UHGV virus genome: UHGV-0120889
Direction: 5' to 3' (one strand)
DNA: 64,000 nucleotides
DNA from: a virus
In this document: piece after piece, positions 1-64,000 of the stretch
Layout of the letters: the number at the start of each line of letters is the position of its first letter
Numbering within the stretch: position 1 is the first letter of the stretch
Program-made: the position numbers and the translations under genes
The notes under the pieces: generated by a model
What the model saw: the letters and a program-made list of their open reading frames with translations, nothing else
The model's database searches: none
Told to the model about the DNA's origin: nothing

Positions 1-22
1 TTCTACGTCTGTACTCTGCCAT
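1..22 (-). CDS. N-terminal tip of a leftward gene continuing beyond the window (partial)
   Basis: ATG at 22..20 overlaps the TAA stop of the 22..402 gene (coupled overlap); rest of ORF lies outside window. Confidence 0.25.
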
Positions 23-402
23 TATTCTAACCCTTGCTGTTCCTTGTAAAGATCAACCGGGGTGCCGTATACAAGTTGTAGCTCAGATCTCGCCCCAAGG
101 TTATATCTTCCAACCCTGCCCCAATATTGATCGTCTTTAAACGACAGCGCCATCAATCTACCTTTCGGTAAATCGTCTCTGTAATGCAGTCCGTCTAAAA
201 TATCTTGACAAGCTGTTACTTTTCTGGTTACTAAAGGGCTGTCACCTACCGGACCAAGAGATAACCACCAGGACTCATCCCTCTCATTCCATTGCATACG
301 CATTTCATACGTCTCATTGTCTAAAACAACACGCATGGTTTGATCAGGAAAGCCGTCAATGTCCCACACAAAGGTGATTATGCACCAATCTTTAAGTTCC
401 AT
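22..402 (-). CDS. hypothetical tail/baseplate-region protein (126 aa)
   Basis: ORF track; tightly packed in late operon downstream of tape-measure gene; no motif recognised. Confidence 0.45.
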   Translation of the reverse strand: MELKDWCIITFVWDIDGFPDQTMRVVLDNETYEMRMQWNERDESWWLSLGPVGDSPLVTRKVTACQDILDGLHYRDDLPKGRLMALSFKDDQYWGRVGRYNLGARSELQLVYGTPVDLYKEQQGLE

Positions 403-414
403 TACACGCTCCCC

Positions 415-1326
415 TTATTTTCCGTTAACTTTGTTGTAGTTTCCCTGCTCAGATGGGACTATGGTAGAAGGTCTTCCATATTCCTGATAATACCAATCCG
501 CAGCAGATTGAGTAACACCGTTTTCATCCGTCCACATCATAGATTTGTAGGGCTGCCACTCTTCTGCGGCATTTGTTGATGCAGTGTCTGCAAATGCCCC
601 TGTGTCCCTCTTGTTACCTACGTTACTGCCATTCTTACAGTCGTTGACAGCACCTTTTTGCTGGGTCTTGCCTACTTTCTTAGGGTTGCTGTATACAGTT
701 GCATTAACAACCTTGTTCAAGTAGAATGTGCGGAACTCTGTAAGTTCTACATCAAACACCATCGCAGCACCTTCACCAACAGACTTGTTGGCAGAAAGGC
801 TGGTTATGATGTAGTTCTCAAGGAGTCTCTCCTCGGTAACCAAAGAAACCAACTGGCGCTTATTAATGATCTCAGTCAAAGCCTCCAGTGCAGCGCCTGG
901 TCGCATAGACGCTGCAGGGTTTTTAGAGTCAGTATTCCTGTCAATGTAGTTTTGCTCATAGATTATATGTGGTGATGTATTTACCCTACCAGTAAAAGAA
1001 AATACACCATCTTTAATTACAGCGTGGTCTGACAGGGTAGATTTATCTTCCACCGCAAACCCAGTCTTATCAACAGAATGTTTGAAAGAGTAATTCTCAA
1101 CCTGATCGAAGATGATGGCAAGATCGTTAGTAAAGTTTTTACCCTTCATCTCCGTATTGCGACCACCATAGTTAAGACCGCTGACAAACATAGTGTACTT
1201 TACATCGCTTTCAGTTTGCTGTTCTGCCTTTTCAGCCTTTGGAGATTTAACCTCTTGAGGCTTGTACAGGTCTTTTTCATCAACTATATTGCTTGGCATA
1301 ACCTCTCCAGGACACTCCGATACCAT
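415..1326 (-). CDS. putative distal tail/baseplate protein (303 aa)
   Basis: ORF immediately downstream of tape-measure gene; position-based call only. Confidence 0.45.
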   Translation of the reverse strand: MVSECPGEVMPSNIVDEKDLYKPQEVKSPKAEKAEQQTESDVKYTMFVSGLNYGGRNTEMKGKNFTNDLAIIFDQVENYSFKHSVDKTGFAVEDKSTLSDHAVIKDGVFSFTGRVNTSPHIIYEQNYIDRNTDSKNPAASMRPGAALEALTEIINKRQLVSLVTEERLLENYIITSLSANKSVGEGAAMVFDVELTEFRTFYLNKVVNATVYSNPKKVGKTQQKGAVNDCKNGSNVGNKRDTGAFADTASTNAAEEWQPYKSMMWTDENGVTQSAADWYYQEYGRPSTIVPSEQGNYNKVNGK

Positions 1327-1364
1327 CTAAATATTGTATCATAAAATAGCCGTTTTTACAACAC

Positions 1365-1392
1365 CGATAAAATAAAGGGGGCCGGAGCCCCC
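1365..1392 (-). terminator. rho-independent terminator-like hairpin downstream of tape-measure gene
   Basis: GGGGGC-CGGA-GCCCCC stem-loop (1377..1392) followed on minus strand by U-rich tract (plus 1365..1376). Confidence 0.55.
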
Positions 1393-1405
1393 TATGTGCT
1401 GTTTA

Positions 1406-3742
1406 TTACCAAAGATCTGTTGACATAAAGTTAATATCTTTGTTATTCTCCCACTCAAGTTTTGCATCAAGTATTTTGCTAAACTCACCCTCATCTATTG
1501 AAATCGTGATTTTCCCATCACTAATCTCTAAAGGTAGCATTTCCATAGTTCTTAATTGAGAAGCAAAACCAGGGCCACCTGGCAACGGAAAAGTACCGCC
1601 CGGTAAGGTGTCCAAAGGATTAACAAATCCGTTACCTCCCGATATGATATCTTTGCGAATCATATCGCTGATAGTATCCAGCTGCTGATTTCTTTCACTT
1701 AGTGGGTTGTAACGGTCATTAAATAATTCCCCGGCGCTTAGTATTGTACCGATAATACCCAGCTTACCGAGCAGACCAACTTTGCCACCAGGTGTCTTGA
1801 GGCCACCTCCCCCTTTTCCTGCCGGAGCGCCACCACCAGATCCTTCTGTAGTAGCGGCACCTGCTACTCCAGCTGCACCCCTTAAAGATCTAAGGTATTT
1901 AAAGGTTTTTACAAGCATAGATACCATGACAAAACCTTTTGTTAGGGCGTTGACGACCAGCATGATGGCAGCAGCAAACCCTGCCCATTTAGCATAGCTA
2001 AAGGTGTCATGAAGCTCTTCAGAATATTCCTTCGTCTTAGCTGTTATGAACCCCCATTTAATCCCCCATTCAAGGAAAAACATGCGGATCTTGACTATAG
2101 TGTTGTTCAGTTCACCAACTACCCAGTTAAGGCCTCTCACAAACCCGCTAACAAAATCACCAGAGGCATCCCACACAAATTGCAGAGTCTCACCAGTGCG
2201 GATTAGTGTATAATAGAACTCTGTTAGTTCGTCAGACCAACGGGTGAACAGTTTCTGACGAGTCAGTTCGATAAAGGTTTTCAGTCTGTTTTCTGCCAGC
2301 ACGTTAGACTTCTGCATTCTTTCATAACCAGCTGCAGATGCCTCGTTCATGTACTTAGCCACATACTTCATGATCTTGGCTGTTTTAACCTCACCTTTCT
2401 TCATCATGTCCATGAACTGATCCATGGAAAGTTCAGAAAGACCAAAAGCCTCTTTGGTGGCCTTGATAAAAGGTTCGTATGCACCAGGCAATGCTTCAGC
2501 AAGTTGTTGCTTCAGTTCTTCGGACATTACCTGTCCTTTCCCGAGCATCTGTTGGATTGCCATAATACCGCGCTGGTATTTTACCTCATCGGCACCATAA
2601 GCAGCAGCATACTGGGAGTATGCAGAAAACAGCTCATGCACTTCCTGATTTGTCATCTGGTTTTTGGCGTTTACCGACATCTGGGCGTAACCTTGAAGAC
2701 CAGATTTGAGATCAAAACCAAGACGCATAGCCTCTTGCTGGACAAACGCAACCTCACTGTTGGCTTTGTTTGGATCTCCAGTGACAGCAGTAAGAGCAGC
2801 ACTTGCCCCCTCCATCATGTGACCGGATCTGTTAACCGCAGCAAATCCAGAAAAAGCTGTATACGCAGCTGTTGCATTAATAACAGATCTACGTAAGTCT
2901 CTCATGGCATCGCCTAGTGTAAGCGTTTGGCTGGTGGCGCTTTTAAACCCAGACTGCAGCGCTGACAGGTGGGCGTTAAAGGTTGACTTCTTCATCTCCC
3001 CGCGAGCAAACCTGGACTCTAACTCTGAGTATCCTGGCAAGCTTCCACGGAATCCGGCCCCATACTTGGCAGAAAGTCTTATCGCGGAGTTGTAGAGGTG
3101 GGTTCTCCTTGCCTCACGATCCGACATAAGCCTATTATCCATACCAGCTTTACTGTCTCTTCTTAGCTGTCTATGATAACGATTCATAGCGGCTGTCTGA
3201 GCTTTCACAAGGTTAGGGTCGGAAGCCACACCACCCATATTAGGGTTACCTGGGATATATTTGAAAGATTTGGCATTAGCCAAAACTCTTGCCTTAGGTG
3301 CCTTATAACCACCGTAAGACACTGGTGCAGATTTGGCAGCCTTTTTGGCCTCTTTAGCTTGCTGCTGGTAGAACTTACGCATCCTAGCCATTTCTGGATT
3401 TTTAGCGGTAAGATTACCTACAGCTTGTTTACGTCTCGCATTCTCCCTACGTTCTATTGCAGCCCTTACTGCAGCCTCTTTCTTGGCCTGTGCTACGCTC
3501 TCTCTGTGCAGTTTAGCATTTGCCTGAGATTGCTGTCTGGCAACCCTCTGCATTGTCTGCTGGGTTTTAACAGCTACCGCCTGCCATCTACTCATGGGGT
3601 TGGCTGAGTTAAAATCCTCGCCCAGTTTCCTGAACTCCCTCCCAATACTGCGAATTTTCTCTACAGCTTTTTTGTAGGAGGAGTTCTCTATCTCAAAGCC
3701 AATCTTGTTGACTGTTGTGGCAACTATTTTGTTTGTAGCCAT
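1406..3742 (-). CDS. tail tape measure protein (778 aa)
   Basis: Longest ORF of the tail module; Ala/Gln/Lys-rich helical N-terminal half, Gly-rich block (GSGGGAPAGKGGGGLKTPGG); preceded by chaperone-like ORF pair. Confidence 0.85.
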   Translation of the reverse strand: MATNKIVATTVNKIGFEIENSSYKKAVEKIRSIGREFRKLGEDFNSANPMSRWQAVAVKTQQTMQRVARQQSQANAKLHRESVAQAKKEAAVRAAIERRENARRKQAVGNLTAKNPEMARMRKFYQQQAKEAKKAAKSAPVSYGGYKAPKARVLANAKSFKYIPGNPNMGGVASDPNLVKAQTAAMNRYHRQLRRDSKAGMDNRLMSDREARRTHLYNSAIRLSAKYGAGFRGSLPGYSELESRFARGEMKKSTFNAHLSALQSGFKSATSQTLTLGDAMRDLRRSVINATAAYTAFSGFAAVNRSGHMMEGASAALTAVTGDPNKANSEVAFVQQEAMRLGFDLKSGLQGYAQMSVNAKNQMTNQEVHELFSAYSQYAAAYGADEVKYQRGIMAIQQMLGKGQVMSEELKQQLAEALPGAYEPFIKATKEAFGLSELSMDQFMDMMKKGEVKTAKIMKYVAKYMNEASAAGYERMQKSNVLAENRLKTFIELTRQKLFTRWSDELTEFYYTLIRTGETLQFVWDASGDFVSGFVRGLNWVVGELNNTIVKIRMFFLEWGIKWGFITAKTKEYSEELHDTFSYAKWAGFAAAIMLVVNALTKGFVMVSMLVKTFKYLRSLRGAAGVAGAATTEGSGGGAPAGKGGGGLKTPGGKVGLLGKLGIIGTILSAGELFNDRYNPLSERNQQLDTISDMIRKDIISGGNGFVNPLDTLPGGTFPLPGGPGFASQLRTMEMLPLEISDGKITISIDEGEFSKILDAKLEWENNKDINFMSTDLW

Positions 3743-3752
3743 GGTTTCCTCA

Positions 3753-3792
3753 TAATAAAAAGGGCCAGATCCCAGAAAAGGAATCCGGCCCT
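3753..3792 (-). promoter_or_regulatory. hairpin plus U-tract immediately upstream of tape-measure RBS (terminator/attenuator-like)
   Basis: Imperfect palindrome AGGGCCAGATCCC...GGAATCCGGCCCT at 3761..3792 with A-tract 3753..3760 on plus strand; sits between chaperone stop and tape-measure start. Confidence 0.4.
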
Positions 3793-3796
3793 TAGA

Positions 3797-4045
3797 TTAT
3801 CCTCTCCTGCGCTTAGCTTTCGCAGCAGCTGCGGCAGCCTTCTGCTCCCGCTCCATTTCCCTGTTTTGGACGGTATCTAGGAATTCTTCGATATCAAGAT
3901 ACTCACAGAGCTTCAGGAAATACGCCATATCTGCAAGATTTAGCGATTCAAAATTTTCCCCTTTGAAATTCTTGAGCACCCTGCACCAAAGAAAGTCGAA
4001 CCAGTTGAGTGAACTGTTCTTGGCTGCCCACTCACTGGCCCTCAC
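3797..4045 (-). CDS. tail assembly chaperone, downstream frame (possible frameshift extension)
   Basis: Small ORF between chaperone-like gene and tape measure; its frame stays open upstream into the 3' end of the 4057..4530 gene. Confidence 0.4.
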   Translation of the reverse strand: MRASEWAAKNSSLNWFDFLWCRVLKNFKGENFESLNLADMAYFLKLCEYLDIEEFLDTVQNREMEREQKAAAAAAKAKRRRG

Positions 4046-4056
4046 AACAGCCTTGC

Positions 4057-4530
4057 TTATTCCTGCTCTTCCGGAGTCTGATCCAGGTTGTTCACCTGCT
4101 GAATCATACCCATCTGCTGTAACATCTCCAGAAGGCTTCCTAAACCGTCTTGTGTGAAAAAACAGCCGTAGTTAACCTCCAGAACCTTACCTGCCAGCTT
4201 AATCATCTCCAGCAGATGCCCTGCAAACACAACATCCGGGTTAAGCTTATCCACACCATCTACGGTAATATCTTCGAACAAGATTTTAAATAGCTCTTCA
4301 ATAGAGTTATCATCAAGTTCTTGGAACAGGTAAGCCAGAGCTGTAGGAAGGACCTCTGCCATGTTCTGACCGCCTGAGATAATAGATCCACCGATAGCAC
4401 CTAGCGGGACAGCCACAATCTTACCGATTTTAGGCATGTTTTTCATTGCTTTCATCGGTCCCCAGTGGGTGATCACAAAGTTGTGCCCTGCTAAATCAAT
4501 CTCTGTTGTAGGTCTAAAGTTTATAGCCAT
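4057..4530 (-). CDS. tail assembly chaperone (157 aa)
   Basis: Conserved position between tube gene and tape measure; acidic C-terminus. Confidence 0.5.
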   Translation of the reverse strand: MAINFRPTTEIDLAGHNFVITHWGPMKAMKNMPKIGKIVAVPLGAIGGSIISGGQNMAEVLPTALAYLFQELDDNSIEELFKILFEDITVDGVDKLNPDVVFAGHLLEMIKLAGKVLEVNYGCFFTQDGLGSLLEMLQQMGMIQQVNNLDQTPEEQE

Positions 4531-4640
4531 TTTATAGCATCCTTATTAGTCATGTTGTGCACCATATTTGTGTATTTTACCATGATTATGGTGCATTGTC
4601 AATTTAACCTTTCAAGCAATTCAAGAACGTGTGTCAAAAC

Positions 4641-4675
4641 CATAAAAGCAAAAAGCCCCACCCGAAGGTGAGGCT
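4641..4675 (-). terminator. rho-independent terminator after tail tube gene
   Basis: AAGCCCCACC-CGAA-GGTGAGGCTT hairpin 4652..4675 with minus-strand U-tract (plus A-tract 4641..4651). Confidence 0.6.
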
Positions 4676-4692
4676 TATGCTAAAGTGTGCCC

Positions 4693-5166
4693 TTAGATAA
4701 TACCTGCAAGACCTGCGAGGCCAGTAAGAGCACCAGTGATGTTATCACGGTTGAGCCATGCATCCAGAATACCGATATCCCAGTCCAGCTGACCTACTTC
4801 GGTTCCGTAAGTCAGGTCAGGCTGTTTCTGGATCCAACCAATTGTGGAAATACCAGGGCCCTGGCTACCTTCCAGCAGAACCGGGAAGAATACCAGGCCA
4901 GTAATCGATGCCTGTTTCTGCCAGTCAGAAAGGTAAGCGTTCCATACAGAAGTGTTCTGCAAAGATACAGTCATAACACCAGATTGGTTACGAGACAGGG
5001 CAGCAGACATTTCGCCATCCACACCAACGTGAGGGTAGATGTTGTCTTCGTTTCTTGAAACAACGATCTTGGTGTCAGCAGCGAAGCCAGTGACACGCTG
5101 CTGCATCAGATACAGTTTGACCTTTTTAGGATCATAAGCATAAGGAGTTAAAATTTGAGTTTCCAT
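4693..5166 (-). CDS. tail tube protein (157 aa)
   Basis: Small ORF directly downstream of the 458-aa sheath-sized gene and upstream of chaperones (myovirus order sheath-tube-chaperones-tape measure). Confidence 0.55.
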   Translation of the reverse strand: METQILTPYAYDPKKVKLYLMQQRVTGFAADTKIVVSRNEDNIYPHVGVDGEMSAALSRNQSGVMTVSLQNTSVWNAYLSDWQKQASITGLVFFPVLLEGSQGPGISTIGWIQKQPDLTYGTEVGQLDWDIGILDAWLNRDNITGALTGLAGLAGII

Positions 5167-5176
5167 CTAGTCTTCC

Positions 5177-6553
5177 TTATTCAGTCATTGCAACAGCATT
5201 GGTGGATTTAGAACCAACTTTGTCCAGAAGGACGTTGATCCGGATACGAACGAAGTGCAGGGCGTTGTTATACACCAGTTCTACTTTCACACCTTCCAGA
5301 ACACGAGCAGCCAACTGATTGGTTGGAATCTCTGCACGTTTAGGAACTGTGATGATCGGGTCGTAGAACACATTGTTGTCTTCGTCAAAACCTGTCAGGA
5401 TCGCACCATTCTTAATGCCAGTGTTGATTGGGTTGTTCATCAGGACAGACTTGATAACCGGAAGATCATCATCAGACATCTTCATGCTTAAACCCATGTT
5501 GGAGCGACGATGCATGTACCCAAACATAGATTCTTCAGATCTGAACTTGATCCAGTGTGCAAAACGAATAGCGTCTGCATACTGACCTGAAGCACACTTA
5601 CCTTCCCAGAAAGCGCCAACACCGTTAATCATTCTGTAGAAGTTAACGTGGTTTTCCCAAATAGCCATACGCTGAGTTAAAGTCAGAGACGGTGCAATCA
5701 CACCTGGCATCTGTTTTAAGTGCAAGCTGTCGCCGTAGGACGGATCGTTGGATGCCATAGCACCTATGATACCACCCTCCGGGAAGTCCTTATCTGCACG
5801 AGGATCGTACATGCCAACACTGTCATATTGTGCAGCTTTCAGTTTGGTAGCGATGTTACTATCTTTGCCAGTCACATCTTCTGCAGTAGAGTAGACGTGC
5901 AGCTTGTAGTTGGCCTGAGCCCACTTAGCACATGCTTCAATGTCGGTGTGGTCTTCATGGCACAGGAAGTACCAATTGTCCCGCTCAGCATTGATCTTAT
6001 CAACTACTGTAGAAGGTTTTTCAGCATTGGCGATATTTTTAATTGTATAGTTACCAGTATGATAACCTACAGTGCAGTCACCAGTGATGGTGATAACACC
6101 GTCTTCAGCCGCTACAGTAATATCGTCCAAGTTATCATCTGCTTCGATTTTAGTCTTCATGGACTCTGCGATCTGAGTTGCAGCTGTCCCACCAGAGATA
6201 GGAACTATCAAAGAGGTATTGTAGCCACCTTTTGCAATAGTCATTACTACATCGGTATCAGCTGCGGCAGCAATACCTTTAAAATCTACAGTGGTTTTTT
6301 CTTTGGCCTGTCTGCCGATCATAACATATTGTGGAGGGAATACACCACCAAAAGCTTTTGCTGCAAACTCATACGCTGCAGAGCCTTGTGCGAAACCATC
6401 TTCCACCATCTGATCCAGCTCCGCATATACGCGAGCTCGCTCAGTAAAGTTGTTGTGGATAGCGATGAACAGGGGAGTTTCGAAACCTACAGTGTCAATA
6501 GGTTGGGTTCCGAGGTTAACTGTAACATCTACCACTTTATCTAAATATGGCAT
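5177..6553 (-). CDS. tail sheath protein (458 aa)
   Basis: Size and position upstream of tube gene; large ORF with no antisense competition; call by synteny. Confidence 0.6.
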   Translation of the reverse strand: MPYLDKVVDVTVNLGTQPIDTVGFETPLFIAIHNNFTERARVYAELDQMVEDGFAQGSAAYEFAAKAFGGVFPPQYVMIGRQAKEKTTVDFKGIAAAADTDVVMTIAKGGYNTSLIVPISGGTAATQIAESMKTKIEADDNLDDITVAAEDGVITITGDCTVGYHTGNYTIKNIANAEKPSTVVDKINAERDNWYFLCHEDHTDIEACAKWAQANYKLHVYSTAEDVTGKDSNIATKLKAAQYDSVGMYDPRADKDFPEGGIIGAMASNDPSYGDSLHLKQMPGVIAPSLTLTQRMAIWENHVNFYRMINGVGAFWEGKCASGQYADAIRFAHWIKFRSEESMFGYMHRRSNMGLSMKMSDDDLPVIKSVLMNNPINTGIKNGAILTGFDEDNNVFYDPIITVPKRAEIPTNQLAARVLEGVKVELVYNNALHFVRIRINVLLDKVGSKSTNAVAMTE

Positions 6554-6625
6554 TTGTTTCCTCTTAATATCTGTGCACGGATATCAAACACGCAGTGTAA
6601 TCATTACACTACACAATTATAACGA

Positions 6626-7177
6626 TTACTGACCACTGTCTGTAACCGATTTATCAGAATTGGGTGAAGGGAAGTGTGTGGTTATTTCAGCCTTAATTCC
6701 CTGAAGATCCTCAAAAGCCCCAATGTCTGTCTCAACAAACCTTACGTTAAATGTCAGCATTACCGTGGCTCTATTTTCATACGTCTGCTTATTCAACGGC
6801 ACTCTTTGAGGTGAGATTGTTGAATTGTTAGAGTAGGCAAAGCACGATCCCAGAGGGAAATACTTGTCATAAAACATTGGAAGGTTTATTGCTTGCAATA
6901 CTCTGCTAAGTGCAGCATATGCCCTGCCGCGATAAGCTGTTAACAGATAAGTAACAGTGTAACTGTGGGTGACGTAAGCATTACCTTCCGCATCTTGAAA
7001 CTCATTATCTTCCCAAGTGGTGGGATTGATCGCCAGGGTTTGCAAAAGTACAAACTCACCTTCCGGCTTCGGTATGGTAGAGCTTTCTGCCAGAACTACA
7101 GTTCTTCCTGTGGCAACCTTGACAAGCTTAGCGATGGTTGTTTCAAGATCAGAAAAAACTTTTTCGAAAGCTTCCAT
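6626..7177 (-). CDS. hypothetical virion protein (neck/tail-completion region)
   Basis: ORF track; between capsid genes and sheath gene. Confidence 0.4.
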   Translation of the reverse strand: MEAFEKVFSDLETTIAKLVKVATGRTVVLAESSTIPKPEGEFVLLQTLAINPTTWEDNEFQDAEGNAYVTHSYTVTYLLTAYRGRAYAALSRVLQAINLPMFYDKYFPLGSCFAYSNNSTISPQRVPLNKQTYENRATVMLTFNVRFVETDIGAFEDLQGIKAEITTHFPSPNSDKSVTDSGQ

Positions 7178-7602
7178 CAGTTTTCTCCTTCAGGCTCTTC
7201 TACCACAAAAAATCTATATCTTCCACCACCAGACGTGACATAAGCATCACATTTTAAAACGGTAAACCACTTCAGGTCACCACGGATGTCAGGCAGTTGA
7301 ATTTGATCAGCCATTGCATATGTTCCTTCGTCTGGACTATACAACTTGGTTGAGGAGTAAACTGTAAAAGCCTCGTACTGTCTGTCACCCTCAGGATTTA
7401 TCTGGGAGGAGTAATCTTTAGCTGCCCTTCCTGTCAACGGCTGCACAACACACTCTAAGACATCAAACTCTTCATACTCAAGTTCTAACCCCTCGTTGGC
7501 AAAAGGGCCACCAACTGTTTTGTTATACACTCTGTGGCGACCTTTGAATGTTTTACGAGGTATTAGTCTGTTCTTTCCTATCAGCTTATAACCTGCTGCC
7601 AC
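7177..7602 (-). CDS. hypothetical virion protein (neck region)
   Basis: ORF track; start overlaps stop of neighbour (coupled). Confidence 0.4.
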   Translation of the reverse strand: MAAGYKLIGKNRLIPRKTFKGRHRVYNKTVGGPFANEGLELEYEEFDVLECVVQPLTGRAAKDYSSQINPEGDRQYEAFTVYSSTKLYSPDEGTYAMADQIQLPDIRGDLKWFTVLKCDAYVTSGGGRYRFFVVEEPEGEN

Positions 7603-7618
7603 TCAACCCCCCTTATTT

Positions 7619-8089
7619 TTACTGTCCGATTTTAAAGGTTGCAGATTCAAGCAGCACATCGTAATGCCGCATAGCCTCGTTGAAGCCTTTCTCTTGTGCC
7701 CACTGCTCGCTAACAGTAGGATTACTAAACTGCCCAGCCTCAATAACAAACTGGATAGCTTTGGCCCCTGTGTCCCCCATCTGCTTAAGAATAGCCTCTG
7801 CACTCGATCCCCTAGCCATAGCTCTCAACAATTTTTCTGTCAAGGTCTGTAGTTGAGTACTATGAAATGCAAAAGCTGTCTCCATGAAATTGCGAACAGG
7901 CAGCCCGTTCCAACCGAAGTTGTGAATGGCTGCCAATGTTGCCATATTTAAGCCTGACGGGTGAGGTTCGTCATAAAAGCCGTAGGTTATTGTTTTACTT
8001 TCAAGTCTCACAAGCTCTTTGTAGAAGCGATCTAAACGCTTTAGGTTGAACCTTGTTTGACATTTAACCTTTAGCATTATATCCCTCAC
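7619..8089 (-). CDS. hypothetical virion protein (head-tail joining region)
   Basis: ORF track; late operon position. Confidence 0.4.
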   Translation of the reverse strand: MRDIMLKVKCQTRFNLKRLDRFYKELVRLESKTITYGFYDEPHPSGLNMATLAAIHNFGWNGLPVRNFMETAFAFHSTQLQTLTEKLLRAMARGSSAEAILKQMGDTGAKAIQFVIEAGQFSNPTVSEQWAQEKGFNEAMRHYDVLLESATFKIGQ

Positions 8090-8130
8090 TAATGTATTTT
8101 ACCACAAAGATGCATCAAAAGCAACAATTT

Positions 8131-8808
8131 TTAAAAACTGCGTTTGCGTCTTGGGTGGCGAGGAGGTTGGTTATTTAGACCACTGATAGGTGTAATCCCC
8201 TGGACATCGAACGGTCCGTTGCTGTTTTCATTAAATTTAACCCGAATTCCTTCGTCTACACGAACACCACCAATGATAATCATTCTGCTGTAAGCATCTA
8301 ACTCAGAATCTACATAGTCTGGGTGTGCCAGCAGCCAATCAAGAAAATCCTTCCATTGGGCGTAGGAAGATCCACCACGAATCTCTATGGTCTCATCACC
8401 TATTTTTTCCAGACGGGAAGTTATACTTGCATTACCACTGGACACTTCCTGCATCATCAGCCACCGCACAAGTTGCACAAGAACATTGTACTTAAGCAGC
8501 GGTAGCTTATCAGGATCTGCCGGATAATTTAGTTTCAACTTCTCCATGTCAAGGAATGTTTTAATTACCTCATCAGGGAGAGTTTCCTCATCAACATTGC
8601 CAAGCAATAACCTCATAATATCAATAAGAGGTTGGTCTGGATCAGGTTCCGGAGGCACAGGATCTTCTTTTGGTGGTTCTTCTGGGGTATCGACTACACC
8701 ATCATGGTTAGGCGGTGACGGGATAATCTCTTCATCTTCATACCATGCCATTTGAAAATACCTCGTAAAAATAAAGCCCCATTCCTGATTTGGAAGGGGC
8801 CTTAACAA
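8131..8808 (-). CDS. hypothetical virion protein
   Basis: ORF track; acidic Pro-rich central segment (PEEPPKEDPVPPEPDPDQP). Confidence 0.4.
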   Translation of the reverse strand: MLRPLPNQEWGFIFTRYFQMAWYEDEEIIPSPPNHDGVVDTPEEPPKEDPVPPEPDPDQPLIDIMRLLLGNVDEETLPDEVIKTFLDMEKLKLNYPADPDKLPLLKYNVLVQLVRWLMMQEVSSGNASITSRLEKIGDETIEIRGGSSYAQWKDFLDWLLAHPDYVDSELDAYSRMIIIGGVRVDEGIRVKFNENSNGPFDVQGITPISGLNNQPPRHPRRKRSF

Positions 8809-8810
8809 AA

Positions 8811-9638
8811 TTATGCCAGTGCAGCCTCAAAATCTTTCATCATATTTTGGAAAGTTTTTGCCTTACTTAAGGTAACACCGTACTCTTTAGCGAAGGTTTG
8901 GAGTGCATCTTTTGAACCACTTTTGTCATCTTCGTTGTTAAGAGCTGCGGCCTGTTTAAGGATTTCATCCTTATTCTCAACGGCTACAAATGAGGAAGAG
9001 GATACAGTCACATCTTGCGGATCTGCTACAGTAACTTCACCGTCACCACCAGGTTCAGTAGGACCTACAGGTGGCTCCGGCTCTGGTTCAGGCGGTGGAG
9101 CTATCGTAGAGACCAGTCCAAGATTTACAACCTGAGAACGTTTCTTAGGCCACTCAATGGTGAAAGTTTGGGTATCTTCTTCATAAACAATGTTGCATTG
9201 CTCATCGTTTATGGTCACTTTTTTAGGCATACCTTCAGGGTCCCACAGATGGCCCTCTGCCACGGAAACTTTGAAAGCAGCATCTACCTCTTTAAACACT
9301 GACGGAGTGAGTGTAATATTGACATCCCCGCTTTGCAGTGTTAAAGTGCTTTCATCAAGGTTCTCTGTGAAGAACAGAAGAATAACACCCATACGAATAG
9401 TTGAGATACCAGTATCAATTGGCAGGCCTGTGTGTTTTGCAATCTTCTCGAAGAAGTCTACAATCGTTCTGCACGGATAGTGAACACTGCCAATAACGAA
9501 TTCTGTTGGTGGCAGCAGGGCTGATAAACCAACATTGATTTCTGGATTGTATTGTGATAAAAATTGATAAAAACTTAACTGATTGTTGAAAACTCTTAAT
9601 AGAGGATCATACTCGACTGGATATACAGCTCTCTTCAC
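8811..9638 (-). CDS. hypothetical virion protein with Pro/Glu linker
   Basis: ORF directly downstream of major capsid gene; PPPEPEPEPPVGPTEPGGDG linker. Confidence 0.4.
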   Translation of the reverse strand: MKRAVYPVEYDPLLRVFNNQLSFYQFLSQYNPEINVGLSALLPPTEFVIGSVHYPCRTIVDFFEKIAKHTGLPIDTGISTIRMGVILLFFTENLDESTLTLQSGDVNITLTPSVFKEVDAAFKVSVAEGHLWDPEGMPKKVTINDEQCNIVYEEDTQTFTIEWPKKRSQVVNLGLVSTIAPPPEPEPEPPVGPTEPGGDGEVTVADPQDVTVSSSSFVAVENKDEILKQAAALNNEDDKSGSKDALQTFAKEYGVTLSKAKTFQNMMKDFEAALA

Positions 9639-9660
9639 GGGACACTCCTGTTAAACCCTA

Positions 9661-9694
9661 ATAAATAAAAAGGGGAGGGGAGAACCCCCTCCCC
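9661..9694 (-). terminator. strong rho-independent terminator after major capsid gene
   Basis: GGGGAGGGG-AGAA-CCCCCTCCCC hairpin 9672..9694, minus-strand U-tract (plus 9661..9671 ATAAATAAAAA). Confidence 0.7.
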
Positions 9695-9718
9695 ATATGG
9701 GATGAATCACCTTAGTGA

Positions 9719-10726
9719 TTATTCACTTTTCAGAGTTACTTTAACAACCAGCTCTGGACGGGTGTTAACTGCCAGCATAGAAGTTTCAGATTCAATCTTC
9801 TCTTCACGCAGGTATGCAGAGTGTTTATACCACATGTACAGTTCCTGTGCTGGAGTGTTTGCTTCGTTAACATCGTCTGCCGGAGCAAAGTGCAGCTGGA
9901 ACATCTGATCAATACCCATCGGCAGAATGCGAGCTTCTTTCTTAGGAATATTGCCAGAGATATCTTCGATAAAGGTGATACCTTTATGCTCAAACACACG
10001 GTATACGCTGTCTTGACCGCCAGCACCCAGACGGCGACGCAAAGGTTCCTGAGCAGAGCCGTAATAGGTGTATGCCAGTTCTACCAGCGGGTGATGAGTA
10101 ACAGCACTGAAGAACTCCGGTGAGCACAGGGCTACAATGCGATAGCCAGCTGCGTTATCACCAGCTTGCAGTGCGATGTGCAGACGAGCTTCTTCCAGAA
10201 CCTCCATAGGATCCTGATCTGCTTTTGCAGGGTCGATCTCAACAGACTTCTGAGACACACCCCACAGAGTGTAGTAATCATACTGGCAGGTAGCGTCACC
10301 AGGTGCATAGGATTTACCCAGAATAGCCTGGAACAGCGCTTTCTCACGCAGTGCTTCATGGGAAACACGGATACGGCGAACAACGCGGGTCACTACGTCC
10401 TGAACAGTTTTCGGAGCATCAGGGGTGAAGTAACGACGGAAGTTCTGGACATCTGCAGCAGTGATGCCTTTATCCAGAGGGAAGAACGGGATGTTCAGGT
10501 TTTTAACCTGAGCACGTTCATTACCAACGTAGTTACGCTCACCACCACGACGGCGTGCTGGAATGTCGGTTACAACTTCATCAACACGCTCAATCTGAGC
10601 AATTGTTGAGGTGCCGAGACGAGTTTCGAACAGATCCATACCGGTAATCAGGCGAAATTGACGCGGAACAAGGTCCAGAGTAGCACCTAAATCGACAATG
10701 CCAAATTCATCTTTACGAGTAATCAT
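9719..10726 (-). CDS. major capsid protein (335 aa)
   Basis: Size, position after scaffold/decoration-position genes and before a strong terminator; typical head-module order portal-protease-scaffold-(decoration)-capsid. Confidence 0.65.
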   Translation of the reverse strand: MITRKDEFGIVDLGATLDLVPRQFRLITGMDLFETRLGTSTIAQIERVDEVVTDIPARRRGGERNYVGNERAQVKNLNIPFFPLDKGITAADVQNFRRYFTPDAPKTVQDVVTRVVRRIRVSHEALREKALFQAILGKSYAPGDATCQYDYYTLWGVSQKSVEIDPAKADQDPMEVLEEARLHIALQAGDNAAGYRIVALCSPEFFSAVTHHPLVELAYTYYGSAQEPLRRRLGAGGQDSVYRVFEHKGITFIEDISGNIPKKEARILPMGIDQMFQLHFAPADDVNEANTPAQELYMWYKHSAYLREEKIESETSMLAVNTRPELVVKVTLKSE

Positions 10727-10778
10727 TTATTTCTCCAAAGTAAAACTTAAATATTTTTCCCGAACAATTTAGGGCTTA

Positions 10779-11165
10779 TTATTCACCAATAGTCTGGACG
10801 TGAACTTTGTTACCTAAAGCTTCCAACTTATCCAGAATTCTTTGGTCTGCTTTAGCTCCATCTGCACCTAACAGCATGTCTTTTGCAAAGGTGACACCAT
10901 GGACGGCAACAACCAGGTTATAGGATTGTCCTACTTCTAACGGTTTTGCAAGATGAACCGTACCAGCATCTTTGACAAGAGCACGGTCAACAAGAACGCC
11001 GTACACATCAGAACCGTCTGCGTTAGCGATGGTCCCGGTTTTTGTTACAACAGTGCCAGCGTGGTGATGCTCTGTCAGTGTTACCTTAATCTCTTTAAAA
11101 TTGTAGCCAGCATCGCTAGAATCAACTTTGCCGAGCACGATATCAGAATATTGAGCGGTAATCAT
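10779..11165 (-). CDS. hypothetical head protein (decoration-protein position)
   Basis: 128-aa ORF between scaffold-like and capsid genes; call by position only. Confidence 0.3.
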   Translation of the reverse strand: MITAQYSDIVLGKVDSSDAGYNFKEIKVTLTEHHHAGTVVTKTGTIANADGSDVYGVLVDRALVKDAGTVHLAKPLEVGQSYNLVVAVHGVTFAKDMLLGADGAKADQRILDKLEALGNKVHVQTIGE

Positions 11166-11185
11166 TTATTTCCCCCGTTAATGTC

Positions 11186-12163
11186 TTATTTGTTAGATTC
11201 TGCACGTGCACGAGCAAGTGCTTTTGCAACGTTTTCAGCAAGAATTTCTTCTGCGGATTTTGCAATATCATCCACAACAGGTTCGCCATCATTACCATGT
11301 TCAGTGGTGGCAAACTCTTCTTTGGTTTTATGCACCTCTGCTTCCAGCTCTTCAATTTTTGCTTGAGCTTTCTCCAGCATAGCTACGATAGGTTCGTTAG
11401 CTTTTTCCAGCATGAAGTCAACTAGGGTTGCATGATCTTCTTCACCAACAAAGCTTAAAGCTTGAGCCTTAGTCAGCATTTTAGCTTTTTCAACTTCAAC
11501 CTGGGCCTTGATGATTTCTTCAGCTTTACTCTGGGTTGCTTTCAGCTCTTCTACTTGCTTCAGCAGATCCAGATACTCTTTAGTTTTGGTTACGTCCACC
11601 GGATTCTCCTCGGTATTTGCGGATTTTGCAACATCATCCACCTCGGCAGTTTTATCCACCTCAGCAGGTTCCTGTACCGCCTTGATCAGGTTCCCTTCTT
11701 TATCGAAGAGATCAGCGGTTACTTGTTCAAAAATCTGTTGTGTTTTTAACAGGCTGTACTGATCTACCACACTAAGCTGCTTACCTTCTTTTGCAGCTTT
11801 ATGAATGGTCACGTTATCACAACGCTCTTCCAGCCATGCAATACAAGACTCTGCGTCAGCTTGCGCCCATTCCCAATCAGGATGCTCTTTGGCCCAAGCC
11901 TCCTCTTCAATCTCAAAACCAAGCATGTGTGCAAGTGCTTTAGCATCATCATACCACATATCGAAGAAACGACGCAGGTATTCTTCAAAACTAAGCTCCA
12001 CAGTAACTTGGCGAAGTGCCTTAACAATATCGTCTGTTAACTGCTCAGGCTTAAGATCACTCTTCATCAAAAGAGATACAGGTCTGTTGTTAGCGCTATA
12101 GCCTTGCGCCTTATGGCACAGGGCAATCCCCTTCTCTTTAATAGTAATCGTTTTTTCAGACAT
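11186..12163 (-). CDS. putative scaffolding protein (325 aa)
   Basis: C-terminal half strongly helical, Glu/Lys/Ala-rich (coiled-coil-like); located between protease-like gene and capsid gene. Confidence 0.45.
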   Translation of the reverse strand: MSEKTITIKEKGIALCHKAQGYSANNRPVSLLMKSDLKPEQLTDDIVKALRQVTVELSFEEYLRRFFDMWYDDAKALAHMLGFEIEEEAWAKEHPDWEWAQADAESCIAWLEERCDNVTIHKAAKEGKQLSVVDQYSLLKTQQIFEQVTADLFDKEGNLIKAVQEPAEVDKTAEVDDVAKSANTEENPVDVTKTKEYLDLLKQVEELKATQSKAEEIIKAQVEVEKAKMLTKAQALSFVGEEDHATLVDFMLEKANEPIVAMLEKAQAKIEELEAEVHKTKEEFATTEHGNDGEPVVDDIAKSAEEILAENVAKALARARAESNK

Positions 12164-12594
12164 TATTCATTGCCCTCTTCTACAACACTGATCCCGAAGT
12201 TTACGTTGGTAATTTCACCAGTTTCTTCATCAACATTACCTGTTGCCTGAATGCTTAGGCCACCAACAATGCCAGCCTTCTTAGCTTCCCATAATTCAGG
12301 ATTATTGTATTTAACTTTAGCAACCCAAGAGCCAGCCTTGATGACCTGCTCAGTGCCAATTACTACAACATCAAACTCTTCTTGAATCCACGTCTTTTCA
12401 ATAGTGAAAGCATCTGTAGAGGTCAAGTGAAAAAGGTTTTCAGAAACTAGGCCTGCGGCGTATGCTGCGTCCCAGTTATCTTTAGCCTTTTTGATGGTGT
12501 CTTTACTCATCCACTCACCGTGAGCATCTTTAGTGTCAGGCTCGTAGATGATTTCGTAGGAAATCATTTCTTCCTGTGGCATCTTATTCCCCAT
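12163..12594 (-). CDS. putative prohead protease, HK97-like (start chosen at internal ATG 12594)
   Basis: Motifs resembling HK97-family prohead protease (LFHL...; GIVGGLSIQA; FGISVVE); upstream part of the long ORF would overlap portal so internal start preferred. Confidence 0.45.
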   Translation of the reverse strand: MGNKMPQEEMISYEIIYEPDTKDAHGEWMSKDTIKKAKDNWDAAYAAGLVSENLFHLTSTDAFTIEKTWIQEEFDVVVIGTEQVIKAGSWVAKVKYNNPELWEAKKAGIVGGLSIQATGNVDEETGEITNVNFGISVVEEGNE

Positions 12595-12649
12595 GTGGAT
12601 TATTTTATCACGCCAAAGGAGGTTTTGCAACCCCCTGTGTTGATAATTT

Positions 12650-14206
12650 TTAATTTTCCATGTTGGATATGGAATTATCTCTGGTTGATGACATCTTAGA
12701 AGTGCCGTTGCCAGTGGATCCTGCAGCCATTCCATCACCAGCCCTACTGATGTCCTGGCCCAAGAGCTTCATCAGCTCTTCCTGATCCATGTCCTCGTCA
12801 AATCTTTCATCAAACCCGCCTACTTCAAGAATCTTATTAATTACTGCAGGAGTTTTTGGCAAGTAACCTACAGCACCGATCCTCTGGACAAACTTGGAGA
12901 AGCTCTCCATATCCACTTCTTCAATCAGACCAGGTTTCAGTTTAGGCATATCATCATCTTCAAGGATGATACCATTCAATGCCAGAAGCTGCGGAATAAG
13001 ATCTTTATTGAAGGCCTCAGTGATAATATCTATATCACGCTGAACAAAATGACCATGGATAGACTGTTTTGACTCAGACAGAGAGAAGGACCCAACGTTA
13101 TCGTTACCGAGGTTAATAAAGCCAGCACCGAAACGGTCAAGAATCGCCTTCTTACGGGCATCAATCAAATCTTTAGTGGAATACTGCTTACCCATACCGT
13201 CAACCCCCTTCAGGGTCATGGAGTAAAGCTCTTTACCAGACTTATCTCTATCAGACGGAAGTATAAAGAAACTTTGCTCACCACTATGGGCGTTTGCTGC
13301 GTCAAGCATAAGGTCTGCAACCATTCTCCCTTCCATTGAATTCGGGTCAATGCTGGCCTTGTTCAAAATATTGGAAGGAATTTTCAGCTCAAGCACACCA
13401 CCAAGGTCTTTGGAACAGCCAACAACCTCAAGGTTTTCAATCAGAACTTTCTCACGGAAAGATCTGTAGCAACCTATCATCGGTGACACACCTGCAGGGT
13501 TAGATTCTGTTCCTGACAGGGTCATGAGCATAAGCTTTTTAGCAGGGATGAAAATTTCAGGCTCATTAAAGCCTTTTGAAGGCATTGCAGCAAGAGGTCC
13601 AGCCCAGCGTGCATTCTGAGTGTTTAGAAATGCATTAGGTGATTGATAAATACCTGTCAGTGTTCTACTATTCTTGTCAAAGACAAACGGCTCTGATCTG
13701 GACAAACTGGCCTGAGGTCGGAATGCAATTTTATCAATAAGAAGCATCCCGGCATATTTACCTTCTTTCTCTCTGCGGTATACTTTCTCAAACAGTGAAA
13801 AACCATACTCGTTAAAGGTAGCTGCACTTCTTGCAATATCTCGAAGAGTTTGTTGGTTTGCCAAATTACGCAAAGAATACTCTATAAGCTCGGCAGCTTT
13901 CTTAGAGTCTTCACTTTTAACATTATAAAGGATCTTAAAATCATTAAATGCTTTCGTGATGAAAACATATTTTGTATCTAAGGCAGTAGCAACTGTGGAA
14001 TCACATTTCATAGTCTCCACTGTAGCAATCAGCTGAGGCCAACGCAATTCCTCAACCATCATAGATTGCGATTCTGCCATAATTTGGGAAAGTGCGCCAG
14101 AACCGATCTCACTCATACGAACATTATGAGTTGGTGCGCCTGCGTTCCCAGATTTATTCACAGTTTTGGCTGTGGCGTTGTGTTTCCTGCGGTTCTTTTT
14201 GGACAC
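12650..14206 (-). CDS. portal protein (518 aa)
   Basis: Large ORF between terminase and head-maturation genes; size typical of portal; synteny-based. Confidence 0.65.
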   Translation of the reverse strand: MSKKNRRKHNATAKTVNKSGNAGAPTHNVRMSEIGSGALSQIMAESQSMMVEELRWPQLIATVETMKCDSTVATALDTKYVFITKAFNDFKILYNVKSEDSKKAAELIEYSLRNLANQQTLRDIARSAATFNEYGFSLFEKVYRREKEGKYAGMLLIDKIAFRPQASLSRSEPFVFDKNSRTLTGIYQSPNAFLNTQNARWAGPLAAMPSKGFNEPEIFIPAKKLMLMTLSGTESNPAGVSPMIGCYRSFREKVLIENLEVVGCSKDLGGVLELKIPSNILNKASIDPNSMEGRMVADLMLDAANAHSGEQSFFILPSDRDKSGKELYSMTLKGVDGMGKQYSTKDLIDARKKAILDRFGAGFINLGNDNVGSFSLSESKQSIHGHFVQRDIDIITEAFNKDLIPQLLALNGIILEDDDMPKLKPGLIEEVDMESFSKFVQRIGAVGYLPKTPAVINKILEVGGFDERFDEDMDQEELMKLLGQDISRAGDGMAAGSTGNGTSKMSSTRDNSISNMEN

Positions 14207-14238
14207 AAGCTTTACCCCTCAAAACAGTATAACAAAAT

Positions 14239-14258
14239 AGCCCTCGTGTTAGAGGGCT
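14239..14258 (-). other. stem-loop between terminase and portal genes
   Basis: AGCCCTC-GTGTTA-GAGGGCT hairpin; weak U-tract so terminator function uncertain. Confidence 0.3.
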
Positions 14259-14308
14259 AGTATCTCCGATTACTCTATTCTACCACATCTAATTAAGATT
14301 GGCAACAC

Positions 14309-15397
14309 TTAGATAAAACGCTTGAACATAGAAGGTGATGAGATTGATGGAATCACACAAGGAAGTGCTACTTCCTCTTTCTCCAGGAAATTAATAGCAG
14401 AAGCTACACAGTCAGCCCAGTCGTCTTTTCTGTTAAATGTTGATCTTTCCCCGTTGAATTTTTCAAGTTCAGTCAGAAATGCTTCCAGAGTATCAGGATG
14501 GAAACTGGATTTTACAATCCTCACCATTCCTTGTTGGGCAAGATTGGCAAAAGGTGAGAACCTTGTCAGTTTAGATTTGTTGGAAGGCATTGGGTCTTCT
14601 TCAACCCTAAACCCTTCGGCAAGCAAGGATCTGGAGGAGGTTAAGAACTCACTCTTACCTGCCTGACCGGGGTCCACAGAGAATACGATTATACAATCAT
14701 CACCATCAAACTGCGCCTGTTTCCTGATGATCACATCTCGTTCACCAGCCTTTTTACAGAACTTGCCTTCTAGACCTGTGGAATACCTCCCGTCATCCAC
14801 GTTCTCAGGACAATAATCACCGGACAGGTAATAAAAGCCGTCGCTATCTTTACTTACCTTAACACTGGCGGTAAAGTCAGGAAATTTATTACCGGAAGTT
14901 CTCTCGGTTCCTGCCTTATCCCATGCCCTGCAAGATACTGATCCAAGGGGTACTCTATCGGCATCACGAAGGAAAGATCTTTGAAAATAGTTTGCGCCCT
15001 CAGGCTTTGCAAACCAGTTACCATGAAGAAGCTGAGCTTTTTCCAGTTCCGGCAGACCTTCAAGGAAAGCAAGGTATTCTGGGTTGTCTCTTAAGCAAAC
15101 AGGATTATCGAATATTGTTGCGCCTATAAACGAGAATGACAACGGTCTTGGCTTGATCTCCACACCAAGTCCGTTAACCGTGGTGTATTTCTCTATCAAC
15201 TCTTCTTTAGAGTCCCCCCAGATAAATTCACCGTCGCGTCGGATAAAATATCTTTTCTTACCGCATTTCTCCGGATCTGGATACCCTTCATCGTCCAACC
15301 ACCACCTAACCAGTTTGGCAAGCATGTGTTCTGAATCGGGGTTACAGCTGATAACCATTCTTGATGGATACTTTGACTGAGATCGCAGACGAGACAT
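14309..15397 (-). CDS. terminase large subunit, C-terminal (nuclease) segment; 5' boundary approximate (exon 2)
   Basis: Same strand, immediately downstream of the ATPase segment after a ~340 bp ORF-less gap; frame open upstream of first Met to 15433. Confidence 0.75.
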   Translation of the reverse strand: MSRLRSQSKYPSRMVISCNPDSEHMLAKLVRWWLDDEGYPDPEKCGKKRYFIRRDGEFIWGDSKEELIEKYTTVNGLGVEIKPRPLSFSFIGATIFDNPVCLRDNPEYLAFLEGLPELEKAQLLHGNWFAKPEGANYFQRSFLRDADRVPLGSVSCRAWDKAGTERTSGNKFPDFTASVKVSKDSDGFYYLSGDYCPENVDDGRYSTGLEGKFCKKAGERDVIIRKQAQFDGDDCIIVFSVDPGQAGKSEFLTSSRSLLAEGFRVEEDPMPSNKSKLTRFSPFANLAQQGMVRIVKSSFHPDTLEAFLTELEKFNGERSTFNRKDDWADCVASAINFLEKEEVALPCVIPSISSPSMFKRFI

Positions 15398-15746
15398 CAG
15401 ATAGTCTATCTGCTCCCATTCGAATTGTGTCGTTTATGTTCGGGCAAGGTCGCTAGTCTTGCCCCGCCATTTTCAGGCAGCTGCATGTCTCCATGCAGAC
15501 CAGACTATATCTTATAAGCGACAACAACCGCTTATCCTCCCGTTTCGAATCGCTTGATTCTACGTCTTTCGACTAGTCGTTGAACGTTCATCCTCTCGGA
15601 TGCTTCGCTGCGGATTATCTAAATTAACACACTGTTACCATACCTTCGATCTCTCTTCGAAGCCTCTATCATGTTACCATGACAGGTTGGTGGTATTAAT
15701 AGTAAAGATTTCCCCGCAATTAGGGAGGTTTTACGAGAGCTACAAA
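15398..15746 (-). other. ORF-less intervening sequence inside terminase large subunit gene (putative self-splicing intron)
   Basis: No ORF in any frame; multiple perfect hairpins (CTGCATG/CATGCAG, CTTCGA/TCGAAG, GGGCAAG/CTTGCCC); separates Walker-A/B ATPase part from C-terminal part. Confidence 0.5.
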
Positions 15747-16175
15747 TTAACCCTCATCGAAGCAAACCATGGTGTACTCAAGCCCTTGATGGTTAAGCTT
15801 ATCTTGTACATACTCCATGTGGCAGTATTTTACAACAGCTCCCTTTTTGCTTCTATCCCACTTGCCAGTGTTCGGATCAAACCGTGGAAAAATGAACTTA
15901 TGATCCTTCTCTCTGAACTTTGGCTTAATGTTTTCAGGCAGATCACTATAAATAGCTACCGCTTTAGGCCATAGTCCACCCTCACCTTCCAACTGCGGGG
16001 TTGTTCTTCGGAACATAACCACAGAGCTGTGGGGGTCATCAATAATTTTAAGTGGCATCAATTGCAAGAGGAACGACTTGCCAGACCCTGCGGCACCGCC
16101 GATTACCAAAATATCTGCATCGTTTTCGAGGATCATCTTCTGCTTTTCAGAACACGGTCCGTAAATCTTAGACAT
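15747..16175 (-). CDS. terminase large subunit, N-terminal ATPase segment (exon 1; 3' boundary approximate)
   Basis: Walker A VIGGAAGSGKSF and Walker B-like VCFDE motifs characteristic of large terminase ATPase domain. Confidence 0.8.
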   Translation of the reverse strand: MSKIYGPCSEKQKMILENDADILVIGGAAGSGKSFLLQLMPLKIIDDPHSSVVMFRRTTPQLEGEGGLWPKAVAIYSDLPENIKPKFREKDHKFIFPRFDPNTGKWDRSKKGAVVKYCHMEYVQDKLNHQGLEYTMVCFDEG

Positions 16176-16462
16176 TAACCGCTCTCCTTTGGAAACAGTG
16201 TTCTAATATAGTCTTGCAAAATGATCAATTTAGCTCTATCATTGCTACAAGACAGATTATTATCCCTCATAATGCCAGAATTCACTGCATCTGGCGCACC
16301 TTTCTTCAAAGGCATAGCTTTAGCAGGTGGTTTCATGGCACCTTCCGGGGGTTTAACAATCAACCTTCCTACATCCGGAGGGTCAATCTTGTATTCTCTC
16401 TCAACGTTGGTTGCACACCCACATAATAACAAGCACACAATAAACAGTGTAGCAACTCTCAT
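16175..16462 (-). CDS. o-spanin (Rz1-like outer-membrane lipoprotein)
   Basis: Signal peptide with lipobox-like LLLCGC, Pro-rich mature region, 4-bp overlap with preceding Rz-like gene. Confidence 0.6.
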   Translation of the reverse strand: MRVATLFIVCLLLCGCATNVEREYKIDPPDVGRLIVKPPEGAMKPPAKAMPLKKGAPDAVNSGIMRDNNLSCSNDRAKLIILQDYIRTLFPKESG

Positions 16463-16857
16463 CGATCCTCCTGATTGATACTCTCATTATAAATATCTAT
16501 AAGCTGATCAGGGAGTGTTGACTTCTTGCCTTCAGGTGACTGGAGGTAGATAATCTGCTTTTCTTTACCTGCCTTCTCAGCCATATTTAATTTATCCTGC
16601 AGATCAGAAAGGGATTTTTCAAGGTTTTTAACCTCCTCTGCGTGGCCCATTTTAATTTTGTCGGCCTGCTTTTGTTGCTGATCAAGGATCCGTTCCCACT
16701 TTAACTCTGTTGCTGACACACCCTCTTGGTAGGCTTCATTAAGCTTAAAGTTAAACCAATATACGGCTCCAAGATAAGCTGTACCTAGCGCAGCTGCAAA
16801 AACTAAACCTTTTATGATCCCTCTATACCTACTCAGCCATGTTAAAACTGAAATCAT
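16459..16857 (-). CDS. i-spanin (Rz-like)
   Basis: N-terminal TM helix (LVFAAALGTAYLGAVYWF) followed by charged coiled-coil region; paired with lipoprotein gene. Confidence 0.55.
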   Translation of the reverse strand: MISVLTWLSRYRGIIKGLVFAAALGTAYLGAVYWFNFKLNEAYQEGVSATELKWERILDQQQKQADKIKMGHAEEVKNLEKSLSDLQDKLNMAEKAGKEKQIIYLQSPEGKKSTLPDQLIDIYNESINQEDR

Positions 16858-16870
16858 TTTAAGGCTCCAG

Positions 16871-16906
16871 AAACGAAAAAACCCCGCAGCTATACAGCTA
16901 ACGGGG
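16871..16906 (-). terminator. rho-independent terminator upstream of spanin genes
   Basis: CCCCG...CGGGG hairpin 16882..16906 followed on minus strand by U-tract (plus 16871..16881). Confidence 0.5.
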
Positions 16907-16962
16907 CGGGTTAAAATTGAGTAACCTAAATAGATCGAAACTAACTAAAAGGAGACTAATAC

Positions 16963-17232
16963 TTATCGAGGCACTCGGTGGATGATTCTAACAGTAACTG
17001 CATTTTCATTCATCAAGTATGCATCTACATCTCTGTAAATATAAAACTTCTGCTCACTATCAACAACACAAGCTACCGCCCCTTCAGAGTTGTCTTCAAA
17101 AAAGACCACCACTGCATCGCAGCTGAGTTCATGATATGACTCTCGAAGATTTACAGCCAGAGGATTGAAATCGTCACGAAAATCTACGGTATGGGTTGGA
17201 TTTACACGCTCTACAATTTTAAGTGTATACAT
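16963..17232 (-). CDS. hypothetical protein (90 aa)
   Basis: Internal ATG at 17232 with AAGGAA RBS; longer ORF-track start would run into tRNA-Pro. Confidence 0.45.
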   Translation of the reverse strand: MYTLKIVERVNPTHTVDFRDDFNPLAVNLRESYHELSCDAVVVFFEDNSEGAVACVVDSEQKFYIYRDVDAYLMNENAVTVRIIHRVPR

Positions 17233-17278
17233 TTTAAAGGTTCCTTTTGTTTGTATATGTTTAAAGTATAACTGAAAG

Positions 17279-17355
17279 TGGTCTCCACGGAGTGATTCGA
17301 ACACTCGACCTCCTGATCCCAAATCAGGCGCTCTACCAAGCTGAGCTACGCGGAG
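17279..17355 (-). tRNA. tRNA-Pro (anticodon UGG)
   Basis: Manual cloverleaf: acceptor CTCCGCG/CGTGGAG, D-arm GCTC..GAGC, anticodon loop UUUGGGA, T-loop TTCGAAT, encoded CCA. Confidence 0.85.
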
Positions 17356-17366
17356 TATTTATTATT

Positions 17367-17441
17367 TGGTGGCCCTGGGTGGAATTGAACCACCGTCTGG
17401 CGATTATGAGTCGCTTGCTTGAACCTTCCAGCTACAGGGCC
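17367..17441 (-). tRNA. tRNA-Met (anticodon CAU; could be Ile-lysidine type)
   Basis: Acceptor GGCCCTG/CAGGGCC, anticodon loop CUCAUAA, T-loop TTCAATT, encoded CCA. Confidence 0.8.
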
Positions 17442-17442
17442 A

Positions 17443-17518
17443 TGGTGCTGATGGCAGGACTTGAACCTGCAACCTATTGATTACAAATCAATTGCACTAC
17501 CAATTGTGCTACATCAGC
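17443..17518 (-). tRNA. tRNA-Thr (anticodon UGU)
   Basis: Acceptor GCTGATG/CATCAGC, D-arm GCAC..GTGC, anticodon stem ATTGA/TCAAT loop UUUGUAA, T-loop TTCAAGT, CCA. Confidence 0.85.
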
Positions 17519-17524
17519 AAAAAA

Positions 17525-17623
17525 GGTGCTAGGTGATGGAATCGAACCACCTATGTATTCAACGACTACCTCGTCTATTTTCAGGATTAAAAATCCTCGC
17601 CCTTGCCAAAGGGCTTACCTAGC
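17525..17623 (-). tRNA. atypical tRNA-like gene (possible anticodon UUU; ~30-nt extra arm)
   Basis: Acceptor GCTAGGT/ACCTAGC, D-arm GCCC..GGGC, T-arm GGTGG-TTCGATT-CCATC present, but 99 nt long with oversized variable region and no encoded terminal A. Confidence 0.3.
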
Positions 17624-17721
17624 TCAGTATGTTGACCATGTTGCTAGTCGGCGATGACGACTGTAACATTTGATAATCCGGTTCTGCTTCCGGCTTTCGC
17701 TTAATTACAAGGTCAACAATA

Positions 17722-17812
17722 TGGCTGAGGGTAATGGAATCGAACCATCATCGAGTCATCCTCAACGGGACGGTTTTCAAGACCGCTTGAGCACCATTGC
17801 TCCCTACCCTCA
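17722..17812 (-). tRNA. tRNA-Ser (anticodon UGA), type II
   Basis: Anticodon arm GCGGT-CUUGAAA-ACCGT, long variable arm, T-loop TTCGATT, acceptor TGAGGGT/ACCCTCA, CCA. Confidence 0.75.
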
Positions 17813-17926
17813 TTTATAAACAATACTGATAATGACACTGATTTTCGAGCAGTTAGTGACTAGTATAAACGACGATAAATATCAATGCCATTATCTGTAT
17901 GATTTATGCATTTAAAACTATAAATT

Positions 17927-18013
17927 TGGTGGGGAGTGGTGGAGTCGAACCACCCGAGTCGTAATGACAATAGATTTACAGTCTACACCGCTACCTCTAC
18001 GGGATAACTCCCC
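17927..18013 (-). tRNA. tRNA-Tyr (anticodon GUA), type II
   Basis: Anticodon loop CUGUAAA and variable arm TGTCATTACGACTCG closely resemble bacterial tRNA-Tyr; acceptor GGGGAGT/ACTCCCC, CCA. Confidence 0.85.
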
Positions 18014-18017
18014 AATT

Positions 18018-18092
18018 TGGCACCCCGTACTGGACTCGAACCAGTGTCAACGGCTTAGAAGGCCGCTGCTTTATCCACTAAGCTAACAGGGC
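18018..18092 (-). tRNA. tRNA-Arg (anticodon UCU)
   Basis: D-arm GCTT..AAGC, anticodon arm GCGGC-CUUCUAA-GCCGT, T-arm ACTGG-TTCGAGT-CCAGT, CCA. Confidence 0.8.
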
Positions 18093-18150
18093 ACTGGGTG
18101 GCTTTCTTTTACACCTTAGCCGCCAGAAAAGGTGGGAGACCATGTTTACA

Positions 18151-18179
18151 ATATTACACTGTTAAGCAAAGTTTGTCAA
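18151..18179 (-). promoter_or_regulatory. sigma70-type promoter for tRNA cluster
   Basis: Minus strand TTGACA (18179..18174) - 17 bp - TAATAT (18156..18151), just upstream of first tRNA. Confidence 0.6.
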
Positions 18180-18188
18180 GAAAATATT

Positions 18189-18527
18189 TTAGCTATTGCT
18201 AACAGGTTGTATTTCTGTGGTAAATGGCATAAAAGGTGCTGGTTTTTCAGCCTCTTCTACTACCACCTCTTCCTCTTCACCAAACATCTCATCATATTCT
18301 TCCTGCATTCGGTCTGCCTTATCAAGAACATACTCTGCAATGCTTTGACGAATATTTTGTTTGGTTTTCGGGTCCAACATCAGCTCTCTTAGAACTTTGT
18401 GAGCTTCTGGAACCATCGCTATAAAAGATTCCTTCATATCGAGGATGTTCTTCTCTAGCTGAATGGCGTTGGACTCCTCTTTCAGAGGTCTGCCTCTACG
18501 GCGACGCTTTTTAGTTGTATCCGCCAT
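18189..18527 (-). CDS. hypothetical basic/acidic protein (112 aa; internal start)
   Basis: ATG 18527 with GGAGG RBS; N-terminal KKRRRRGRPLK basic patch, acidic C-terminus. Confidence 0.5.
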   Translation of the reverse strand: MADTTKKRRRRGRPLKEESNAIQLEKNILDMKESFIAMVPEAHKVLRELMLDPKTKQNIRQSIAEYVLDKADRMQEEYDEMFGEEEEVVVEEAEKPAPFMPFTTEIQPVSNS

Positions 18528-18877
18528 GTTTCCTCCATTATCACGTGATAGGTGGATTTTATCATAGCAAATACTGATTGTCAAGTTCGCCGCAGGGTGG
18601 TATTCCCTGCGACTTGTCCAGCGTCCTGGACCAGCAAGACCCAACAAGTGGGTTTTCCAGCTATACCCATTACCGCGCACAGGCTCGACCTTATTACAGG
18701 TTGGCTGGGGTCACATCGTCATGTGCTGGCTGCCCCTACCATTTTAAGTGTGGTGCACTATCAAGCCCTCTAAGGGGAACTCAGCTTTCTCCGAACCCTG
18801 TTTCAAAGCATCCGGAGATAAAAAGCCATCAAATTCATCTTTAAATTGGATATTCATCATGATACACGAAAACAACC

Positions 18878-19120
18878 TCATTGTAAAGCACAAATAAATA
18901 AAACATACTTGATTTGTTTGTTATCGGGCTCAGGGTAGAAGTAGAAGATCTTGCTATCACCGATCTGAACACCACCATCCCAACAGCATAGCCCATAACC
19001 CGTATTCATACAAGCTAAGTCGTTGGCAAAATCTATTGCATCATCCAGTGCACGAAATTCACCTTCATCTTCTAAATAATCCTCATTCATGGAACGAAAA
19101 ACGAGCTTAACCTTAAACAT
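18878..19120 (-). CDS. hypothetical protein (80 aa)
   Basis: ORF track. Confidence 0.4.
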   Translation of the reverse strand: MFKVKLVFRSMNEDYLEDEGEFRALDDAIDFANDLACMNTGYGLCCWDGGVQIGDSKIFYFYPEPDNKQIKYVLFICALQ

Positions 19121-19196
19121 AGCATTACCTGTAGACCTCGTAAGTTAAAATTGTATCACATCATATTGCAGATCTTATCAGGTAACATTATTTTTG

Positions 19197-19406
19197 TCAA
19201 CAGATTCCGGCCTTATCCCTCCTGTCTGCGTATTCTTTAATCGCAACCTCATCTGCATTGGTGACTAAATCTTCAAAGTAACTCTCAAGCTCCTCGTCAA
19301 TGTCAGGAAACCAACTCTTTTTCCTATCAGTGTGAATCGCAGACTTGTTGAATTTATTACAGTTCTTTGCTACCGGATTGTTCATTAATCGCCCCTCAGC
19401 GTTCAT
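19197..19406 (-). CDS. hypothetical protein (69 aa)
   Basis: ORF track; overlaps upstream gene stop. Confidence 0.35.
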   Translation of the reverse strand: MNAEGRLMNNPVAKNCNKFNKSAIHTDRKKSWFPDIDEELESYFEDLVTNADEVAIKEYADRRDKAGIC

Positions 19407-19974
19407 AGTAAATCTTATTTAACATTACCTCATCCTTTGCAGAAAGAATACCGAGATATGCATCACCGAACCTACCTGCAACAACCTCTACATGATACAT
19501 AACTTCGTTAATATCGTCAAGAGTGATAACTGGATGACCGTACCTCTCTGAGTATTGTCTCAGAGTGCGATGTAGGGAATCATCATCGTAGGCAGACTTT
19601 TTAATATCACAAACACGACGAATAGCCTTGATGTCGAAAAACCCTGTGCGATACCAACCAAGAAAAAGGTTTCGTACAGTGTCAACACCTACATCAACAC
19701 CGTCAAGAACCTTATCTACAAGATAGCTGTCATCCTTTGGACCTGCTTCCTTAGTTCGAATGTAGTTGCCATCTTTTCCTGGTGACAGCTCCTTCTCATC
19801 ACCAACCTGAATGCCATCATTTGGCGGTGTTAACCACTTATCCGGATGCTTACGATCACGAGCGTTAGAATGATTACGCTGGAAACCTGGCTTCCACTTG
19901 AAAGTTTTCTCCATCTGTTCTTCATTCTGATAACGTTTTGCAATCTTTTCACGGTCATCTTTGCGTGGACTCAT
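19396..19974 (-). CDS. hypothetical protein (192 aa)
   Basis: ORF track; GAGGAGG RBS upstream of ATG at 19974. Confidence 0.5.
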   Translation of the reverse strand: MSPRKDDREKIAKRYQNEEQMEKTFKWKPGFQRNHSNARDRKHPDKWLTPPNDGIQVGDEKELSPGKDGNYIRTKEAGPKDDSYLVDKVLDGVDVGVDTVRNLFLGWYRTGFFDIKAIRRVCDIKKSAYDDDSLHRTLRQYSERYGHPVITLDDINEVMYHVEVVAGRFGDAYLGILSAKDEVMLNKIYYER

Positions 19975-20480
19975 AGCTGCCTCCTCTTCAAGTTATAGAA
20001 AAACTCACTGTATCGCTTTGTAACGAGCTTTTCTATCAAACTGGTGCGATTGCCTTACCTGGTATAGTTTATATAGCTGTGGAGCGATTTAGGGGCCTTC
20101 TTGTCCGTTTCCACACATAAACTTCATCCAAGCTCGCGCGGGAGACTCTCAACCGACTCCTTACGGCGCTGGCAAGCTTTCGTCGGTGGTCCACATCAGT
20201 GCTCGGCCTTTGGCCTGCGCTATCGCTTCGCTCCCACACATGTTAACAGACCTTCATGTATGCACTTCTGTTATTGTGTGCACCAAGGAGGCCCGGCATC
20301 TCGCCCCTCGTAGGCGAGTGCCAATGAAGGGCCGACACTACCTATAGTAAGTAATAAATTTAAAACATGGTACTTAGGATCTAGTATATTCTACATAAGT
20401 TAAGTATATGTACTTAGTACCATAAGTACTAGATCTTTTATTTTTTTTTTATTATTTAGTTATTTTAGTTATATTCTTTA

Positions 20481-20567
20481 TGTGTCCGTATCACGGACAG
20501 TTAGTGTCCGTATTACGGACAGATGTGTCCGCGTGACGGACAGTAGTGTCCGTATCACGGACAGTTA
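20481..20567. repeat. array of four 17-bp palindromes TGTCCGT-N3-ACGGACA at ~21-22 bp spacing (operator/iteron-like)
   Basis: Read directly: TGTCCGTATCACGGACA, TGTCCGTATTACGGACA, TGTCCGCGTGACGGACA, TGTCCGTATCACGGACA. Confidence 0.8.
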
Positions 20568-20630
20568 CTAACCTCTGTTCCAGAGTGAACATAAAACATA
20601 CGAATCCTTATAGTACAGATATTTAAGTTT

Positions 20631-20990
20631 TTACTGGTCTAACCAGTTGTTGACATTCGAATAACTTCTTCTGGTGGCAAAACTTTGGAAAATGTGCATC
20701 TTTTTACCTCTCCCTTGTGTGGATATTTCAACCACTCCTGCACATTCTAAAGTTTTAACGCACGCTGCTGCTTTTGTTTTCTTTATCCCAATATCTGCTG
20801 CAATTTTCCTTGTGCTGGGCGTGAAGCGTGAATTTCCTCCAAGCTTATACCAGTTGTGCAGGTAGCAGTATACGATCTTGTCATATAAGTCAAGAACAAC
20901 AACCTCACCAGTTGTGTCATTCAAAACTTTTGACATAGACAGTATTTCAAGGGGGACTTTAAGATATAGCAGCTTATCCCCATCTTTCAT
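20631..20990 (-). CDS. putative HTH DNA-binding protein (119 aa)
   Basis: Helix-turn-helix-like segment (RKIAADIGIKKTKAAACVKTLECAGVV); adjacent to palindrome array. Confidence 0.45.
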   Translation of the reverse strand: MKDGDKLLYLKVPLEILSMSKVLNDTTGEVVVLDLYDKIVYCYLHNWYKLGGNSRFTPSTRKIAADIGIKKTKAAACVKTLECAGVVEISTQGRGKKMHIFQSFATRRSYSNVNNWLDQ

Positions 20991-21037
20991 ATCTCCTGAT
21001 TCTCCTTGTGTGGCAATTTTCTTTAAAATAGCAGGGA

Positions 21038-21592
21038 TTACTCCACGCTGTCAATAGCAAGACTCATTGCAATACGGTATGCCTCTTCTAATGGTAAGAG
21101 TCTCCCCCACACATCCCAACCGACATCAAACTGCCTGCCAAACAACTGCTGTGTGGTTCCGTGAGCATGACCGAACAGTTGGACCGATCCGTGAGGCTTT
21201 CTGTTCCACTTTGCAAACTGGTAATGGCTCATACAGATCAAATTCTTGTTGTGGCGAAGCTCGTAATAATCTACAACCTCATGACCGAACTCTTTCATAA
21301 TTCTGACAGTCGTCCTTGTGTCATGGTTACCACGAACAAGAATAATATGTCCGTTCAACATATTTAGAACATCTGGGAGCAATTTGTTAATATTCTTATC
21401 ATTAGTGCACGCAATATCTCCTAAGTGAAACACAGTGTCTGCAGGTGACACAACAGAGTTCCACTTGGTGATGATCCCCGCATTCATACTGTCAAGATTG
21501 TGATCATACTGAGATCTGTGTTTTTGACATGAGTCAAACTCCATGACCCGCTGGTGGAGAAAGTGTGTGTCGCTTGTTACAAAGTATTTCAT
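21038..21592 (-). CDS. calcineurin-like metallophosphoesterase (putative polynucleotide 2',3'/3'-phosphatase)
   Basis: Metallophosphatase motifs VTSDTHF, HLGDIA, VRGNHD, GHAHG; start at internal ATG 21592 with GAGGAA RBS. Confidence 0.65.
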   Translation of the reverse strand: MKYFVTSDTHFLHQRVMEFDSCQKHRSQYDHNLDSMNAGIITKWNSVVSPADTVFHLGDIACTNDKNINKLLPDVLNMLNGHIILVRGNHDTRTTVRIMKEFGHEVVDYYELRHNKNLICMSHYQFAKWNRKPHGSVQLFGHAHGTTQQLFGRQFDVGWDVWGRLLPLEEAYRIAMSLAIDSVE

Positions 21593-21599
21593 ACATTCC

Positions 21600-22010
21600 T
21601 CATTTAAGTTTAATGCAGTTTTTAAGCTGGCGTTCCATACGATCCACAACCCTGTCTGGAACATCATGAATGCTTTTACTACCATGGCGGTTTTCAACCA
21701 CGATTACGGTATAACTATACCCATGACTGATCGCCATGTCAATATATTCTTGCACATATTTTTCTTTTGTAAATGTATTACTTACCACGATACGGTCGTA
21801 TCCCATACGCATCATATCTTCTACGTTATCTTTGCACCATTTTGCTGCAAGTGTTACTTTACTTGCATCCCAGTTGTAATTTCCATCATCGTCGTACCAG
21901 AACATGTCGTTCTCAAAATGTGGATACAGACCTTCTAAAGATAGCGCACTTGCCAGTGTTGATTTGCCAGACCCTGGTAGACCACGCACGATATATAGCA
22001 TTTTAGACAT
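21600..22010 (-). CDS. P-loop polynucleotide 5'-kinase-like protein
   Basis: Walker A GLPGSGKST, VVSNTF and ENRHGSKS...R motifs resembling Pnk kinase domains; ATG 22010 with GGAGG RBS. Confidence 0.55.
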   Translation of the reverse strand: MSKMLYIVRGLPGSGKSTLASALSLEGLYPHFENDMFWYDDDGNYNWDASKVTLAAKWCKDNVEDMMRMGYDRIVVSNTFTKEKYVQEYIDMAISHGYSYTVIVVENRHGSKSIHDVPDRVVDRMERQLKNCIKLK

Positions 22011-22110
22011 AGTAATCCTCCGTTTTAATTTCAACGATAGTATACCTAACTGTTTTGTTAATTTCAAGTGTTGACACTAGGTTATTTGTGTGGCAGGATA
22101 GACTGACAAA

Positions 22111-23046
22111 ATGACAAATGAGGAACGTATGATGAAGTATTTTAATGCAGACGACCTAGTTGACAAAGGTCTTGTAACCAGCAGATATCACCCAGACCTT
22201 GGGTTAAAGATCTATAAATATGCCAGAAAAGTATTCTACAACAACTTATGGCATTTGTCTCCTCGATTACTGGAGTGCCGAGGCATTGTTGTCGGTAATG
22301 AAGGAAATGTTGTGGCATGGCCCTTTACAAAAGTGTTTAACTTGGGAGAAAACTCCACCAACCTGCCTGACAATAAGCTTGTGACGGCGGTAGAGAAAAA
22401 GAACGGATTCCTTGGTGTGGTGTCATCTCATAAAGGTGAACTATTGTTCTCAACAACCGGGTCTCTTGATTCTCCATATTGTAACCTTGCAAAGGAAACC
22501 ATCCAGGAGCAATGTGGTAATTTAGATCTTATCAAGAAGGTTATGGGCAATGAAAATATGACATTCATGTTTGAAATTTGTCACCCATCAGATCCGCATA
22601 TTGTTCAGGAAGATCATGGCGCATATTTGATAGGTTGCAGATATAATGATTCTGGAATAATGCTACCAGAAGCAGCTTTAGATTGGATTGCCAAATACCT
22701 TGGTGCAAAACGTCCTCACACTGTGCGTGAAATTCCGTTCAGTTATGCAAAAGAATTAGCTGCAGAAACAAGAGGTGAAGGGTATATGATTCGTAAGCCT
22801 TACTACCCTTATGATCTGCAGCTGAAGATTAAGTCTCCATACTATCTGGCACAGAAGGCCGTAATGAGGGGTAAAGCTTGGAAGATTTGGGATGATGATA
22901 TCTTTAAACGTGTTGACGAAGAGTTTTACGGCATGGTAAACTTCATTCGTAACAACTACACAGAGGATGTATGGAACTGCCTCCTGGAGCAGGAACGCCG
23001 TGAGATACTCGATTACTATTTCCACAACGAGAACTATATGCAATGA
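22111..23046 (+). CDS. RNA ligase, Rnl1-like nucleotidyltransferase
   Basis: Motif I KKNGF (lysine ~97), motif IV EGYMIRK, motif V LKIKSPYY; divergent from kinase/phosphatase genes. Confidence 0.6.
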   Translation: MTNEERMMKYFNADDLVDKGLVTSRYHPDLGLKIYKYARKVFYNNLWHLSPRLLECRGIVVGNEGNVVAWPFTKVFNLGENSTNLPDNKLVTAVEKKNGFLGVVSSHKGELLFSTTGSLDSPYCNLAKETIQEQCGNLDLIKKVMGNENMTFMFEICHPSDPHIVQEDHGAYLIGCRYNDSGIMLPEAALDWIAKYLGAKRPHTVREIPFSYAKELAAETRGEGYMIRKPYYPYDLQLKIKSPYYLAQKAVMRGKAWKIWDDDIFKRVDEEFYGMVNFIRNNYTEDVWNCLLEQERREILDYYFHNENYMQ

Positions 23047-23393
23047 AGAAGTTGATTGTGTGGCTAGATGACTTGAGAGATCCGTCAAAGTACGGGCTCC
23101 AAGACGCTGTTTGGCTAAAGAATTCCTCCGAGTTTATAGATTTTATTAACGATAATAGAAAGCTCTACAGACGCGTTTCTGAGTGGCATATGGACAACGA
23201 CCTTGGAGAGGTATTCGAAGGGTACGATTGCCTATCTATGTTGGAGGAAAAATTTGTATTTGGTAAGCCTCCTGTAGTTGACAACGTGAAGATTTTCGTG
23301 CATACTTCTAACCCATCAGCGGCTCGTAAATTCATGCTTGCAGCTGACTCGTTTAAAAAGTTTGGAATAGAGATTAAACAAAACATCTACTGA
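23043..23393 (+). CDS. hypothetical protein (116 aa)
   Basis: ORF track; overlaps ligase stop. Confidence 0.45.
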   Translation: MKKLIVWLDDLRDPSKYGLQDAVWLKNSSEFIDFINDNRKLYRRVSEWHMDNDLGEVFEGYDCLSMLEEKFVFGKPPVVDNVKIFVHTSNPSAARKFMLAADSFKKFGIEIKQNIY

Positions 23394-23401
23394 GGACACT
23401 T

Positions 23402-24163
23402 ATGCGACGACTGATTATTATCTCCGGTGCTGGTTTGAGCGCTGAATCTGGTATTCCCACTTTCCGATCTGGTAGCACTGCAATGTGGGAGAATTTCAGC
23501 ATCGATGAGGTGTGCAACATCCACACCTTTGCCAAGAACTACTATAAGGTGCATGACTTTTACAATGCACGTCGTGTAGCTTTAGGCAGTGTTGAGCCTA
23601 ACCTTGCACATCTTCGGATCGCTGAGTGGTATTCCCGCTGGTCTGGTCGTGTGATCAACCTTACCACCAATGTAGATGATTTGCTGGAGCGTGCTGGTGT
23701 AAAACATGAAGATATTTTACATGTCCACGGGTATTTGCCAGAAATAGTCTATGAGGACGATGAAGGAAGTGACGTCATTAAGGACATTGGATACTCTGAG
23801 GTAGACGCAGGAAAGTATACCTGGGTTAAGCCTAATGTGGTGTTCTTCGGAGAAGTAGCTCCGAAGTATACAGACATGTATGACCTGTTGACTTCTCTTA
23901 CGAGCAATGATATGGTTATCCTTGTAGGGTGCTCCAACACAGTTATCAATTTTAACTGGGAGCTATTCCCTGCCTGCAATAAGGGAACCAAACTACTGAT
24001 CGTTAATAAATACGACTCACAGCATCTAGAGGAGAATGGCATTTCACGTAGTGATATTTACCAGTATGAGGATCGTGGCATCCCAGTTTGGTTTAACGGT
24101 GCGGTTGATGCCTTCTCTGATAAAACATTCATTGAGACTGTAGAAAACTTTATGGAACTTTAA
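23402..24163 (+). CDS. Sir2-family (sirtuin-like) NAD-dependent protein
   Basis: NAD-binding motif ISGAGLSAESGIPTFRS, catalytic HG (LHVHGYL), FFGE and LVGCS motifs; no CxxC zinc-ribbon pairs visible. Confidence 0.7.
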   Translation: MRRLIIISGAGLSAESGIPTFRSGSTAMWENFSIDEVCNIHTFAKNYYKVHDFYNARRVALGSVEPNLAHLRIAEWYSRWSGRVINLTTNVDDLLERAGVKHEDILHVHGYLPEIVYEDDEGSDVIKDIGYSEVDAGKYTWVKPNVVFFGEVAPKYTDMYDLLTSLTSNDMVILVGCSNTVINFNWELFPACNKGTKLLIVNKYDSQHLEENGISRSDIYQYEDRGIPVWFNGAVDAFSDKTFIETVENFMEL

Positions 24164-24176
24164 AAGGAGACCTTTA

Positions 24177-24890
24177 ATGCTGAATACTAAATTAATTGAC
24201 AACCTGGAAAAACTATCCCAACCTGAAAACTACCTTTGGTCTGCCAACTGGGTGGAAAACTGGAACCGTGTGGCAGCTAAAGTGAAAAAATCATACACAC
24301 CATTCGAATTACAGCTTAGCTTCATTAAGGAAGAGTTCAATGAAGTTTTGGAAGAGCTGGAGAAAGGTGATGGTGGAGATCACCTGCTAAAGGAGGCCTG
24401 CGATCTTCACGTTGTCACAAGTTATGCAGCTTATCTTGTTAATGACAATCACGAAAAGTGGTCAAACCTGTTTGATAATCCACGAGGTCTTAAGTTCAAG
24501 ATCGGTGAGTTCTATGACACACTGATCGCTGCGAAAAACACATCCAAGCAAAGAGCGTCAGCTTACCGTTTAGCGGAGTTGTCAACAGCTTTGCTGTTCC
24601 AGCTTCGCGGCGATGTGTGCGGGATGATGCGTAAGGTTCTCAAATCGAATGACAGCAAGTTTGCACGGGTCAACCATCTACGGTATTCACACGGTGCCAG
24701 TGCAGATATGCCTGCTGAACAACTCATAGAGTTGGAGATTAAAGATCTTGAGCGACGCTTTGATGGTCGATATGAAGGTTTTGTTGCTAAGGAAGAATTC
24801 TACAACGGTAATAAAGTTATCATATTCCTTGACAGTAAAGGTAAGATCATGAAGCCTTCGAGCTTCAAGGATGTAGCAGAGTATATTTAA
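24177..24890 (+). CDS. hypothetical protein, possibly MazG-like NTP pyrophosphohydrolase
   Basis: EEFNEVLEELEKGDGGDHLLKEACDLHVV resembles MazG EExxE...D motif; weak. Confidence 0.35.
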   Translation: MLNTKLIDNLEKLSQPENYLWSANWVENWNRVAAKVKKSYTPFELQLSFIKEEFNEVLEELEKGDGGDHLLKEACDLHVVTSYAAYLVNDNHEKWSNLFDNPRGLKFKIGEFYDTLIAAKNTSKQRASAYRLAELSTALLFQLRGDVCGMMRKVLKSNDSKFARVNHLRYSHGASADMPAEQLIELEIKDLERRFDGRYEGFVAKEEFYNGNKVIIFLDSKGKIMKPSSFKDVAEYI

Positions 24891-24897
24891 CAACATG

Positions 24898-24920
24898 GCC
24901 GGGATTACCCGGCTTTACTT
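24898..24920 (+). terminator. rho-independent terminator
   Basis: GCCGGG-ATTA-CCCGGC hairpin followed by TTTACTT. Confidence 0.6.
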
Positions 24921-24923
24921 GTT

Positions 24924-25262
24924 GTGGAAAGTATGCAAGTGAGGCAGATAGTTATGTACAAGCACTCTAGAGATCTTGAAAACGATGCTGTGTTTGGGGA
25001 TCAGATGAAAGAGTTGGTTAAACTTATAGGCAGGATAGAGGATAAGTTTGACACTAAGATCTACATCGACAGCAAAGTATTCAACCACAAAATATGGACA
25101 AATCTGTGTGTTGGACTACATGGAGATAAAGATGTGGTAAATTTAGTTGTAATTAAGTTCATAGTGTGGCAGAATAAAACTATAAATTATTACGATCCAC
25201 ACCTGCTTGTTTACCCAATAAAAGATCTATTAGATAAGGAGGACTGCAATGCCGTTATTTAA
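24924..25262 (+). CDS. hypothetical protein (112 aa)
   Basis: ORF track (start may be ATG at 24933). Confidence 0.4.
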   Translation: MESMQVRQIVMYKHSRDLENDAVFGDQMKELVKLIGRIEDKFDTKIYIDSKVFNHKIWTNLCVGLHGDKDVVNLVVIKFIVWQNKTINYYDPHLLVYPIKDLLDKEDCNAVI

Positions 25263-25518
25263 TCTTGCTAAACCTGTAGAAGCACACCAGTTTGACGGAA
25301 GCTCTTCATCAGTATCTGATCTGCAACGGTGGATTGATACAGGTGTGTTTACATCGTCACCTGTTCGGACCAGAGATCTTCGTCGCATGTGTGAGCTTGT
25401 AGAGCCGTTTGGTAACCTAGTCTTGTACCAGGGTGATTGGCTTGTTGATTTTATGGGGGACTGGTTGGTAATGAGTAAAGAAGAGATGTTTAAAATTTTT
25501 AAGGAAGAGGCCGAGTAA
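25249..25518 (+). CDS. hypothetical protein (89 aa)
   Basis: ORF track; stop overlaps ligase start. Confidence 0.4.
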   Translation: MPLFNLAKPVEAHQFDGSSSSVSDLQRWIDTGVFTSSPVRTRDLRRMCELVEPFGNLVLYQGDWLVDFMGDWLVMSKEEMFKIFKEEAE

Positions 25519-26801
25519 TGCATCAAATCAAAACAACACTGTACGCACTGAACAAAGATGGCAGCTACCAACAGTGGAAAGTATTCACGGATGGTGATAA
25601 GGTTATCGTAGAGTTTGGCAAGCTTGATGGTAAACTGCAATACAAAGAGACGATCTGCACACCTAAGAACGTGGGTCGCGCCAATGAAACTACAGCTGAG
25701 CAACAGGCCGAGCTGGAAGCGATCAGTAAGTGGGAAAAACAGGTCCGACTCGGGTACGTGGAAAGTATGGAAGATTGTGAGCAAGGTGTTGATCTTTTAC
25801 CCATGTTGGTGCATGACTACCTGAAGCGTGGCAAGGCACTTAAATTACCTTGCTGGATCTTGCGTAAGTTAGATGGCCTTCGTCTACTTGTTGTTTTCCA
25901 GAATGGTGAGCCTAAATTTATTTCCCGTGGTAATAAGTCCTACCCTATTCAAGGAAAGCTTCTGGAGCAACTTCGCTCTTTCCACCTAACCACCGGGATT
26001 AAACAGCTCGACGGAGAGCTCTATATTCATGGTCTACCTCTGCAGAAAATAGTGTCTCTTGCTAAACGGTGGCGCACACAGGAAGAAATTCAGGCCGAGA
26101 TCGATAAAGACTACAAGGCAGATAAAAAACGCCGTCAGGCTGCGATTAAAGCAGGTTTAGCAACATACAAAAACTTCAACAAGGTGGACATTCCTGTTGA
26201 TGTTGAGCCTGTTCGTGATGATTTGCGTTACGGAGGGTACTGCAGCTACGACTTAGAGTATCATATTTTCGATATTCCTAGCGATAAGGTGTGGTGGGAT
26301 CCTGAAACAGAGTCTGGTCGCTGTAAGGATCTTATGGAGGCAAACGGTGCTATTACTTCTTTGATGCTTGATCATATTAAGGTTGTTGATGCAGAGCTTG
26401 CATATACGGTTGATCGGTGCGAAGAGTCTGTTGGTATATTTATGTCTGAAGGATATGAAGGTACCATTATGCGTAACTTCTGTGGTAAATATGAGTATGG
26501 TCAGCGAACATCTGAAGCATTGAAATGGAAAAAGTTCAACGACGCAGAGGTGAAAGTTATTGACGTTGAGAAAGATAAGAATGATGAAGGTGTTCTTATC
26601 TGTGTTGACAAGGAAGGTGTTGTTGTTAAAATGAAGATGAAAGGCACGCACGAGGAGCGTAGCTATGACAGGATGCAGGAAATGATCGGCAAGTTTGTCA
26701 CCTTCAAATATCAAGCAAGGACAGAAGACAACAACTACCAATTCCCTGTCGGTATCTGCGTCCGAAATGTTAACCCAGATACTTGGGAGGTTCTGGAATG
26801 A
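25518..26801 (+). CDS. ATP-dependent DNA ligase-like nucleotidyltransferase (427 aa)
   Basis: Motif I KLDGLR, motif IV EGTIMRN, motif V LKWKKF; larger than the Rnl1-like protein. Confidence 0.6.
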   Translation: MHQIKTTLYALNKDGSYQQWKVFTDGDKVIVEFGKLDGKLQYKETICTPKNVGRANETTAEQQAELEAISKWEKQVRLGYVESMEDCEQGVDLLPMLVHDYLKRGKALKLPCWILRKLDGLRLLVVFQNGEPKFISRGNKSYPIQGKLLEQLRSFHLTTGIKQLDGELYIHGLPLQKIVSLAKRWRTQEEIQAEIDKDYKADKKRRQAAIKAGLATYKNFNKVDIPVDVEPVRDDLRYGGYCSYDLEYHIFDIPSDKVWWDPETESGRCKDLMEANGAITSLMLDHIKVVDAELAYTVDRCEESVGIFMSEGYEGTIMRNFCGKYEYGQRTSEALKWKKFNDAEVKVIDVEKDKNDEGVLICVDKEGVVVKMKMKGTHEERSYDRMQEMIGKFVTFKYQARTEDNNYQFPVGICVRNVNPDTWEVLE

Positions 26802-26925
26802 TGTAGGATGGTTTAGTAGGTAACGGTAGCCAATTGAATGATGGTTTTTCAATTGGCACCTACATAACCACACTATGCAGTGTTGTTGATCGGGTTAGTT
26901 ATGAGCAAACTGGAGAGTATGAAAA

Positions 26926-27396
26926 ATGAAACTTGATAAAAATGTTCAACGAAAAGCTTTCTTGGATATGATCGCATATTCGGAAGGAACAGATAATGGT
27001 AGACAACCTACCAAGGATCGGGGGTACGATGTCATAGTCGGCGGCAAGCTGTTCAGCGATTACAGCAAGCATCCAGGTGTTTACGTTAAGCTAAATGCTA
27101 AACTTACCTCCTCCGCTGCTGGTCGTTACCAGGTTTTGGAGAAGTTTGCTAAACACTACATGAAACAGCTAGGATTACCAGATTTTGGCCCTGCCAGTCA
27201 GGACAAGATTGCGTTGCAACTGATCCGTGAGTGCAAGGCTCTCGCCGACATTGACGAAGGGCGTATCCACGAAGCTATCCGCAAATGCCGTTCCCGCTGG
27301 GCTTCGTTACCCGGCGCTGGATATGGTCAGCATGAACAGAAGATCGAGAAGTTGATCGAGGTGTTTAAAAAGGCAGGCGGCATTGTCCTGGATTGA
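26926..27396 (+). CDS. endolysin, lambda R-type lytic transglycosylase
   Basis: Near-identical motif string to lambda R: QRKAFLDM, SEGTDNGRQ, GYDVIVGG, GRYQ, WASLPGAGYGQ. Confidence 0.85.
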   Translation: MKLDKNVQRKAFLDMIAYSEGTDNGRQPTKDRGYDVIVGGKLFSDYSKHPGVYVKLNAKLTSSAAGRYQVLEKFAKHYMKQLGLPDFGPASQDKIALQLIRECKALADIDEGRIHEAIRKCRSRWASLPGAGYGQHEQKIEKLIEVFKKAGGIVLD

Positions 27397-27459
27397 TCAT
27401 TGACATAACCACACGGACGTGGTATTGTTACCTCATAAAATGTTATGGAGTGTTTAACC

Positions 27460-27666
27460 ATGAAAGATTTTCTGTTGGCAATTTTGTTCATGGCAGCATG
27501 TCTGGCCTGTGGTGTCGTGTTTGCAGGTGAAACAGCGTATCTTGTCGATGTGTATCGGGACAATGGTAAACGTATTTGCCTTTATGAGACAAGCCAAGGT
27601 GAGCTCTACGAGCTTGTGAAACAAGGCGAGGCAGGTTCCTGCCCTCGCACCCATTTCTTTGAATAA
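27460..27666 (+). CDS. small secreted/lipoprotein-like protein (68 aa)
   Basis: ATG 27460 with GGAG RBS; N-terminal hydrophobic signal-like segment with Cys (LFMAACLACGVVFAG). Confidence 0.4.
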   Translation: MKDFLLAILFMAACLACGVVFAGETAYLVDVYRDNGKRICLYETSQGELYELVKQGEAGSCPRTHFFE

Positions 27667-27675
27667 GGGGGATAC

Positions 27676-28140
27676 GTGGAAGACGGACGTTTAATGAGGT
27701 CTGAACGCAGGCTTATTGTGCAACTGATCCCAGAAACAGCTTGGTATAATAACCTCCGAAACGCTGTGAAGAAGAGTGAGTGGGATAAGATCCGTAAGAA
27801 GTGCTACAGAGAGGCAAACTACACTTGCGAGGTGTGCGGCGGTAAAGGCAGCAAACATCCAGTGGAGTGTCATGAACTTTACACTTTCGAAGAGGGAGTG
27901 ATCCGGCTTGTCGGACTGATAGCGTTGTGCCCAGATTGTCACACATCGGTACATCCTGGATTAGCAAATATCCGTGGAAAGTATGCTCAGGCAGTTAATC
28001 AGTTGGCTAAGGTGAATAAGATCACCAGAGGTATGGCAGAGGCGTATTACCGAGACTGCTTTGCAGAGTGGCGCGAGCTTAGTAAAGTTCCAGAATGGAA
28101 GACTGACTTTTCGTGGATAGAGGGTTACCTTGATAGCTAA
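27676..28140 (+). CDS. zinc-finger protein, possibly HNH-like nuclease
   Basis: CEVCGG...HPVECHELY...CPDCHTSVH Cys/His arrangement. Confidence 0.35.
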   Translation: MEDGRLMRSERRLIVQLIPETAWYNNLRNAVKKSEWDKIRKKCYREANYTCEVCGGKGSKHPVECHELYTFEEGVIRLVGLIALCPDCHTSVHPGLANIRGKYAQAVNQLAKVNKITRGMAEAYYRDCFAEWRELSKVPEWKTDFSWIEGYLDS

Positions 28141-28423
28141 GAGATCTGTAAAAGAGAAATTCGATAAGACAGCTTTTGTATTCGATACACCTCTGGACGA
28201 TATCATCAGGGGTATGCAAGCCTTGTATCGGAAGGCTGAATCTGAGCAGTTGTCTGAATCAGAACTTTACTGGCTTGGTTGGTGGGAGTTAAACCTGCCT
28301 AAAGCTGAAAGCTCTTGTCTGAGAACTGTTAAAACGTGCGCCCAAGAAAACGCTGCACTTGGAATCTACCACAAAAGGAAAAGATCAACAAAAAGCTCTC
28401 CAAGAAAGACTAAAAAGTCTTGA
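28130..28423 (+). CDS. hypothetical protein (97 aa)
   Basis: ORF track; basic C-terminus. Confidence 0.4.
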   Translation: MIAKRSVKEKFDKTAFVFDTPLDDIIRGMQALYRKAESEQLSESELYWLGWWELNLPKAESSCLRTVKTCAQENAALGIYHKRKRSTKSSPRKTKKS

Positions 28424-28449
28424 CAAAAGTGTTATTAATCTGATATTAT
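28420..28449 (+). promoter_or_regulatory. sigma70-type promoter
   Basis: TTGACA (28420) - 18 bp - TATTAT (28444). Confidence 0.55.
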
Positions 28450-28482
28450 CGGTCAGATATCTATAAACTAGGAGAACTAGGT

Positions 28483-28791
28483 ATGCTTAAAATTTTTATT
28501 GTTGAAGATAAAGATATTGTCCAGTTGTATGCAAACGAGAATCATAAAGGTATGATTCTGAAGAAGGCAAGCAACCTTCATGAAAACACAATTCAACCTG
28601 GCGATGTAATTAAGATCTGTGGTTATATGATACCGGACTCCTTGATGAAAATAACCCACCACTGGGGGTCTAATCCGTTCCTTTTTGAAAAGTATTGGGA
28701 TGTTGAGTCACTTATTGCAGGGAGTGATGATGCATTCCATTACAGCATCCAACCATCTTGCAGAATAACTAACAGGAGGGTCTTTGAGTAG
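28483..28791 (+). CDS. hypothetical protein (102 aa)
   Basis: ORF track; AGGAGAA RBS. Confidence 0.45.
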   Translation: MLKIFIVEDKDIVQLYANENHKGMILKKASNLHENTIQPGDVIKICGYMIPDSLMKITHHWGSNPFLFEKYWDVESLIAGSDDAFHYSIQPSCRITNRRVFE

Positions 28792-29923
28792 AGAATATCC
28801 ACTTATTGAGTCCATAGATTGTCTGGCTGATCTTCTTGAACCTGACGCTATAGTTTATTATGACTTCGATCAGGTTGCATATCAAGCTGCAGCAAGTTGT
28901 GAAAAAAGGACAATTGAGGTAACACACAAAGCCTCCGGACGTAAGAAGATGTTTAAAACACGAACAGAGTTCTGGGGGCGGCAGAAGAACACCGTTGGTG
29001 GTTGGCTAAAAGCTGAGAATACCAACCGTGAAGCCGCATGTAAAAAGTCTGGTAAGGAGTTTATTCCGTGGACACGTGAAGATTTTGATGTCTTGGATAT
29101 CCAAACACCTGACCCTGTAGAGAACTGCTTGCACACAATAAAATGTAAGGCAAATGCAGTTCTTAACTATCTTGGTATTCCGGAAGAGCGATGTGTCGGG
29201 GTGTTGGGAGGCACAGGTAACTTCAGACTAGATCTTCCAATGCCGGAAAGATACAAAGCCAACCGTAACAATACTCTTCGACCACTGCTGCTTGGAGATG
29301 CAAGACAGTATCTCCAAAAGCAGTATAATGCTCAAGTGATCAACGGTATCGAGGCTGATGACTGGTTAGCTATCCAGCAATTTGAAGGTTGGAACCACTA
29401 CCAAAAAACAGGTAAGTTCAACAAGTTTATTATCTCTATTGATAAGGACCAAAGAACACTACCGGGGCTTGTGTTCGATCCCATGCGAAACGATAAGGGA
29501 GATTTTGTAAGGGAAACCCCTATGCTGATCGATAACGGTATGGGGAACATCTTCATGAAGCCTAATGGAGAGGTTGGTGGTTACGGAATGCTGTTCTTCG
29601 GATACCAAATGCTGTGTGGTGACTCTGCTGACAACATCAAGCCGTATCAAGGACTTATCGGTAAGGGTAAGTTCGGAGATGCCTCAGCATTCTACCTACT
29701 GTCTCAGTGCAGCACTCCAAAGGAGATGTGGGTGGCTATTATTGATCAGTACAAGAAGTGGTTCCCGAAAGGTGTTGTTAAGTATACTGACTTCAATGGT
29801 ATTGATCGTAGAATCTCCGTAGGTCAATGGATGAGTATAATTTTTGACTGTTTGTATATGAAGCGAACATTCAATGATCAAACAAAACTTGTTAACGTTC
29901 TTAGAAATGTTGGAGCAATTTGA
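28784..29923 (+). CDS. 5'-3' exonuclease / flap endonuclease (FEN family)
   Basis: GIEADDWLA and LCGDSADNIKPYQGLIGKGKFG (H3TH GDxSDNIPGV-like) motifs. Confidence 0.7.
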   Translation: MSREYPLIESIDCLADLLEPDAIVYYDFDQVAYQAAASCEKRTIEVTHKASGRKKMFKTRTEFWGRQKNTVGGWLKAENTNREAACKKSGKEFIPWTREDFDVLDIQTPDPVENCLHTIKCKANAVLNYLGIPEERCVGVLGGTGNFRLDLPMPERYKANRNNTLRPLLLGDARQYLQKQYNAQVINGIEADDWLAIQQFEGWNHYQKTGKFNKFIISIDKDQRTLPGLVFDPMRNDKGDFVRETPMLIDNGMGNIFMKPNGEVGGYGMLFFGYQMLCGDSADNIKPYQGLIGKGKFGDASAFYLLSQCSTPKEMWVAIIDQYKKWFPKGVVKYTDFNGIDRRISVGQWMSIIFDCLYMKRTFNDQTKLVNVLRNVGAI

Positions 29924-30255
29924 TGACTAAAAATTCTGTAGATAACGCAATTATGGAAGCTGTTTTTGAGGATGATCACACAACAGGGACACTTAAAACA
30001 AAAAATACATTCGTTGTTGCCACAGGTATGTGGCGGTTGTATGAAGATGACACCATTTCATACATCCTGTACACGGATGATTACGCAGATGACCGTGTAT
30101 GGTCTGCTGTTTTAAAAGAGGATTGTGAGCTGATTGAGGGCGAGCGGTTATGCATGTTCACCAGTGTGGAAACAGATGTTAAGCTTTGCTCTCTCGTATT
30201 GTTCAAAGATAAGGCTTATGCTCCTGATGAAGGAGAGGAGGATGAGGAAGCATGA
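29920..30255 (+). CDS. hypothetical acidic protein (111 aa)
   Basis: ORF track; C-terminal EGEEDEEA. Confidence 0.4.
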   Translation: MMTKNSVDNAIMEAVFEDDHTTGTLKTKNTFVVATGMWRLYEDDTISYILYTDDYADDRVWSAVLKEDCELIEGERLCMFTSVETDVKLCSLVLFKDKAYAPDEGEEDEEA

Positions 30256-30881
30256 GAGAGCGTCTATTATCCATAGACCAGTCGTTGACACACACAGCTT
30301 GCGTTGTATGGGACGATGGAAAGCCTGTTCATAAGGTTGTGTTACGAACTCAAAGCTCATCTGCAAAAGAGAAGAAACCAGGGACGGTTTCTTTTGCAAC
30401 AGCTGCTGAGCGTATTGACTGGATCTGCAAACAGGTCAGATATTATATCCACACGCACGGCGTTGACACTGTAGTTATGGAAGGGCTTTCCTTTGGATCA
30501 CGCGGGGATGCCACACGTGAACTGGCTGGGTTGTTTTACGGTCTTGAAGTTATGCTTTGGGATGCCTTAGCTGATTGTGAAAATGACGGCCTGTTTAAGG
30601 TCCACACAGTGACACCAACAACTGCCAAAAAGTTTGCTCGTGGTCATCTTCCTGAGGAACTTGCTTTCGAGGAGAAGAAAAAGCTTGACAAAAAGACAGG
30701 TAAAGAGCATACTGTGAAGAAACCTGTTACGATGGATAAAAAGTTGATGGTTAAGGCCTGCGAAGTATCTGAACCTGGGTTCCTAGATGGGATCAATTTG
30801 GTACAAGGTAAGGCCGATCTCGCAGATGCTTATTGGATAGGCAGGGCGCATCTGGAGGGATTATCGCAAAGCGTAAAATAA
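30252..30881 (+). CDS. RuvC-like Holliday junction resolvase
   Basis: RuvC-pattern acidic residues: LLSIDQS (D), VVMEGLSF (E), DLADAYWIGRAHL (D) with overall RuvC-like spacing. Confidence 0.55.
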   Translation: MRERLLSIDQSLTHTACVVWDDGKPVHKVVLRTQSSSAKEKKPGTVSFATAAERIDWICKQVRYYIHTHGVDTVVMEGLSFGSRGDATRELAGLFYGLEVMLWDALADCENDGLFKVHTVTPTTAKKFARGHLPEELAFEEKKKLDKKTGKEHTVKKPVTMDKKLMVKACEVSEPGFLDGINLVQGKADLADAYWIGRAHLEGLSQSVK

Positions 30882-31438
30882 GAAAGAAAGCTGTCAAAGC
30901 CCCCGTTCATAACGGGTGGTTAAAAGATTCTAAGGACATAGCCAACTTTCGAAAAGAATTGTCAGAGGAGCAGGATGGTCTTGATCCTATCTTGTGCGAG
31001 CCACTTCGTAAGCCTTGTTTGGATCATGACCATCTGACTGGTCGTTGCAGGGGTGTTTTGTCCCAATGCACTAATACCTTTGAGGGGTATGTGCTTAAAT
31101 ACTGGATGAAATACTGTAACGAGTATACAGATTGCAGTTTATCAGAGGCGTTGCGCCGGATGGCTGACTATTTGGAGAAAGACTACAGCGACTTCCCGCT
31201 CCACAAAAACTACAGAGATGATATGACAAAGTTCTTGAGGAGATGCTCTAAAGCTACGATCATTGCACGAGCAGAATCAGATTTCAATCTTGTCATTAAT
31301 CCGGAGTGCACCAAGCATGAGGCTATTGAGTTCTACATGCAGGAGTTTATAAAGAAAACTGAGGAGAGAGATTTCTATGGGGATGAAAAAGGTATTCAAT
31401 CCTTGCGATTCAGTTCTGATCAGGATGAAATACCGTAA
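30833..31438 (+). CDS. endonuclease VII-like (T4 gp49-type) protein; start uncertain
   Basis: CEPLRKPCLDHDHLTGRCRGVLSQCTNTFEG matches endo VII H-N-H/zinc motif (LDHDH...RG.LC..CN); no clean ATG, TTG at 30833. Confidence 0.5.
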   Translation: MDRQGASGGIIAKRKIRKKAVKAPVHNGWLKDSKDIANFRKELSEEQDGLDPILCEPLRKPCLDHDHLTGRCRGVLSQCTNTFEGYVLKYWMKYCNEYTDCSLSEALRRMADYLEKDYSDFPLHKNYRDDMTKFLRRCSKATIIARAESDFNLVINPECTKHEAIEFYMQEFIKKTEERDFYGDEKGIQSLRFSSDQDEIP

Positions 31439-31598
31439 CTGGAAAGGTGTTGTTGCAGATCGCTGCGTTACTGAGCCTAATTTATGGTTTGGCTCTACAG
31501 AGTATCATAAAGAAGAGCAATGGTTGATGCGTGCCTTCGATGTAGACAAGGGCGAATATCGTGACTTCGCTTTAAAAGACATTCTTCAGTTTTACTAA
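31377..31598 (+). CDS. hypothetical protein (73 aa)
   Basis: ORF track; overlaps 3' end of previous gene in another frame. Confidence 0.3.
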   Translation: MGMKKVFNPCDSVLIRMKYRNWKGVVADRCVTEPNLWFGSTEYHKEEQWLMRAFDVDKGEYRDFALKDILQFY

Positions 31599-31610
31599 GG
31601 AATCTTAACG

Positions 31611-32594
31611 ATGATGACAAAGTTAACTCTTGAGCAAATTTTAACACTAAAGCAACAGGGATACACTAATAGACAAATTGCTCGTGAATTTTTAGGCCGT
31701 GAGTCACGTGAGAGCTGGATCCGACTACAGCTTAAACGTGCACAAGAGAATATGTCAGAGATTCTAGGAGAAGCAACGGAGCGCTTCCTTGAAGAGCACA
31801 AAGGTGCTAAAGTTTGGGTGTATGATACAGAGACATCTCCAACAAACGGCTGGTTCTTTGGGCACTATAAGACCAACATTCAAACCTGCGGTATTGAAAT
31901 TATGCCCTACATGCTAACTTTCGCAGGTAAGTGGTTAGACAGTCCTAGTGTGGTTGACTGCGCTCTTCCTGATTACAAAATGTGGGATGAGGATATTCAC
32001 AATGATCTCGAATTGATTCAGGATTTGTGGTATTATCTGGATAAATGTGATGTCGCAGTAGCCCACAATTCAGGTTTTGACTGTGGGTGGGCCAACCAAC
32101 GATTTGCATTTCACGGATTGCCTCCAACAAGCCCCTACAAAGAGGTTGACACCCTTAAAATGATCAAGAAGGCATTCCGTTTGAATGCAAACACTTTGGA
32201 GTATGCATGCAAATACTTCCAACTTGCCCGACAGAAACTGATTGACCACACATTTGAAATGTGGATCAAGTGTGTTCACGGTGATCTTGAGGCGTTTAAA
32301 CAGATGCGGGAGTACAATGTTGGCGATATCCTATCTCTGGAAGGCCTGTATTTGCTGGCTCGCCCGTTTGCTAAGCAGCACCCCAACATGTCATTGTACT
32401 ACCAGGATGAGGAGCCAAAAGTTCGTTGCCCACGCTGTGGTGGAGAACACCTTCACGAGGAAGAAGCTTTGGCGTATACTCAACTGAGTGCATTTAAAAC
32501 ATACCGCTGCGAAGGTTGTGGATCTGTTGTTCGTGACCGTAACAACATCCGCACCAGAGAAGAAATGAAAAATACCCTGATTCAGATAATCTAA
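31611..32594 (+). CDS. DnaQ-like DEDD 3'-5' exonuclease with N-terminal HTH and C-terminal zinc ribbon
   Basis: Exo I VYDTETS, Exo II AHNSGFD, Exo III YNVGD; N-terminal QQGYTNRQIAREF HTH; CPRCGG...CEGCGS. Confidence 0.55.
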   Translation: MMTKLTLEQILTLKQQGYTNRQIAREFLGRESRESWIRLQLKRAQENMSEILGEATERFLEEHKGAKVWVYDTETSPTNGWFFGHYKTNIQTCGIEIMPYMLTFAGKWLDSPSVVDCALPDYKMWDEDIHNDLELIQDLWYYLDKCDVAVAHNSGFDCGWANQRFAFHGLPPTSPYKEVDTLKMIKKAFRLNANTLEYACKYFQLARQKLIDHTFEMWIKCVHGDLEAFKQMREYNVGDILSLEGLYLLARPFAKQHPNMSLYYQDEEPKVRCPRCGGEHLHEEEALAYTQLSAFKTYRCEGCGSVVRDRNNIRTREEMKNTLIQII

Positions 32595-32602
32595 CAATTA
32601 TA

Positions 32603-32630
32603 GGGAGGCTTGCGCCTCCCTTTTCCTTTT
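32603..32630 (+). terminator. rho-independent terminator
   Basis: GGGAGGC-TTGC-GCCTCCC perfect hairpin followed by TTTTCCTTTT. Confidence 0.75.
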
Positions 32631-32639
32631 GGAGGAACT

Positions 32640-33458
32640 TTGAGCAAGAAAGAGTCCAACGACAAATACTACACAAACCCTGAGTATGCAGAATATCTTG
32701 TTGGTAAAGTAAAAGATAAGTATGGGAATTGTGCATACGTTGAGCCTTCTGCTGGAAGGGGTTCTTTTTCAAAACTATTTTCAGAGATACTGTCGTACGA
32801 TTTAGTACCAGATCCTGAATTTGAAGGACCAACACCGTGCATTCAGGCAAACTTCTTGGAGGTGCATCCCAAGGCAGATGTCTTCATAGGTAACCCACCA
32901 TTTGGCAAGAATTCATCCTTAGCTTGCAAATTCTTTAACCATTGTGCATCATTGCTAGAGCTTGGAGGGGCTATAGCCTTCATCTTGCCACGGACATTTG
33001 AAAAAATATTTTTTGCAAACAAACTGGACATGTCGATGCACCTTGTCTACAGCGAAAGGTGCCCTAAGAATTCGTTTTTACTTAATGGCAAACCTTATGA
33101 CGTGCCATGTGTTTTCCAAATTTGGGAGAAAAAGGCGTGCAATAGGGATCCTGTAGAGATTGGAGAGAATAAGTTATTTTCTTTTAGCACACCAGATGAC
33201 TACGACTTCTGTGTAAGACGTGTTGGGTATAATGCTGGAAAAGTATTGGGGGATGATGACCCAAAATCTGAAGAATCAACATATTTCATAAAATCTTTAG
33301 TTAACGGTGTTGACAGAGTGTTTGCTGAATGCTATTCTTCTTTTCAAGAAGAAGCAGGTAAGACTGCTGGAATGAAGAGTATAGGTAAGAAAGAACTACA
33401 ATACATTTTGGAGACCAGGTATGATCAAAAGCATAGACTTGACCAAAGAACTTACTGA
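32640..33458 (+). CDS. DNA methyltransferase (NPPF motif; N6-adenine or N4-cytosine), TTG start
   Basis: Motif I VEPSAGRGSF and motif IV FIGNPPFG; GGAGG RBS then in-frame TTG after the terminator. Confidence 0.55.
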   Translation: MSKKESNDKYYTNPEYAEYLVGKVKDKYGNCAYVEPSAGRGSFSKLFSEILSYDLVPDPEFEGPTPCIQANFLEVHPKADVFIGNPPFGKNSSLACKFFNHCASLLELGGAIAFILPRTFEKIFFANKLDMSMHLVYSERCPKNSFLLNGKPYDVPCVFQIWEKKACNRDPVEIGENKLFSFSTPDDYDFCVRRVGYNAGKVLGDDDPKSEESTYFIKSLVNGVDRVFAECYSSFQEEAGKTAGMKSIGKKELQYILETRYDQKHRLDQRTY

Positions 33459-33879
33459 TGCAAAAGCTTTTGGTGAGACAGCGGTACAAAGAGGACAGGC
33501 GATGGGACTGGCACTACCTTTCGTCTTAAAAGAGCACTTTACAGATTTTCAACTTATCAAAGGTGATAAGGGAATGCTTATCCTGGAGCATAAGTTGAGT
33601 AAGAAACGCTATAAAGTCGTTTTTAATTCTAAAGCTCCAACAAAACTGGGATTCAGAACTTACAATCTTAACCCATCCTACACTAAGGGTGTTGGAAGGG
33701 TAGAACAACAGCATTTCAGTGCCAGAGCTTCTTTAGCCCCTTTGATGCTAAATTTCTCAGGGGTGGCTTTAGGATACCTTGATAAGAAAAGGGTTCTTCA
33801 TGTTCGTTTCACAGACTTTGTAACGCTTTTAGCTAACAACGAGGTTGATGAGAAGGGACGTGTAAAAACAAACTTCTAA
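33421..33879 (+). CDS. hypothetical protein (152 aa)
   Basis: ORF track. Confidence 0.4.
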   Translation: MIKSIDLTKELTDAKAFGETAVQRGQAMGLALPFVLKEHFTDFQLIKGDKGMLILEHKLSKKRYKVVFNSKAPTKLGFRTYNLNPSYTKGVGRVEQQHFSARASLAPLMLNFSGVALGYLDKKRVLHVRFTDFVTLLANNEVDEKGRVKTNF

Positions 33880-33894
33880 TAACGCATAGTATGA

Positions 33895-34098
33895 TTGGAG
33901 ACCGAAATGACACTAGAGTTAACAATTCCAGACAGCTTTTCAGAAAACTTTATCCCAGAAATGATGAGTAAGATGCGATCATTGCTTGATCAGATTGAGG
34001 AGGCTGTTTGGGAAGACGATGCTGTAGTGGCTAACGAGCTGGTAGATAAGTGTAAAAGTATTATTGATGCAGTTGAAGAATACCACGGAGGTTTTTAA
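33895..34098 (+). CDS. hypothetical protein (67 aa)
   Basis: ORF track; GGAG RBS; stop overlaps next start. Confidence 0.4.
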   Translation: METEMTLELTIPDSFSENFIPEMMSKMRSLLDQIEEAVWEDDAVVANELVDKCKSIIDAVEEYHGGF

Positions 34099-34715
34099 TG
34101 GATATTATTGTTCTTAACGCCCCACCCAGCAGTGGTAAGGATCACATTGCAGATCTCTTGTTGGAAGCTATTCCTAACTCACACCACCGTGAGGTTAAGG
34201 AAATGCTCTTCAGTGTGGCAATTAAGGCAGCTGGTGTAACTCCTCAACTCTGGAATGCACTTTATGACGACCGCCACTACAAAGAAGAGCCTTGCCCTTT
34301 CTTAATGATAGACGGCAAGCATGTTTCTCCGCGAGAATGGATGATCCATTGTAGTGAAAATCTGATTAAACCTATCTTTGGTGAAGATGCTTTCGGTAAA
34401 GCCGCAGTCGCATCTTTGAAGAAAGATTTCCCTGAAGGTAAAGGGGTTATTGTTTACTCCGATGGGGGATTCAAAGAGGAGCTGGCATGCCTTAGCGAGT
34501 ACGCATACAGCACAGGTGGAGATCTGTTGTTGTTCCGTATTCACCGTGTAGGATATGACTGGGGAAATGATTCCAGAACCTATCTAAGTCTGGAAAAGAA
34601 CGGAATAAAAGGGGTTGAGTTTGATGTTGTAAACCCTGAAGGTGCACCTTGGGAGTGTGCATCGGAGATTGTGTGCAAGTATATTGATGCTAAAGAGGCC
34701 CAAGAAGAATGTTAA
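34098..34715 (+). CDS. deoxynucleoside monophosphate kinase-like P-loop protein
   Basis: N-terminal IIVLNAPPSSGKDHIADLL resembles T4 gp1 dNMP kinase P-loop (LSG..SGKDT.A). Confidence 0.5.
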   Translation: MDIIVLNAPPSSGKDHIADLLLEAIPNSHHREVKEMLFSVAIKAAGVTPQLWNALYDDRHYKEEPCPFLMIDGKHVSPREWMIHCSENLIKPIFGEDAFGKAAVASLKKDFPEGKGVIVYSDGGFKEELACLSEYAYSTGGDLLLFRIHRVGYDWGNDSRTYLSLEKNGIKGVEFDVVNPEGAPWECASEIVCKYIDAKEAQEEC

Positions 34716-35302
34716 TCGGAATTGATGTAGATCTGACACTGGTAGATTCAGGAACAGCATGGTGGGAGTGGTTGGAGCGTTTGTATGGTCCAGCCAGTAA
34801 GACAGTAGCTAAACCTTCTAATGGGCTAATGTATTACGATCTGTCAAAGTATTGGCCTGATCGTCCCAAAGAAAACATCATAGGACCTTTTGATTTCTGG
34901 AGTGATCCGTTCCTCTACGACTTCCTTAAGCCTGAAGAGGGGGCTATTGAGGTTATGAAAGATTTGGTGGCTCGTGGTCACAAGCTTGCATTTATCTCGG
35001 TATGCAAGAAAGGTCACCTTGCATCTAAATCAAGGTTCTTAAAGCGTTGGACCAGTGATTTTATGGATCTGGACGATCACACCCAGGGCCACGGCTTCTA
35101 CGCCACACATTTCAAAGGGAATGTGGCTGTAGATGTTATAATTGACGACAGGCATGAATACCTGAACCAATTCGCTTCACGACCTGAAGTTATTAAAATC
35201 CTAAAAGATACGCCTTATGAGCAATTCGAGGAGTTAAAGGTCAGTGTTGACTATACCGCTAATAGCTGGTATAAAATAGGAAAATTTTTAGAAGGTATTT
35301 GA
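34709..35302 (+). CDS. HAD-superfamily phosphatase (5'-nucleotidase-like)
   Basis: HAD motif I IDVDLTLVD (DxDxT), motif IV-like VDVIIDD. Confidence 0.5.
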   Translation: MLIGIDVDLTLVDSGTAWWEWLERLYGPASKTVAKPSNGLMYYDLSKYWPDRPKENIIGPFDFWSDPFLYDFLKPEEGAIEVMKDLVARGHKLAFISVCKKGHLASKSRFLKRWTSDFMDLDDHTQGHGFYATHFKGNVAVDVIIDDRHEYLNQFASRPEVIKILKDTPYEQFEELKVSVDYTANSWYKIGKFLEGI

Positions 35303-35303
35303 A

Positions 35304-35504
35304 ATGGGCAGATGTTCTAAAGGTGGCGATCCTGTAGTCAGATACGGTGACTGGCTAGAGGTGTATGATCTAGGAGGTAAGCTAGTGTATGCCTCTAGGA
35401 TCACCCAAGATATGTGCTCTGACATGTTCAACAGATACCTTGCATTTAAGGCCAACATAAACCCAGACGAAATTTCCAAAATTAAAACAAGGAGAGCTAA
35501 ATAA
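35304..35504 (+). CDS. hypothetical protein (66 aa)
   Basis: ORF track. Confidence 0.4.
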   Translation: MGRCSKGGDPVVRYGDWLEVYDLGGKLVYASRITQDMCSDMFNRYLAFKANINPDEISKIKTRRAK

Positions 35505-36487
35505 TGCTAAAACTGTGCACTGCAAAGATTATTGCTGACAGCATTTCCGAGAAAGGTAAGCGTATCACCACTTTTGAACTAGAGTATCCTCGAATTATTC
35601 ACTCAGAGCTTATGACGCACCGAGTGTTCAGCCGAAACGCCATGTCTTCCCGTGCAGTGCCTGTCGGCAAGATGCTGCAACAGATTGTGGAGAATCCGGC
35701 AATGCCAGTTCGCTTCGGTGTAAATAAGCGAGGAATGGAAGATGGTGGGGAACACGATCAAAAGATCCGTGTAGAGTACACTGACATGGAGCTAACTCCT
35801 GAAGAGTTTTGGAAAGAAGCTGCAAAAAACGCCGCTTGGCATGCAGAGAAGTTCGCCCTTGCTGGTTACCATAAGCAAGTATGTAACCGCTTAGTGGAGC
35901 CGTTCCAGCGCATGAAAACAGTTGTAACAAGCACCGAGTGGAATAATTTTTTCCACCTCCGTTGCTGGCACGATGCGGATCCTACGATTCAGATGTTAGC
36001 TAATTGTATGTGGGAGGCTCTTGAGAATAGCACTCCTGAAATCCTTAAACCGGGTCAATGGCACACCCCATATGTAGAGCACGTTTATTTGGACGGAGAG
36101 TTTAACTACGCTGTACGTGACACAGAAGGAAAGCTCTGCATTCTCGATACTAAAGAAGCTCTGTCTATCAGTGCTAGTTGCTGTGCACAAGTATCTTATC
36201 GAAATATTGACAGCACGTTTGAAAAGGCAGATAGTGTGGCTAAAAAATTGATTGGTGGGGATCGTATTCATGCAAGCCCTTACGAGCACCAGGCAACACC
36301 TATGGATCACGATAACGCAATGGAACGTTTAAACTACTACCTGTCTTCATGTGAAATCACACAAGACATCAGTACTTGGCAGGAAGGTGTAACCCATCAA
36401 GACCGTGATGGTAAATTCTGGTCTGCCAACTTTTGTGGGTGGGTTCAGCACAGACAACTGCTTAATAACCACTTCGTGAAAGGTTAA
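35504..36487 (+). CDS. thyX: flavin-dependent thymidylate synthase-like (ThyX-like)
   Basis: THRVFSRNAMSSRAVP resembles ThyX RHR...S.R signature; sits in nucleotide-metabolism block. Confidence 0.45.
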   Translation: MLKLCTAKIIADSISEKGKRITTFELEYPRIIHSELMTHRVFSRNAMSSRAVPVGKMLQQIVENPAMPVRFGVNKRGMEDGGEHDQKIRVEYTDMELTPEEFWKEAAKNAAWHAEKFALAGYHKQVCNRLVEPFQRMKTVVTSTEWNNFFHLRCWHDADPTIQMLANCMWEALENSTPEILKPGQWHTPYVEHVYLDGEFNYAVRDTEGKLCILDTKEALSISASCCAQVSYRNIDSTFEKADSVAKKLIGGDRIHASPYEHQATPMDHDNAMERLNYYLSSCEITQDISTWQEGVTHQDRDGKFWSANFCGWVQHRQLLNNHFVKG

Positions 36488-36516
36488 TCCTATCACAGCG
36501 ATAGGTAACTTTTGTG

Positions 36517-36545
36517 TTGACTAATAGTATTAGATAATCTATAAT
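36517..36545 (+). promoter_or_regulatory. sigma70-type promoter
   Basis: TTGACT (36517) - 17 bp - TATAAT (36540). Confidence 0.6.
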
Positions 36546-36546
36546 A

Positions 36547-37047
36547 ATGGCTCACTTTGTTGGTGAGCCAGAAATGGAGACAGATATGAGTAATGTTATG
36601 ATTCCTAAAAAGACATTTATTTCAGTTACTTTAGATTTTCTATCTACCGTCCCAGGGTTTAACGTTCGCACACGAAACGGTCTCCGAGCTGCACTCTTTG
36701 CCGTAGGGTTTGATTTAAAAAGTATTGATGTTCTTCGTGGAAAAAACGTTCGATGCAAAAATAAGCCAACACATTATCGAAAGGCAGATGTATTTGCTGG
36801 TGTCATGCGTGCAGACTTTAGATACCCACAAATGTATAACGGTGTAGATATTTTAGATGTAGATAAAGCACCTGGTGAGGCAATGCTTGTTCAAGATCTC
36901 CCGTATGATATCCCTGTAGAGGATCGTGTTAATGTAAGAAAGTATACAAAACAATCTGAAAAGGCTGAAGATATTCATATTGTTGATGAACCTTTCAATT
37001 TTGAAGATCTGCATCGCCTGGAAAAATTATTCGGTATTGAAAGCTAA
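36547..37047 (+). CDS. hypothetical protein (166 aa)
   Basis: ORF track. Confidence 0.4.
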   Translation: MAHFVGEPEMETDMSNVMIPKKTFISVTLDFLSTVPGFNVRTRNGLRAALFAVGFDLKSIDVLRGKNVRCKNKPTHYRKADVFAGVMRADFRYPQMYNGVDILDVDKAPGEAMLVQDLPYDIPVEDRVNVRKYTKQSEKAEDIHIVDEPFNFEDLHRLEKLFGIES

Positions 37048-37057
37048 GGTGGTGAAG

Positions 37058-37288
37058 ATGAGTCATAACTCCAAGTGGAAGGATCTTGGTTTTGCAAGTC
37101 GGGCAGAGTATGTTGGTTGGCTTTGGTTCAATGGCCTGACAAACGATATTAAAATGTATGATGATGTCTATTATGACGAGTATACAGGTAAAATTATAAA
37201 TATCTCTGTAGAAGAGGATACTTTTATCCAGCAAGATACTGATACCTGCCTTGATAAATACGTTAGTGAAGTGGAGGAAGCAAATTGA
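37058..37288 (+). CDS. hypothetical protein (76 aa)
   Basis: ATG 37058 with AAGGTGG RBS; stop overlaps nrdA start. Confidence 0.4.
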   Translation: MSHNSKWKDLGFASRAEYVGWLWFNGLTNDIKMYDDVYYDEYTGKIINISVEEDTFIQQDTDTCLDKYVSEVEEAN

Positions 37289-39600
37289 TCACCAAGGTAA
37301 TTAAAAGCAACGGATGTGAAGTGGCATTCGATCCAGAACGTTTAAATAAGGCAGCTATTTTCGGTGACGATGGTAACGGCAATTGGTCACATATTGCACT
37401 GGATGCCTACAAGCGGTTGTATGATGGATGTACAACCAAAGAAGTTAACCAAGCTATTATAGACTCTTGTGTTAGCCGTAAAGACGAAGCACATTCCCGT
37501 ATGGCTGGTCGTGTTCTTATTGGTCAGATCTATAAAGAGGCTTTTGGAGGGTTTACAAAGATCCCTTCCTTACCATCATTTTACAATGACATGGTTGAGA
37601 AAGGTTATTGGGAGGATATGGGTTATAGCTTTACCGAGCTGAACACTTTAGACGCTGTTATTGACCACAGTAAAGATCTCGGTTATGGCTATGCAGTCCT
37701 TAAACAGTTTCGCGACAAATACGGGATCAAGGATACTCTTAAAGACACCTTGTTTGAATCTCCCCAGATGATGTTTATGGGGATAGCAATGGCTGTCATG
37801 AAGAATATGCCGAAAGAACGTCGTATCAACGATGTTGTAAAATTATACACTTATCTGTCCGACTTAAAGATCAATGCCCCAACACCGTACTTAAACGGGC
37901 TGCGTACAGGTAAGACAGGGTATGCATCTTGTTGTGTAATAAAAGCTGACGATACAGCAAAATCTATTGGTGTGGCACGTGAAGTTGCGTACACAATGAC
38001 GGTTAACCAAGCAGGTATCGGCTACTACTTATCCTCAAGATCTGCAGGCGATGGTGTTCGTGGTAACACTATTAAACATATGGGTAAGATTCCATATTAT
38101 CGAGGTATTGATGCTGGGGTTAAGGAGAACAGACAACAATCACGTGGTGGTTCTGCAACAGTATCATTCCTTGCACTGGACCCGCAGATTGATGAGCTAA
38201 TCCGTTTGAGAAACCCTATGACTGTTGCTTCAAAAAGAATCAACACCATGGACTACTCCATCGGTATTAATAGGTCGTTTATCAACCGTGTGGCTAAGAA
38301 TTTAGATTGGATGCTTGTTTCTTATAAGCACGCGCCTCAACTGCATGAGGGTATCTTCACCATGTCTATGGAGGAGTTTGATGCAGAGGTTGATCGTATT
38401 GCTAAAGATGACAGTATTCCTAAAACATGGATCCGAGCCAGAGATCTTGCTGTTGAACTGATCACGCAGCGTACTGAGGTGGGAAGGCTGTATGTATACT
38501 GGACAGATGAGATGAATAGGCATACACCTTTTAAAGATGTGATCTATTCAAGCAACCTGTGTGCAGAAATAGCCCTCCCGACAAAAGGCTATTCAGATAT
38601 GCGTAATATCTTCAAGTACGATGTTGATGATGGTGAGGTTGCATTGTGCTTCCTGTCATCTCTTGTAGCTGGAAGGGTTACCCCAGAGGAGTATGAGGAT
38701 GTTGCATACTACACGGTGCTTATGATTGACAATGTTATGGAAATCATGACATATCCGTATGAAAATATGGAGAGCACTGTTAAAAAACGCAGATCCATCG
38801 GGGTTGGCCTTACCAATGTTGCACATTTTATTGCCAGCCACAAGGTTACTTACGGATCTCCTGAAAGTAAACAGCTCGTTCACGATCTTGCAGAACTTCA
38901 CAGCTACAGCTTGCATAAGGCAAGTTTACGGTTGGCAAAAGAGCGTGGTGTCTGCGAGTGGATGCATAAAACAAAATATCCAGAAGGTTGGTTACCAATC
39001 GACACCTATAACAAAGAGGTCGATAGCGTGGTGAAAGATCCTTCTCTTAAACAGGATTGGGAAGGGTTACGTAAAGAAATCATTGAGAATGGTGGGCTAC
39101 GTAATAGCGTTCTTGAAGCATATATGCCTAATGAAAGCTCTTCGCTGGCAACAAACACCACTAACGGGGTTTATCCTGTCCGTGAGCACATTATCTTTAA
39201 AAAGTCGCCACAAGGGCAGGTGCTGTTTATCGTTCCTGACTATGATGAGTTGAAAGAGTATTACACCTCGGCTTGGGACGTTGATACTAACGACATGATC
39301 GATATGTATGCCGTGATTCAAAAATTCACAGGTCAGGCAATCAGCGCGGATTTATACATAGACTACACCAAGTTGAAAGATGGTAAAATTTCAATGAAGG
39401 AGCAGTTAGGGTACCTTATCCGTGCCACTAAATTCGGGATGAAGACATGGTATTATTTAAACTCTAGGGTTGGTGCTGGTGACTCCTTGGCAGAGGAACT
39501 TCATGCCAAGAAACAGGCTGAAGATGAAACCAGAAAGAACTATCCTTTGATTGCAGATAGTTCAGTTGAAGATCCGTATTGCGAAAGCTGTGCACTATAA
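37285..39600 (+). CDS. nrdA: ribonucleoside-diphosphate reductase large subunit (class Ia NrdA)
   Basis: 771 aa; active-site region SSNLCAEIALP and C-terminal Cys pair (CESCAL) typical of class I RNR alpha; followed by nrdB. Confidence 0.8.
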   Translation: MITKVIKSNGCEVAFDPERLNKAAIFGDDGNGNWSHIALDAYKRLYDGCTTKEVNQAIIDSCVSRKDEAHSRMAGRVLIGQIYKEAFGGFTKIPSLPSFYNDMVEKGYWEDMGYSFTELNTLDAVIDHSKDLGYGYAVLKQFRDKYGIKDTLKDTLFESPQMMFMGIAMAVMKNMPKERRINDVVKLYTYLSDLKINAPTPYLNGLRTGKTGYASCCVIKADDTAKSIGVAREVAYTMTVNQAGIGYYLSSRSAGDGVRGNTIKHMGKIPYYRGIDAGVKENRQQSRGGSATVSFLALDPQIDELIRLRNPMTVASKRINTMDYSIGINRSFINRVAKNLDWMLVSYKHAPQLHEGIFTMSMEEFDAEVDRIAKDDSIPKTWIRARDLAVELITQRTEVGRLYVYWTDEMNRHTPFKDVIYSSNLCAEIALPTKGYSDMRNIFKYDVDDGEVALCFLSSLVAGRVTPEEYEDVAYYTVLMIDNVMEIMTYPYENMESTVKKRRSIGVGLTNVAHFIASHKVTYGSPESKQLVHDLAELHSYSLHKASLRLAKERGVCEWMHKTKYPEGWLPIDTYNKEVDSVVKDPSLKQDWEGLRKEIIENGGLRNSVLEAYMPNESSSLATNTTNGVYPVREHIIFKKSPQGQVLFIVPDYDELKEYYTSAWDVDTNDMIDMYAVIQKFTGQAISADLYIDYTKLKDGKISMKEQLGYLIRATKFGMKTWYYLNSRVGAGDSLAEELHAKKQAEDETRKNYPLIADSSVEDPYCESCAL

Positions 39601-39607
39601 TTTTAAA

Positions 39608-39627
39608 GGGGCTTCGGCCCCATTTTA
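39608..39627 (+). terminator. hairpin/attenuator between nrdA and nrdB
   Basis: GGGGC-TTCG-GCCCC followed by ATTTTAG; short U-tract, nrdB RBS immediately after. Confidence 0.4.
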
Positions 39628-39638
39628 GAGGTAGAATA

Positions 39639-40727
39639 ATGGCTGTATTTAATGCTGAGAACACCGCTCATAAAACTGGTGACTATCCGCTGTTTCTGGG
39701 ACAGCAAATGGGTATGTACGACTCTATCAACAAAAAATATCCACAACTGTTTGAACTATACAAAAAACAAAAAGAGCAAGATTGGGCAGAGGATGAAGTG
39801 GATTTGTCGCAATCTATTTCAGATTTTGTAACATGCTCAAAATCAACTTATGACGTGATGGTGCAGACCTTGATGTGGCAATGGGAGGCTGATAGCGTTG
39901 CGGCAAGATCGATCATCTGCCTCTTTTCACCATTCATCACTAATAGTGAGCTTTTCACTCTATTGATGAAACAGTCAGAGATTGAAGTTCTTCACGCACT
40001 AACTTACTCAGAGATTGTTAGACAATGCCTCCCCAATGCCCGTGAGATTATAGAAGAGATTCAGGAAAACCAAAACGTTCTGAGCAGATCCGGCGTTATT
40101 GTCAAATACATGCAAGAGCTTGAGGTTATTGGTGCAAAATACCGCCTGGATCCTTCTAGTGTTGAAGAAGATATTGTGCGGAAATGCATTCTTAGAGCGC
40201 TTTTTGCGCTTTTAGCTCTGGAAAGTATTGAGTTTATTGCAAGTTTTGCATGCACTTTCGCAGTAGCTGAACAGGGTATCTTTGTTCAGGTGGCGCAGCT
40301 TGTTCAAAAAATCATGCTTGACGAAATGCTACATTCGAAAGGTGATTTTGCCATCATTGATATCTTGCTTAATGATCCCGCATGGGAGAAAAGCTTCCTT
40401 GAGATAAAGGGGGAGTTAAAAGAGATTCTTGATGAAGTACGAACCAAAGAGTACGGTTGGAGTGACTATATTTTCAGCGAAGGAAGAGCGATTATAGGTC
40501 TTAACTCACCGTTGCTTAAAGAGTGGGTTGACTATAACTGCTCACCGATTTATGATTACTACGACATCGACAAAGACTTTGTGCCGCCAACAAAGGACCC
40601 GCTACCGTTTATGCAGGTGTGGATGAAACCTTCATTACAACAGACGGCGAACCAAGAAATGTCGAACACTGACTACCGCGTCAACACAACTGTTAACGAC
40701 GCTGAAGAAGAAATTTGGGAGTTTTAA
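39639..40727 (+). CDS. nrdB: ribonucleoside-diphosphate reductase small subunit (NrdB)
   Basis: ATG 39639 with AGAGG RBS; 363 aa helical protein adjacent to nrdA; di-iron ligand-like E/H motifs (MLDEMLHSKGD). Confidence 0.7.
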   Translation: MAVFNAENTAHKTGDYPLFLGQQMGMYDSINKKYPQLFELYKKQKEQDWAEDEVDLSQSISDFVTCSKSTYDVMVQTLMWQWEADSVAARSIICLFSPFITNSELFTLLMKQSEIEVLHALTYSEIVRQCLPNAREIIEEIQENQNVLSRSGVIVKYMQELEVIGAKYRLDPSSVEEDIVRKCILRALFALLALESIEFIASFACTFAVAEQGIFVQVAQLVQKIMLDEMLHSKGDFAIIDILLNDPAWEKSFLEIKGELKEILDEVRTKEYGWSDYIFSEGRAIIGLNSPLLKEWVDYNCSPIYDYYDIDKDFVPPTKDPLPFMQVWMKPSLQQTANQEMSNTDYRVNTTVNDAEEEIWEF

Positions 40728-40730
40728 TAT

Positions 40731-41009
40731 ATGAGCTGCGAAAAATCTTTTTTCATCATCATTTACGGTAAGGATAACTGCCCACATTGTGTCAGAGCAA
40801 AAGAATTTGCAATCAGCAAAGGTCTGCCTTTTGTATATAAGACACTTGGCGAGGGCTACACAAAAGAAGAGCTTATTGAGAAGTGCAGTCCAATCGTCCC
40901 CCGAACGTTGCCGCAGATCTTCTTAGAAAGCGATCTTGACAGTATCCATATAGGCGGTGCCGACGATTTCATCTCTTTTGTTAAGAATGGTTTTGGAGAG
41001 AAAAAGTGA
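40731..41009 (+). CDS. glutaredoxin/NrdH-like redoxin
   Basis: CPHC active-site motif in 92-aa protein between nrdB and nrdD. Confidence 0.65.
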   Translation: MSCEKSFFIIIYGKDNCPHCVRAKEFAISKGLPFVYKTLGEGYTKEELIEKCSPIVPRTLPQIFLESDLDSIHIGGADDFISFVKNGFGEKK

Positions 41010-41869
41010 AAGTTGTAAAACGGGACGGTAGAGAAGAGTTCTATAACGGAATTAAGGTGATCAAGGCGGCAGAGTCCGCCTTACTTGAGTCTGGACATAC
41101 TGAAGAAGAAGCTTACCGGATCGCTTGTGCGGTTAATGAAGTTGTTGCTAACAATCTGCCAACCGACCAGTGCACGATCTCTGTAAAAAATATCCATATC
41201 CTTGTTGAAGATGCTCTTATGGATATGGGTTTAAAATGTGCAGCCAGAGAATACATCCAGTATAGACAGACAAGAGATAATAACAGAGAGGCAGGTGGAA
41301 AACTACTTGCAGATATTAGTGGCTTCTTGGATCGAACTTGTGATGAATTTACAAAAGAAAACGCAAATAAGCCCACTAATCATGTACACACTCATCGTGA
41401 CCTGCTTGCAGGCATCCTTAGCAAACACCTTGCATCAACACAGATCCTGCCAGACCGTGTTTCAGAAGAGCACAATAAAGGCTTCATCCATGTGCATGAT
41501 CTTGACTACTTGATCAGTCCGTTAACAAACTGTTGTTTGGTAAATTATCCAGATATGTTGGAAAACGGATTCAACATTGGCAACGCCCATGTCAGTAAGC
41601 CGAAGTCAATAGGGGTTGCAACAACAATCCTTAGTCAAATCTCTAGCGCGGTAGCTAGTGCTCAATATGGTGGTCAGACTATGAGCCATATTGATCATTA
41701 TCTGGCACAGTATGCTGAAGCAACCTATGAGAAGAACCTTAAATTTTGCCAGGAACATTGGTTGCCGGATGCTGAAACTGTTGCAATGCAAATGACAGAT
41801 AAAGATGTATTTGACAGCATGCAGACTTTGCTCTATCAAATCAATACGTTAACCTCTGTCAACGGTTAA
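41006..41869 (+). CDS. nrdD: anaerobic ribonucleoside-triphosphate reductase NrdD, exon 1 (3' boundary approximate)
   Basis: ATP-cone start MKVVKRDGREE, IHVHDLD and NCCL motifs; ORF ends where intron-like sequence begins. Confidence 0.7.
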   Translation: MKVVKRDGREEFYNGIKVIKAAESALLESGHTEEEAYRIACAVNEVVANNLPTDQCTISVKNIHILVEDALMDMGLKCAAREYIQYRQTRDNNREAGGKLLADISGFLDRTCDEFTKENANKPTNHVHTHRDLLAGILSKHLASTQILPDRVSEEHNKGFIHVHDLDYLISPLTNCCLVNYPDMLENGFNIGNAHVSKPKSIGVATTILSQISSAVASAQYGGQTMSHIDHYLAQYAEATYEKNLKFCQEHWLPDAETVAMQMTDKDVFDSMQTLLYQINTLTSVNG

Positions 41870-42717
41870 CAAACTGGCCGTTGTAAAACTCTCCTAACCT
41901 CATAAGAGGGGTCGGTAAATCCGGCTAACGGGGAACGCTAAGGCGAAAGCTATGCCAATCCCGTGACTAGTTCTTACAGGAGTTGGAACGGTTGTAACGA
42001 CTAACGAAAGGCAGAGATGCTTGACAAACATTTCTGAACCAAGTAGTGTAGGGGTTAGTTGAAATACTAACTTCGAAATGGAGAGGCTCTATGAAAAAGA
42101 TCATTCTTAATGGTGAAGAATCGAACTATGTGATTGATGAGGTTGGAAACGTATACGGAAAACGTGGAATGCTACACCCAATATTGTGGGGAGGTTATGG
42201 AAAAGGTAACAAGCATGTTAAACGCCGTTATATGTACTCTTTCAACCACAAAGGTAAAAAGATTCGAATCCAAACCTCAAGGGTTGTTGCCTTGTATTGT
42301 TTGCCAGATGTCCCAGAAGACCCTGAAAACTGGGAAGTGAATCATAAAGATGGCAATACATTGAATGATCATCCGTCTAACCTAGAGTGGGTTTTGCCGG
42401 AAGATAATAAGAGACATGCTTTCCGAACAGGACTTTGTCCAGGTAAGTGCTATAGGAAAGTGCAGGCATACAAAGGGAAAATCTTGGTGGGTGAATATCC
42501 TTCACTCTATGCCTGTGCAAAAGCCTTAAATTTGAACGTAGGTAACGTTCACAGGGCTATCGAAGGAAATGCCGAAGGTAAGCATCTCACAATAAAGGGT
42601 TATTATCTTATTGAAGTAGAGTAAGAGATAGTCTGGCCCTGTGGAAACACAGGGAGGAGACAGCAGACTCCATTCATCACATTAAGTTTAGGACTAGATA
42701 CCTCGGTCTTTGGTAGA
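41870..42717 (+). mobile_element. putative group I intron in nrdD carrying an HNH homing endonuclease gene (boundaries approximate)
   Basis: ~850 bp interrupts nrdD between N- and C-terminal halves; contains free-standing HNH ORF; flanking non-coding parts are structured. Confidence 0.55.
42091..42624 (+). CDS. HNH homing endonuclease (intron-encoded)
   Basis: Classic HNH motif EVNHKDGNTLNDHPSNLEWV; located inside nrdD intervening sequence. Confidence 0.75.
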   Translation: MKKIILNGEESNYVIDEVGNVYGKRGMLHPILWGGYGKGNKHVKRRYMYSFNHKGKKIRIQTSRVVALYCLPDVPEDPENWEVNHKDGNTLNDHPSNLEWVLPEDNKRHAFRTGLCPGKCYRKVQAYKGKILVGEYPSLYACAKALNLNVGNVHRAIEGNAEGKHLTIKGYYLIEVE

Positions 42718-43926
42718 ATGATTACCAAAAACTACTTGAAAGTCCACAAAATGGGTCTTGGTGAAGAACGTATCACACCTGTGTTCCCTAAAGTGCTGTT
42801 CTTCCTGGAAGAGGGTGTCAACATGAACCCTGGGGATCCTAACTATGATTTGAAACGATTAGCTCTGGAATGCTGTGCAGAACGTATCTATCCTGACTTC
42901 GTATCTGTACCACTAAATAGAAAAGTGACAGGCTCGACAGATGGCAAAGTAACTAGCATGGGTTGCAGGAGTTTTCTTAGCAAATACAATGACTTGGAAA
43001 CAGGCGAGGAGAAATACCTTGGCAGATTTAACTTAGGCGTTGTTAGCCTTAACCTGCCAATGATTGCGGCAAAAGCTAAAACGGAAGGTGTTGATTTCTT
43101 TGCAGTTCTTGACGAATACCTGGATCTTGCATACGAGGCTCACCTTGTAAGGGTTAATCGTCTAAAAGGGACAAAGGCAGGGCAGAACCCTATCATGTGG
43201 TGTGAAGGCGCTCTTGCTCGCCTGGACCCTGAAGAGAGTATTGATAAACTCTTCTATGACGGGTACGCTTCCATCAGTATTGGGTATATTGGTGTGTATG
43301 AAACCTGTCAGATTTTGGGCAGAGAGGGTGACAAGGCTTTAGCTCTTGGAATCCTTCAGCACATGAGAGATGCTTGTGAGCGACACAAGAAGGAAAGTAG
43401 ACTAGCGTTTAGCTTGTACGGCACCCCTTCTGAGAGTCTATGCTATAAAGCTGCAACCTGTCTGGATCGTGAATATCCTGAAGTGTTGAAGCACGAGCAT
43501 GAATATCTCACCAACAGTTTCCATCAGCCAGTATGGATCAATAGCTCTCCTTTTGATAAGTGGGAGTATGAGGAAGGTTTTGCTATGATCTCCTCTGGTG
43601 GCAACATCGGATACGTAGAGACACCAAATCTGAAAAACAACTTAGATGCTTTGGAAGCTCTTGTTGATTTCGGATATAAACACATTATGTATTTTGGTAT
43701 TAACCAACCTGTGGATAAATGTCTCAAGTGTGGTTTCTCTGGTGAGTTCAGTGCAACAGCTAAAGGCTTTGTATGCCCAGAGTGTGGAAACCATGAAGAG
43801 GGAACGATCAGTGTAATTCGACGTGTGTCTGGATACCTTTCCAGTCCTAACTCCCGTCCTTACAATAAAGGTAAGCAAGCGGAAGTTATCGAGCGAGTTA
43901 AGCACTACGGAAGTTGTGGTTGCTGA
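42718..43926 (+). CDS. nrdD: NrdD exon 2 (5' boundary approximate; frame open from 42625)
   Basis: C-terminal zinc ribbon CLKCGFSG...CPECGN and glycyl-radical motif RRVSGYL. Confidence 0.7.
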   Translation: MITKNYLKVHKMGLGEERITPVFPKVLFFLEEGVNMNPGDPNYDLKRLALECCAERIYPDFVSVPLNRKVTGSTDGKVTSMGCRSFLSKYNDLETGEEKYLGRFNLGVVSLNLPMIAAKAKTEGVDFFAVLDEYLDLAYEAHLVRVNRLKGTKAGQNPIMWCEGALARLDPEESIDKLFYDGYASISIGYIGVYETCQILGREGDKALALGILQHMRDACERHKKESRLAFSLYGTPSESLCYKAATCLDREYPEVLKHEHEYLTNSFHQPVWINSSPFDKWEYEEGFAMISSGGNIGYVETPNLKNNLDALEALVDFGYKHIMYFGINQPVDKCLKCGFSGEFSATAKGFVCPECGNHEEGTISVIRRVSGYLSSPNSRPYNKGKQAEVIERVKHYGSCGC

Positions 43927-43989
43927 TTCTTGACAAAAGCCACAAGAATGTGGCATATTATTGACACACAGTGAGCTAGGAGGTGCAGT

Positions 43990-44106
43990 ATGTCATCAGG
44001 TATTTATAAAATTTGCAAGTGCGGCTGTAGTTGTAATCTTCGTTGGTGCAAGGCACTAGACGATTTTATTTGGCATTGCCCTAAATGTGATGCGGAGTAT
44101 CTATGA
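43990..44106 (+). CDS. small Cys-rich zinc-ribbon-like protein (38 aa)
   Basis: AGGAGG RBS 6 nt upstream; CKCGCSC...WHCPKCD; stop overlaps nrdG start. Confidence 0.45.
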   Translation: MSSGIYKICKCGCSCNLRWCKALDDFIWHCPKCDAEYL

Positions 44107-44576
44107 ACATTGCTGGATACACAGAAATATCTTACACCGAAGGACCAGGTATTAGAACTGCCTTGTGGGTATCTGGGTGCCCACACGCTTGCCCTGGTTG
44201 CTTTAATCAGGCATTTTGGTCAAAAGATAAGGGGAGGAAGTTCACTGAAGAAGACTTGCAAAAAATCTTGTCAGATTTAGATAACCCGTCTGTGTGCGGT
44301 ATCTCTCTACTAGGTGGAGAACCCTTAGCATACTATAATGAGCCAGATATTATTAGCCTGATGGAGAAAATTAAGGAAAAATTTGGTGACAAGAAAACTA
44401 TTCTTGTATATACTGGGTTCACATTTGACCATATCTCTAGTGATGTTCTTAAACTGGCTGATATCATCATTGACGGTAAGTATGTAAAAGATTTACCAAC
44501 CAAGAAACCGTTCCGAGGCAGTGATAACCAAAGAATGTTTAAAAAAGTATCAGGCGGTTGGGTTCAGGTAGACTAG
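44103..44576 (+). CDS. nrdG: anaerobic RNR activating protein NrdG (radical SAM)
   Basis: CPHACPGC cluster motif near N-terminus; 157 aa; directly after nrdD. Confidence 0.75.
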   Translation: MNIAGYTEISYTEGPGIRTALWVSGCPHACPGCFNQAFWSKDKGRKFTEEDLQKILSDLDNPSVCGISLLGGEPLAYYNEPDIISLMEKIKEKFGDKKTILVYTGFTFDHISSDVLKLADIIIDGKYVKDLPTKKPFRGSDNQRMFKKVSGGWVQVD

Positions 44577-44579
44577 TTG

Positions 44580-44609
44580 TTGACAAAGCTTTGTTGAGTT
44601 GGTTATAAT
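44580..44609 (+). promoter_or_regulatory. sigma70-type promoter
   Basis: TTGACA (44580) - 18 bp - TATAAT (44604). Confidence 0.6.
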
Positions 44610-44638
44610 TGCCGTAATGAAAGCAGAGGAGGTGCCAA

Positions 44639-44752
44639 ATGGCTAAAAAAGCCTTGAAGAAGGCGTACAAGAAAGAGATTGCGCTTGAGCTTAAGAAAAA
44701 ACACAAGCGTGAAAAGAAACATCATGAAGATGAAGAGGGGGTGCAACAGTGA
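44639..44752 (+). CDS. small highly basic protein (37 aa)
   Basis: GAGGAGG RBS; Lys-rich MAKKALKKAYKKEIALELKKKHKREKKHH. Confidence 0.4.
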   Translation: MAKKALKKAYKKEIALELKKKHKREKKHHEDEEGVQQ

Positions 44753-45099
44753 CACAAGAACGTATCGATTTGGCTAATAAGTTTGTAGATCTCATTTTGC
44801 CACGGTTAGTTACTCAACATGCAGATGCTATTTCTACTAATCTTGATGGCTTACGCCTAATGCTGAATCGCACAGATGACCCTCGTATTCGGGCTGATTT
44901 AGAAGCCTCTGCCAACAAACTGGAAAAGTTCTTGCAAGTAGACACGCAAGAAGCCTTGCACAAGATTATGGTGGAAGGTTTCTCTAAAGAATTTACCATT
45001 AAAGAGCTTAAGGAGCTGATCCACCAAGAAGAGATGAATATCCGAGTTCAGGCTGTTGCAAGCAGCATGGAAGCGGCTATTGAAAAACTGTTGCAGTAA
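44749..45099 (+). CDS. hypothetical protein (116 aa)
   Basis: ORF track (GTG start overlapping previous stop). Confidence 0.4.
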   Translation: MTQERIDLANKFVDLILPRLVTQHADAISTNLDGLRLMLNRTDDPRIRADLEASANKLEKFLQVDTQEALHKIMVEGFSKEFTIKELKELIHQEEMNIRVQAVASSMEAAIEKLLQ

Positions 45100-45137
45100 A
45101 AGTACTTGGCACATCTCAATCTGAAAGGAGTCCCAAC

Positions 45138-45926
45138 ATGGGTCGAGCTAAAGAAACAAAACGCATGCGTGATGAAGCTAGAGAGGCTCGCAAATCTGAT
45201 CGCCTGCGTAAGGCTGCTGAGAAATTTGCTGACGAAAGAGAGCACACCGCTCCAGCTCTCCGACCAATGAATAAGAAGCAGCAAAAGTATCTTGATTATC
45301 TAGGGTCACGTAAGATTATTATTGTAAACGGTGTGTTTGGATCTGGTAAGACATTCATGGCATCTGCATATGCAGGTGATCTTCTGCGTAAGAACGAGAT
45401 TGATAAGATTATTGTTGCACGTCCTTACGTTCAGACAGGAAAGACTTCAGGATTTAAACCTGGAAATGCAATGCAGAAACTGTGGCCCTATCTTCGAAGC
45501 ATGATGGACACGATTTGTCGTCGTGTTGGCAAAGGTGCTTTTGCCGCAATGCTGGGAGACGGTCAGAACAGCCGTATCGAGATTTGTGAAGTTGAAAGCA
45601 TTCGTGGTCGTAGTTTCGATGAGCGATGCTTTGTCCTGATTGACGAGGCACAGCAAACTAACCCTGAAGAAATGTTGTCAATTATCACAAGGATCTCTGA
45701 TCAAGCCACCCTTGTAATTATGGGTGATAATAGCCAACGTGACATCCCTGGTAAATCTGGCCTTGCATGGGTGACGGATTTCTTTACTCGTCATCCAGAT
45801 CCTGAGGTTGGAATGATCAGCTTTGATAGTCCAGACGATGTCGTTCGTTCTGGGTTGGGTCGTCAGATCGCACTCAATCTTATTGAGGATCGTGCAAATC
45901 ATATTTGGACCCCTGTTTCCGAGTAA
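45138..45926 (+). CDS. phoH: PhoH-like ATPase
   Basis: Walker A GVFGSGKTFMA, PhoH-like layout, Walker B-like VLIDEAQ. Confidence 0.75.
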   Translation: MGRAKETKRMRDEAREARKSDRLRKAAEKFADEREHTAPALRPMNKKQQKYLDYLGSRKIIIVNGVFGSGKTFMASAYAGDLLRKNEIDKIIVARPYVQTGKTSGFKPGNAMQKLWPYLRSMMDTICRRVGKGAFAAMLGDGQNSRIEICEVESIRGRSFDERCFVLIDEAQQTNPEEMLSIITRISDQATLVIMGDNSQRDIPGKSGLAWVTDFFTRHPDPEVGMISFDSPDDVVRSGLGRQIALNLIEDRANHIWTPVSE

Positions 45927-45970
45927 TACAGAAGGGTGGTTATTCCACCCTTAAATATCTAAAACAGTTG

Positions 45971-45999
45971 TTGACAAATAGGTAAGCTTTAGATATTAT
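45971..45999 (+). promoter_or_regulatory. sigma70-type promoter
   Basis: TTGACA (45971) - 17 bp - TATTAT (45994). Confidence 0.6.
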
Positions 46000-46027
46000 T
46001 ATCGGACAAAACAGAGAGAAGGACAGT

Positions 46028-46339
46028 ATGGCTACAATACAAGAGAAACTGAATAAAATATACTGCCTGTTTGTCTATAACGGCGAGACAATTTTGGCAA
46101 ATAAAGGATCCAAGAATGTGTGGACCAAGGACAGTGGTGGTAATATAATTAACTTAGCGTTGCTACGTGAGCGCCGACACAGATTCTTTATCGAGTCTCG
46201 AATTATTGAAAGCAGCACTTGCTACAGAACAGGCGATAAAGTAATTGTTGACAATGATACGTGGTATGTGGTAGACTGGCAATCATTGAGTTGTGATGCT
46301 TCTGACAATCGTAAGTATTCCCTAGTGATTGCTAAATAA
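46028..46339 (+). CDS. hypothetical protein (103 aa)
   Basis: ORF track. Confidence 0.4.
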   Translation: MATIQEKLNKIYCLFVYNGETILANKGSKNVWTKDSGGNIINLALLRERRHRFFIESRIIESSTCYRTGDKVIVDNDTWYVVDWQSLSCDASDNRKYSLVIAK

Positions 46340-46399
46340 AGGTAAATGTGAATCAGGTTTAAATAAATAGCTTTCAACTTCCAATATTAAGGATTTCTC

Positions 46400-47449
46400 A
46401 TGAATTTAACACCTCGCAGCACCATGGTACACGGCATGAAAGAAAAACAGAACGGTTTCGAACCTATGAGTAATAAAATGTTTGGTATGCCGGGTGGTAT
46501 TATGGAAACATACAGCTACCCAACACCTGTTGTTGACCACGTTCTTTATATCGACGATTTGGAAGACCTGCAGGATCATATGTCTCGTCTGCAGACGATC
46601 CGTATGGCTCAGCCGGAAGAAAGCATTCGGGTGATCATCAATAGCCCTGGGGGTTGCGTGAACATTGCAATGGCTTATCTACAGGCATTCCGCGAGTCTC
46701 AGGCAAGCGTTGTTGCACATGCTGAAGGGATGTGCTGCTCTGCGGGAACAATCTTATGGCTGGGTTGTAAAGAACGCACTGTGGCTCCGGACACAGAATT
46801 TATGTTCCACTACTATCAAGGTGGCACCTATGGTAATGGTGTGAACATGAATACTCAGGTCAGCTACTGGAAAAAACGTTTTGAACGCCTGATCGAAAAA
46901 TACTACGGTGGGGTGCTGACAGAAGATGAGATCGCATCCATCACAGCTGGTGGTGAAGTGTGGTTGGACGGAGAGGAGCTGGCAGCTCGAACTGGAGCCA
47001 TCGTTCTGGATGAAGGCAACATACAGCGCATCCAGAACGGACAAAAACCTAAAAAGCTTTTGGCAAAAGGTGATGAAGAAGGTGTGCTAGGTGAAGCAGG
47101 TCTTCCGGAGATTCACCAGTGCACCTCTTTAGATGAGCTAGTTCATGCTGTTGAATCTGCAAAAGCGGGTGGTTCGAAAGGTGATGTTCACACTGTGTTC
47201 CTGAACCTGCAGATGGAAAGTGGTGAGACCGTTAAGATTGCCTTAGGCGAGATTACCTCAGAAGATCTGCAGCGATTCTCTGTCGTTGAACTTCAAGACA
47301 TTCTGTCCCAATTGAAGACAACCCTGAACGGCGGTGAAGAGGTTAAGGTAAAAGATAAGACTCGCAAGCGTCTGGTGGACAATATTATTAAAACAGCAAA
47401 AGAGCTCAATGAAAAAATCCTGGGTGCAGGAATTGTCGAAGAAGCTTAA
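46400..47449 (+). CDS. ClpP-like serine protease (S14/S49 fold) with N- and C-terminal extensions
   Basis: INSPGGCV, GMCCSAGTIL (Ser) and FMFHYYQGG (His) align with ClpP catalytic core motifs. Confidence 0.65.
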   Translation: MNLTPRSTMVHGMKEKQNGFEPMSNKMFGMPGGIMETYSYPTPVVDHVLYIDDLEDLQDHMSRLQTIRMAQPEESIRVIINSPGGCVNIAMAYLQAFRESQASVVAHAEGMCCSAGTILWLGCKERTVAPDTEFMFHYYQGGTYGNGVNMNTQVSYWKKRFERLIEKYYGGVLTEDEIASITAGGEVWLDGEELAARTGAIVLDEGNIQRIQNGQKPKKLLAKGDEEGVLGEAGLPEIHQCTSLDELVHAVESAKAGGSKGDVHTVFLNLQMESGETVKIALGEITSEDLQRFSVVELQDILSQLKTTLNGGEEVKVKDKTRKRLVDNIIKTAKELNEKILGAGIVEEA

Positions 47450-47462
47450 ACATTAATTCTAA

Positions 47463-47487
47463 AGCCCTCTTCGGAGGGCTTTTATGA
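47463..47487 (+). terminator. rho-independent terminator
   Basis: AGCCCTC-TTCG-GAGGGCT hairpin followed by TTTATGAT. Confidence 0.55.
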
Positions 47488-47500
47488 TCTGGAGATTTGC

Positions 47501-48034
47501 ATGACTTGTGCTCGAAAACCTGATGAACAACGTAACGCCTACGATGAGTATGTGACACCGGAGTGGTGTGCAGAAGGGCTGTACGACCTTATTCCGTTCC
47601 CAGAAGACTGGACCTACTTAGAGCCTTGCAGGAATAGTGCCTCAGGTGTGTTCTACTCCCGTATGCCGTTAGGATCTGCATGGGGAGAAATCCAAGAAGG
47701 TGTTGACTATCTGAATACAGAATACAACCATGTTGACTGTATTATCACCAACCCACCATACAGTTTGGCTCGTGAGTTTGTAGACAAGGCGTTGAAAGAT
47801 GCTGACGTAGTTATTATGCTTTTGCGTCTTAATTTTCTGGAAAGCAAAGCCAGATTTGAATGGTGGCTTGATAATGCACCTACCACTGTGATCACAATAT
47901 CTAAGCGTCCATCTTTTCAATCAAATGGCAGAACTGACGGGCAAGCATATGCATATTTTGTGTGGGATAAGAAAAACCGTTTAGGCTTGCCGCCATTTAT
48001 GTGGTTGGCACCCCCAGAGGTAGACCTGAAATGA
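47501..48034 (+). CDS. small DNA N6-adenine methyltransferase-like protein (NPPY)
   Basis: Motif IV IITNPPY plus upstream YVTPEW; 177 aa. Confidence 0.55.
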   Translation: MTCARKPDEQRNAYDEYVTPEWCAEGLYDLIPFPEDWTYLEPCRNSASGVFYSRMPLGSAWGEIQEGVDYLNTEYNHVDCIITNPPYSLAREFVDKALKDADVVIMLLRLNFLESKARFEWWLDNAPTTVITISKRPSFQSNGRTDGQAYAYFVWDKKNRLGLPPFMWLAPPEVDLK

Positions 48035-48315
48035 AAATGAGTGCTAAGGACAAATTACACCAGCTAGCGCTAAAACGCCCTGTAACGCTCCCTGACGAGC
48101 TTAACTCCATTTATGATGCGATTGTAGGGGAGATACAAAATAAAGCGTTAGCAGGCTTTCTGGGGTGCGGATTTTCGATAAATCTACCCTCGCATCTCTC
48201 AGATTACTTCCCGCACATTGTTGGAGATTTAAGGGCAGGAGGTCTGCAGGTAGATGTTGTTGGCATCTCCCCAGAGAAAAATAATACGGTTGCCTACTTG
48301 ACAGTAACCTGGTAG
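48031..48315 (+). CDS. hypothetical protein
   Basis: ATG 48031 overlapping methyltransferase stop (ATGA). Confidence 0.4.
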   Translation: MKMSAKDKLHQLALKRPVTLPDELNSIYDAIVGEIQNKALAGFLGCGFSINLPSHLSDYFPHIVGDLRAGGLQVDVVGISPEKNNTVAYLTVTW

Positions 48316-48351
48316 TTGTGTATTGTTGTTTTCAACAAGAGGGGGTCATTT

Positions 48352-48591
48352 ATGTACAAGTCATTTTCAATCTACTCAAGACAGGCGAAACACTACACAG
48401 AGATCCTGATCACTCAGAAAAAATTTGTGGAAGGTGAGTGGGAATATCACCATAAAATGTTGCGTCCAGACTGGGTTTTTGATAGACTTATTGCTATGAT
48501 CCCTCTCGGAGAAGTATACCCTCTGACAGCCCATCGCGATGCTTGGGATTTAATTGATTACATAGATTCATTTAAGGAGCCTAGATTATGA
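48352..48591 (+). CDS. hypothetical protein
   Basis: ATG 48352 with GAGGGGG RBS. Confidence 0.4.
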   Translation: MYKSFSIYSRQAKHYTEILITQKKFVEGEWEYHHKMLRPDWVFDRLIAMIPLGEVYPLTAHRDAWDLIDYIDSFKEPRL

Positions 48592-48986
48592 AGATTGAGA
48601 TTACTAAAGAAGGTAAGAAAGTGTCCGGCAACTATGCAACAGTAATTCGGGATTTAATGTTTGAAGCCACCAAGATCGGTACATCTAAAGTTGGTCAAAC
48701 TGTTAGTGTGAAAAGTAATATCTCCACAGGAGAGAAGGTATTCATTGTGGTCAAAGGGCAGGATCCCGTGGAAGGAACAGTGGGCCGAGGTGGCTACCTG
48801 TGCATTTCTGAAGAGCCGCGTATGTTAGTGGCTGACGCTACTATGGGTGGGAAACGTGTGTGCGAGGCGGATGAGGTAATGATTATCCAACCTGTTGATC
48901 CAGATGACCCAGCAACTTGGGTGGTAGGAAATGAAATCTTCTCTTTAGAAGAGTTATCCTTCCCAGCACCGCGCTCTGTTCAGTAA
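48588..48986 (+). CDS. hypothetical small protein (MKIEIT N-terminus)
   Basis: ORF track. Confidence 0.45.
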   Translation: MKIEITKEGKKVSGNYATVIRDLMFEATKIGTSKVGQTVSVKSNISTGEKVFIVVKGQDPVEGTVGRGGYLCISEEPRMLVADATMGGKRVCEADEVMIIQPVDPDDPATWVVGNEIFSLEELSFPAPRSVQ

Positions 48987-49023
48987 TAATTTATCTTACC
49001 AGGGACGGTAGGTAGGAGGTAGC

Positions 49024-49257
49024 ATGAAAGTTAAATTTCTTACAGATTTAGGGTACCCTTCCTTGGTTGACTGTGTTGGTAAAATTGTGGAAGCAAAACG
49101 GCTATCTGCAAACGAGAATGTTGTCCTGGTTAAAGGGAAGGATTTACTAGCTGCAGGTGCAGAGTCTGGCAGGATCTCTCCTGATTATATGTATTACCTA
49201 TCTTTAAGTAATCTGCCAGAGCGAGGCGGTAAAGGCCTTGAAGTTGTGGAGGAGTGA
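49024..49257 (+). CDS. small acidic protein, paralog family member
   Basis: MKVKFLTD N-terminus and acidic C-terminus GLEVVEE shared with other family members. Confidence 0.45.
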   Translation: MKVKFLTDLGYPSLVDCVGKIVEAKRLSANENVVLVKGKDLLAAGAESGRISPDYMYYLSLSNLPERGGKGLEVVEE

Positions 49258-49787
49258 CAGGTATGCTTCTGATTAACTGGGAAGACCTCTATGGGGACAA
49301 AGACCCTGTTGCGTTTGTTGATCGTAGGTGGAGATACACTGAAGAACAACTGGCGGCAAAAAATTTAACTGCAAAACGCAGAAAGATCATCCAGTGCAAG
49401 TACAAATACGCACAGTTTGCTGCAAAAGTGTCTCCACAAATCGAGAGCTTTGTGCTTAAATTGTATGACGAGTACCTCAAATTCAAATTGGATTTTGTGC
49501 AGGTGTACCGTGCACAGGTACGACCAGATACCAACATATGTAGATGGAAGGTTGTTTGTGACGGTAAAGATTTGCCGCTCAGCTTGACAATTGAGTGGCG
49601 TTATGGGTATCATGAGTGTGGTCTGTATGATATTTGGGATGTCATTGTAGATCCTGCTAAGCACCTGAACACAGAGGAGCTGGAATATATCAATAAGATT
49701 ATTCTTGATATGTTTTTCAGCTACACCCGTGAAAACTCTGGGAAAGAACGGGATAATTTTCTTGACACCCTCAGCGACCATTTGTAG
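49254..49787 (+). CDS. hypothetical protein (177 aa)
   Basis: ORF track. Confidence 0.45.
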   Translation: MTGMLLINWEDLYGDKDPVAFVDRRWRYTEEQLAAKNLTAKRRKIIQCKYKYAQFAAKVSPQIESFVLKLYDEYLKFKLDFVQVYRAQVRPDTNICRWKVVCDGKDLPLSLTIEWRYGYHECGLYDIWDVIVDPAKHLNTEELEYINKIILDMFFSYTRENSGKERDNFLDTLSDHL

Positions 49788-49790
49788 TAT
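49762..49790 (+). promoter_or_regulatory. sigma70-type promoter (overlaps 3' end of previous gene)
   Basis: TTGACA (49762) - 17 bp - TAGTAT (49785). Confidence 0.45.
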
Positions 49791-49817
49791 ACAATTTAAC
49801 CTACAAAGGGAGGCCCA

Positions 49818-50045
49818 ATGAGTATAAATGTTGTGCTAATAGGTTACCTGGTAATATCCGTTATAACAGCGGTATTCTTGACAGGTATATGCATCGTGTC
49901 CAGACGAAGGGTGAAGTTTGATGATTTTATCACCATCATCACTGCTGCGCCTTTTTGGCCTGTTGTTATCTTCATCGTAATAATGTGCCTAGTTGATTAC
50001 TACAAGAATATCCGGAAGGAGAGTAGGGATGGAGACCACACCTAA
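49818..50045 (+). CDS. small membrane protein (two predicted TM helices)
   Basis: Hydrophobic stretches VVLIGYLVISVITAVFLTGICIV and IITAAPFWPVVIFIVIMCLV. Confidence 0.45.
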   Translation: MSINVVLIGYLVISVITAVFLTGICIVSRRRVKFDDFITIITAAPFWPVVIFIVIMCLVDYYKNIRKESRDGDHT

Positions 50046-50181
50046 AACTGTTTATACTGTTCTTAAAGAGATTGCGTTCTACGCAGATCTTAGCCAGGCA
50101 CCTTTATGGGAAAAGAGCATGTATTTAAAATGGTGCGTTAATTTAGGGAGACCTTCCAGTGTTTCAAGCCATGTTTATTGA
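50029..50181 (+). CDS. hypothetical small protein
   Basis: ATG 50029 with GGAAGGAG RBS; overlaps previous gene by 17 nt. Confidence 0.35.
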   Translation: METTPKTVYTVLKEIAFYADLSQAPLWEKSMYLKWCVNLGRPSSVSSHVY

Positions 50182-50278
50182 GATGCTATCTGGGGTATTG
50201 TTACTGGTAGCCATCTTAGGTGGTGCAGTTCTGATGTATAACTATCTTGAAAAAGGAGACAGCAATGGCAAAAAATAA
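50171..50278 (+). CDS. micro-ORF encoding hydrophobic peptide (35 aa)
   Basis: MFIEMLSGVLLLVAILGGAVLMYNYL; no clear RBS. Confidence 0.3.
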   Translation: MFIEMLSGVLLLVAILGGAVLMYNYLEKGDSNGKK

Positions 50279-50450
50279 ATCTTTAGAGCAGGCTGAAAAC
50301 CTTCTCCACGAGCTGGTAAAGGAGTGGAAAGTTGAATACTCAGATTTTAATGCACGAGAGGGTGAAGATTATTGGCCTACGGAGCGCTCAGAGGGCGAAT
50401 GGTATCAAGATTTTATAGAGTGGTTATATCAGACGTGCGATGAGGGGTGA
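50265..50450 (+). CDS. hypothetical protein
   Basis: ATG 50265 with AAGGAG RBS. Confidence 0.45.
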   Translation: MAKNKSLEQAENLLHELVKEWKVEYSDFNAREGEDYWPTERSEGEWYQDFIEWLYQTCDEG

Positions 50451-50908
50451 CGATGTTTGTTAAATATGTAAAAACGTGCCTCAACAGTCTTGGCAGAGAG
50501 CATTGGTACACCTTACTTGAAAAAGGAGAAATTTTAACAAAATCTGGAAAGATAACTTTGATACCCTTGGACGATAAAGACCCGTCACTCCTTGTCATAG
50601 ATGATTACGTTACAGGTGTGTCGTACGAGGTCTCTGTGGAGAGGTTAATACGCAGAGCTGGCGGCCCTTATGACCGAAGAGAGTATATTTTCGATTCTGT
50701 TACAGAGAAGGAAGATCCGTCTCTAATGTTCAGGATGGTAATCAGGGATATGAAATCATCTATAAATAGGATCGTAAAGGACATTAAGGAGCCTTTTAGG
50801 GTAAAAGTTAAGAAGTTTTTTGATTCTAAGATTAACATACTTGCCGTTGTGCTAGGCGTAATTCAACTTCTGTTAATTTTGCACTATCTTGAACTGTTGT
50901 TTAAGTAG
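50447..50908 (+). CDS. hypothetical protein with C-terminal TM segment
   Basis: ORF track; C-terminal NILAVVLGVIQLLLILHYL. Confidence 0.45.
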   Translation: MTMFVKYVKTCLNSLGREHWYTLLEKGEILTKSGKITLIPLDDKDPSLLVIDDYVTGVSYEVSVERLIRRAGGPYDRREYIFDSVTEKEDPSLMFRMVIRDMKSSINRIVKDIKEPFRVKVKKFFDSKINILAVVLGVIQLLLILHYLELLFK

Positions 50909-50968
50909 TGTGCAATAAGGCACAAAGGATGTGCCATAACTAAATAAACTAAGAAAGAGGTAGAGAGA

Positions 50969-51316
50969 ATGCCAAAGATTAAATCGATATTAATGTGGGT
51001 AGCTGTTGTAGCTTTTGTAGGATACTGGACTTGGGAAACTGAATTAAAAGATATTGGATATACTAGTTTTGAGAGCAAGGCGTGCATTGGTATAACCGAT
51101 GCGTTCAGGCAAAATGCTATGGATCACGAATGTGTTGATGCAGATATAGATGAGAAACTGTCTAAGGACAAAGATTTTTACCATGGGCATGCTTTGCTTG
51201 ATAGTGGTGATACTGTAGAGTTCTGGTCGTGGTTCCGTGAAGATGGAACAATAAAAACAGCAGTAAAGATCTCTAACAAAGAGTTAATGCTGTTGCAGCA
51301 GAAGGAGGCTCAATGA
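50969..51316 (+). CDS. hypothetical protein with N-terminal TM/signal segment
   Basis: AGAGG RBS; N-terminal ILMWVAVVAFVGYW. Confidence 0.45.
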   Translation: MPKIKSILMWVAVVAFVGYWTWETELKDIGYTSFESKACIGITDAFRQNAMDHECVDADIDEKLSKDKDFYHGHALLDSGDTVEFWSWFREDGTIKTAVKISNKELMLLQQKEAQ

Positions 51317-51600
51317 TCTGGATATCCTATGCTGATGGCACCATGCTGTATACTGCAGGTACCAGATATGAAGTTCAGGAGAACGATAAAAAATTTATCG
51401 TAAGAACATTTGACAAGGACGACAACCTTTTGCTAGAATTGACTTACAAGGTTGGAGAGGTATCCAATATCCAATTGGATTGTGGTCATAAAGATAATCC
51501 ACTCAAAAAACCTGGAATAGGCAAGGCTTCAGAAGAACGTTTGTCTCGTATTGCAGAAAGCGTTTCTACACAAAAATCTAAGAAGGGGACTAGAAAATGA
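51313..51600 (+). CDS. hypothetical protein
   Basis: ORF track; coupled overlap. Confidence 0.4.
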   Translation: MIWISYADGTMLYTAGTRYEVQENDKKFIVRTFDKDDNLLLELTYKVGEVSNIQLDCGHKDNPLKKPGIGKASEERLSRIAESVSTQKSKKGTRK

Positions 51601-51791
51601 AAAACTTACGTTTTAACACTTATTACTACAACACATTGAATGATTTGTACTATATTGTTCGAAGTAAAAGTCCTGAAACAGTCCTATTCTGCCGTGAACC
51701 TTTCAAAGGGGAGGAAGTAGAGTCTGAGATGAATGTTAGCCAAATCACCTCTTTGTTGCTCTCAGGCGCAATGGAAGAAGCAATATTCTAA
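51597..51791 (+). CDS. hypothetical protein
   Basis: ORF track; coupled overlap. Confidence 0.4.
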   Translation: MKNLRFNTYYYNTLNDLYYIVRSKSPETVLFCREPFKGEEVESEMNVSQITSLLLSGAMEEAIF

Positions 51792-51809
51792 ACCGGGCGG
51801 GAGGGTTTT

Positions 51810-51995
51810 ATGAAGCACTATTGCCTGTCTGGTAGAATGGGTGCAGATTGTGATTGGGTTTTCTTAAAACTTGTCAGCATTCGAGAGTTCATCCCAGAGG
51901 AAGAGCAAGAAAGCGAGCTGATGTCATGGATCAACCATTATGGTAACACTTTTCGACATGTTAAGGTAGAAGAGTTGCCAAGCGAGGCTGATTGA
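51810..51995 (+). CDS. hypothetical protein
   Basis: ORF track. Confidence 0.4.
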   Translation: MKHYCLSGRMGADCDWVFLKLVSIREFIPEEEQESELMSWINHYGNTFRHVKVEELPSEAD

Positions 51996-51997
51996 CT

Positions 51998-52087
51998 ATG
52001 ATTGCATCAATATTAACGTTTATGGGTGGCGTGGCATTCGGATTCATTGTTTGCCTGTTTATAGTGATTATGTCTATGCGAGGCTGA
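51998..52087 (+). CDS. micro-ORF encoding hydrophobic peptide (29 aa)
   Basis: MIASILTFMGGVAFGFIVCLFIVIMSMRG; fills gap between genes. Confidence 0.35.
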   Translation: MIASILTFMGGVAFGFIVCLFIVIMSMRG

Positions 52088-52090
52088 ATT

Positions 52091-52387
52091 ATGAAACTTT
52101 TTGAGTGGTTTAAAAAGTTTAAATATAAAGCTGTAGCCATCGTGCCGTGGTCAATTCAGTGGGTTGATGAAGGTGGTCTACCAATACCTGGTGACAAAGA
52201 TACTGGGTACTGGATTATGATGGAGAACGGGTTTGGAAAGCGAAAGTATACGTGCACAAACTCTACTCGATCTGCACTTAATAGAGTGCCTGGTTACAAA
52301 CTTATGGTTGTGTGGAAAATGTCAGGCGTCCCTCCAGCCAATGCTCAATTTCTTACTGACAATCCTACCACGGTAGAGGAAGATTGA
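52091..52387 (+). CDS. hypothetical protein
   Basis: ORF track. Confidence 0.4.
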   Translation: MKLFEWFKKFKYKAVAIVPWSIQWVDEGGLPIPGDKDTGYWIMMENGFGKRKYTCTNSTRSALNRVPGYKLMVVWKMSGVPPANAQFLTDNPTTVEED

Positions 52388-52671
52388 TAATGAAAAAGAT
52401 TAACAGTAGTGAAGTCGAGTTTAAACTTGTCGGAAAAGGCACTTACTGGGAAGTTCGTCAAAAGGTATATTTGTTCGGTCTTATTCCTTACTGGTCTAAA
52501 TTCTACTGGGGAGCTAACGAGTGGGGAAGATACGCCACCAAATCAATGGCACTTATTGGTATAGCAGAGTACATTGCAGCCAGAGATAGGGTTGGAGACA
52601 CTTATTACTATACTGCGGACGATATTCGTAACAGTGTTTACGTCCCACAACCACCTGATAGAGACCGTTGA
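52384..52671 (+). CDS. hypothetical protein
   Basis: ORF track. Confidence 0.4.
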   Translation: MIMKKINSSEVEFKLVGKGTYWEVRQKVYLFGLIPYWSKFYWGANEWGRYATKSMALIGIAEYIAARDRVGDTYYYTADDIRNSVYVPQPPDRDR

Positions 52672-52882
52672 TGAAAGTTAAAGTTTTAGATTCAAGCTTC
52701 TATATTGGTCAGGAGCCCTTAGTGGGGAAGTGTTTACTGCTGTCCCTAACGAAGATTACCCCGACCTTTTAAAAATAAAAGGAGCAGACCTGATCACCGC
52801 TGGTGCACCTGAATATTATTTCGGGGAAGAGTCCTATTATACCTTTGGGGTAGGGTCAGATGCAGATATTGTAGAGCTGTGA
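52671..52882 (+). pseudogene. frameshifted member of the small acidic protein family (or programmed -1 frameshift)
   Basis: 33-codon ORF MKVKVLDSSFYIGQEP... stops at 52770; -1 frame continues KIKGADLITAGAPEYYFGEESYYTFGVGSDADIVEL with family-type C-terminus; junction in TTTTAAAAATAAAA run. Confidence 0.4.
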
Positions 52883-52894
52883 TGGGTAACCGTT

Positions 52895-53293
52895 GTGAAA
52901 AATAAACTGTTCAAAGTTACAATGAAAATTCGCGGAGCTTGGAGCGTAAAGCAAGGGCGTATTCCAGAATTTGAGAAAGACTTCTACGTAGTCTCCACCT
53001 CGGAGGAGGCTGCATGCTGGCAAGCTGGCTATGCCTATGCAAGAACCTGGTACGAAGGATACCAGACTGGGGGCTATGACGGAGAAATTATCAGCAAGGG
53101 TGTAGAAGAAATTAATGTGTTGACAAGTGAAAAAGTTTTTGTTATAGTGCATCCAGATTCCAGAGTGAAGCATTACTGGAATGCCAGAACAAAAACTTGG
53201 ACACCGTTTGCAGATTCTGCTACGCCACTTTTAAACCAGAAAGCTCTTGACTCTGCCCCAAGTTATGGGGTTGTTGAAGAAAAGCTAAACTGA
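52895..53293 (+). CDS. hypothetical protein, paralog of 55100..55495
   Basis: Shared C-terminal motif HP.S...YW.....WTP....AT.L with 55100..55495. Confidence 0.45.
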   Translation: MKNKLFKVTMKIRGAWSVKQGRIPEFEKDFYVVSTSEEAACWQAGYAYARTWYEGYQTGGYDGEIISKGVEEINVLTSEKVFVIVHPDSRVKHYWNARTKTWTPFADSATPLLNQKALDSAPSYGVVEEKLN

Positions 53294-53310
53294 AACAGTG
53301 AGGTGCCACT

Positions 53311-53601
53311 ATGATGGATTTAGTTCTGAATATTGATAACGCAGGAGAGCTTAAAGACGATGGTGTAACAAGCATGGACAAACCCTGCTCTGCCGAGGTT
53401 GACTCAAAATGGACCTACAAGTTTGACGGAGAGATCTTCGCAAATGATGAGAAGGTTGTAGATGCTGCAGCCATTTTGAACGCTTTAGGGTACGACCCTG
53501 TGAATTCTTTGATCAAGGATCCTGTTGAGTTTGCAGAGTATGTTCGAAAAATGGCAGATCTTGCTGTGGATATTTTAAAAACTATCGATAACAAGCTGTA
53601 A
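53311..53601 (+). CDS. hypothetical acidic protein
   Basis: ORF track; AGGTG RBS. Confidence 0.4.
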   Translation: MMDLVLNIDNAGELKDDGVTSMDKPCSAEVDSKWTYKFDGEIFANDEKVVDAAAILNALGYDPVNSLIKDPVEFAEYVRKMADLAVDILKTIDNKL

Positions 53602-53607
53602 AAACTG

Positions 53608-53636
53608 TTGACACAACGCTTCAGATTTAGTATCAT
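53608..53636 (+). promoter_or_regulatory. sigma70-type promoter
   Basis: TTGACA (53608) - 17 bp - TATCAT (53631). Confidence 0.55.
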
Positions 53637-53683
53637 TGTTTTCAAAGAGGGTTTGGTTCCCTCTTCTTTAAAAGGAACACGTT

Positions 53684-54001
53684 ATGCAAATTGAAATCAC
53701 TGGCAACGTAGAAATCACTGAAGGTATGGTGTCTTTCATTTCCCACAAAATGTCTAAGCTGGAGCGTTTGCACCCCTCTGCCAACTATGCACGTGTGAGT
53801 GTAAAAGTTGAAAATGATCACCAGGAAGTTATGGCGTTCATTTTTGACAATTCCGGAAAAGAAGTTATTGCCAAAGCTAAAGGTAGCGATGCTTACGAGG
53901 CAACTGACCGTATGGTAGATGTTGCAGCACGTCAGCTGGCTAAATGTGGTGGAAAGAAAGGTAAGGGGAAAGGCAAAGTAAAGATTGACTTTGTAGAATG
54001 A
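53684..54001 (+). CDS. ribosome hibernation promoting factor / RaiA (YfiA) homologue
   Basis: MQIEITGNVEITEGMVSFISHKMSKLE...AKGSDAYEATDRMVDVAARQLAK matches HPF/YfiA family pattern (ITG..EIT....KL....D.Y.A.D....RQL.K). Confidence 0.7.
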   Translation: MQIEITGNVEITEGMVSFISHKMSKLERLHPSANYARVSVKVENDHQEVMAFIFDNSGKEVIAKAKGSDAYEATDRMVDVAARQLAKCGGKKGKGKGKVKIDFVE

Positions 54002-54138
54002 GGTGCTACAATGAGCGTGATTAAGAAATTAGTCCCAAATGTAGAGATTGCATGCTTTGAAATTATGTTTGCAATCGCAGTTGTAGTTAATGTGTTAGGT
54101 TACGGCTATTAATATCAAATAATTGAGGAGACCTCTAA

Positions 54139-54408
54139 ATGAAAATTAAATTATTCAAAACTGAGCTGGCAGACAAAAACTGTGGACTGGTTGAAGGCAT
54201 GATTGTTGAAGCACAACCAGTGGACTATATGAAGGTGGTTCGTGATGCCCTGGGTGAAGGTTTTGATCTGATGGAGCCAGCTCTGCGAGAAGATGTTATC
54301 GAGATGGCTAAAAAGCACACACCTGAGGGTTTGGTGGTGTTTGTTGCACCTGGTAATGGAGAAGAGTTGATTGTAACTCCTGATGTGTATGAGATTGTAG
54401 AGGAATAA
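54139..54408 (+). CDS. small acidic protein, paralog family member
   Basis: MKIKLFKT N-terminus; C-terminus TPDVYEIVEE. Confidence 0.45.
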   Translation: MKIKLFKTELADKNCGLVEGMIVEAQPVDYMKVVRDALGEGFDLMEPALREDVIEMAKKHTPEGLVVFVAPGNGEELIVTPDVYEIVEE

Positions 54409-54499
54409 TCCTGCTTGGATTAGCATACTTCCTCGCTAAGGAAGATTTGTAATTATTTGTGGGAAAGGAATCCCAATCTCTTACCAGAGGTGATACTAT

Positions 54500-54763
54500 A
54501 TGATTGTTTATTTTAAAACTTCAGGTGGATACCCTGATTCTCAAAGCTTGATCGGAAAAACGTGCACAGCATACTCACCTCTTGATGAGGAGGTAAGTGA
54601 TATTCTACGAAATATGTATCGGATTGACCCCCAAGAAGCTTTTGATCAAAACCTTGTATTTGTCAAGGGCTCAGACATGAAGTCTTTGGGAGCATTCCCT
54701 GAAGCAGATGATGATGCCGTTTATTCGTTCATGACTCCTTTTGAAGCTATGGTTGTTGGGTGA
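54500..54763 (+). CDS. hypothetical small protein
   Basis: ORF track. Confidence 0.4.
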   Translation: MIVYFKTSGGYPDSQSLIGKTCTAYSPLDEEVSDILRNMYRIDPQEAFDQNLVFVKGSDMKSLGAFPEADDDAVYSFMTPFEAMVVG

Positions 54764-54767
54764 TAAT

Positions 54768-55100
54768 ATGAAAGTACGCTTTATTGGTGAAACAATTCCT
54801 GTGCATCTCCGGTCTCCTGAGGATTCTGCAGATCTTGCATCTCAAAAGGCGAGAGGTTATGATAAGAAAGTAACCTCAACTGATGTAGTGCTTGAGGCTA
54901 CTAGTCTACCTGACCCTGCTGCATTCTTTAATCATTATGGGTACTATTTCAGCAATCTGATGAATATCGGTGAGCTTGTGTTTATTAGTGGTGGAGAGAT
55001 TGTTAGCAAGCTTGGCGGCGATCCGGATGTCTTTCATGAAACCTGTCCTTTTGCATTTGTGGTAGGTTCAGATGTGGAAGTTATTGAGGAGGTGCGGTAA
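54768..55100 (+). CDS. small acidic protein, paralog family member
   Basis: MKVRFIGE N-terminus at internal ATG 54768; C-terminus SDVEVIEEVR. Confidence 0.4.
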   Translation: MKVRFIGETIPVHLRSPEDSADLASQKARGYDKKVTSTDVVLEATSLPDPAAFFNHYGYYFSNLMNIGELVFISGGEIVSKLGGDPDVFHETCPFAFVVGSDVEVIEEVR

Positions 55101-55495
55101 TGGTAAGCCTATACCGTGTTGAGTATAGCTCAGATACTGTATACAACGTAAGAAGCAAAGATCGCAGCGACAGAGTGCAAGAAATGTATGTTCTTGCCGA
55201 CAGTCCGTTATCTGCAGCGTTCAAGGCAGGGGCTCTTGCATCTCGTTGGAAATTTGAAGGCGGATCTTTCTATGAAGAAACCCTTGAAGATTCTGTTGTT
55301 ATTTCTTCTGTAGAGGTTTCAGATGACTACGAAGGGAAAAAGTTCGTAATGCGGCACCCACACAGCAACATTGCGTACTACTGGGATGTTCTGAACAACG
55401 AGTGGACCCCAGATCTTCAGAAGGCTACTGTGCTAACACCGTTTTTGGCAGATAAGTTCCCACCAGAAGGTAATTTATCCGCACTGTTTCAGTAA
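55100..55495 (+). CDS. hypothetical protein, paralog of 52895..53293
   Basis: Shared RHPHSNIAYYWDVLNNEWTP...KATVLTPFL motif block. Confidence 0.45.
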   Translation: MVSLYRVEYSSDTVYNVRSKDRSDRVQEMYVLADSPLSAAFKAGALASRWKFEGGSFYEETLEDSVVISSVEVSDDYEGKKFVMRHPHSNIAYYWDVLNNEWTPDLQKATVLTPFLADKFPPEGNLSALFQ

Positions 55496-55513
55496 TTTTC
55501 TTGCACACAGGTG

Positions 55514-55544
55514 TTGACAACGCCAACCCTGTGTGAAATAATAC
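55514..55544 (+). promoter_or_regulatory. sigma70-type promoter
   Basis: TTGACA (55514) followed 18-19 bp later by ATAATA/TAATAC. Confidence 0.45.
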
Positions 55545-55574
55545 CTTCATCTTAACAAGACAGGAGACCGATTG

Positions 55575-55832
55575 ATGAAGATTAAATTGAAAAACCTTGA
55601 AACGGCAGAGATTCAGGACGGTGTTGATTTCCGTTCTAAAGATGGTGACATCTTAGAGGTAAATATTCCAACCTACGAGCTGATTAAAGGTTTTGGCAAC
55701 GTTCCGGAAGAGGATATTACAGAAATTCTTATGATGTTGATTCTTGACGGAACTGTGTTTGTAGGTGAAGGTGAGAACGCTATTGCAATCCCAGGCCATT
55801 TTTATGAAGTAGTTGACGAAGAGGTGCTGTAA
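55575..55832 (+). CDS. small acidic protein, paralog family member
   Basis: ATG 55575 with GGAGA RBS; MKIKLKN N-terminus; C-terminus FYEVVDEEVL. Confidence 0.45.
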   Translation: MKIKLKNLETAEIQDGVDFRSKDGDILEVNIPTYELIKGFGNVPEEDITEILMMLILDGTVFVGEGENAIAIPGHFYEVVDEEVL

Positions 55833-56183
55833 ATGAAAGTAGAAATTACTGGTTTTGATGTTAATGTGGTTCCGGAAGATATTTTAGCTAAACTTCCGGA
55901 AGGTTTTGGTAACGGTGTTGTGGTGGATGCTGTTCCTCCTACTAAAGACATTCTGCTGCAGTATGGTGTAGCAGAGGAAGATGTCGATAAAGTTCTTACA
56001 ATGATGGCAATCGATCGTGTTGTCGTTGTTAAAGGTCTCGATAATTTTGAGAGTGATCCACTGATTATTCGTGGAGATGACTACAAAATCATCGATAATG
56101 AAGGCCAAGAGTTCTATGAGCCTTGTGCAGAAGATATTCTTAACTTATTACTGGAAGCAGGCACCGAAGAGGAGGACGAATAA
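55833..56183 (+). CDS. small acidic protein (MKVEITG N-terminus)
   Basis: ORF track; acidic C-terminus EEEDE. Confidence 0.4.
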   Translation: MKVEITGFDVNVVPEDILAKLPEGFGNGVVVDAVPPTKDILLQYGVAEEDVDKVLTMMAIDRVVVVKGLDNFESDPLIIRGDDYKIIDNEGQEFYEPCAEDILNLLLEAGTEEEDE

Positions 56184-56512
56184 TGAAGATTGACCCGTTA
56201 CTGAAGGCTCGTGCAGAAAAAGCGTACACCATTAAGTTGACCAACTTGGTTCCTACTTGTCATCCGGATGTAGGTTGGCCCGAAGGTTTGGTGGAGGGAA
56301 CTGTAACAGCTGCATACCTTCCTAACATCAAATACCTCATGGAAATCTTGGAGCTGGATGAGGAAACGGCAGAAGAGTTCCAGTTGGACATGAAACAAAG
56401 TGGGACTCTGGTTATTCACGGGTGGTACAATACTAAAGATGTAGAAGACCCTCTGGTAACTTCTAATCTGGCATATGAAATCTTAGGGCCTTTGAACCTG
56501 GAGGAAGACTAA
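56183..56512 (+). CDS. small acidic protein
   Basis: ORF track; coupled overlaps on both sides. Confidence 0.4.
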   Translation: MKIDPLLKARAEKAYTIKLTNLVPTCHPDVGWPEGLVEGTVTAAYLPNIKYLMEILELDEETAEEFQLDMKQSGTLVIHGWYNTKDVEDPLVTSNLAYEILGPLNLEED

Positions 56513-56799
56513 TGAAAGATCTGGTTAAGATTAAGATTAAAGATACCAATGGAGAACTCAGCCATTTTGGAATTAATGATGGTGACGAGCTGATCGCACA
56601 CCTGCCTACCAAGGAGGTTGTAAGCAAAGCAGTTGCCGGAGAAGAAGCTGCAATGCAGGCTGCAGGTGTGGATGAAAACTATGTAGCTATGTGCATGTGC
56701 CGAGATCAGGTTGTTCTGTATAAAGCGTATCGACCAAACGGAGCCACGGAGTGGCTTGTATTCCGACCCGAAGGATATGAAATCTTAGAGGCACTATGA
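56512..56799 (+). CDS. small acidic protein, paralog family member
   Basis: MKDLVKIKIKD N-terminus; C-terminus PEGYEILEAL. Confidence 0.4.
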   Translation: MKDLVKIKIKDTNGELSHFGINDGDELIAHLPTKEVVSKAVAGEEAAMQAAGVDENYVAMCMCRDQVVLYKAYRPNGATEWLVFRPEGYEILEAL

Positions 56800-56879
56800 T
56801 AAATCTTGCCAAGGTTGCAACGGCACTGTTAATTATTTGCTGGTCAGTAACCTTAACACTGTGTCTTGTATTTCAGTGA
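56796..56879 (+). CDS. micro-ORF encoding hydrophobic peptide (27 aa)
   Basis: MINLAKVATALLIICWSVTLTLCLVFQ; ATG overlaps previous stop (ATGA). Confidence 0.3.
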   Translation: MINLAKVATALLIICWSVTLTLCLVFQ

Positions 56880-56888
56880 GGTGCTTGT

Positions 56889-57152
56889 ATGAACATCCTG
56901 ATGTGGGTTATAGCAGTGGCGTTTGTTGCATGTTTTTGCTGCTGGGTTGCGGTGAGGATTTCTGTAGCTACCCTTCGGAAGTTGGGGTTCTCAGAATGGG
57001 ATATTAATATCCTTTCTTTTCGCAATGAAACAATCTCAGCCGCCCTGCTTTGTAAGAAATTTAAGTGGGAACCTTGTGAGGTCATGAGCTATCTAAGAAC
57101 AGGCGATATCCCTGAAAGATTTAAAAAAGTTCTTGACGGCAAGGATAAATGA
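56889..57152 (+). CDS. small membrane protein (N-terminal TM)
   Basis: GAGGTG RBS; N-terminal ILMWVIAVAFVACFCCWVAV. Confidence 0.45.
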   Translation: MNILMWVIAVAFVACFCCWVAVRISVATLRKLGFSEWDINILSFRNETISAALLCKKFKWEPCEVMSYLRTGDIPERFKKVLDGKDK

Positions 57153-57180
57153 CAGTATAGTGACTAACAAGAGGTGAGGG

Positions 57181-57321
57181 GTGACTGATTTTACTGAAGC
57201 TTTAATGATGGCCTTGTCTGTTTTAGCGCTATCGGTGTGTTTTGGGGCGTTATTCACATCTCTGGTTAAAGTTTTACATACAGTATTATTACCCAAGGAG
57301 CGCAGTAATGACGAAGATTGA
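57181..57321 (+). CDS. micro-ORF encoding hydrophobic peptide (46 aa; GTG start)
   Basis: GAGGTGAGGG RBS; ALMMALSVLALSVCFGALFTSLV; 3' end overlaps next gene. Confidence 0.3.
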   Translation: MTDFTEALMMALSVLALSVCFGALFTSLVKVLHTVLLPKERSNDED

Positions 57322-57559
57322 CTTGAATGCTGGTGATCATGTTGTTGTCAAATGCGTTGGAGATTATCTTGGATTCACAATCGGCAATACTTACGAGGCG
57401 GTAGTGGCGAAGGTTTATCATGATAAAGTCCTCAGTCTTGTATTTGACTGTGATGATGACGGAGATGACCGTTACGTCTGTGAGGTGCTGGCTCGTGACG
57501 ATAGTGAAGACCAGAAATTCCTGGTTATTGAACTGAACGGTATTTTTGTAGAACGTTAA
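57308..57559 (+). CDS. hypothetical protein (83 aa)
   Basis: ATG 57308 with AAGGAG RBS. Confidence 0.45.
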   Translation: MTKIDLNAGDHVVVKCVGDYLGFTIGNTYEAVVAKVYHDKVLSLVFDCDDDGDDRYVCEVLARDDSEDQKFLVIELNGIFVER

Positions 57560-57587
57560 TTTAAAACAACATAAGGAGACTCTTACT

Positions 57588-57893
57588 ATGGCTAAATCTA
57601 AAGTTGAACTGTTCACCTCTCTTCCTTCTGACACTGCAGAACGTGATCGCCTTCGCAAAACAATTGAAGAACTGGTGGAACTCCAGCTTCAGATTAAAGA
57701 TTTGAAAGATGCCATCAAGGATATCATTCTTGTTGAGAAGCAGGATCATCTGTATTCTCCTAAATTCATCAAATCTTTGGTGGCTACAGAGTTTGATATC
57801 CGCTACGAAGCTGAAAAACGTCGCGCTAAGATTGAAGAAGAGGTTGAGCACATGTCTGAGGCAGACATTCTGTTCAAACGCTCTGTAGAATAA
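57588..57893 (+). CDS. hypothetical coiled-coil protein
   Basis: AAGGAGA RBS; helical charged sequence. Confidence 0.45.
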   Translation: MAKSKVELFTSLPSDTAERDRLRKTIEELVELQLQIKDLKDAIKDIILVEKQDHLYSPKFIKSLVATEFDIRYEAEKRRAKIEEEVEHMSEADILFKRSVE

Positions 57894-57894
57894 T

Positions 57895-58266
57895 ATGGCA
57901 GAGGGGCCCCTCTTTCACTATTTGCAAAAGGAACCAGCTATGAGAATGCCAATCACTGTGAAAGAGCTAAATGAACGTGATGCAGGTGGTCTATGGCCTG
58001 CACGAAAAATCCGCTGCGTCTATATGAAAGAGAATCTTGAACATCTTGATCAACAGATCAAGGTCGGTGATATTTTCGAGGTCTTCTATTCCAATCGTCG
58101 CAACTGGGAAACCATTCAGCCTTCTGGTTTTGTTCTTGCCAAACTTGACACTGGAGAAGTGATTATTCCTGGGTTGGATATTGTCTTCGAAATTATCCAG
58201 GAGTGGGATCCGGATAAGATTAGATATGAAGAGTTATTCGGTGAAGGTATTATCAAACCTGTGTGA
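57895..58266 (+). CDS. hypothetical protein (start may be 57940)
   Basis: ORF track. Confidence 0.4.
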   Translation: MAEGPLFHYLQKEPAMRMPITVKELNERDAGGLWPARKIRCVYMKENLEHLDQQIKVGDIFEVFYSNRRNWETIQPSGFVLAKLDTGEVIIPGLDIVFEIIQEWDPDKIRYEELFGEGIIKPV

Positions 58267-58574
58267 GGTGGATTATGTCTACAAAGGCGGCTAAATACTC
58301 CTATATGCCATCAACCTCTGCAGAGGTAGACTTTAGTTTCGATGTGTTTCCACTGTTTGAGGTGGTTCTGGCATACCCAACAATACTATCTACTCCTGAA
58401 TCACTTGTGCCTGTTAAGTTGCAGAACGCTATGCATTCCATGCACTACAACAACAAATGTAGGCACAGATGGTGTCAGGACGAGGAAAAAGATTTGGATA
58501 GTTTGAGAGATTTTGACAGTCACCTTTTGACACCTTTCAGCTACTCCAACCTTGATAAGCCCTCGTGGGTATAG
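58263..58574 (+). CDS. hypothetical protein
   Basis: ORF track. Confidence 0.4.
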   Translation: MRWIMSTKAAKYSYMPSTSAEVDFSFDVFPLFEVVLAYPTILSTPESLVPVKLQNAMHSMHYNNKCRHRWCQDEEKDLDSLRDFDSHLLTPFSYSNLDKPSWV

Positions 58575-58598
58575 CAAAATATCAAATTTAAGACACCT

Positions 58599-58627
58599 AG
58601 GACGCTCTGTGGCGTCCTTTTCTTTAT
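58599..58627 (+). terminator. rho-independent terminator ending the plus-strand gene block
   Basis: AGGACGC-TCTGTG-GCGTCCT hairpin followed by TTTCTTTATC. Confidence 0.65.
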
Positions 58628-58787
58628 CTGGTGCACGATTGCATACCTTGGGTAGTTAATCTCATTACAGAGCGTTTAAGAGCTCCCTACAAACAACTCC
58701 ATATTTCGAGCGTAGCGAGAACGCACGTCCGTTTTGACCCAAATCACCATACGCTCGGATTTTAACCAAACCCTCGCGGCGTTTCTG

Positions 58788-58816
58788 TTGACACATTGCC
58801 GATCCAGTGATAGTAT
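58788..58816 (+). promoter_or_regulatory. sigma70-type promoter
   Basis: TTGACA (58788) - 17 bp - TAGTAT (58811). Confidence 0.5.
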
Positions 58817-58848
58817 CCACACATAGTTTGTAGAATATGGAGTACACA

Positions 58849-58938
58849 ATGAGAACATTGTCCGAAGTTTTAGTGGTGATCCTGATGATCATTACGTCCA
58901 TAGTGGCTGTTGCCGGAATACTCACGGGTGGAACATGA
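58849..58938 (+). CDS. micro-ORF encoding hydrophobic peptide (29 aa)
   Basis: MRTLSEVLVVILMIITSIVAVAGILTGGT; stop overlaps next ATG (ATGA). Confidence 0.35.
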   Translation: MRTLSEVLVVILMIITSIVAVAGILTGGT

Positions 58939-59147
58939 TAAACACACATGCATCTGAAGAGACATCCAAAGGAGTGACTATATGTCCCTTGACTGAGCCA
59001 GTGAAAGAGGAAAACTTCGATTCTGAAGATTCTCCATCTTCGCTCCAGGTAGATCCTGAGGTTGATGACCTAACGTGGGAGGACATCGTAGATATCTGGT
59101 TCTCTATTATGCCTGAGCACGAAGAGTTCAGGGGCGGCAGACTATGA
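58935..59147 (+). CDS. hypothetical acidic protein (70 aa)
   Basis: ORF track. Confidence 0.4.
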   Translation: MINTHASEETSKGVTICPLTEPVKEENFDSEDSPSSLQVDPEVDDLTWEDIVDIWFSIMPEHEEFRGGRL

Positions 59148-59186
59148 AGCACCGAGCCCACACAGGTTCCTCATGCTAAAGCATGG

Positions 59187-60376
59187 CCTGAAGAGGCAAA
59201 CGTGCATAATTCCAGCGTATTGGAACGCATAAAACCCTGTTCACACTCTCATTTTCCAGAGGAGATTTCATGAAGATAGAAATATTTGGTGGAGCTGACA
59301 ACACTCGTGGCCTGATTTACCTTGAATTCGAGGAATCATACCTGCCAGAGGTGTTAAATATAGACTCTGTTGCTGAGGCTTTGGGAGTAAACCCTAAAGA
59401 ACTCCACTCTTGTGCTGAGATCGATGGTTGGGAAGAGACCATGAACATTGATTTCAGTGAAGTAGAGGATGAACCGCTGGACTGACACACAATTAGCTGC
59501 CCGGCTAAAGTGCTGGAAGCACCTATAACACATCTTTCAACTAAATTTCCTACCACCACAATCACTTACCTCCCACACATGACTGTTTGCTTGTTTAGTG
59601 AGCAGTCATGCCTTGACATTCTTGCCTATCTTGATAAAATTAAGTTCTTCTCTTTTCTTTTACCGAGTAATTCGGGTTTTCTGTTCTCTTCGGTTTGAAG
59701 GGGTATGGAGATACACCTGAGTGAACAGGGTGAACAACCGAACCTTTGGCTATGGCATTAGCATGGCGAAGCGGACGGGTGACGAAAGAGGGGCCGGAGG
59801 ACACCAGTCACTGCCATATGATATATGGGTGATAACCTGAAGAGTCTGAATAAGTGTTTAAGTACCAGTCAGAGGAAAAGGTGAATGGTAGCCGAAGGGG
59901 GAGGGGGGTTTCTTGTATCTTTAATTTGTATATTATGTATACACTTGTAAACCAACACCATCTGAATTTGTTTACCACAGAAAGCGGATAGAGACAAATA
60001 TTACCTATTAAACTTGAATTATTTATAGAAAATACCACAACACCACTTAAGTATTTGATTTTACACATAAATCCTACAGATATTCACCCTCCATATTTAA
60101 CATACTTGTAACATATTCCATACTCTACCTGTCTGATCAATTTCCCCAACTACACCCACCATATTTTCCCTGTCTGTACCACCCCTGACCCGCCGGGAGT
60201 CCCGTCATATCTGGCTTTCCAGCAAATATCACACCCACAAATATCATTGCCTGAAGAGGGTTTCATCCCATAATACATGCCTTACCTGAAGAGCGCTTCA
60301 TACACCACGTAAATTTTTTAATTGACCCCCTCCCCGCCGCCGGAGAGGTTGTCTTTTCCCACACAGACCTGAAGAG
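59187..60376. repeat. five dispersed copies of 9-mer CCTGAAGAG in an ORF-poor region
   Basis: Exact copies at 59187, 59836, 60250, 60285, 60368 (all same orientation). Confidence 0.8.
59270..59485 (+). CDS. small acidic protein (MKIEIFGG N-terminus)
   Basis: GGAG RBS; N-terminus like family members. Confidence 0.4.
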   Translation: MKIEIFGGADNTRGLIYLEFEESYLPEVLNIDSVAEALGVNPKELHSCAEIDGWEETMNIDFSEVEDEPLD

Positions 60377-60903
60377 TCAGTCAGAAATATCTGAATGGAC
60401 CCAATTCTGCCCTGTCATGAGCGGTAGCGACTGGAGTGCTGCCAGGCGGACGAAATGGGAATACTTCTCATTCTTATAATAATTCTCAAATATCGAGGCA
60501 GTGAGGAAAATTAATAGGTGAGGCCGTTCACACAGTGGCACAACATTTGCAACCTATCTTGTGGGGGTGAATGAGAATACCTATCATTGTGAGAATAGTT
60601 ATCATTACGGGCAATTTAACATAATACCCATTATGCGCACCACTGGCGATCCATACAGGGATTGATAACATGAGTTACAGTTTACGCATATAACAATCAT
60701 ATTTCTTACTATTTGTGTGGGATATAGTTAGCAGCCGATAGATTAGATATTGACCTGTGGACTTCCAACCATCTAGACGTCTAAACGCCCACACAACAAG
60801 GATTATACATACATTACTGAATGTAAACAGGGCCGCAAAAATGCTACCATACCAGTTTGTAAATTTTTCATGCAGCACTTGACAAAGAGGAGGAAAACTT
60901 GTC

Positions 60904-61028
60904 TGACATAATGTGACCTAACTGACACAACATGACACTTTTACACACCTATTAGTTTACACACTGGATTGTTTACATTCCTGATTGTTCACATGCTAAC
61001 CATTTACATGATTGACTGTTTACACACC
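60904..61028. repeat. iteron-like arrays: TGACA x4 then TTTACA(C/T) x6 at ~16-bp spacing
   Basis: TGACA at 60904-60937; (T)GTTTACA-type units starting 60940, 60955, 60972, 60988, 61003, 61019. Confidence 0.7.
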
Positions 61029-61036
61029 GATAATCA

Positions 61037-61287
61037 GCCATGCCATTCGTTTGCATGACAATAATTATACATGACAATAATCGCACTGATTATAATTAGC
61101 ATGACATAATATAAAAGCAGGGCAACTATTAGCAGATCTATAGTTGCCTTGCTTGTCATGTCATGATTAACTAAATACAAGGCAACTATGATCTGATTAA
61201 TAGTTTGCAGACAAACTATCACGGGGGTGATGGTTACTGCTTTTATATTATGTCGCGACTCCGTCGCGCCATGCCATTCGTTTGCAT
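61037..61287. repeat. 251-bp element bounded by perfect 20-bp direct repeats with nested inverted repeats
   Basis: GCCATGCCATTCGTTTGCAT at 61037..61056 and 61268..61287; inner 15-bp inverted repeat 61106..61120 / 61237..61251; palindromes GGCAACTAT-N10-ATAGTTGCC (61121..61148) and 61181..61208. Confidence 0.8.
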
Positions 61288-61949
61288 AGTTGCCTTATTG
61301 TTACAGGTAAAATAATTGTATTGTTAATTATTTCTTATCTTTCTATTAGTCATCTAATGATTCCAGTTAGTATAGTAACGTACAGTAAACATTAGACGAC
61401 TAAAGATTTCTCTGCTTATGATAACCTAACGTGACAATTTCAGACTGTTTACGAAAAATGTTGACACCTGAGCTGATTTATGTTATGCAGTTTACACGAA
61501 TAATTATTTTATGCAGGTATTGACTATTCCGTTATTCTATGGTTGGAATAAATACTTAGCAGACTATAGAATGGTGAGCGTACGTAAATTCTGAGATCTG
61601 TCGGCTATAGTTATACTCGATTTTTCACGTAGAACACGCTTTTTGGTTTGTGTAAGTGTATGACTTATAAAGATTTTTAGTTGTTGACAAGATATTGGAG
61701 ATGTGCATCAGATTAAATTTTGTGCAATAGCTACATTACGTGCACTTTTGGAAGAAAAAACGTGTAAAAATGGCCCTGCTACCACACAATGAAAGATTAT
61801 GCAATAGTTATTTTATATGTATATTTGTACAGTGTGTGGGATTAATGGCTAGTCAATTATTCCACTTGCCAGGTAGGGCCGTTTATGGTAGGAGAAGAGC
61901 AGACAAAAAGAAAGGGGCCTTTAAGCCCCTTGATAATTCAATTAAGAAA

Positions 61950-62369
61950 TTATAATGATTCGTATATTTCAAAAATCCGATTTGCCAGGTCGTTACGGTA
62001 GCGGAATTTTTCATCACGCTTGATCATTAAATCCTTATAGCCGTACTCTTTAAGCACTTCATTAACTTTATGGCGGCATACCTGCATATTATCTTGAGCG
62101 TCACCAATAAATCTGTTGCTATGGTGCATGGCTTTAATTTCTTCTTCCAGGACCAGGGCAACTATGCGGACCGGATCAAGCTGATAGGCGGTAACATCCA
62201 TGCGGCATTGTAAACGGCTTTTTACGTCTGCCACCGGATATACTGCAACCTCTTCCCCGTCAACATTGACAATAATTAGTTTACCATCGATTTCGAATCC
62301 TTTCGCCGCCGGACCGTGACAAAAAGCGTTATCAAAGCTATATGCCGGATTATTAGATTTAATGTTCAT
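61950..62369 (-). CDS. hypothetical protein (139 aa)
   Basis: ORF track. Confidence 0.45.
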   Translation of the reverse strand: MNIKSNNPAYSFDNAFCHGPAAKGFEIDGKLIIVNVDGEEVAVYPVADVKSRLQCRMDVTAYQLDPVRIVALVLEEEIKAMHHSNRFIGDAQDNMQVCRHKVNEVLKEYGYKDLMIKRDEKFRYRNDLANRIFEIYESL

Positions 62370-62513
62370 GGTGTTTTTACCTCTTAGTTAATTTTCTTAC
62401 AACTTCCCTTCAAAAAAGAATATAGCAAAACTGCCGATCCCTGTCAACCAGGGATAGCATAATTTTTATGTGATCAAGGGGCTTTATTGCCCCTGACCAT
62501 GTAACTTGTTGTA

Positions 62514-62777
62514 TTATTTGTTGCTCATCCAGTTTTCCCAAGCTGCCTGATAATCTGCCTCACTACGGCGGATCTCTTCTTGCTCTTCAAGGCGGATCTC
62601 TTCTTCCAGGTACCCCAAGATGTCAGCCTTTTTAGTCTGGCGTAGCATCCAGTCATCTTTTTTGCGAGTGAAGATCTTATAAGCTTTCTCGCAAACCTCT
62701 TTTTTGCTACCTTTCTGGACTTCAAGAACACGATAAGCCATATATTGAACTAATTTGAGCTGATCAAGACGTTTCAT
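62514..62777 (-). CDS. hypothetical protein (87 aa)
   Basis: ORF track. Confidence 0.45.
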   Translation of the reverse strand: MKRLDQLKLVQYMAYRVLEVQKGSKKEVCEKAYKIFTRKKDDWMLRQTKKADILGYLEEEIRLEEQEEIRRSEADYQAAWENWMSNK

Positions 62778-62837
62778 GATGTTTACCTCTTTGTGCGGTT
62801 CTGATTAGTGGGCCTTTTGGCCCGTGTCATTATCTTA

Positions 62838-63110
62838 TTACTTATGACGGCAGAGTTCAAGCGTTTTTAATTGATAATCTTCCTCAGCTTGGAGTACGAC
62901 CGCCTCGATCATTTCGTTGGCATTGTTAAAGCCATAACCTTTAGCGAACTCATCCGCGCCACCTTCGTGATCATGTTCTGCGTTCATCGCTTCCACAAAA
63001 TGGAATTCCAAATTGTTGAGGTAGGGGCTTGATGTTCCGTCCTCTTTTTCGATGAGATCCCAAATAGCATTAAAACGTGATTCGACTTCTTGATTAATCC
63101 AGCTTGACAT
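62838..63110 (-). CDS. hypothetical acidic protein (90 aa)
   Basis: ORF track. Confidence 0.45.
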   Translation of the reverse strand: MSSWINQEVESRFNAIWDLIEKEDGTSSPYLNNLEFHFVEAMNAEHDHEGGADEFAKGYGFNNANEMIEAVVLQAEEDYQLKTLELCRHK

Positions 63111-63327
63111 AGTGTTTTCCTCTCTCCTGGTTGTTGTGTGGGCACTTTTGCCCCTTCAAGATAAATGTTACCTCACCCCATGGCAGATGTCAACGGTTTT
63201 TATAGTTCTTATATGACAGGCAGGCCCGGTGATTGTCTCCCCCTGTTCCCAAGTGCCGCCCGTTTAATAAGAATAGCAAAAGGGGCCGAACAAGTCAACC
63301 CCAAAATCAGTACCAAAACACTTTTAT

Positions 63328-63639
63328 TTATACGGTCCGATCATTGGCCTTTGTCCAGGACCTGGCGATCCGTTTCCCGGTCACCTGGAACGGAGGCTGC
63401 ATTGTGTGTAATGAGTCCAGAGTAAGGGAGGACCGTTTACGGCGTATCTTCAGGATCGCTAACGTATTGTCCATCTCACGGCCAGGTCCTGGGCGGTATG
63501 GTGTGCCTCCAGCGTTAAGGTTGATGATCTCATGTATTGAGATCCGGCGTTGTTTTGCTTCCGCATCTTTGAAGATAGCCAGCGGAGGCGCTATGCGTTG
63601 CCGATACCAATCTAAAACGGTTGGCGTAATAGCGATCAT
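63328..63639 (-). CDS. hypothetical basic protein (103 aa)
   Basis: ATG overlaps stop of upstream gene (ATGA); unusually GC-rich. Confidence 0.4.
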   Translation of the reverse strand: MIAITPTVLDWYRQRIAPPLAIFKDAEAKQRRISIHEIINLNAGGTPYRPGPGREMDNTLAILKIRRKRSSLTLDSLHTMQPPFQVTGKRIARSWTKANDRTV

Positions 63640-63827
63640 ATTTTACCCCCTATGTAGTCCGGTCGGTTTTTCTCTGTCATACGCTTAAGCAATTCTTGCA
63701 TGTTGCTTATGGCTTGTAGTGTATCCTCTTCAAGGGATGAATCAAGATAATCAGGATCATTCTTCACCTTGCAATGATTATGATAACGCAGTACCGCCAG
63801 TACTTTTTTAACTTCTTCCGCTGTCAT
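63636..63827 (-). CDS. hypothetical protein (63 aa)
   Basis: ORF track. Confidence 0.4.
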   Translation of the reverse strand: MTAEEVKKVLAVLRYHNHCKVKNDPDYLDSSLEEDTLQAISNMQELLKRMTEKNRPDYIGGKI

Positions 63828-63835
63828 TATCGCGC

Positions 63836-63970
63836 CTAAAACAATGAGTTAATATATAACACCAGATCGCTGACTACCAGGACAACATTAATCAGCACAT
63901 ACCTAACCATAAAGGGAAAGATCGCCAACATTGCCGCCACGATCCCCATGGTAATAATTATCTTTCTCAT
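63836..63970 (-). CDS. small membrane protein (44 aa)
   Basis: ATG at 63970; hydrophobic MRKIIITMGIVAAMLAIFPFMVRYVLINVVLVV. Confidence 0.35.
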   Translation of the reverse strand: MRKIIITMGIVAAMLAIFPFMVRYVLINVVLVVSDLVLYINSLF

Positions 63971-64000
63971 GGTTAACGGTTCACGTAAGTTTTCCCGTTT

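Follow-up and report, generated by a model that had tools for sequence, protein, structure and literature searches.

A probable mobile group I intron with its own HNH homing endonuclease gene in nrdD of an rV5-like E. coli phage

In the 64,000-nt stretch of DNA analysed here (the window), which comes from an rV5-like E. coli phage (Vequintavirus), two pieces of nrdD are separated by an insert that contains an HNH endonuclease gene, and the locus raises the question whether these are separate genes or one gene joined by RNA splicing. Many GenBank records of rV5-like phages give two or three 'nrdD' fragments at this place, and in the BASEL phage records, which are an independent annotation, nrdD is given as a joined CDS across the same insert. 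No publication on an nrdD intron of a Vequintavirus turned up in our literature searches, and the paper on rV5 (PMC3606486) describes none in this gene. We are confident in reading the insert (41867-42663) as a phage IA-type group I intron that is mobile and has its own HNH homing endonuclease gene (Table 1). For annotation this means that nrdD should here be read as a single spliced gene (707 codons) rather than as two genes and a free-standing HNH gene. A group I intron with an HNH gene in nrdD is genuine, but it belongs to an ordinary, already annotated class of mobile element, and it leaves the current understanding of group I introns and homing endonucleases unchanged.

Positions 1-154 of the 562-position Pfam NRDD profile match the first nrdD piece, which also has the ATP-cone domain. 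Positions 156-562, together with Gly_radical, match the translation from 42661. This bears out the view of the earlier note that nrdD is split into an N-terminal and a glycyl-radical part. The edges of the insert were set by a comparison with intron-less nrdD, as that note had suggested. The intron-less phage rV5_ev147 (L001) reads …AACGGG directly followed by CAAACTCC… where the window has …AACGGT, the 797 nt of the insert and then CAGACTCC…, i.e., the insert is precisely absent. The protein of this relative is continuous (…SVNG-QTPF…), and hence the splice sites lie after U41866 and after G42663; no other pair of sites keeps the frame open and has both a U at position -1 and a G at the end of the intron. 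The first three intron bases (41867-41869) are UAA, a stop codon in frame with exon 1. The 54 nt at 42664-42717 encode QTPFITLSLGLDTSVFGR, which is conserved with T4 NrdD; the spliced product and the intron-less protein are collinear and both have 707 aa, and the ligated sequence encodes the same …NGQTPF…. The insert had been placed at 41870-42717 (about 850 bp), and this comparison corrects both edges and the length. The former edges are ORF edges, set by the TAA that closes ORF 1 and by the first ATG of ORF 3 (Table 1).

Table 1. Positions of the nrdD exons, the intron with its ribozyme elements, and the endonuclease gene in the window.
Feature	Position	Strand	Description and evidence
ORF 1	41006-41869	+	287 aa, ends in TAA
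nrdD exon 1	41006..41866	+	287 codons, ATP-cone domain and N-terminal part of NrdD; ORF, Pfam, junction, P1 pairing
P1 exon strand	41860-41866	+	CAACGGU, last 7 nt of exon 1; U41866 pairs with G41877 (U·G) at the 5' splice site
Group I intron	41867..42663	+	797 nt; precise absence from L001, sub-threshold Rfam Intron_gpI, helix table and pair counts
Internal guide sequence	41874..41883	+	GCCGUUG 41877-41883 forms P1 with the last 7 nt of exon 1
P3 5' strand	41889..41894	+	CUCUCC, pairs with GGAGAG 42080-42085; pseudoknot with P7
P3.1 hairpin	41898-41909	+	Between P3 and P4, optional peripheral
P3.2 hairpin	41911-41925	+	Between P3 and P4, optional peripheral; compensatory change
P4-P6 domain	41928..41993	+	Rfam partial match, pair counts, sequence match to Bacillus phage intron
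P4	41928-33 with 41959-64	+	
P5/P5a	41937-55	+	Closed by GAAA loop
P6	41965-68 with 41990-93	+	
P6a	41970-89	+	
P7 5' strand	41999..42003	+	GACUA, pairs with UAGUC 42629-42633
P7.1	42010-42040	+	Extended hairpin
P7.2	42052-42073	+	Hairpin
P3 3' strand	42080-42085	+	GGAGAG, doubles as Shine-Dalgarno of the endonuclease gene
P8 5' strand	42086-42092	+	GCUCUAU, holds the first two bases of AUG 42091-42093
HNH homing endonuclease gene	42091..42624	+	177 aa, in P8 loop; UAA 42622-42624 overlaps P8 3' strand and J8/7
P8 3' strand	42616-42622	+	
J8/7	42623-42628	+	
P7 3' strand	42629-42633	+	UAGUC
P9 hairpin	42637-42654	+	GAAA loop
Intron 3' tail	up to G42663	+	9 nt, AGGAGACAG, ends in terminal G
nrdD exon 2	42664..43926	+	420 codons and stop, glycyl-radical domain; Pfam, junction; starts CAG ACU CCA (QTP)
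ORF 3	42718-43926	+	Starts at ATG 42718

The earlier note had read the insert as a group I intron and had made this reading depend on a group I core. The full core was found: P1 with its U·G pair, P3 to P9, the P3/P7 pseudoknot and the terminal G are present and P2 is absent, with P3.1, P3.2, P6a, P7.1 and P7.2 as extra elements. Other Vequintaviruses carry a 257-nt endonuclease-less intron at the same site, and seven distinct variants were checked sequence by sequence for each helix (helix table); all helices were present. The pair U41866·G41877 occurs in all seven, the outer P1 pair is C-G in one intron class and A-U in the other, both sides having changed, and in one variant from a metagenome (L019) the outermost P1 position is mismatched (C×U). 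P3, homologous in position to that of the T4 nrdD intron, forms six of six pairs in all seven variants with one compensatory change from C-G to G-C. A 42-nt stretch of P4-P5 is 90.5% identical to the intron of Bacillus phage S4-2. The P7 helix holds the guanosine-binding site of group I introns. P7.1 and P7.2, which follow the P7 5' strand and precede the P3 3' strand, differ in sequence between the intron classes but are hairpins in both, and these peripheral hairpins place the intron in subgroup IA (phage IA2-like). Upstream of the guide strand of P1, CUG (41874-41876) could pair with the first bases of exon 2 (CAG) as a weak P10.

Compensatory changes maintain this core. In an alignment of the variants (A2), 99.7% of the 392 pair cells held standard pairs, compared to 32-53% when the partners were slid, and two-sided changes were found in six pairs (P1, P3, P3.2, P6a, P9 and a hairpin at the 3' splice site) versus 0-1 in the slid controls; this covariation draws on essentially two lineages, each compensatory change being one event. 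MAFFT misaligned the full cores from P7.1 to P8 and these segments were trimmed before the pair count, so that P7.1, P7.2 and P8 take their support only from the per-sequence helix table. The folding energy of the endonuclease-less intron was better than that of 200 of 200 shuffles (z = -3.77).

The covariance search that had been proposed for this locus gave 28.7 bits (E = 5e-5) for the window with Rfam Intron_gpI (RF00028), and 29.8 bits (E = 2e-4) for the 257-nt endonuclease-less allele, in which the whole model from P1 to P9 aligned with P1 at the exon junction (range among endonuclease-less alleles 27-30 bits); all these scores are below the gathering score of 50 bits. A scan of the window at the gathering threshold accordingly reported no nrdD intron but only an intron in the terminase large-subunit gene (TerL) and tRNAs. 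The low score is explained by the model, which forces P3 beside P4 and leaves no room for P3.1/P3.2 and an ORF in L8. As a positive control, the SPO1 intron, a proven one with this layout (HNH ORF in L8, stop codon at the P8/J8-7 boundary), scored only 25.6 bits. Introns with P3.1/P3.2 and an L8 ORF are thus a blind spot of the covariance model, scoring far under the Rfam threshold. In a permissive scan, 41928-42004 gave a partial match to model positions 60-149, and the best alignment (42367-42654) ran through the ORF with P1-P6 misplaced; of these, we regard only the partial match and the 3' part of the best alignment (J8/7, P7 and P9) as credible, the 3' part of the ribozyme (42616..42663) being the strongest section of the Rfam alignment. 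A P3 adjoining P4 as in the Rfam model would have just 3-4 pairs without covariation and was rejected in favour of CUCUCC/GGAGAG.

A split gene that is not spliced is documented for a phage ribonucleotide reductase: nrdA of Aeromonas phage Aeh1 is, like nrdD here, interrupted by an HNH endonuclease gene (mobE), and according to the account cited in PMC7344957 it is not spliced and gives rise to two polypeptides. On this model the insert would be a non-splicing intervening sequence with an HNH gene, and two NrdD polypeptides would assemble after translation. The stop codon at the end of exon 1, the ATG at 42718 and the sub-threshold Rfam score would fit such a case. That ATG, however, lies 54 nt inside exon 2, no good Shine-Dalgarno precedes it, and a start there would drop the 18 conserved codons at the beginning of the exon. 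Furthermore, the complete ribozyme core with its compensatory changes distinguishes the insert from the unspliced nrdA/mobE, the 257-nt endonuclease-less version at the same site is not explained by insertion of an endonuclease gene, and the boundaries follow the U…G rule and restore the intron-less protein exactly. We therefore consider an unspliced nrdD highly improbable.

The ORF within the intron was correctly recognized as an HNH gene in the earlier note but is not free-standing as claimed there, because it lies in the P8 loop and both its start and its stop overlap core helices. It contains EVNHKDGNTLNDHPSNLEWV at aa 82-101 (nt 42334-42393), with the motif residues H85, N89 and N97, and its NHKDGN…SNLEWV aligns with DHKDGN…TNLRWV of I-HmuI, the nickase of the SPO1 intron. 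Pfam HNH_3 was matched with 29.5 bits (cut-off 24.8), PDB 1u3e (I-HmuI) over residues 8-160 versus 8-159 (E = 1.8e-4), PHROG 59 with E = 3.6e-26, and SPO1 I-HmuI itself by BLASTP with 25% identity (E = 3e-9). An N-terminal DNA-binding region and a C-terminal NUMOD-like helix-turn-helix collinear with those of I-HmuI may be present; Pfam I-HmuI_NUMOD-like gave 18.4 bits, below its cut-off of 27. The 177-aa protein is thus related in fold to I-HmuI, and it is predicted to be an active HNH endonuclease of this type.

Two experimentally proven introns, those of T4 nrdD (sunY) and SPO1, share P7 (identical strands), J8/7 (near-identical) and the CGAAA-P3' segment with the intron described here. The T4 intron interrupts the same gene in the same conserved region (…NTLxSxNGQTPF…), is of the phage IA type without P2, has P3 directly after P1 and 'GUAAAA', keeps the order CGAAA-P3'-P8, has an in-frame stop codon shortly after the 5' splice site and carries a homing endonuclease gene. 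It is inserted inside the Tyr codon of AYE-Y-EVNTL, whereas the site here, 29 nt downstream of it, is in phase 0 behind the G of NG-QTPF, i.e., in another codon and another phase. The T4 endonuclease is a GIY-YIG enzyme (I-TevII) and not an HNH protein, the T4 ORF begins only downstream of the complete ribozyme core, in contrast to the L8 ORF here, P3.1 and P3.2 are missing in T4, and the T4 intron scores 105 bits in Rfam compared to 28-30 here. Orthology of the two nrdD introns is ruled out by the different insertion sites and endonuclease families. In the SPO1 DNA polymerase intron and its relatives (Bacillus phage S4-2), P2 is likewise absent, the P3 5' strand follows right after P1, and extra hairpins between P3 and P4 precede 'GCUAAC'-P4. 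We had considered these hairpins as a possible novelty and rejected this, since they occur in the SPO1 and S4-2 introns and P3.1 is listed among the optional group I pairings (PMC3873408). In SPO1, too, the P8 loop houses an HNH ORF (about 175 aa) that stops at the P8/J8-7 boundary. Its product I-HmuI appears collinear with the endonuclease here, but at only 25% protein identity; the host gene and the host phylum are different, and the Shine-Dalgarno of the SPO1 ORF is inside the loop, whereas here it is the P3 3' strand, with the AUG in P8. Within the same phage group, rV5 and other Vequintaviruses have group I introns in the terminase large-subunit gene, one of them with a homing endonuclease (PMC3606486). 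The window contains an endonuclease-less TerL intron (15481-15759, minus strand), the strong Rfam match of which (84 bits) is unlike that of the intron in nrdD.

We infer splicing, cleavage and homing alike from the sequence. After transcription and folding of the RNA, exogenous guanosine would attack after U41866 at the U·G pair of P1, and the freed exon 1 would then attack after the terminal G42663. This would join AAC GGU to CAG ACU (predicted junction …GUCAACGGU joined directly to CAGACUCCA…) and restore an uninterrupted 707-aa NrdD (…SVNG-QTPF…), and the in-frame UAA just past the 5' splice site would halt ribosomes short of the ribozyme. Since nrdD is dispensable under aerobic culture, viability of the phage is no proof of splicing. 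The intron might splice in vivo only, with the help of host or phage factors or of ongoing translation, and not by itself in vitro: P6 and P10 are weak, the large L8 ORF overlaps P3 and P8, and in Bastillevirinae phages four of eight spliced genes were spliced in infected cells only (PMC11878797). The closely similar SPO1 intron, by contrast, self-splices in vitro (PMC11878797), and the core helices here are regular and stable, so we consider a strict dependence on the cell unlikely.

The endonuclease gene overlaps the ribozyme: its Shine-Dalgarno is also the P3 3' strand, the AUG is in the P8 5' strand, and the stop codon is in the P8 3' strand and J8/7. Translation of the endonuclease and folding of the ribozyme are therefore probably mutually exclusive. 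Tentatively, the gene might be wired into the ribozyme as a switch between splicing (NrdD) and translation, and given that the site is empty, endonuclease-less or endonuclease-containing in different relatives, the endonuclease might have a role in competition between co-infecting Vequintaviruses, but we hold this to be possible rather than probable. An intron endonuclease of ΦPA3 was reported to act in competition between co-infecting phages (PMC11620839). A consensus promoter for the endonuclease gene was not found within the intron; the candidate TTGACA (42021-26), followed after 17 nt by TAGTGT, matches only three of six positions in the -10 hexamer and failed the scan. There was no signal for an operator similar to the homing site, such as T4 introns have (local alignment scores 7-9, shuffle mean 8.0 ± 1.3).

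The distribution among relatives bears on whether the element is still mobile. The same 797-nt insert occurs in 28 phage records with 97.4-99.4% identity and is therefore no chance pattern. Among 121 related phage records, the site is occupied by the endonuclease-containing intron in 28 and by the endonuclease-less intron in 14, and it is empty in the rest (about two thirds), a three-state polymorphism that a mobile intron would be expected to show. When viral and metagenome contigs were scanned with patterns for more distant relatives, only Vequintavirus copies and chance matches in GC-rich DNA came up. Judging from I-HmuI and the T4 Mob enzymes, the endonuclease most likely nicks or cuts the intron-less nrdD of co-infecting relatives near the site coding for NGQTPF, and recombinational repair would then copy the intron together with flanking exon sequence into the recipient (homing). 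A working ribozyme with an inactive endonuclease, i.e., a decay stage of the homing cycle in which the intron persists by vertical descent only, would be in line with the 14 endonuclease-less records, with the missing internal promoter and with the Asn that replaces the Asp of I-HmuI before the catalytic His. We judge it quite unlikely, as the ORF is of full length compared to I-HmuI (177 versus 174 aa) with an intact H…N…N motif, a full-length ORF (98.3-100% protein identity) is present in all six individually listed carriers of the 28, the empty sites show that targets exist, and the endonuclease-less class, with differences all along P7.1 to P8, is no simple deletion derivative. With empty sites, endonuclease-less and endonuclease-containing introns and a second intron site, the Vequintavirus nrdD locus covers all stages of the homing cycle and may offer a natural system for studying the spread of introns in coliphages of the type used in therapy.

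nrdD is interrupted in the window, as the earlier note had claimed. The 562-position Pfam NRDD profile is divided between two pieces: positions 1-154, together with the ATP-cone domain, fall in a 287-aa ORF (41006-41869), and positions 156-562, with the Pfam glycine-radical domain, in the frame read from 42661. Between them lies a 177-aa ORF (42091-42624) that matches HNH_3 (Pfam), the HNH motif quoted in that note being its residues 82-101. In phage rV5_ev147 (L001) nrdD is uninterrupted (707 codons) and continuous across the site: 41000-41865 aligns with L001 501-1366 and 42663-44000 with L001 1367-2704, the two blocks abutting in L001 and leaving an insert of 797 nt in the window. The junction reads …GTC AAC GGG|CAA ACT CCA… in L001 and …GTC AAC GGT|TAACAAACTGG…(intron)…GGAGACAG|CAG ACT CCA… in the window. 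The intron is placed at 41867-42663, because splice sites after U41866 and after G42663 are the only pair giving a U before the intron, a terminal intron G and an open NG-QTPF frame together; the limits 41870-42717 proposed earlier are ORF edges. Exon 2 starts at 42664 and not at the ATG at 42718, and the 18 codons between them (QTPFITLSLGLDTSVFGR) are conserved with T4 NrdD. The flanking codons differ synonymously, GGT|CAG with the intron (41864-41866, 42664-42666) and GGG|CAA without it (L001 1364-1369). P1 needs the T of GGT to form its U·G pair, and the differences could affect endonuclease recognition or mark co-conversion.

The insert is a group I intron, as first read, and from its sequence it is predicted to splice. 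The decisive comparison is with an endonuclease-less allele, a 257-nt insert at the identical nrdD site in 14 Vequintavirus records (e.g., HeinrichReichert, L002, and Shigella phage CM1, L007), which aligned across the whole Rfam model, P1 through P9, with P1 lying at the exon junction (29.8 bits, E = 2e-4), and whose folding beats 200 of 200 shuffles (z = -3.77). The window intron itself went unreported in the default Rfam scan; a permissive scan matched it to Intron_gpI (28.7 bits, E = 5e-5), the alignment being credible in J8/7, P7 and P9, with a separate 11-bit match at 41928-42004 to the P4-P7 part of the model. The score is low because the model expects P3 to adjoin P4 and mis-pairs P3, whose 5' strand here immediately follows P1 and "UAAAA", as in the T4 nrdD intron, with two hairpins then preceding "UAA"-P4. 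Two other introns share this arrangement: that of the SPO1 DNA polymerase gene, where hairpins and then GCUAAC-P4 come after P3 (CCCAGUG/CGCUGGG), and one from Bacillus phage S4-2, which has 90.5% identity to the window intron over 42 nt of P4-P5; P3.1 is one of the optional group I pairings (PMC3873408). Since the SPO1 intron, self-splicing by experiment (PMC11878797), scores just 25.6 bits, the sub-threshold score is a limitation of the model and not counter-evidence. It is possible that the window intron splices solely in vivo.

Helices of the nrdD intron and neighboring nrd genes (window positions)
Feature	Position	Pairs with	Place in gene order
P1	41860-66	41877-83	
P3	41889-94	42080-85	
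P3.1	41898-909		
P3.2	41911-25		
P4	41928-33	41959-64	
P5/P5a	41937-55		
P6	41965-68	41990-93	
P6a	41970-89		
P7	41999-42003	42629-33	
P7.1	42010-40		
P7.2	42052-73		
P8	42086-92	42616-22	
P9	42637-54		
nrdA	37285-39600		first
nrdB	39579-40727		after nrdA
glutaredoxin gene	40731-41009		between nrdB and nrdD
nrdG	44103-44576		after nrdD

The group I core is present, every helix being kept in 7 distinct variants (phage records, IMG/VR, metagenomes). In a trimmed alignment, P3/P7 pseudoknot included, standard pairs made up 99.7% of 392 pair cells, compared with 32-53% when partners were slid by 1-3 columns. Both-sided changes occurred in 6 pairs, one each in P1, P3, P3.2, P6a, P9 and the 3'-splice-site hairpin (0-1 in slid controls), each counting as a single event because there are effectively two lineages. 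P7.1, P7.2 and P8 form hairpins in both intron classes from unrelated sequences. Three points speak against a split gene that does not splice, of the Aeh1 nrdA/mobE type: the conservation of this core, the presence of an endonuclease-less intron at the identical site, and the absence of a start codon where nrdD is broken. The group I intron also has a 4-bp hairpin (GGAG, 42656-59/CUCC, 42668-71) that pairs its tail with exon 2, with the 3' splice site in the loop; it covaries between the classes (A-U to G-C, the exon base changing synonymously within a Thr codon) and may present or mask that site.

The HNH ORF occupies the entire P8 loop and ends in a UAA (42622-24) that is shared with the P8 3' strand and J8/7, much as the UGA of the SPO1 ORF lies in …CAACGGUUGAAGAUAUAGUC. 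Residues 8-160 align with I-HmuI, the SPO1 enzyme (PDB 1u3e, E = 1.8e-4; 25% identity, E = 3e-9 by BLASTP), including NHKDGN…SNLEWV with DHKDGN…TNLRWV, and PHROG 59 (HNH endonuclease) is matched at E = 3.6e-26. Protein matches of at least 95% identity occur in 28 phage records, the number carrying the full intron; beyond these, identity drops to less than 60%. Single-strand nicking is described for I-HmuI and for phage HNH enzymes related to it (PMC2988022), and by analogy nicking is most likely the activity of the window enzyme, although it has possibly lost activity. Its Shine-Dalgarno GGAG (42080-83, 7 nt before the AUG) belongs to the 3' strand of P3, and P8 contains the AUG, so ribozyme folding should mask translation initiation, resembling the RBS sequestration described for T4 intron endonucleases (PMC2988022). 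No convincing T4-like internal promoter was found in the intron, nor a T4-like operator resembling the homing site for this gene. The enlarged P7.1 loop holds TTGACA (42021-26), followed by no acceptable -10 element.

The T4 nrdD intron (1033 nt) differs in encoding the GIY-YIG enzyme I-TevII, in lying inside the Tyr codon of …QAYE-Y-EVNTLFSSNGQTPF…, and in having its ribozyme core (L006 2484-2253) entirely upstream of the I-TevII ORF (L006 2213-1437), whereas the window intron lies 29 nt downstream of the T4 site, after the Gly of NG|QTPF, and carries its HNH enzyme in L8. The two are separate invasions of one conserved stretch, not orthologues.

By megablast, 121 phage records, nearly all rV5-like E. 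coli phages (Vequintavirus), match 41000-44000 (slur16 and slur12 highest, 98.5%); the intron is present with its endonuclease in 28 of them and in the endonuclease-less form in 14, while the others have no intron at the site, a patchwork expected for a mobile intron under gain and loss. Identity between the classes is only about 86% over the 139 nt at the 5' end, and from P7.1 through P8 they are wholly different (42006-42045 vs L002 1509-1514), so the endonuclease-less intron did not arise by simple deletion from the window intron. Metagenome contig SKEL01000041.1 (L019) combines the endonuclease-less intron with the exon-1 flank GTCAAC typical of the other class, which leaves the outer P1 pair mismatched (C×U); this sequence combination suggests recombination near the splice site. 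The window's intron is already in GenBank (97.4-99.4% identity), in BASEL phage records the nrdD CDS is annotated as a join that encloses a "putative homing endonuclease", and an HNH homing endonuclease has been named in FV3 since 2012. The element is thus already known and its kind textbook; our literature searches found no paper describing a Vequintavirus nrdD intron.

A second nrdD intron site, empty in the window, lies about 300 nt downstream (between 42963 and 42973, near the …TSMG|CRSFLS… codons). Some relatives have an intron there: that of phita32 is 770 nt long (L003 2465-3234) and includes an HNH ORF of 183 aa, and that of a Vequintavirus contig from IMG/VR is about 240 nt and ORF-less (L009 2246-2485, 70.5 bits). 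The GTG start of nrdD at 41006 overlaps the glutaredoxin stop codon, and the Pfam ATP-cone spans residues 1-91 of the translation from there; some GenBank records (L002; WalterGehring, L005) set the start 213 nt downstream, truncating this domain. In some relatives nrdD and nrdG are separated by an extra gene annotated as a "putative homing endonuclease" (L005 3598 onward); in the window the spacer (43927-44102) contains just a terminator-like hairpin at 43939-43954 and a site resembling a promoter at 43930-43959. Six tRNA genes cluster at 17282-18092 (minus strand). The window has a second group I intron, ORF-less (15481-15759, minus strand; Rfam, 84.3 bits), between terminase large-subunit pieces at 15747-16175 (Walker A motif GAAGSGKS) and 14309-15397; it fits the rV5 report of "introns in terminase" (PMC3606486).

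Follow-up and report, generated by a model that had tools for sequence, protein, structure and literature searches.

Organization of the nrdD-nrdG region

The DNA analysed here belongs to an rV5-like Escherichia phage of the genus Vequintavirus and carries a micro-ORF of 38 codons between nrdD and nrdG, the genes of the anaerobic ribonucleotide reductase (RNR) and its activase. We refer to the whole stretch of 64,000 nt as the window, and the positions of its features are given in Table 1. The micro-ORF runs from the ATG at 43990 to a TGA stop at 44104-44106. The seven cysteines that an earlier note on this DNA had pointed out can all be read from the sequence, at positions 9, 11, 13, 15, 20, 30 and 33, and make up three overlapping CxC motifs and one CPKC. 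Likewise present are the AGGAGG ribosome-binding site, the place of which is taken by AGGAGG, AGGAGA or AGAGGT in the micro-ORFs of relatives, and the overlap with nrdG, an ATGA at 44103-44106 in which the TGA of the micro-ORF shares bases with the nrdG start codon (44103-44105). A GGAG within the last codons of the micro-ORF is probably the Shine-Dalgarno sequence of nrdG, and the same bases are marked as the nrdG RBS in the GenBank record of phage Murica, so that the micro-ORF would carry the ribosome-binding site of its downstream neighbour.

The predicted promoter sits in the 63-nt gap after nrdD and is kept in the Vequintavirus relatives, not in the lineages of contigs L005, L006 and L030. 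The hairpin within its spacer belongs to a stem-loop after the nrdD stop that is kept in position, not in sequence (GCCACA/TGTGGC in the window, also GAGCACA/TGTGCTC and GGGCCAG/CTGGCC); stem-loops of differing sequence occupy this position in L030 (about 3960-3978), L006 (about 5950-5970) and L005. In all large-phage lineages, the micro-ORF follows nrdD within about 50-65 nt. Upstream, the nrdD gene of the window (41006-43926) is split into two ORFs by an insert that contains an HNH_3 endonuclease ORF and a sub-threshold match to a group I intron; nrdD is uninterrupted in rV5, EdH4 and Murica (2124 nt) and has different insertions in L005, L006 and L030. Further downstream, a 37-aa Lys-rich ORF lies behind a perfect promoter, and since a counterpart of this phrog_7670-type ORF (MSKKTLRKAYQKELALELRGKKRK...) directly follows nrdG in Seunavirus KE23, the Lys-rich ORF is linked to nrdG more widely than the Cys-rich micro-ORF.

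Table 1 Features of the nrdD-nrdG region and of the loci compared with it. Positions are those of the window unless a contig is named.
Feature	Position	Strand	Basis or remark
Other seven-Cys ORF, 39 aa	37891..38010	-	TTG start; probably a chance antisense ORF
nrdD, first ORF	41006..41869
HNH_3 endonuclease ORF in the nrdD insert	42091..42624
Group I intron match	42367..42654		Rfam, sub-threshold: 28.7 bits, E 1.8e-4
nrdD, C-terminal part (glycyl-radical domain, own CxxC...CPxC zinc site)	42718..43926	+	Pfam NRDD E 2.8e-105, Gly_radical
Predicted sigma-70-like promoter, TTGACA-18-nt spacer-CATATT, TG extension	43930..43959	+	Consensus scan, 10/12 matches + TG
6-bp hairpin GCCACA-AGAA-TGTGGC	43939..43954	+	Just after the nrdD stop, in the promoter spacer
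Shine-Dalgarno sequence AGGAGG	43978..43983	+	Read from the sequence; 6 nt before the micro-ORF ATG
Micro-ORF, 38 aa, MSSGIYKICKCGCSCNLRWCKALDDFIWHCPKCDAEYL	43990..44106	+	ORF listing; seven invariant Cys; member of phrog_20137
Weak terminator-like hairpin and T-run inside the micro-ORF	44043..44069
GGAG in micro-ORF codons Ala35-Glu36	44094..44097	+	5 nt before the nrdG ATG; probable Shine-Dalgarno sequence of nrdG
nrdG, class III RNR activase, 157 aa	44103..44576	+	Pfam Fer4_12 E 1e-42, Radical_SAM E 1.5e-9
Lys-rich ORF, 37 aa, MAKKALKKAYKKEIALELKKKHKREKK...	44639..44752		phrog_7670; behind a perfect TTGACA-18-TATAAT promoter
rV5 'ORF 114', 75 codons	L010 2936..3163		DQ832317 87773..88000; other frame across the micro-ORF
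nrdG allele	L010 3502..3975
nrdG allele	L006 6162..6635
Vectrevirus slot alternative	L023 799..915		Micro-ORF, start codon to ATGA overlap
Vectrevirus slot alternative	L024 799..972		Micro-ORF, start codon to ATGA overlap
Vectrevirus slot alternative	L004 3998..4108		Micro-ORF, start codon to ATGA overlap

A catalogued and very narrow family

The micro-protein belongs to a family (phrog_20137) that is already catalogued yet uncharacterised, and very narrow. The earlier note had taken the gene to be unannotated, which is true of some records, such as those of EdH4 and Murica, from which it is omitted; many Vequintavirus records in GenBank have the product as a hypothetical protein. The identical protein is found in GenBank/UniRef under this name (QXV81303.1, JohannBauhin bas53_0180; Shigella phage CM1 and others), and QXV77650.1 (bas50_0184) is a further Vequintavirus entry of the family. 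The match to phrog_20137 (PHROGs v4, E 4.7e-30) places residues 1-38 on profile positions 1-38 of 38. Besides the 38-aa form, we found a 41-aa variant (P0010) and variants of 53-54 aa with a Lys/Glu-rich N-terminal extension (P0004-P0009), the latter coming from uncultured relatives of 130-140 kb; these long variants and a homologue in the podovirus ACG-C91 (see below) match the same profile (E 8e-21 and 5e-23, respectively).

With megablast, a 1.1-kb stretch around the micro-ORF matches 120 phage records, 71 of which cover at least 80% of the query, with identities of up to 99.4%. This E. coli rV5-like region is also matched by 18 unannotated GenBank records entitled 'Campylobacter phage' (MG0656xx, host C. 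jejuni); five listed ones match the query over its full length at 95.6-98.8% identity, and the host label looks doubtful. Searching 1.84 billion representative proteins with a profile returned only relatives of the micro-protein itself and two spurious repeat proteins. Three loci were found in IMG/VR and five real loci in metagenomes, where one more match (L020) was discarded as off-frame in high-GC bacterial DNA, and a scan of 185,579 genomes (GTDB) gave none; taken together, the matches of these scans are limited to Vequintavirus-like contigs and ACG-C91. A sequence search of the PDB did not assign the micro-protein to any family, its sole match being a knuckle of ribosomal protein eL43, and our search of the literature for the family, its locus tags and its motif found no mention.

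The names under which the micro-protein is filed are of little help. In PHROGs and in several RefSeq records it goes by 'ribonucleotide reductase', a label that is unsupported, as neither an NRDD nor a Radical_SAM domain is present, and that appears to derive from the neighbouring genes. Neither Pfam (E up to 1) nor NCBIfam (E up to 10) gave a match, be it to NRDD/Gly_radical, to Radical_SAM/Fer4_12 or to any other family, and with both searches empty the name 'HTH-type transcriptional regulator' used in one MAG is unsupported too. The original rV5 record has a 75-codon 'ORF 114' in another frame across the micro-ORF; with a pN/pS of about 1-1.8 that frame is free of coding constraint, and ORF 114 is probably a mis-called gene.

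The reading frame is under purifying selection

A frame that is not conserved in relatives had been named in the earlier note as the result that would refute its proposal, and we found the opposite. Selection was analysed on the 33-codon core, of which 20 loci gave 12 distinct nucleotide versions; the loci are those of Vequintavirus isolates, of a more distant lineage represented by metagenome contigs, and of one podovirus. The pN/pS in the frame of the micro-ORF is 0.08 (pS 0.58, pN 0.046), as compared with 0.19-3.8 in the remaining five frames of the same 12 versions, and the variable sites are distributed over codon positions 1, 2 and 3 as 9, 3 and 23. At the protein level, the seven cysteines are invariant together with K7, K10, G12, N16, L17, R18, W19, K21, L23, D24, D25, I27, W28, P31 and L38. 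Of 122 phage records compared by tblastn, 121 have the micro-ORF in full length. As judged from these substitution patterns, the micro-ORF is a genuine protein-coding gene under strong purifying selection.

Neither an ORF of 38 codons nor richness in cysteine is decisive by itself, and it is conservation that decides: the six frames of the window contain 648 ORFs of 30 aa or more, and besides the micro-ORF one of them, on the antisense strand (Table 1), has seven cysteines, the binomial expectation for such ORFs being 0.06 per window.

We also noticed two damaged copies. In a 1.5-kb metagenome contig (L031, 652-840), codons 1-20 of the micro-ORF are joined to the C-terminus of a homologue of ORF116, a gene that follows the micro-ORF in rV5, and in phage Alma (P0002, OV101294) a shift of 1 nt turns the ending AEYL-stop into ARVL plus 23 residues. 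Both may be genuine variants or may stem from errors in assembly or sequencing.

Predicted fold and candidate zinc ligands

The cysteines of the family follow the pattern C-x(1,2)-C-x-C-x-C-x4-C-x9-C-x2-C in a free-standing peptide. The second knuckle, CP(K/E)C, is invariant, and in the micro-protein it forms part of an IWHCPKC that is identical to the zinc-ribbon knuckle of eL43. The first knuckle reads CKDCG or CKHCG in the long and 41-aa variants, and CKCG, that is CxC and not CxxC, in the 38-aa variants. An AlphaFold2 model of moderate confidence (mean pLDDT 67.6) predicts three strands (residues 16-20, 25-30 and 35-37) that form a three-stranded sheet, and a Foldseek comparison with the PDB gave no significant match (best E 1.8), its top matches being zinc ribbons (the N-terminal ribbon of a Nudix protein, RPB9, ELOF1 and ZifS). 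The CPxC knuckle, the CxxCG of the long variants and the three predicted strands speak for the zinc ribbon named in the earlier note, and the CxC in the first knuckle of the 38-aa form and the lack of a significant fold match speak against it. On sequence and model, a zinc ribbon is the most likely fold of the 33-residue core; since the first knuckle of the short variants is CxC rather than CxxC, the putative zinc ligands of the 38-aa form are uncertain in identity.

The micro-protein resembles the eL43/L37ae zinc ribbon and stand-alone zinc-ribbon micro-proteins in the IWHCPKC knuckle, the predicted three-stranded sheet and a length of about 35-40 residues. It differs from the eL43/L37ae ribbon in having seven rather than four cysteines and, in the short variants, a CxC first knuckle, and the two share no significant sequence or fold match. 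The C-terminal Zn(Cys)4 site of NrdD has CxxCG...CPxC knuckles too and is encoded only about 150 nt upstream of the micro-ORF; hhalign aligns just an 8-residue knuckle (probability 14%) and the spacing is off by four residues. The micro-ORF is not a split-off piece of NrdD, as NrdD here keeps its complete zinc site.

The gene neighbourhood varies among related phages

Downstream of the micro-ORF, we distinguished four arrangements. In the type of the window and in the long type, the TGA of the micro-ORF overlaps the ATG of nrdG directly. Phages of the rV5 type (rV5, DrSchubert and others) have a micro-ORF that ends with TAA and is followed by ORFs of 34 aa (ORF115) and 78 aa (ORF116) and then by nrdG, and in L030 only the 34-aa ORF (ORF115) follows, separated from nrdG by a gap of 70 nt. 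The fourth arrangement, in ACG-C91, is described in the next section. The coupling to nrdG that the earlier note emphasised is thus borne out for the window, by the GGAG 5 nt before the ATG and the ATGA overlap, but does not extend to the rV5 clade or L030.

Seunavirus, a sister genus, and Phapecoctavirus have no gene at this place, their nrdD and nrdG sharing 4 nt, and in Certrevirus CB7 NrdG and NrdD have consecutive gene numbers (PMC7344957). The direct overlap of the two genes in sister genera points to the micro-ORF as a lineage-specific insertion between two ancestrally coupled genes. A Cys-rich micro-ORF beside nrdG was also sought in Felixounavirus, Arno162, Slopekvirus and Jiaodavirus, and none was found.

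NrdG itself occurs in at least three alleles with a mutual identity of 49-55%, found in phages that are otherwise closely related (the window, L010 and L006, Table 1). The core of the micro-protein is 88-94% identical across the same three Vequintavirus-like lineages, similar to the C-terminus of NrdD (89-100%), and we observed no sign of co-variation of the micro-protein with the three NrdG alleles. The last 35 or so residues of NrdG are nearly identical between the alleles of the window and rV5, which suggests that the 5′ two-thirds of nrdG have been exchanged by mosaic replacement.

An exchangeable cassette in Vectrevirus ACG-C91

A homologue of the micro-protein with 36 aa and 77% identity is encoded by the podovirus vB_EcoP_ACG-C91 (Vectrevirus, 43.7 kb), its core being 78-84% identical to those of the Vequintavirus-like lineages. 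The gene is located between the genes of a nucleotide kinase (SP6 gp24-like) and of DNA ligase, begins in a TGA-T-ATG arrangement and ends with an ATGA onto the ligase start. Neither the annotation nor tblastn revealed nrdD or nrdG in ACG-C91. Other Vectreviruses are 97-98% identical on either flank of this slot and have it filled by a 38-aa CPxC...CxxC protein, unrelated to the micro-protein, or by an ORF of 57 aa that lacks cysteine, with the change of sequence falling precisely on the start codon and on ATGAATAT. This exact start-to-stop switch between nearly identical flanks indicates that the micro-ORF is one of several interchangeable cassettes in the slot (Table 1). Judging from the junctions, the micro-ORF is mobile as a cassette; the evidence from ACG-C91 is that of a single isolate, whose copy may have arrived recently, as a passenger, from a donor outside the sampled phages.

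The 38-aa alternative found in K1E/SHAK7163-type Vectreviruses (MTCPNCGSEETEHVVMSDTYHFYFCHSCDTTIEEEEAV) shares with the ACG-C91 micro-ORF the slot after the kinase and overlapping the ligase, the length and the Cys knuckles. It differs in having four cysteines only, and homology is not detectable beyond one knuckle (hhalign probability 35%); it bears a weak, sub-threshold resemblance to Lar-type zinc ribbons.

Discussion

The micro-protein, which we take as the founding type of the phrog_20137 family, belongs with the small stand-alone Cys-knuckle proteins of phages, and its seven-Cys pattern is unusual. We consider it fairly probable, based on sequence comparison and the structural model, that it is a lineage-specific stand-alone zinc-ribbon-like micro-protein, an autonomous and exchangeable accessory that is co-expressed with nrdG in this phage and is not an obligatory subunit of the phage anaerobic reductase. 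According to this scenario, the micro-ORF would have entered between nrdD and nrdG, which ancestrally overlap, on the branch from which Vequintavirus and its nearest uncultured relatives descend. It would be expressed from its strong Shine-Dalgarno sequence and probably from a sigma-70-type promoter of its own. The product may fold in the order of an N-terminal knuckle C-x(1,2)-C-G, a beta hairpin NLRWC...DFIW, the CPxC knuckle and a third strand AEY, with four cysteines from the N-terminal cluster and the CPxC holding a structural zinc ion and with C13, C15 and C20 as a candidate second metal or redox site, or an interface. As the last codons of the micro-ORF hold both the putative nrdG Shine-Dalgarno sequence and the stop/start overlap, synthesis of NrdG would be mechanically coupled to the micro-ORF, ribosomes that terminate on it re-initiating on nrdG and tying the output of NrdG to it. 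The micro-protein itself would bind some macromolecular partner that is common to infections of E. coli. Its steady place right after nrdD in every large-phage lineage could reflect function rather than mere linkage.

The earlier note had suggested a redox or metal-delivery partner of NrdG. In a broader form, the micro-protein would serve the anaerobic RNR as its dedicated redox or metal (Zn or Fe-S) accessory, perhaps helping to load or reduce the [4Fe-4S] cluster of NrdG or relaying electrons like the tail of the class II enzyme, and this we regard as possible but doubtful. In its favour are the constant placement of the gene between nrdD and nrdG, seen in three or four large-phage lineages that have diverged and in most of which it is stop/start-coupled to nrdG, three invariant cysteines beyond the need of a zinc ribbon, and the glutaredoxin gene located just upstream of nrdD in the window. 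There is also a precedent in class II RNR, where a Zn(Cys)4 finger and a redox Cys pair take part in turnover: the C-terminal Cys-rich zinc finger of NrdJd has six cysteines in the array C-x2-C-x9-C-x2-C-x2-C-x5-C (PMC5704485). As a small, RNR-associated Zn(Cys)4 module with extra cysteines, this domain is the nearest functional analogy for a role as RNR accessory, but it is a covalent tail, belongs to class II and not class III and spaces its cysteines differently, and its six-Cys array is not found in the micro-protein; nor could homology to the zinc site of NrdD be detected. An accessory subunit would be expected to co-occur with nrdD and nrdG and not to occur without them, whereas the micro-ORF is missing in six phage groups, including sister genera with the same nrdD-nrdG pair and the nrdG neighbourhoods of Felixounavirus, Arno162, Slopekvirus and Jiaodavirus, and is intact in ACG-C91 in the absence of a phage RNR. 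There is no coupling to nrdG in the rV5 clade and L030, and the micro-protein takes no part in the divergence of the NrdG alleles, so the partnership proposed earlier finds weak support.

The copy in ACG-C91 could be accommodated if the micro-protein were linked to the host enzymes, as E. coli supplies an NrdD and an NrdG of its own there. A corresponding proposal sees in the peptide a metallo-redox module of minimal size (Zn(Cys)4 with a redox-active triad of cysteines, or a small Fe-S centre) that aids the activation or turnover of class III RNR in anaerobic infection, acting on host or phage NrdG/NrdD; action on the host proteins would explain the survival of the micro-ORF in ACG-C91, and we nevertheless hold this proposal to be unlikely. 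If the peptide did serve class III RNR, it would be the first free-standing accessory factor described and a new component of a well-studied radical enzyme system; the evidence points away from a role in the anaerobic reductase.

It is very unlikely that the micro-ORF is a selfish or neutral hitch-hiker that brings the phage no benefit, perhaps the remnant of a mobile element in a homing-endonuclease hotspot around nrdD and nrdG. Such an origin would fit the HNH-endonuclease insertions that interrupt nrdD in the window and its relatives, an indel-prone region just downstream of the micro-ORF, the movement as a cassette and the rare damaged copies (the C-terminus of Alma and the L031 fusion), but the low pN/pS at saturating synonymous divergence and the invariance of the seven cysteines in every lineage would not be expected of a neutral remnant, and the ORF has no similarity to endonuclease domains. 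That the micro-ORF is only a regulatory leader, a Cys-codon-rich uORF or attenuator whose translation itself controls nrdG, as its seven Cys codons, the nrdG Shine-Dalgarno sequence inside it, the stop/start overlap and the weak terminator-like hairpin with T-run (the Murica record marks a terminator) might suggest, is largely refuted and scarcely credible, since it is the amino-acid sequence and not the RNA that is conserved, folding of the region shows no gain over shuffled sequence (z-score -0.03), the T-run is lost in ACG-C91, and the ORF is equally conserved where its stop is TAA and no gene overlaps.

The micro-ORF is an example of a strongly selected phage protein of 38 residues that is often missed or mis-framed by gene callers, and of a cassette that is exchanged exactly from start to stop between unrelated phages. 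It also illustrates how names spread by neighbourhood, from the reductase genes to the micro-protein and, in phrog_13972, from the ligase: the best PHROG match of the 38-aa Vectrevirus ribbon is this family, with a weak E value of 2.8e-4, and its label 'DNA ligase' was apparently taken from the adjacent gene.

Follow-up and report, generated by a model that had tools for sequence, protein, structure and literature searches.

A ClpP-fold serine peptidase encoded in the DNA-metabolism region of a Vequintavirus genome

Introduction

ClpP-like proteases are already known, from databases and from the literature, in the rV5-like phages and in several other lineages of virulent phages. The rV5 genome paper (PMC3606486 Table S3) enters the 349 aa protein gp122 as a “ClpP (ATP-dependent) protease subunit” and names the ICP1 homologue as its closest outside relative. 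The records of the BASEL phages annotate the ortholog as “ClpP-like protease”. On the function of these proteins, our literature search returned only annotations and one statement, in which the authors call the function of ORF45, the homologue in the T5-like phage BF23, “currently unknown” (PMC10644984). The ICP1 homologue, gp211, is not discussed in the paper on the ICP1 capsid.

Here, we analysed such a gene in a 64,000 nt stretch of a viral genome (UHGV-0120889), called the window below. A preliminary description, made from the sequence alone, had proposed a ClpP-like protease encoded far from the head genes and acting either on host proteins or as a second maturation protease.

Results

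Source phage and gene

The segment 9500–15500 of the window was 100% identical to Escherichia phage slur16, classified as Vequintavirus slur16 in the Vequintavirinae (rV5-like myoviruses). The gene and its product are therefore named after slur16 in this text.

46400..47449, + strand, ClpP-like protease gene, an intact ORF of 349 aa, ortholog of rV5 gp122

The ORF was preceded by a ribosome binding site (AAGGA), 6 nt 5' of the ATG. Its DNA was 98.4% identical to the best matches (rV5_ev146, nomo and EduardKellenberger), and 119 phage genomes or records carried the gene at 90–99% identity. The protein was 98–99% identical to the products of genes annotated as ClpP-like or ATP-dependent protease. 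The slur16 gene is a typical representative of its family and carried an annotation before this work; the preliminary description had been made without knowledge of the names given in the rV5 Table S3 and in the BASEL records.

Fold and family of the protease

The three motifs that had first pointed to a peptidase were all located in the ORF: INSPGG at residues 80–85 (nt 46637..46654), GMCCSAG at residues 110–116 (nt 46727..46747), containing Ser114, and FMFHYYQGG at residues 134–142 (nt 46799..46825), containing His137. The protein matched PHROG 5410, “ATP-dependent protease” (E = 1.3e-154, residues 24–345), PHROG 1827 (E = 2.2e-40) and the Pfam family CLP_protease PF00574 (E = 1.7e-12, 48 bits, above the cut-off of 20.2). 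ClpP chains from the PDB were found by sequence with E = 4e-8. In an AlphaFold model, for which 42 homologues were used as input, the core (residues ~45–220) had a pLDDT >90. When the model was compared with the PDB by Foldseek, the best 50 matches were all ClpP (E ~3e-11), superposing with a TM of ~0.7 on the target over ~165 aligned residues.

46532..47044, + strand, ClpP-fold catalytic core, residues 45–215, including the handle helix at residues 147–169 (AlphaFold and Foldseek)

The earlier assignment as “ClpP/S49-type” was upheld in its first half only. The profile search that had been suggested for separating S14 from S49 gave an S14-like outcome, in agreement with the model, and a Pfam search of the protein returned no match to Peptidase_S49 (PF01343) at E ≤1. 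S49 peptidases (SppA, lambda gpC type) use a Ser-Lys dyad. Because of this missing match, and because His137, an invariant residue, occupies the position of ClpP His122, the S49 assignment was rejected. The enzyme is a ClpP-fold (S14-type) serine peptidase.

The scores against models of cellular ClpP were far below their cut-offs, with 33 bits for the NCBIfam ClpP equivalog TIGR00493 (cut-off 308.6) and 38 bits for PRK00277 (cut-off 249). The nearest profile families after its own were ClpP-related head-maturation proteases, which scored above cellular ClpP. Among them were PHROG 1684 (E = 7e-22) and the NCBIfam model Clp_rel_HeadMat NF045542, to which the protein scored 60 bits, below the cut-off of 120.

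Catalytic residues

Residues were mapped in a MAFFT alignment with E. coli ClpP as reference, its sequence being identical to PDB 1tyf_A. The family alignment comprised 153 sequences: 148 representatives of 50%-identity clusters, drawn from those listed by the profile search, the slur16 protein and four earlier matches.

46739..46741, + strand, codon of Ser114, the nucleophile (Ser97 in E. coli ClpP), invariant (153/153)
46808..46810, + strand, codon of His137, equivalent to ClpP His122, invariant (153/153)
46955..46957, + strand, codon of Glu186, aligned with Asp171, the third triad residue of ClpP

The third triad column was acidic in 138 of the 153 sequences (Asp in 108, Glu in 30), the remainder having Gln (10), Thr (4) or Met (1). 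Within the Vequintavirinae, this residue was Glu in the rV5-like genus and Gln in most sister genera. Judged from the alignment, Glu186 of the slur16 protein appears compatible with an active triad. Listeria ClpP1, whose third triad residue is Asn, shows weak activity. By analogy, the Gln variants may be attenuated, and the activity of many sister-genus orthologues may thus be lowered.

ATPase-docking pocket

In ClpP, a hydrophobic pocket binds the IGF loops of ClpX, the IGL loops of ClpA, and ADEPs. This pocket is formed by Y60, Y62, F82, I90 and M92, as known from ClpXP and ADEP-ClpP structures (e.g., 3MT6, 3KTI, 6WR2). At these five positions the slur16 protein had R77, I79, E99, H107 and E109, and the mapping agreed between a HMMER alignment to Photorhabdus ClpP and the MAFFT alignment. 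R77, E99, H107 and E109 were invariant in a 19-sequence alignment of Vequintavirinae-like proteins. Family-wide (n = 153), the F82 column held mainly Glu (65), Asn (21), Asp (18), Gln (13) and Ser (11) and not a single aromatic residue, and the M92 column was Glu or Asp in 116 of 153 sequences (101 and 15, respectively).

The N-terminal axial-loop sequence of ClpP had no counterpart in the alignment to E. coli ClpP, and some relatives (Barbavirus) began right at strand beta-1. At the sequence level, conserved polar or charged residues take the place of the hydrophobic ClpX/ClpA pocket throughout the family, which speaks against host ClpX or ClpA docking in the canonical way. With the pocket replaced family-wide, the label “ATP-dependent” appears unsupported.

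N- and C-terminal extensions

The regions flanking the core were shorter than the ~55 aa (N-terminal) and 170 aa (C-terminal) proposed before: we found ~44 aa and ~135 aa, respectively.

46400..46531, + strand, N-terminal extension, residues 1–44, predicted to be disordered
47117..47428, + strand, C-terminal domain, residues ~240–343, with a helix, a beta-hairpin and two long helices

Residues 1–42 had a pLDDT <50 in the AlphaFold model. This arm conserved, within the Vequintavirinae-like subfamily, the motif N-x-F/M-G-[MFIYL] (F28, G29) and the motif YSYP (Y40, P41). Across the wider family, the hydrophobic-Gly-hydrophobic motif showed no enrichment: 19 sequences had it, and 14.3 were expected from shuffled sequences.

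The C-terminal domain follows a charged and variable linker (residues 216–239). Its residues F293, E297 and R322 were invariant in the Vequintavirinae-like subfamily, and the rV5-like phages had one extra helix in the C-terminal region. In the profile search, this region was covered by just ~7 of the 50%-identity clusters, and hence we consider the architecture to be limited to Vequintavirinae-like phages; most family members are ~200 aa long and end without this domain. The domain gave no match against Pfam and no significant match by sequence against the PDB (best E = 1.1). The only significant match in BFVD was an unnamed protein of 303 aa, probably itself a family member. The domain possibly contains a helix-extended-helix (SAP/Rho_N-like) element.

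Head module

The following head genes were recognized in the window:

12650..14206, − strand, Mu-type portal
12163..12738 (longest ORF), − strand, XkdF-like Peptidase_S78_2 prohead protease (Pfam E = 1.1e-17)
11186..12163, − strand, protein of 325 aa in the scaffold position, very acidic and helical
10779..11165, − strand, decoration protein
9719..10726, − strand, lambda-E-type major capsid protein

The module lies on the − strand and opens with a split large terminase, after which come the portal and the other genes in the order listed. For homologues of the XkdF-like protein, the annotation reads “prohead protease” in M5.1 and the BASEL vequintaviruses and “capsid protease” in ICP1. The preliminary description had an HK97-type protease candidate at 12163, and its argument leaned on this gene being a protease; the match to Peptidase_S78_2 (XkdF, HK97-clan) bears this out. 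It had also rightly placed the ClpP-like gene far from the head module, the distance being ~34 kb and the strand the opposite one (+ versus −). The head module is complete and canonical without the ClpP-like gene.

Family distribution and gene neighborhoods

By tblastn, the catalytic core was found in 1055 phage records. An exhaustive profile search with a threshold of E ≤1e-3 retrieved 7482 clusters (50% identity), of which 1778 also passed E ≤1e-10. The relatives span ICP1, T5-like, KVP40-like, N4-like and Pseudomonas phages, and the capsid maturation proteases of Gordonia, Arthrobacter and Bacteroides phages were detectable as homologues.

Upstream of the slur16 protease gene there were two ORFs on the same strand:

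45138..45926, + strand, PhoH-like ATPase gene (NCBIfam PhoH, 3.6e-40), a recurrent upstream neighbor
46028..46339, + strand, ORF of 103 aa between phoH and the protease, annotated as hypothetical

The 103 aa ORF had no match in Pfam, and it is probably co-transcribed with the protease gene. We inspected 16 genomic contexts of the family. All 16 were replication or nucleotide-metabolism clusters, and none was a head module (0/16). The contexts were:

Vequintavirus: nrdAB, grx, nrdDG, phoH, one gene, protease, N6-adenine methyltransferase
ICP1: nrdB, phoH, two genes, protease, ligase
Vibrio phages 193E37-1 and helene 12B3: layout as in ICP1
Otagovirus M5.1 and UAVern: phoH directly adjoining the protease
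Barbavirus: phoH, protease, dam
Two uncultured phage contigs: nrdA, nrdB, grx, phoH, three to four genes, protease
PAK_P1: protease, followed by dCMP deaminase and ligase
N4-like AD45-P3: nrdA, nrdB, one gene, protease
T5-like Sugarland and Slocum: dnk, protease, holin
KVP40-like VH7D: frd, protease, uvsX
Jumbo phage RAS14: NAD ligase, protease, primase-like gene
pf16: primase-like gene, protease, RuvC

The phoH and protease genes were at most four genes apart and on the same strand in 9 of the 16 contexts (Vequintavirus, ICP1, the two other Vibrio phages, Otagovirus, UAVern, Barbavirus and the two uncultured contigs). T5-like, T4-like, N4-like and PAK_P1 phages kept the protease without an adjacent phoH. 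We did not accept the synteny with phoH as proof of a functional coupling. The same lineages share the order of nrd, grx, ligase and dCMP deaminase genes, and because this surrounding module order is shared, common descent can explain the synteny.

A separate prohead protease coexists with the ClpP-like gene in ICP1 and M5.1 (XkdF-type in both) and in BF23 (ORF164 beside ORF45). The T4-like phages have their own prohead protease, gp21.

Promoters

We scanned the window for near-consensus sigma-70 promoters, accepting sites with at least 11 of 12 matching positions. The scan found 15 sites, against a rough chance expectation of about 1. Eleven of these were on the + strand, confined to the stretch from 26.6 to 59.6 kb. 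Of the eleven, two stood just before the phoH operon and the protease operon, respectively:

44580..44609, + strand, perfect promoter-like site TTGACA-18-TATAAT, upstream of ORF 44749 and phoH
45971..45999, + strand, promoter-like site TTGACA-17-TATTAT (consensus match), 29 nt 5' of ORF 46028, before the protease

No near-consensus sigma-70 site was found on the − strand in the head genes (8–16 kb). This distribution fits an early or middle transcription of the protease by unmodified host RNA polymerase, as far as consensus matches can indicate it.

Discussion

Proposed role

We propose, with a probability of roughly 0.55, that the slur16 protein is a non-structural, catalytically competent ClpP-fold peptidase. 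It would be expressed alongside the DNA-metabolism genes and be active in the cytoplasm, where it would not dock to host ClpX or ClpA, and the capsid would be matured by the XkdF enzyme. The triad Ser114-His137-Glu186 would provide the activity. Host RNA polymerase would most likely transcribe the gene with nrdAB, nrdDG and phoH, and not with the late head genes. By homology with ClpP, the subunits would probably assemble into rings enclosing the active sites, and we infer that these work in the cytoplasm of the infected cell. Host ClpX and ClpA would not be partners, since the protein appears to lack both the hydrophobic pocket needed for docking and the axial-loop sequence found at the N-terminus of true ClpP. 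In the Vequintavirinae, the C-terminal domain and the N-terminal motif would probably serve the recognition of substrates or partners. Capsid maturation would be left to the XkdF-type protease of the head module.

Alternative explanations

A role in the capsid, as a displaced or auxiliary maturation enzyme or as a packaged protein, is an alternative that the profile scores would suggest. The closest families outside its own are ClpP-related head-maturation proteases, the capsid maturation proteases of Gordonia, Arthrobacter and Bacteroides phages are homologous, and the helical C-terminal extension recalls scaffold or targeting tails. The C-terminal domain would then target the enzyme into the procapsid, as in fusions of ClpP-type proteases with scaffold proteins; most family members, however, are only ~200 aa long and lack it. 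The BF23 homologue was detected in virion mass spectrometry with three peptides, but its signal was ~1/1400 of that of the capsid protein, in PEG-precipitated particles that also contained DHFR (PMC10644984). In the virion mass spectrometry list of rV5, which is a shallow dataset of 19 proteins, gp122 was absent. For T5, maturation is described as depending on the phage's own prohead protease (Huet 2016, as quoted in PMC10644984). In slur16, the interval between portal and capsid genes already holds a canonical S78_2 protease and a scaffold-like protein, which makes a displaced prohead protease unlikely. The ClpP-like gene itself stands 34 kb off, on the other strand, with sigma-70 consensus promoters and nrd and phoH genes as neighbors. 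Because the head module is complete, and because of the DNA-metabolism context, the sigma-70 promoters and the absence from the rV5 virion list, the evidence favors a role outside the capsid over the second maturation protease considered in the preliminary description. The protein is probably not a capsid-maturation protease, and we hold any capsid-associated role to be unlikely.

The annotation as ATP-dependent subunit implies another reading, in which the phage supplies the proteolytic subunit of an ATP-dependent protease that it retargets, either by recruiting host ClpX or ClpA or through mixing of the subunit with host ClpP. E. coli supplies both ATPases, the ClpP fold, the handle helix and the Gly-rich strand are conserved, the Pfam score for CLP_protease lies above the gathering cut-off, and the partly conserved N-terminal ~44 aa could form a non-canonical interface. 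Against this, the pocket reads R, I, E, H and E in slur16 and is polar across the 153 members, the axial-loop sequence is missing (with Barbavirus starting at beta-1), and TIGR00493 reaches only 33 bits of the 308.6 needed. We regard a partnership with the host Clp proteins as improbable. More remote still is a protein that acts mainly as a modulator of host proteolysis and not as a protease, for instance by capping or poisoning host ClpP as a ring or by sequestering Clp adaptors or ATPases, with the N-terminal hydrophobic-Gly-hydrophobic motif mimicking an IGF loop. The conserved N-x-F/M-G-[MFIYL] in the disordered arm of the Vequintavirinae-like subfamily, the NNIGW of the KVP40-like VH7D protein and the Gln replacing the acidic third triad residue in many orthologues would suit such a modulator. 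The invariance of Ser and His in all 153 sequences argues for retained catalysis instead. As an explanation of the F-G-M motif, IGF-loop mimicry was set aside and kept only as a low-probability rival, the motif being conserved in the subfamily alone and showing no family-wide enrichment (19 versus 14.3 expected).

As a long shot, the peptidase of the favored, non-structural reading could belong to a phage-specific degradation module that dispenses with the host Clp ATPases, either working with the PhoH-like NTPase or forming an ungated chamber. In the second version it might degrade unfolded or nascent host proteins during takeover, by analogy with ADEP-deregulated ClpP. If true, either version would represent a new kind of phage-encoded proteolytic system for host takeover.

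Significance

Accessory ClpP-like genes are carried by ~1000 sequenced virulent phages, including T5, ICP1 and the BASEL phages, and by thousands of metagenomic protein clusters. Databases propagate for them the name “ATP-dependent protease subunit”, which looks unjustified because the ATPase-docking pocket is missing. To the existing annotation, our analysis adds that the enzyme is S14-like and not S49-like, that the pocket appears lost family-wide, that the gene recurs beside nrd and phoH genes, and that the Vequintavirinae carry a lineage-specific C-terminal domain without recognizable relatives. Finding the cleaved substrates, be they host, defence or phage early proteins, would fill a gap in the understanding of host takeover.

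Comparison with known systems

In length and neighbors, the slur16 gene agrees with rV5 gp122 and the other Vequintavirinae orthologues of PHROG 5410, and we see no substantive difference between them. The short ClpP-like proteases of PHROG 1827 share a homologous core, with 25–36% identity to the slur16 protein. This group comprises T5.042/BF23 ORF45, Sugarland gp045, PAK_P1 gp173c, M5.1 gp43 and the proteins of VH7D and AD45-P3. ICP1 gp211 also belongs to the short proteases, but has its own, unrelated tail. Common to the group and to slur16 are the invariant Ser and His, an acidic or Gln third residue and a polar pocket surface, as well as the location among early or DNA-metabolism genes and the coexistence with a prohead protease encoded elsewhere. 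The group differs in having neither the C-terminal domain of the Vequintavirinae nor their N-x-F-G motif (a similar NNIGW is carried by the VH7D protein), and most of its members have Asp as third triad residue, whereas slur16 has Glu.

With cellular ClpP (E. coli, 1TYF), the slur16 protein shares the fold, including the handle helix, as well as the placement of Ser and His and the GG motif that follows His. The identity is ~20%, however, with Glu in place of Asp171, the pocket replaced, the N-terminal loop sequence missing, and extra N- and C-terminal regions. By profile score, the closest outside families are the ClpP-related head-maturation proteases (NF045542; PHROGs 1684, 94, 2976 and 133), which are ClpX-independent ClpP-fold enzymes too. 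Unlike the genes for NF045542-type proteases, the slur16 gene lies outside the head module, between phoH and a methyltransferase gene.

Gene neighbourhood of the ClpP-like protease

A PhoH-like ATPase gene and the ClpP-like gene shared a strand, with phoH zero to four genes upstream, in the window (45138..47449, +) and in the relatives' loci L004, L008, L010, L011, L013, L017, L019 and L020. Same-strand phoH upstream of the ClpP-like gene was found in Vequintavirus, ICP1, two other Vibrio phages, Otagovirus, UAVern, Barbavirus and two uncultured phage contigs. Often, the pair was preceded farther upstream by genes for ribonucleotide reductase and glutaredoxin. The proximity of phoH and the ClpP-like gene may reflect the inheritance of one ancestral module, rather than functional coupling.

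The gene order phoH, protease, methylase was common to the window and Barbavirus (L010). The genes directly 3' of the ClpP-like gene were:

47501..48034, + strand, putative N6-adenine DNA methyltransferase gene (window)
4274..5086 of L010, DNA adenine methylase gene (Barbavirus)

The window methyltransferase candidate had a weak NCBIfam match (E=0.006).

Promoters and tRNA genes

Eleven near-consensus sigma-70 promoters, matching at 11 or more of the 12 positions, were recognized on the + strand between 26605 and 59640, inside the gene block of that strand or shortly beyond it. Among the structural genes, the minus strand had only one such site (4574..4602). Judged from these sigma-70-like sites, the distribution suggests a clean separation of host-polymerase-driven genes from late genes.

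In a cluster of seven tRNA genes (Pro, Met, Thr, ???, Ser, Tyr, Arg), ARAGORN called one tRNA-like gene of 99 nt (17525..17623, −) whose anticodon, atcc, has four bases. This may be a pseudogene, or else a tRNA that either contains an intron or resembles a frameshift suppressor.

Terminase and head genes

The large terminase (14309..16175, −) is split and annotated as two separate CDS, with approximate limits 14309..15397 and 15747..16175. At the split site, the related phages ECML-10 and SophiaRose carried an inserted HNH endonuclease gene, in agreement with the terminase introns reported for rV5.

The XkdF-like prohead protease (12163..12738, −) is named “DNA methyltransferase” in the slur16 RefSeq record and elsewhere; PHROG 1530, its best match among the PHROGs, is labelled likewise. 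Because the protein aligned only to the C-terminal part of this profile (positions 218–373 of 379), the name is probably a misannotation, carried over from proteins in which a methyltransferase and a protease are fused.

Between the prohead protease and decoration genes we found:

11186..12163, − strand, very acidic, helical protein of 325 aa (PHROG 2970, unknown function)

This so far unannotated product is probably the scaffolding protein, since its place in the head gene order matches that of the experimentally confirmed 39-kDa scaffold of ICP1.
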